A stretch of DNA of 14,183 nt, from contig BAAFSQ010000255.1 of the NCBI GenBank assembly GCA_054661495.1, forward strand, positions 1 to 14,183. Direction: 5' to 3'. Below are positions 1 to 14,183 of this stretch, one piece after another. Numbering within the stretch: position 1 is the stretch's first letter; each line of letters starts with the position of its first letter. This DNA is from Zygophlyctis sp. KS116 (taxonomy: Eukaryota > Fungi > Chytridiomycota). The notes under the pieces are model-generated. The model worked only from the letters and a program-made list of their open reading frames with translations, did not search any database and was not told the DNA's origin. Both the position numbers and the translations under genes were made by a program.

Positions 1-123
1 CTTAAAGGTTATAAAAAAGTTATAAGAATTTTCTTAAAGGTTATAAGAAAGTTATAGAAATTTCTTAAAGGTTATAAGAAAGTTATAAGAATTTTCTTAA
101 AGGTTATAAAAAAGTTATAAGAA
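1..123. repeat. Tandem repeat (minisatellite), about 3.9 copies of a 31-32 bp unit, possibly continuing beyond the left edge
   Basis: Units start at 1, 33, 64 and 96; consensus CTTAAAGGTTATAA(G/A)AAAGTTATAAGAATTTT; frame 1 closes at TAG and the peptide is not recognisable. Confidence 0.95.
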
Positions 124-176
124 GTAGAGTACTTAAGGATCACTTTAGGCTTGGGCGTTTTTTTTCAAAGAAATTG

Positions 177-611
177 ATGAATCCAGAAAAACTTGCTCAG
201 CTACAGGCATCTGTGCGTATTGGAGGAAAGGGAACTCCCAGAAGAAAAGTTAAAAAGGTTTCTCATACAAGCGGAGGTGATGATAAGAAATTACAATCGG
301 CTCTAAAGAAACTAAATGTTCAAGCCATTGGTGGAATTGAAGAAGTTAATATGTTCAAAACAGATGGTCATGTGATTCACTTTGCTGCTCCAAAAGTTCA
401 TGCCTCGATCGCTTCAAATACATTTGTGATTTATGGTCAAGGGCAAAATAAGGAATTGACTGAATTGATCCCTGGAATTATACCACAAATGGGTCAGGAA
501 GCTCTTTCAGAAATTAGAAAAATGGCTGAAGCATATCAAAAGACTGGTGGTAAATTAGAAGTTCCAAAGGAAGATGATCAAGTTCCTACTCTAGTAGAAA
601 GTTTTGAATAG
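177..611 (+). CDS. EGD1: Nascent polypeptide-associated complex beta subunit (BTF3/Egd1), 144 aa, intronless
   Basis: [36 protein letters not shown] and [16 protein letters not shown] are NAC-beta signatures. True ATG is at 177; the ORF track starts at TTG 174. Confidence 0.96.
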
Positions 612-646
612 AAAAAAACACGATTTTTTACTCTTGATAAATTTGA

Positions 647-1783
647 ATGAAGGCACTGATTTTAGTTGGAGGTTATGGGACTAGACTTCGTCCACTGACA
701 TTTACAAAGCCAAAACCGCTGGTAGATTTTGCTAATTCTCCAATGATTTTGCATCAAATTAAAGCATTGGTAGAAGTTGGCGTTACTGAAATTGTTTTGG
801 CAGTTAATTATCAACCAGAAGTAATGCTTTCAGCAATGCATCAAGTAGAAGAAAAATATGGAGTCAAAATTACTTTTTCGATAGAGTCTGAACCTTTAGG
901 GACGGCTGGGCCTTTAAAGTTGGCGGCGGATATCTTGACGGCGGATGGGAATAAAACGTTTTTTGTACTCAATTCAGATGTTATTTGTGAATTTCCTTTC
1001 AAGGAATTACTTGAATTTCATTTGGGTCATAATGGAGAAGGAACTCTAATGACTACAACTGTTGAAGATCCTTCAAAGTATGGTGTTGTCTTATCAGTTA
1101 AAGATTCAACCTTGATTGATAAATTTGTTGAAAAACCAAAAGATTATGTAGGTAATGCAATTAATGCAGGGATTTATGTATTTAATACAAGTATATTATC
1201 TAGAATTCCTGATAAGCCTACATCAATTGAAAAGGAAATCTTTCCTCCAATGGCGGCTGAAAAACAACTTCATTCTATTCCACTTAAAGGATTCTGGGCA
1301 GATGTTGGTAAGATTACTTTTTAAGAAAATAGGGCAACCAAGAGATTTTTTAACTGGAACAGCACTATATTTGGAATCTTTACGTTTAAAAAATCCAGCT
1401 AGTTTACAGACTGGAAAAAACATTATTGGGAATGTTATTATTGATCCTACAGCTAAAATTGGAAATAATTGTAGAATTGGTCCAGATGTCACGATTGGAC
1501 CTAAAGTTGTTGTTGGTGATGGAGTCAGGCTAAAATCTAGTGTCTTGATGAAGGAATGTCAGATTAAAGATGTAAGTTTTAAAGGACTGAATTTAAGAAT
1601 GCATGGGTGAATAATTCTATTATTGGATGGTATTCTTCAGTTGGAAGATGGGCAAGAGTTGATAATGTTTCTGTACTTGGTGAGGATGTCCATGTTAAAG
1701 ATGAAATCTTTGTTAACGGGGGATCAGTGCTACCTCATAAATCTGTGGGCGAGAATATTATGGAACCGAGAATTGTAATGTAA
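647..1783 (+). CDS. PSA1: Mannose-1-phosphate guanylyltransferase (GDP-mannose pyrophosphorylase), 361 aa; exons 647-1307, 1333-1571, 1598-1783
   Basis: [18 protein letters not shown] nucleotidyltransferase motif, [15 protein letters not shown]-terminal hexapeptide repeats ending [15 protein letters not shown]. Removing GT-AG introns 1308-1332 (25 nt) and 1572-1597 (26 nt) restores WADVG|QPRDFL and IKD|[11 protein letters not shown]. Confidence 0.96.
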
Positions 1784-1830
1784 GATCGCGTATCTTCTTA
1801 ATAAATTCCGATTTACTCTTTTTTCTAGAT

Positions 1831-2202
1831 ATGGTATATCTCGTCCATTAATCTCGTTAGGCAGAAGTAGAAGAGACTATTAAACGTTTAGCAGGTCATA
1901 AAGGAGTTGAAGGCATTGTTGTTGTTAATATGGAAGGAATTCCAATTAGAACTACTCTTGACCATGAAAGAACTGTACAGCATGCTGCATTACTAACTCA
2001 GCTGACGGCCAAGGCCAAGAGTGTCATTCGAGACTTGGATCCTCAGGTACTTGGAACGCGTTAATCATTAGAATGACTTGACTTTTTTGAGAATTCGATC
2101 TAAAAAGCATGAAATTATGGTAGCACCTGGTAATTTTTCTTGATTTGATTGTAAGATAAGGACTATATTTTGATAGTTTTACAAAATCCACAAAAAATGT
2201 AA
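1831..2202 (+). CDS. DYNLRB: Dynein light chain roadblock/LC7, 97 aa; exons 1831-1833, 1861-2046, 2072-2129, 2156-2202 (absent from the ORF track)
   Basis: Spliced product [97 protein letters not shown] closely matches roadblock-type light chains. Introns 1834-1860 (27 nt), 2047-2071 (25 nt), 2130-2155 (26 nt). Confidence 0.95.
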
Positions 2203-2219
2203 TCTCTATGTACCATCTT

Positions 2220-3395
2220 TTAGAATGAAGCTGGTTGAATCCAAAAAGGACCATAAGGAACTTCTAATAAATCATCAGATTTCATCCATTCATGTAGGGA
2301 TATTGAATTATTACTTGCCATTTTTGAAAGCATATTCCACGCTCTCTGTGATTCTAAATTATAATCACTTGAGATCCAACTGATTGCCTTTAAATAATGA
2401 AAAAGAGACCACATCTGCGGCTTTTTTTTCAAGACGGTTACATAGTAAGCATGTGCATTTTTAGCGCATACAAGTCTAGTATTTTCATTAGAGTATAATC
2501 GAATCCTAGATAAGTGAATATCTCCCAATTTAATCAGAATTTCCAAATTCCTAGGCTCAATTTGTGAAGCTTTTGTAAGGTACTCTAGTGCCTCTGAATA
2601 CAAATTGACTGATTGAGAAGTTTTAGAGATTTGAAAAGCTAAATCAGCCCAAGAAATACATAAATCAGCTCGATCGCATAATCCTTGTATATGATTTGGT
2701 TGCCTATTTAGAACATTGTCAATATATCCTAGAGAATTTGAAAACAAATCTGAATCCAAAACTCCTGTAATCTGAAAAAGTTTAAAGGCGATTATATGAT
2801 AACTTTCCGCAATCCTTAAAATTACATCAGACTCTGAAGACTCGTGATAAATAGCAGATATTGACTTGAAGGTTTCTTGAATGTAAGTGATATCATTGGA
2901 ATACTCCATAATTGAATTTAAAATTTCAATCCGTAGTATTAACTGATCAGTCTCTGAAACAGTCAAAGTTTCACTGTTTCTTGATTGAACTTCCTTGATC
3001 TGATCTAAATACCATACTGCTTCATTCAACTTTATAATATCTGGTTGAGACTTTGTAACCAAAGAATGTATGGTTTGTGCAATATTGAATAAAACATCTA
3101 CATTTTCAGATTCTACAGATGCAAGTTTTAAAAACTTTTCTAATGCTTGAGATAGCCAAATGCAAGCTTCATGATTACTTGTCTCTGGATTTTTGAATTC
3201 TGAAAGTATAAATAAAATGCGAGCCCAACTGCTCAAAACTTGTGGTAGATCTTGTTCATTTTCATTAATTTGAGAATAAATTTCGCATGATCGAATGTAG
3301 AACCTTTTCGCTTTCTCACCATCAACATATCTATCCCCTTTTTCTTCTAGTTCCTGTGCATTCTCTAGTAGTTGTTCAAGTTGATCTAATTCCAT
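2220..3395 (-). CDS. TPR-like all-helical protein, 391 aa, function unknown
   Basis: Long uninterrupted ATG-started ORF with TPR-like segments (LYSEALEYLTKASQIEPRNLEILIKLGDIHL; ENVDVLFNIAQ). The N-terminal EEKGDRY..EKAKRFY resembles, from memory, an uncharacterised fungal TPR-like family (UPF0656-like, unverified). Confidence 0.75.
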   Translation of the reverse strand: MELDQLEQLLENAQELEEKGDRYVDGEKAKRFYIRSCEIYSQINENEQDLPQVLSSWARILFILSEFKNPETSNHEACIWLSQALEKFLKLASVESENVDVLFNIAQTIHSLVTKSQPDIIKLNEAVWYLDQIKEVQSRNSETLTVSETDQLILRIEILNSIMEYSNDITYIQETFKSISAIYHESSESDVILRIAESYHIIAFKLFQITGVLDSDLFSNSLGYIDNVLNRQPNHIQGLCDRADLCISWADLAFQISKTSQSVNLYSEALEYLTKASQIEPRNLEILIKLGDIHLSRIRLYSNENTRLVCAKNAHAYYVTVLKKKPQMWSLFHYLKAISWISSDYNLESQRAWNMLSKMASNNSISLHEWMKSDDLLEVPYGPFWIQPASF

Positions 3396-3511
3396 TAAAC
3401 CCTAAATTAAAGAGAATTTGTCTGTTGTTTGATCCTTAGAGCCATGGATACTTTACAAGGGGCCAGAAATTATTCAGTGTAAGGAACGATGCAGAGGGAT
3501 TAATGGATAAA

Positions 3512-3529
3512 CGGACAAATATTCGTCCG
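3512..3529. promoter_or_regulatory. Near-perfect 18-bp palindrome CGG-N12-CCG in a divergent promoter, candidate TF site
   Basis: CGGACAAATATTCGTCCG (one mismatched pair) in the 190-bp spacer between the divergent TPR and glycosyltransferase genes. Confidence 0.3.
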
Positions 3530-3585
3530 ATCGTGAAATTCCCCGTTTTTAGACGCGCTGCAATCAGTAGAATTCATTGCATTAC

Positions 3586-5510
3586 ATGTTTCGCAAGAAT
3601 AGCTTACTGCTGCTATTCCTCTTTTCTGGAATCACATTTTTAAACCTTTTTATGCTAACAAAAAATATGAATATGATTCATGATAAAAAAGTCTCGGCAC
3701 CAGTTGAAAGTATTCCAGTTAAGTCCGATAGACCTGAAACTACTGTAGAATTATCAATAGTTGCTGCATGCATGGATAGAAATGACGACTTGATAAAAAC
3801 GGTTGATTCTTGGCTTGGTTCGTTAAGTCGAACCAAAATTTCTGCTGAAATTATTATAGTTGATTGGTCATCTAAAGAATCAGTTCAGAAAACTCTCAAA
3901 GTCAATAATATAATTGATTCAAGATTAATACACGTTCAAGTAGTTGGGCAATCAAAGTGGATTCTATCAAGTGCATATAATATTGGAGTTAACTTTGCTT
4001 CCACATCTAAAAATCTTTTAAAGTTGGATTGTGATACATTTATTGAAAATAATTTCTTTCTAGTTCATCAAATAGCAAATGATTCATTTTACGCTGGAAA
4101 TTTTAGAATGGCTGAAACGGAAAACGACATGCATTTAAATGGTGTAGTAATGCTTCCAATCAACGCATTTATGAGCGTTGGAGGTTATGATGAGAGGATT
4201 CAAACTTATGGTTTTGATGATGATAATTTGTATGAAAGATTAGTGGATAATGGATACAAAAGAAATGATTTCTATAAAGGATATTTAAAACATTTGCAGC
4301 ATAATGATAGACAAAGATCTTTGAATCAGCCAGAATTACAAGATGATTTAGATATGGAAAATCACTTAAATCATGCTGCATTAGGAATGTTGCCAAAATG
4401 GACTCGAATGAATCAAAAAACCATATACTCTTCTAGAAAAATCAATAATAATCATCATGTAGTATCAATTGATACGATACCTCCTTCTATCAGAAAAATA
4501 ATTAAACAAGGAGACATTGATTATATTCGATTTCAATATTGTCTTAGGAAATTAAAACAATTAGGACTTCCTAAATCAATGCTGAATAACCGAGGTGATT
4601 TGTCAAATTACAAAAAACTTTTAAAGACTTATTCAAAAGGACCAATGATTATTATTGATGTTCAACATGGTACTTTTTATAAACTTAATTTTTAGGACTG
4701 GGAAATCGTCTTCGATCTCTGGCATCTGCCGCAATAATAGCAAAGAAATCTGGACGGCATTTAAGAATTATTTGGAAGCCTGATCATCATTGCAAAGCGT
4801 CTTTTTATGATCTCTTTGACAAGAGTCAAAATTTTGATGTCTACGATTCCATTGATAAAAAAGAATTATCCAATTCTCAAATTAAAGTCTACAACTATAT
4901 GGAGCCTGAAAAGGGAGCCATAAAGTATGAAAAAATTGAAGCGGATTCAGACAAGCACATCTATGTCAAGAGTGCATACATCTTATCAAACAAACTTGTC
5001 AAAGAAACACACATTTCCTCATTTTTAAAACAACTCATTCCTTCAGAACCTGTTCAAAGGATTTTAGATTCATATCCAGATATTTCTGACTGTATTGGCG
5101 TTCATGTCCGAAATAAATCGCCCAATGGTGAAATAAAGTTGAAGCCCAATGAATATCCTAAAGATGGATGGAATGATCTATCTAAATATCGCAAAGCATC
5201 AAATATAGATGTGTTCATTAGGAAAATGCAAGAAATTATAGATGATGATCCGACTGCATGTTTTTTTGTTTCAGCGGACTCAGAAAAGAGTAAAACGTCA
5301 ATTCAAAGTAAATTTGGGACTGGTCGTGTATGGATACTAGAAGGATCTTGTGATGATCGGAGTGTTAGATGTCTGCATGAAGCACTAGCAGAATTATACA
5401 TTTTGGGTAGAACAAGAGCAATATTGGGTAGCTTTTGGAGCTCATTTTCAGAAGTTGCAGGATTTTTAGTAGGAAAACGGCCACTTTACGCAGGAAAAGA
5501 TTTCATTTAA
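3586..5510 (+). CDS. Predicted type II membrane bifunctional glycosyltransferase: GT-A (GT2/GT7-C-like) domain plus C-terminal fucosyltransferase-like GT-B domain, 632 aa; exons 3586-4669, 4696-5510
   Basis: N-terminal hydrophobic anchor (LLLLFLFSGITFLNLFML); GT-A motifs IIIVDWSS, LKLDCD (DxD) and GGYDERIQTYGFDDDNL. The 26-nt intron 4670-4695 joins QHG|LGNRLRSLASA in frame with ORF 4899-5510, which has GVHVR, FFVSADS and ELYILG...LGSFWSSFS (alpha-2/alpha-6/O-fucosyltransferase superfamily motifs I-III). Confidence 0.85.
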
Positions 5511-5518
5511 TTTATAAA

Positions 5519-5830
5519 TTATTGCTTTTTGATTGATCGCAACTGTTTCTTCTTCATTCTTTTGAGTTTTCCAGCAGATACTTTCTGGATCACTTCTGCC
5601 TTTCTTTCATTCTCTGCTTTTCTTGCCATTCTTTGTTCTTTTAGAGCTTTTGCAATTTCTGCCTCTTGTTCTGCTTGTGCCACATTTTCCCTCTTGATCA
5701 ATTGCAAGATTTCCCTATTCTTCCTTTCCTTTTGCTGTCTCTCCCATCCCCTTTTGCTTACGATGCTTGAACTTGATCTTTTAGTCTGAAGAGTCTTCCA
5801 ATCTCTTCCTGATACACAATTCCCCTTCAT
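5519..5830 (-). CDS. CGR1: Cgr1/CCDC86-like nucleolar rRNA-processing coiled-coil protein, about 103 aa
   Basis: SGRDWK, WERQQKER, ENERKAEVIQKVSAGKLKRMKKKQLRSI match the Cgr1 family pattern. ATG 5830 is preferred because the 5935 start overlaps the DIS3 CDS. Confidence 0.82.
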   Translation of the reverse strand: MKGNCVSGRDWKTLQTKRSSSSIVSKRGWERQQKERKNREILQLIKRENVAQAEQEAEIAKALKEQRMARKAENERKAEVIQKVSAGKLKRMKKKQLRSIKKQ

Positions 5831-5894
5831 TCTTTGATAAGATTTAAAAAATTTTACTTGCGCCCTACAACTCAATTGTAATAATGTTTTTATT

Positions 5895-8800
5895 TCAAAT
5901 CTTGAGTTTTTTATTAGGTTGTTGAATTTTTTCATCTTGTTCTGGTAGACTAAAGCCTGGCATGATTGGATCTGTCAAAATTAGTTTTAATTTACTCCTT
6001 TGAGCTGCAGCAATTCCTGCTTCTTCTATTGAAATTTGAACTTGCACTTTATCAAAAAGTTTGATAGTGATATTTTCCCAAGTTAAATGAGTTGTGGAAG
6101 ATTGAAAGTTGAAAGATGCCGTGTCGAGGGAATGGGCATACACAATTCCTTCAATTCCATAAGTAGGAATAATAACATTAAATCCATTCTTTAAAATTCT
6201 GATGACATAGGCAGTTTCTTTAAGTTTCTTGTCTTTAAAGAATAGATTAGTATATAATTCTACGGATGATCTTGAAGCCTGTTGGGCCATTTGATGTCGA
6301 TAATTTAAGACTCGGCACATTTCTTCACTCTTGATTTTATCCATAAAATCTGCACTAGTTTTTTTCTCGTAACCAATGGATGCTGCAAGTAATCTATGAA
6401 CTACCAAATCGGCATATCTTCTAATAGGAGATGTAAAATGAGTGTAAATTTCAGACGCTAAACCGTAATGACTATTTTTAATTTGAAAAAAAATACCGAT
6501 ATTCAGGTTCAGATATAGTACCTGAACAAAAATAGACAGCTTGCATCATGCATCGAGTCGTCATGATTCTGACCAGATTGTTGAAATAGGGGTCAGAAGT
6601 AATCTACACATTGATAAAATCAAATCTTACATTAATAGAATCAAGGGAATCTGCCAGACTTTTTGAATTTGTAGCATTTAAAGAAAACCCTTTTTCAAAT
6701 AAGGACTTTTGTAGAGCTTCAAAATTCGTTATCGGGGGTTGAGGATGTCGACTTATTGAGTTAGAAAATTATCCTTACCGTAAGACAGAGGATTCGGGGT
6801 AGCTTTTATGAATTTGTTTTGCTACATAAATATTGGCCAACAACATAAACTCTTCTACCAAAGCGTTCGCATCTTTCAATTCTTTCATTTCCACATCTAC
6901 AGGATCTTGAGAATCCTTTTCTAATTTGAATCGCACTTCTGGCGATGCTAAGGTGAGAGCTCCTCGTGCAATACGACCTGCACGAAGCTTTTTAGCAATT
7001 CTATTTAAAACCTTAATTCCTTTAGATATTGAGTCATCCATTTTTGGATCATCCAATCTAGCTTGTGCTTCATCATAAGTTAAAGAGGCCTTGGAGCGAA
7101 TAATGCTTTTGGTAAAGCGAACATTAATTATTTCCATTTTAGGACTAATTTCCCAAATGCAAGAAAAGGATAATCGATCGACATTACATCTCAGAGAACA
7201 CAGATTTGTACCCAGCAGCGAAGGAAGCATATCAATTCTCTTGTCGACTAAATAGACTGTTGTTCCTCGACGCTGAGCTTCCAAATCCATTTCATTCGCC
7301 GGTTTTACAAAATGGCTAACATCTGCTATATCTTATGTTTAAGCTAAAAAATCTTACGGACACCGACTTCATAATTTCCATTATCCAGAATTAAGGCATG
7401 CAACGCATCATCAATATCTGTACAGCCTGGAGGATCTATACTACAAATATCTAAGTGACGAAAATCTTCTCTATTTATCAAATCTTCATCACGAACAACC
7501 CATGATTCCCCTTCAGCCGGTAAAAAGCTCAGAACCTTTTGAGAAAATGGACTGAATGGAACATCATGCTCGAGTAGTAATACTTCTGTTTCTGTTGATC
7601 TTTCTCCAACGTCTCCCAAAACTCGCACGAAATGCCCAGAAGGATACCTAATATTAACAGTGAATTTAATACCTGGAGTGTTTATCCCAAGAATCAATAG
7701 AAACAATTACCCGCTTTCCCAACAAAGATAACGCTTGTCTGGTTCTTATTCTGATTTTTGGAATACGACGGTCCATTGCCCAAAAGAAGACAAACTGCGC
7801 AGATGTAGTACTGGGAGTCAACTTTACAGATGATTTATCTATTGTTCCACAGTATGGTCTCCATTTTCTTTTTATGACACCAACTATTCTCCCAGTAGGC
7901 TTTAAAGACTCGGCTTTTGTTGTATTTAAATTTGATTCCACCAACGCATCTAATGAATCTTTTTTAAACCCTTCAGCATCTTCTTCTGCATCCTCTTGTT
8001 TTTCCATTACTTCTTCCTCTACAGCTATCGAAATATCTTCTTGCCATTCTGATTCGGGAAAAACTTGCATCGCTACAATGTCCCCATGAACTGCACGATT
8101 TAAATTCTCTCTCCCTATTATCCGAACAGTAGTCTCAGTCCCATTCCATTTGACAAACATTGAACCCTCCAAAAAGTTATGATTACTAATTGAAAGTGTT
8201 CCTTGATGAAATGCACCAGATTTTAATCCAGCCGAAATTTGACTTGAAGTCAAGTGATCATGATATCTAAAGATTTCCTTTTCAATATCATCTTCAGAGG
8301 CAGCAATCATATCAATCAATTCAGGATATTCTGTTTTGGATTCAACATATTTTTTTACTATTTTTAAGAAACTTTTCTTGTACCTGAAAAAACATCCAGA
8401 CCTTCCTTTTCACCCAACATACGATTTTCCACATCATCAGTCACCAAAACTACCGAGTAGTCAATTGGAATATGATTTTTATACCATTGAACAGCCATTC
8501 GAATCGCTAAGATAAGCATAATTCCAAAAATACCTTGATCATTCCTATCATTAATGCTCTGTGACTTTTGCTTTTTAATATATGTTTGACTATTATCAAT
8601 TAGAAGTAATTCATACAAGTGATGTTCATTAGAGAAAACATAAAATCTTTTTTCAGGATCAGCAATAAGAGCTCTAATCCGATTATACACAGCCAAGCTT
8701 CTATTTCTTAATTCTTCCAGGGTAGTTTGAAGCACAACCACATTATATATTGCTTTATGCTCCATTATATCAACCTGATGATACAGAATATTTGTATCAG

Positions 8801-8966
8801 GAATCATAATTTCCTTTTGATCAGTTGTAAGTGTTGTTGCATGATCCGGACAATGATTGCATTCTGGTATCCCACAGTATATATCATCCCGCAAGTAATG
8901 CTCTTTAACAACCTTGATTACAGATCCTCTTTTAGTTTTCCGAATAAACGACTTTGAAGAGAGCAT
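5895..8966 (-). CDS. DIS3: Exosome catalytic subunit DIS3/RRP44 (PIN, CSD, RNB, S1), 953 aa; 9 exons: 8966-8617, 8589-8534, 8506-8384, 8357-7673, 7647-7358, 7331-6779, 6751-6631, 6603-6497, 6471-5895
   Basis: [14 protein letters not shown] (CR3); PIN motifs PDTN, DRND, TDD; RNB motifs [47 protein letters not shown]. Eight GT-AG introns (8590-8616, 8507-8533, 8358-8383, 7648-7672, 7332-7357, 6752-6778, 6604-6630, 6472-6496; 25-27 nt) give a continuous 954-codon frame. Confidence 0.97.
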
Positions 8967-9175
8967 CAAATTCAATCAGGGCTCAAAAGTGGCGTAAAGA
9001 TCTTGTTATATTTTGACTGTTTGAGTGTTTACTATAGTGTGCATTAGCTTAAAGCCTTTTAGTAATCTTGGAATAATAACGATCATGATATATTTACATG
9101 AAATCACCACTGCTATCACCACTTAGAGTGGCCAATGTCTGAAAATGGAATTTGTTTAGGTGTTGATTAGTAAAA

Positions 9176-9985
9176 ATGATCTTTCAATATCTTGTTATTG
9201 CATATTTTGGATATTATGTGGAATGCATTGATCATGATATTTCTCTTGGTAAACCCCCATTTATGGCACACTCTCCTGCTTTCTTAAATCAGGTACCGAC
9301 AGTAAAGAATGGGTTGCCAAAGCCTAAAGATGGAAGATTACGATTACCACATTTGCTCGACAACTCTCTAAATTCTTGGGGAAATGATATATTACCCAAT
9401 ATTATTTCTGTAGGAATCAATCGCTACAAGATTTCAAAGTTTAGCGGAAGTGGGGATGAAGGCAAAGTGTTTGAAGGATATGATTTATCAGATCCGCAAA
9501 GAGAGTCTGTAATTATAAAAATATTCCATCCTAGAAGTAAAAATATGGATATTTTGATTTCTTTTCTAAATGAAAAACGGGCATTATTGTATCAATCAAG
9601 GCTAATACAAGCAGATGAAAAGTCTCAAATAATAGTCTCCAAGAAAATACAAGGAAAATTGCTAGATGCATGTATTAATGATCTTATTATGAACGAGGAA
9701 TATGAAAATGTGGCAGATTTGTTGTACAAGTATTTGGATTTGCTTCCATGGTTTCGCCAAACTTATCATTTAGTTCATGGAGATGCACATCCAAAAAATG
9801 TAATTGTTGATAAAGATGGAATTTTACATTTGATTGATTTTGGGTTTACCGTTCGGCTTTCTAATGATAGTGCAGTAGCAGAAACTCAAATTGAGAACGA
9901 TGACTCTATAATGATGCATTGGGCTAATTTTTATTTAAAGTTTATGGAGTCAAGAGTTCATGGGATTGGCTGGGATAACTTTTAG
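9176..9985 (+). CDS. Putative secreted minimal (atypical) protein kinase-fold protein, 269 aa, catalytic motifs intact
   Basis: Signal-peptide-like MIFQYLVIAYFGYYVEC; Gly loop GSGDEGKV, VIIK, helix-C Glu (FLNEK), catalytic loop HGDAHPKN, LIDFG; only 46 aa after DFG and no APE motif. Confidence 0.8.
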   Translation: MIFQYLVIAYFGYYVECIDHDISLGKPPFMAHSPAFLNQVPTVKNGLPKPKDGRLRLPHLLDNSLNSWGNDILPNIISVGINRYKISKFSGSGDEGKVFEGYDLSDPQRESVIIKIFHPRSKNMDILISFLNEKRALLYQSRLIQADEKSQIIVSKKIQGKLLDACINDLIMNEEYENVADLLYKYLDLLPWFRQTYHLVHGDAHPKNVIVDKDGILHLIDFGFTVRLSNDSAVAETQIENDDSIMMHWANFYLKFMESRVHGIGWDNF

Positions 9986-10102
9986 ATTTAATTACTAAAC
10001 TACTACATTTTTAATCAGTACTTCCACGCATTTTTGAATTCCTTGATCAACAAACGATCAAGCCATTGTAGCTGAGGGCTGAAATCATATTGCTTGATTA
10101 TC

Positions 10103-11607
10103 ATGATTTTTATGTCCCTTGTGATTGCTCTCTTATCAATTAACCATGCAATGTATAAGATAATTTACTGATCAAACAGAGCATTTGAACTGTTGCCATT
10201 TGCAATGCACCGAGGACTTTCTCCCAACATTCTTCCACCGCCGAATAGAATTGGAACACAGCTTTCGCTAAAGGAAAATAATAAGGAAAGCTTTGGGTCG
10301 AAAGTAAAAAAACTTTGTATTAATGTTCAACTTATGTCATAATGGAGTATGATCAATTGGAAAATAAACGTTTACTAAAATCTCTTGGGAATGCGGATGC
10401 AGATCTAAATTTCCCTTTTATTGTGCGTTTTGGAGATTCTCGTAAACTAGATTTTACAGTTACCAAACGTATAAATGTAGATTCTAGTAGTGTTTTGTAT
10501 CTAGCTTATCGCTTAAAAGGGCAATGGAATGAAAGAGTTCCAGTTGTAATCAAATCGTATAAGGCTGGCTCAAATACCTATAGGGATTTTATAAGTGATC
10601 TTCATTTTTTTCGAAAGGAATCAAGGATTATCACTGTGGATTTCCAACATTGTAATATTGCGCTCGTGAAGATGAAGGGGGTTCAAGAGTTTTATCAAGG
10701 GGAGGAAGGCTTGGTAGAACCGAAATTTGAGTCTTTATCAGCTGTAGATGACGGGGATGATCATGGATTAAGTAGTGCTAAAGATTCTAGTTTAGATTCT
10801 GAAGAAGTGGAGGCTCAAAATATATCAAATGAATTCGCAGACTCTGATAATGATTCAAAGAGTTGGGAAATTGATAATCAGGAGCGATTTCAAAAGAAAA
10901 TTCAATTAAGGGCTGCTGCTGAAAGTCCATTACATAAGAAATCAAACTTTTATGCAGATGATAATATTTTGGGCACCAACCAGTTCTCTACAGAGTCTTT
11001 AGAAGACTCCGATTCAAAAGCAGTGATTAGATCTTTGTGGAACCCGACAAAAATTACGCTTCCTTTAACAATAATGATAAGTGATGGTACTGGAAAGGAA
11101 GAGTTTATTGTCAAAGAAAAGGTTGGAATTAGTGTCAAAGGGGCAATATATAAGGGTTTCTTTTCAAATACACCTTCAAGGATTTTGGTGCTTAAAGTGT
11201 TTCGTGGTAGCACTAAGATGGAATCCTTTAAAAATGAAACAACTGCATTATCCAAACTCTCAAGGCTTGTAAAGGCTGATCATAAAAATGCACTGATTGT
11301 AGAATCCAGTGGTGAAGGACCATTTATAATTGATGTTTGGTCAGAACTCAACAAAAATAAAGAGTCTGAAAAATTCAAAAGTCTTTTGCAGAAATATCAA
11401 CAGATTCCAGAAGTTTTAAAAGAGAAATATGGTGTAATTAATGTCAATGTTCAACCGTATAATGTTGTTGTTGATAATGAAGAAAATCTTCACGTATTAG
11501 ATTTAGATGGAGTTAGATTACTTGATGCATCGAATCAGGAGGATGAAGTTAAAGGAATTAAATCAACGGTCGATAGCGAGGAAGCTCGTCGGTTACTTTT
11601 TGTATAA
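10103..11607 (+). CDS. Putative secreted pseudokinase paralog (signal peptide, isolated N-lobe, acidic linker, degenerate kinase domain), about 483 aa; model exons 10103-10152, 10180-10316, 10343-11607
   Basis: Leader MIFMSLVIALLSINHAIA mirrors the neighbour's MIFQYLVIA; clean 27-nt GT-AG intron 10153-10179. The C-terminal domain aligns to the neighbour (LVLKVF/VIIKIF, SFKNE/SFLNE, SRLVKAD/SRLIQAD, LLQKY/LLYKY, NVVVD/NVIVD) but has NVNVQPYN and DLD. The junction near 10304-10347 and the 3' end are uncertain. Confidence 0.65.
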
Positions 11608-11744
11608 CTTGGATCATTGTAACATTCAAGGAGATTTGATGTCGAATATTTGCAATATTTCATGAAGTAAAGCTGCAATACTATACAACTGATCTTTTTC
11701 AAAAATGGCCTATTCTCATAATATTAATACAATAAAATACTCAT

Positions 11745-13345
11745 TTATTGCTTTCCTCTTATTCTAATTGATAATTCCTTCAAGATACTTTTAATGTCTT
11801 CTCCAGAGCCTCCAAGAACCGATGAGTTCTCCTGGGCTCTACGATGCAGATATGGTATGGTAACTTCGACTGGACCATAGGGAATATACTTTTTTGAGTA
11901 AAAGAAAATGGTACCTTATAAACTTTTACTCCCTTTGATGCCAATCCATAAGTTGTTTGGTCTTGCATTCCCATCAACTGAGCAAATGAAACTGTTCCAT
12001 CAGATGCATTTATTTTTGGGTGCATGTCCAACAGCTTGTACACATGGTCAATCGAATTTTTATTATGGGAGGCAACTACGAATCGAAGCGTTTGAATTCG
12101 ACTAGATGTAGAAGATGATTCAGCTACAGATTCCATTAGAAATTCACAAGCCTTGTTAAATGACTTGTGTGTATCTTCAATTGTATCATTGATTGGTGAA
12201 GGATATTTGAATTCCTTTGCTCGATCTCTTTCGGATACCATATACGCCCCACGTACAATTTTCACACCAAAGGAATATTTTAACCGTTTGGCGAGAACCG
12301 TATCAGAGACAAGCCTTTCATATGCATCCTTTAGATAAAGCTGATAAGTATTATAAATCAGAGCATATTTCATTCTAGAATCACCCGACTGGCTTAATGG
12401 GACATTGTACTTTTGACAAAGTCTAAGCGCAATATCATCTATTGCAGGCTGAAAATAAGTTTGCTCTGCATCTATCATGATGCGTACTTTTTTAGTACTA
12501 GCATAATCACAAACTTTCTCCAACTCCTTTAAAACAAGTTGTGCAGTCTCTATATCATCAAAAGTAACATAATCTTTTCCTTCAATTACAATTGCCTTTG
12601 CAAAATTTTCATTATGAATAGTCATTACTGCCGACAAATCAAGCCAATCAATAAATCCATCCTGATCATGGTCAGCAGCAGTAAATATTTCATTGCAAAC
12701 ATTTTCAGTTAATGCAGGAAAATGCACTGATAACCTTTGTAAATCAGAAGCTGTAATCTTATTGTTTTGAAACTCTTGGGCAAAAACCGTCTTTAAATGA
12801 CAGAGAGAGGATGACCATCTTTGAAGAATTCCCGGAGGAACAAAAGCCGTCACCTTTAGTGCAATAAAATTCCCTGGCTGTGCAGATGCAATATCAATAC
12901 TTTCATTCATCATCACTGCTATTTTTAAAGCAAAATCTTGTGCCTCCTTTGCCGATAATGTCTTTCCGTCCAAATCAGCCTCCATTGCTAAATCCAAAAT
13001 TGATCCAATATTAGATTTTTTAAATGATTCAATTGTTGGAATGACTTCTTTCAGATTTTCTCCTCCGCAAAAATGATTAAAGAATGTAGCTTTAATCATT
13101 GAATAGAAAGGTCTTGATAGTCCCAACCTTTTAGAAGTGTCAATCAGAACTGGTGTTGAAGCAACCAATGGCTTAATTCTACATAATTGAAAAACAACAA
13201 AAGAATTCAAGAGTTGTAAACTTGCCTTGTTCTGATAAGGTCTCAAATTTGGATCATTGAGGGATGATGCATTCCTTATTGTATATGAGATCGGATGCAT
13301 CATTACCTTTTTAGAATACAGAGACTGACATGAATTGCGAATCAT
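11745..13345 (-). CDS. PUT1: Mitochondrial proline dehydrogenase (proline oxidase) with EF-hand-like insertion, about 524 aa; exons 13345-11915, 11888-11745
   Basis: FFNHFCGGE, IMIDAEQTYFQPAID, YNTYQLYLK, GVKIVRGAYM, VASHN, FAQLMGM. The 26-nt intron 11889-11914 restores VYK|YIPYGPV..IPYLHRRAQEN. Basic presequence-like N-terminus from ATG 13345 (AAAAAAAATG context); alternative ATG at 13366. Confidence 0.93.
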
Positions 13346-13435
13346 TTTTTTCTTGTTAAGCCACATGTATCCATTATTTCCACCTCTGACAATCAATCGG
13401 ACAAGTGTTTCAAGAGATTTTTATTGCATGATGTG

Positions 13436-13461
13436 TATCTTTAGTAAATATCTTTAGTAAA
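13436..13461. repeat. Perfect 13-bp tandem duplication TATCTTTAGTAAA x2
   Basis: 13436-13448 and 13449-13461 are identical; located upstream of PUT1. Confidence 0.8.
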
Positions 13462-13675
13462 CAATTGATCTCTCTAGACCCAAGATCCCACCTTGATCAC
13501 TGATTTTTCTAAATTGTAATTTTAACAGTTTTGCATAATCATTAAATCATTCTATATCCAATGATTTGCATTTGCTTTAAAATGTAATAAAATAATAAAA
13601 TTGTACGAAGAATGGACATAAAAACTTGAGAATTAGGTAAAAAACCGCAAGATTTATTAGAAATATATCAAATAT

Positions 13676-14158
<483 letters not shown>

Positions 14159-14183
14159 TCACTTTTTTAAATTCCCGGCAAGG

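Follow-up and report, generated by a model that had tools for sequence, protein, structure and literature searches.

Two adjacent genes in the chytrid Zygophlyctis sp. KS116 raise the question of whether this fungus exports a protein kinase together with a catalytically dead relative, and of what such a pair would act on. Chytrid parasites help to control phytoplankton blooms, and to our knowledge almost nothing is known of the molecules that they use on their hosts. If the reading that we favor for this locus is true, exported kinases with conserved dead partners become concrete candidate effectors, and an independent case of kinase/pseudokinase cooperation exists outside animals and Apicomplexa. 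The stand-alone N-lobes and the very small size of the catalytic domains could also reveal the minimum kinase that activity and regulation require. The family to which the two genes belong is undescribed: our literature searches found nothing combining chytrids with secreted kinases, and broader searches found nothing on this family. By the window we mean the whole 14,183-nucleotide stretch of DNA that was analyzed; all gene features given below lie on its forward strand.

Gene 1, a minimal non-RD protein-kinase-like protein

Gene 1 (positions 9176 to 9985) is a single exon with an uninterrupted open reading frame (ORF) that encodes a minimal non-RD protein-kinase-like protein of 269 residues and ends in TAG. 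Its first 17 residues (9176 to 9226), beginning MIFQYLVIA, form a hydrophobic leader that sequence and hydropathy mark as a putative signal peptide. There follows an N-terminal stretch predicted to be disordered (9227 to 9370; residues 1 to 54 of the mature protein, AF2 pLDDT of about 36), which includes PFMAH (9257 to 9271), and then the kinase-like domain (9371 to 9964), delimited by a family profile match of 263 bits and by the AF2 secondary structure. The first-pass annotation had described the catalytic motifs of this gene as complete, and we located all of them in the ORF: the GxGxxG glycine loop (9446 to 9469), the lysine of VIIK (9509 to 9526), the glutamate of NEKRAL (9566 to 9586), the catalytic loop HGDAHPKN with its HGD..KN (9776 to 9799), and DFG (9833 to 9847), after which there is a single long helix. 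By this motif reading, gene 1 has the full set of phosphotransfer residues. It is non-RD, with HGD and not HRD in the catalytic loop, and the family consensus is H-[GN]-D.

That both genes encode a kinase fold had been proposed from their motifs, and profile and predicted structure agree on it. The family profile matches PknB, PAK1, TTK, CK2, and LegK4 in the PDB, with E values of 1.9e-13 to 1e-9, from the N-lobe to DFG only. The core of the gene 1 model has pLDDT values of >90, and its structural matches have Z scores of 12.5 to 15.2, among them LegK4 (15.2), Rio2 (14.6), OspG (14.0), Bud32 (13.7), and NleH1 (12.9); Foldseek gives E values of about 1e-8 against the PDB and TM scores of 0.57 to 0.68 against a protein atlas. 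Within the protein-kinase-like superfamily (ePK fold), gene 1 qualifies with all motifs, and gene 2 has the fold without the catalytic Asp. The activation segment with APE and the C-lobe helices F to I are absent from gene 1, and its Pkinase match ends at DFG, reaching no further than position 154 of 263 in the Pfam profile, as the PDB profile match reaches no further than position 176 of 240. In the AF2 model, roughly one helix is left of the C-lobe after DFG, a reduction also seen in Rio, Bud32, OspG, and NleH.

The Pfam scores of gene 1 lie near the cut-offs of several families: Pkinase (PF00069) gives 27.6 to 27.8 bits, below the cut-off of 31.7, and RIO1 (PF01163) gives 21.2 to 21.4 bits against a cut-off of 22, with PK_Tyr_Ser-Thr at 24.5 bits and ABC1 at 23.5 bits. 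APH (PF01636) reaches 26.0 to 26.2 bits, just above its cut-off of 23.2, over only residues 180 to 225 (profile positions 148 to 197 of 239). That stretch holds the H-G-D-x-H-P-x-N loop, which is of the APH/ABC1 type, and Choline_kinase (PF01633) matches 4 of 15 family members; together with the lack of an activation segment and of a protein-substrate lobe, these matches would suit kinases whose substrate is a metabolite, a toxin, or an antibiotic, as for APH and choline kinases. We regard small-molecule substrates as very improbable, since every leading neighbor by profile or structure is a kinase of proteins or peptides (PknB, PAK, LegK4, Rio, Bud32, OspG, and the lanthipeptide kinase CurKC), the best 50 include no APH or choline kinase, and Pkinase is the Pfam family for most members (11/15, best E value 5.5e-10). 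Gene 2 itself has no Pfam Pkinase match at E≤1. Orthology to a conserved cytosolic kinase family had been raised as an objection to the idea of a secreted family, and we found no such orthology.

Gene 2, a pseudokinase with a free-standing N-lobe

Gene 2 (10103 to 11607, ending in TAA) has three exons and is continuous only when two tiny introns, of 27 and 26 nt, are removed. Exon 1 (10103 to 10152) encodes the hydrophobic leader MIFMSLVIALLSINHA, which begins MIFMSLVIA and is conserved in L031 and L032, two sequences from the same or close populations. Intron 1 (10153 to 10179, 27 nt) contains an in-frame TGA and is bounded by GT..AG, also in L031 and L032. Exon 2 (10180 to 10316) includes PFAMH (10196 to 10210); intron 2 (10317 to 10342, 26 nt) reads GT..AA in the window; and exon 3 (10343 to 11607) is an ORF to which the protein P0003 is 93% identical. 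The neighboring DIS3 gene has six introns of the same size class. Searches and folds for gene 2 were run on exon 3, and the joined protein was built for residue numbering and for a scan with the family profile.

The layout of gene 2 is a leader, a free-standing N-lobe, an acidic linker, and a full domain. The N-lobe module (10396 to 10680; residues 81 to 175 of the spliced model) matches positions 7 to 98 only of the family profile, and AF2 predicts it as five strands and a helix with pLDDT values of 85 to 93. Our family census contains 14 such free-standing modules, 2 of them in bacterial-type proteins, and we found no description in the literature of an isolated kinase N-lobe as a type of regulatory domain. 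The acidic linker (10681 to 11025; residues 112 to 216 of exon 3) is modeled with low confidence (pLDDT 31 to 61). The full domain (11050 to 11601) matches the family profile with 197 bits and is modeled with pLDDT values of 82 to 94, and its Foldseek matches are LegK4, RIOK2, and CK2.

The dead active site that had been reported for this domain is there in all its parts. The lysine (LVLKVF, 11185 to 11202) and the glutamate (FKNETTAL, 11227 to 11250) are kept, the glycine loop (11122 to 11151) is degenerate, INVNVQPYN (11437 to 11463) stands in place of the HxD...N loop, with Asn at the catalytic Asp, and VLDLDG (11494 to 11511) gives DLD instead of DFG, so that Lys, Glu, the loop Asn, and the DFG Asp are retained. 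A pseudokinase has been defined as a kinase fold in which the VAIK Lys, the HRD Asp, the DFG Asp, or more than one of these is missing (PMC4718504), and gene 2 falls within this definition by the Asn at its catalytic Asp; in its orthologs that position holds Ala/Met or Ser. Judged from its sequence, gene 2 probably still binds nucleotide.

The acceptor of intron 2 could indicate that gene 2 is decaying into a pseudogene in the window strain, the AG having been lost through an A at position 10342. That position is G in the X2 contig (depth 125) and the X3 contig (depth 226), which are likewise from the same or close populations, and in L031 and L032, all four of which read AG, and an assembly error could account for the A in the window. 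No break interrupts the reading frame, and an in-frame GT..AG alternative of 44 nt (10304 to 10347), which would cost only six residues, is a possible rescue in the window strain. We rejected this 44-nt form as the ancestral second intron because the relatives show a canonical 26-nt GT..AG intron at 10317 to 10342. The dN/dS ratio (omega) of gene 2 is 0.33 (P=1e-4 against neutrality), with 0.07 for exons 1 and 2 and 0.26 for the pseudokinase domain; the linker differs from that of L032 by 11 nonsynonymous changes and 1 synonymous change. PUT1, next door, has an omega of 0.20. The dead-site clade of gene 2 (SH-aLRT 100) holds five sequences on five separate contigs, all five without the catalytic Asp and all five retaining the Asn and the DFG Asp. 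Its omega of 0.33 and the persistence of this clade on five separate contigs show that gene 2 is not decaying; neutral evolution, which had been named as the outcome that would speak against a functional gene 2, came out negative, and we take the pseudogene explanation to be extremely improbable. Gene 1 evolves fast: its omega of 0.73 is indistinguishable from neutral (P=0.30), and at a DNA divergence of 4% it has 32 changed residues, none of which falls in a catalytic motif.

A lineage-restricted family

The family comprises 10 genes at 8 loci in its own genome (12.7 Mb), and three of the loci are tandem pairs. Twelve family domains in these 10 genes score at least 92 bits with the family profile, and generic kinases score at most 46 bits. 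An exhaustive profile search was needed because a word-index protein search recovered so few relatives (two of gene 1 and one of gene 2), and it gave 62 protein-library representatives at E≤1e-30. In all, we count about 85 further family representatives, with H[GN]D..P.N instead of HRD, and each of the 23 whose source was looked up comes from a metagenome or run assembly. Beyond the family's own members, the next library matches are long multidomain bacterial-type HRD kinases. The picture is that of minimal non-RD protein-kinase-like proteins, poor in cysteine, whose family is restricted to one lineage and is expanding in tandem, and the earlier suggestion of a lineage-specific family is upheld by the 10 genes, their tandem arrays, their leaders, and the metagenome or run assemblies from which the relatives come. 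Standard annotation misses the family because its Pfam scores lie at the cut-offs, its micro-exon leaders lie behind 26-nt introns, and its relatives are only metagenome proteins.

Pairing of dead and active genes

Reciprocal whole-genome searches match gene 1 and gene 2 at 30 to 31% identity (E values of 2.9e-14 and 2.8e-13), a paralogy far beyond chance. Coordinates and reciprocal matches agree with the first-pass description of two co-oriented adjacent paralogs with similar leaders, 117 bp apart. The spacer from the gene 1 stop to the gene 2 start (9986 to 10102) differs from that of L032 by 10 differences and 3 gaps over 115 aligned bases.

The active neighbor of the dead gene lies upstream in the window, on both sides in L030, and downstream in L033, and in L032 the dead gene likewise adjoins an active member; wherever there is enough flank on the contig, it adjoins at least one. 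In L034, the dead gene has a single family match beside it, an N-lobe-only module (2952 to 3191), and no active family domain was found anywhere on that contig. C17-A, a sister gene in the family, has a dead domain (H.N, N.F) fused to a live domain in one protein; its ortholog P0007 has the same fusion, and both proteins are putatively secreted. The conserved adjacency in distant relatives and the C17-A fusion lend indirect support to a working kinase/pseudokinase partnership.

The adjacency of dead and active genes may also be plain tandem duplication. Gene 1 and gene 2 would then be uncoupled paralogs, left side by side by an old duplication, with the pseudokinase serving as a binder or decoy that has no part in regulating gene 1. 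It fits this view that each of the two has closer kin elsewhere (30% identity between them) and that they belong to separate old clades, that the active neighbor differs by lineage among the window, L030, and L033, and that the dead gene of L034 lies beside an N-lobe-only module on a contig without an active domain. The presence of at least one active member next to the pseudokinase, given enough flank, and the fusion of dead and live domains in C17-A and P0007 argue against it, and we consider uncoupled paralogs improbable.

Leaders and putative export

Hydrophobic leaders are present in 9 of the 10 own-genome family genes, several of them on micro-exons, and in about 20 relatives with a complete N terminus; the generic kinases in the same list carry them in 2 of about 25 cases. 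The dedicated micro-exons are in some cases kept across relatives. The gene 1 leader is of moderate hydrophobicity only (19-residue Kyte-Doolittle mean of 1.13), and in P0002, a 52%-identical gene 1 ortholog, the leader at that position is far stronger. The leaders have no basic n-region. Hydropathy reveals no second hydrophobic segment in the proteins, and none has a K/HDEL C terminus; the Cys content is 0 to 1.3%, with one Cys in each of the mature gene 1 and gene 2 proteins. The gene 1 product is probably exported.

PFMAH/PFAMH was considered as a host-targeting motif and rejected, because it is absent from the 52%-identical L030 orthologs (P0002 for gene 1), and no conserved host-translocation motif was found.

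The lack of a basic n-region, the weak leader of gene 1, and the many metagenomic relatives whose called proteins have no leader would be expected of intracellular signaling kinases, in which the hydrophobic stretches are membrane tethers, signals for another organelle, or artefacts of the gene models. Against this, 9 of 10 curated own-genome models begin with a leader, as do orthologs of gene 1 and of gene 2, and some of these leaders lie on micro-exons that relatives retain; generic kinases in the same list almost never carry one. The leaderless relatives appear to be mostly truncated calls by prokaryotic gene finders, which are blind to 26-nt introns. An intracellular role seems to us quite improbable.

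If the proteins enter the secretory pathway, they could act on the fungus itself, phosphorylating, in the ER/Golgi lumen or at the cell surface, fungal glycans or proteins destined for secretion, the wall, or adhesion. The same hydrophobic leaders would serve this role as well as a host-directed one. ATP is scarce outside cells and available in the ER/Golgi lumen, which favors action inside the pathway, as does the failure to find a host-translocation motif. The pseudokinase would activate the kinase, following the logic of Fam20A and Fam20C (PMC5413348, PMC4421857). Against self-directed kinases stand the restriction of the family, among representatives with a checked source, to a narrow lineage and not to conserved fungal secretory machinery, its fast evolution and tandem turnover, and the lack of a Pfam Fam20C match. 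The proteins also lack a membrane anchor and a retention signal, and they contain hardly any cysteines, whereas the Golgi kinases are rich in disulfides (PMC5413348). We judge this alternative unlikely but still a serious one.

Comparison with known systems

The first-pass annotation had pointed to Toxoplasma ROP18/ROP5 and animal Fam20C/Fam20A. Neither pair belongs to the family, with no ROP match and no Fam20C match, and both are analogies only. ROP18 and ROP17 need the pseudokinase ROP5 for activity (PMC3493473, PMC3393671, PMC3682881), and the ROP kinases resemble the chytrid proteins as a lineage-specific, expanded, leader-bearing family with active and conserved dead members, tandem arrays, and fast evolution. 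Only the kinase fold is shared, however: the chytrid family lacks most of the C-lobe, is non-RD, and has free-standing N-lobes, and no ROP chain is present among the 60 best PDB profile matches or the 50 best structural matches. Fam20A is a pseudokinase of the metazoan secretory pathway that binds nucleotide and allosterically activates Fam20C (PMC5413348, PMC4421857). The likeness lies in a paralogous kinase and pseudokinase and in ER routing, which is putative for the chytrid pair, whereas the Fam20 proteins are large and disulfide rich and the chytrid proteins are small, with 0 to 1.3% Cys. Pfam Fam20C gives no match at E≤1.

The bacterial effectors OspG and NleH are similar to the chytrid kinases in size and topology, with a truncated C-lobe and no activation loop. 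OspG (PDB 4q5h) aligns over 160 of 169 residues at 3.3 Å (Z 14.0) and NleH1 (PDB 4lrj) over 152 of 160 residues at 3.1 Å (Z 12.9), scores that tie with those of many ordinary kinases. The OspG cluster is also among the nearest by language-model features. The likeness is at the level of the fold only, with no match to Pfam OspG_kinase (PF22303) at E≤1, and OspG and NleH are type III secretion substrates, whereas the chytrid genes are intron-containing eukaryotic genes with ER-type leaders. The best structural match is LegK4 (PDB 5ckw), a Legionella effector, with Z 15.2 over 185 residues, a Foldseek E value of 3.4e-8, and a profile E value of 1e-9; LegK4 differs in its large helical C-terminal extension, and the identity of 20 to 23% implies no orthology.

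Rio1/Rio2 and Bud32/PRPK, top Foldseek and structure matches, share a compact kinase fold with a short C-lobe; they are universal cytosolic or nuclear housekeeping enzymes, whereas the chytrid family is leader bearing and lineage restricted. The bacterial Hanks-type kinase PknB (PDB 4eqm, 1mru) is closest by sequence profile (E value 1.9e-13), but its HRD, activation loop, and full C-lobe are all absent from the chytrid family. The oomycete kinase effector CRN8 has the LFLAK/HVLVxxP N terminus of the Crinklers and an RD kinase domain, neither of which is seen in the chytrid family. What the two would have in common is a secreted eukaryotic kinase of a filamentous parasite, the secretion being putative for the chytrid family; CRN8 is secreted and delivered into host cells, according to the account of PMC3426532 cited in PMC4746824.

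Proposed mechanism

The explanation that we favor, tentatively and at a little below an even chance, is that exported minimal kinases act on host proteins with a dead protein as their allosteric partner or scaffold. The leaders would be signal peptides, and both proteins would therefore leave the cell via the ER. Once beyond the cytosol of the fungus, the active minimal kinases would phosphorylate host proteins, the likeliest site being an algal host cell or its surface, and the conserved, putatively nucleotide-binding pseudokinase would serve the active kinases of neighboring genes as allosteric partner or scaffold. We infer the host targeting, and the proteins may act on algal hosts.

A more specific version, which we find doubtful, is an allosteric system of kinase pieces delivered into phytoplankton by a fungal parasite. 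Degenerate partners, comprising complete pseudokinase domains as well as free-standing N-lobes, whether fused or encoded by an adjacent gene, would be coexported to switch on or aim active minimal kinases that have no substrate-binding lobe. If true, such a system would be a fungal convergent counterpart of ROP18/ROP5.

Transcripts and genomic setting

Metatranscriptome runs, which were picked with this sequence, contain three short, unspliced contigs inside the two genes, with stretches of gene 2 among them and none crossing an intron. Language-model neighbors had hinted at a giant-virus origin, which we rejected after a scan of viral contigs with gene 1, in which only close kin were detectable, gave no relatives. 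A ciliate genetic code, an idea taken from the Paramecium-like introns of 25 to 27 nt, was likewise rejected: TAG, TAA, and TGA all terminate genes, and the long ORFs have no in-frame TAA or TAG. The genome that carries the family, that of a freshwater fungus, is rich in chitin synthases and has tiny introns.

The pair in the window belongs to an undescribed, lineage-restricted and expanding family of minimal kinase-fold proteins with hydrophobic leaders at their N termini; within this family, gene 2 stands for an old pseudokinase branch that selection has maintained.

Gene models and genomic setting

The window is an entire contig (C255) of a 12.7-Mb assembly with 1175 contigs, a G+C content of ~34% and many division-2 chitin synthase genes. 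The window sequence or near variants were found in freshwater, lake and estuary metagenomes (16 studies). Genes in the window are tightly spaced and use the standard code, with GT..AG introns of 25-27 nt; DIS3 (5519-8975, - strand) has six introns of this class.

Gene 1 (9176-9985, + strand) is an uninterrupted open reading frame of 269 aa. After a gap of 117 bp, gene 2 runs from 10103 to 11607; its reading frame is continuous only after removal of two tiny introns, which gives a spliced product of 483 aa. The first (10153-10179, + strand; 27 nt) contains an in-frame TGA, and the second (10317-10342, + strand; 26 nt) ends in AA in the window. Position 10342 is A in the window and G in X2 (depth 125) and X3 (depth 226), contigs of near-identical metagenome populations, and in the relatives L031 (92% identical) and L032 (96% identical). 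Since all four other sequences have AG, the A is private to the window assembly; whether through strain variation or through an assembly error, it turns the acceptor AG into AA. With an alternative in-frame GT..AG intron at 10304-10347, the protein would lose only six residues. From runs chosen with the window sequence itself, three metatranscriptome contigs, all of them short and unspliced, align at 9208-9357, 10351-10522 and 10828-11086. The two proteins are 30-31% identical (E = 2.9e-14 and 2.8e-13), which bears out the first-pass annotation of two adjacent paralogs, and a coordinate check on the window found each catalytic motif that it had listed in its place.

A kinase fold with a truncated C-lobe

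With single sequences, gene 1 scored at the Pfam cut-offs (27.6 bits for Pkinase, cut-off 31.7; 26.2 for APH, 23.2; 24.2 for PK_Tyr_Ser-Thr, 23.1; 23.2 for ABC1, 22.9), a Pfam search with gene 2 gave no match, and Pfam holds no model specific to this family. A family profile made from an alignment (A1) of 15 family domains matched the solved structures of the protein kinases PknB, PAK1, TTK, CK2, ABL and LegK4 (E = 1.9e-13 to 1e-9), with matches spanning only the N-lobe up to the DFG motif. The AlphaFold2 model of gene 1 has a core with pLDDT >90, consisting in order of a five-stranded N-lobe, helix C, helices D and E, the catalytic loop, DFG and one long helix; mature residues 1-54 are disordered. 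Structure searches with this model returned kinases exclusively. Foldseek against the PDB gave PRPK/Bud32, Rio2 and LegK4 at E of ~1e-8, and an exhaustive structural aligner gave LegK4 (Z = 15.2), Rio2 (14.6), OspG (14.0; 160/169 residues), Bud32 (13.7) and NleH1 (12.9), with ordinary kinases within about one to two Z units of these scores; matches in the predicted-structure atlas had TM of 0.57-0.68. On the combined evidence of profile, model and structure matches, we assign the family to the protein-kinase fold, with a C-lobe predicted to be truncated and without an activation segment or the HRD arginine.

Extent of the family

The profile detected 12 domains in 10 genes of the same genome, all at 92 bits or more, compared with 46 bits for the top generic kinase. 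The genes lie on eight contigs (C255, C17, C624, C46, C354, C187, C66 and C43), with a tandem pair on each of the first three, so that the expansion proposed for checking is present. An exhaustive profile search of 1.84 billion protein representatives gave 62 at E<=1e-30; ~85 have the loop H-[GN]-D-x-x-P-x-N in place of HRD together with a profile match running past DFG, and long bacterial-type HRD kinases follow them in the ranking. The sources of 23 family representatives were looked up, and all 23 are ENA, JGI or Logan metagenome or run assemblies, one being also at NCBI. Together with the profile searches, this agrees with the lineage-specific family suggested earlier, and we found no account of such a family in the literature on chytrids and other early-diverging fungi.

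In a motif census, 84 full domains had all four catalytic residues and another 21 full domains were degenerate; a further 14 modules consisted of the N-lobe only. These numbers are upper bounds for the family because some bacterial-type non-HRD kinase domains are included. A subgroup (P0033, P0048, P0050, P0053, P0055, P0056, P0058, P0068, P0071 and P0098) shares a catalytic loop of the form H-[GN]-D-[ILV]-A-P-R-N, the A-x-R-N ending of which resembles the tyrosine-kinase signature HRDLAARN.

The pseudokinase branch

Database, family and fold runs with gene 2 used exon 3, and the joined 483-aa protein was scanned locally with the family profile. The scan placed an N-lobe-only module at aa 81-175 (profile positions 7-98) and a full domain at aa 299-482, both on the + strand. 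In the AlphaFold2 model of exon 3 the N-lobe module folds by itself (pLDDT 85-93), an acidic linker is unstructured, and the C-terminal domain (pLDDT 82-94) again has kinases among its structural matches. In the full domain, the Lys of beta3, the Glu of helix C, the Asn of the catalytic loop and the Asp of DFG are all retained. Asn occupies the positions of both the His and the catalytic Asp, the Gly loop is degenerate, and DFG reads DLD; the census confirmed the motif states first read from the sequence. A pseudokinase with these residues can probably still bind nucleotide.

Selection was measured against L032 (96.3% identical across 9.8 kb). Gene 2 has a dN/dS of 0.33 (P = 1e-4 against neutrality), with 0.26 for the pseudokinase domain (P = 0.004) and 0.07 for leader exons 1 and 2, contradicting the neutral evolution that the first-pass annotation had named as counterevidence; values are 0.20 for PUT1 (P = 2e-7) and 0-0.34 for the DIS3 exons. 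Gene 1 has 0.73 (P = 0.30 against neutrality), with 32 residue changes relative to L032:4821-5630 dispersed over the protein and none in the catalytic motifs. This compares with 0.20-0.34 in its neighbors at equal synonymous divergence, and would reflect either positive selection or relaxed constraint. A 52%-identical gene 1 ortholog retains all motifs, and long-term constraint on the core therefore follows.

A maximum-likelihood tree built on 74 family domains groups the domain of gene 2 with those of P0003, L030, P0052 and P0075 (support, 100). None of these five sequences, which come from five different contigs, has the catalytic Asp, and each has kept the Asn and the DFG Asp. A distinct clade of six (support, 91) contains gene 1. 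Other degenerate domains arose at separate places in the tree: domain 2 of C17-A with P0007, and C17-B with P0017 and P0045.

Gene order and possible coupling of dead and live members

The order DIS3 (- strand), gene 1, gene 2, PUT1 (- strand) is shared by the window and L032, and of these two flanking genes PUT1 is seen in L030 and DIS3 in L035. The PUT1-flanked locus of the 52% relative (L030:1-4910) has at least four family genes, compared with two in the window: an active member, the gene 1 ortholog, one or two N-lobe modules with the pseudokinase, and a further active member before PUT1 (- strand). In L033 an N-lobe module and pseudokinase precede an active member; in L034 they are followed by a Reeler-domain gene (- strand) and a further N-lobe module, and no active family domain was seen on that contig. 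As judged from gene content, the array gains and loses members. In L035, next to DIS3 (- strand) in the place of gene 1, a gene-2-like N-lobe module is fused to an active gene-1-clade domain (1357-2337; P0010), which hints that gene 1 lost its N-lobe module or that domains were shuffled among array members.

The dead gene thus remains beside live ones across lineages ~50% identical. C17-A (655 aa; L002:235-2199, C17 ~72623-74587) and its ortholog P0007 combine four elements in one protein, namely a leader, an N-lobe and both a dead and a live domain; in C17-A the degenerate domain has H-Q-N and I-N-F and the other is motif complete, and the degenerate C17-B lies directly downstream. Adjacency could be explained by tandem duplication alone; adjacency and the fusion both fit functional coupling, and we favor, with moderate confidence, a joint role for the dead and live members.

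Leaders and possible targets

Leaders are present in 9 of the 10 family genes of this genome (curated models), on a micro-exon or set off by a tiny intron in gene 2, C66, C17-B and C624-2. That of gene 1 is only moderately hydrophobic; both L030 orthologs have one, much stronger in the ortholog of gene 1. About 20 metagenomic relatives with complete N termini have a leader, compared with two of the ~25 generic kinases among the same hits. A hydropathy scan revealed no second hydrophobic segment, the C termini examined lack K/HDEL, and cysteine content is 0-1.3%. The leaders fit cleaved signal peptides on disulfide-independent proteins, and the proteins are probably exported.

Host (algal) proteins are suggested as targets, with less confidence, because of the narrow distribution, tandem turnover, fast evolution of gene 1, few cysteines and a size like that of effector kinases of bacteria. 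The chief alternative places a self-directed function within the secretory pathway, comparable to that of Fam20C/Fam20A (PMC5413348, PMC4421857). The first-pass comparison with this pair and with ROP18/ROP5 (PMC3493473, PMC3393671) stands as an analogy of kinase-plus-pseudokinase logic only and fails as family membership: the tests, for the ROP and Fam20 families as well as for canonical Pkinase, RIO and OspG, failed or came out at the cut-off. Orthology to a conserved cytosolic kinase family, which had been named as evidence against a secreted pair, did not emerge.

Other features of the window

The PUT1 (proline dehydrogenase) frame (11780-13396, - strand) has an EF-hand pair inserted within the catalytic domain (Pfam EF-hand_7/8, residues 210-258), an insertion common to the L030 relative and to atlas clusters of several eukaryote groups. 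The frame at 3577-4695 (+ strand) encodes a Glyco_transf_7C domain of the beta-1,4-galactosyltransferase type, a family better known in animals than in fungi. At 8269-8286, the X2 and X3 contigs each align an extra reverse-strand piece of 18 bases followed by a loose end, hinting that this stretch and another part of those contigs share a short inverted repeat.
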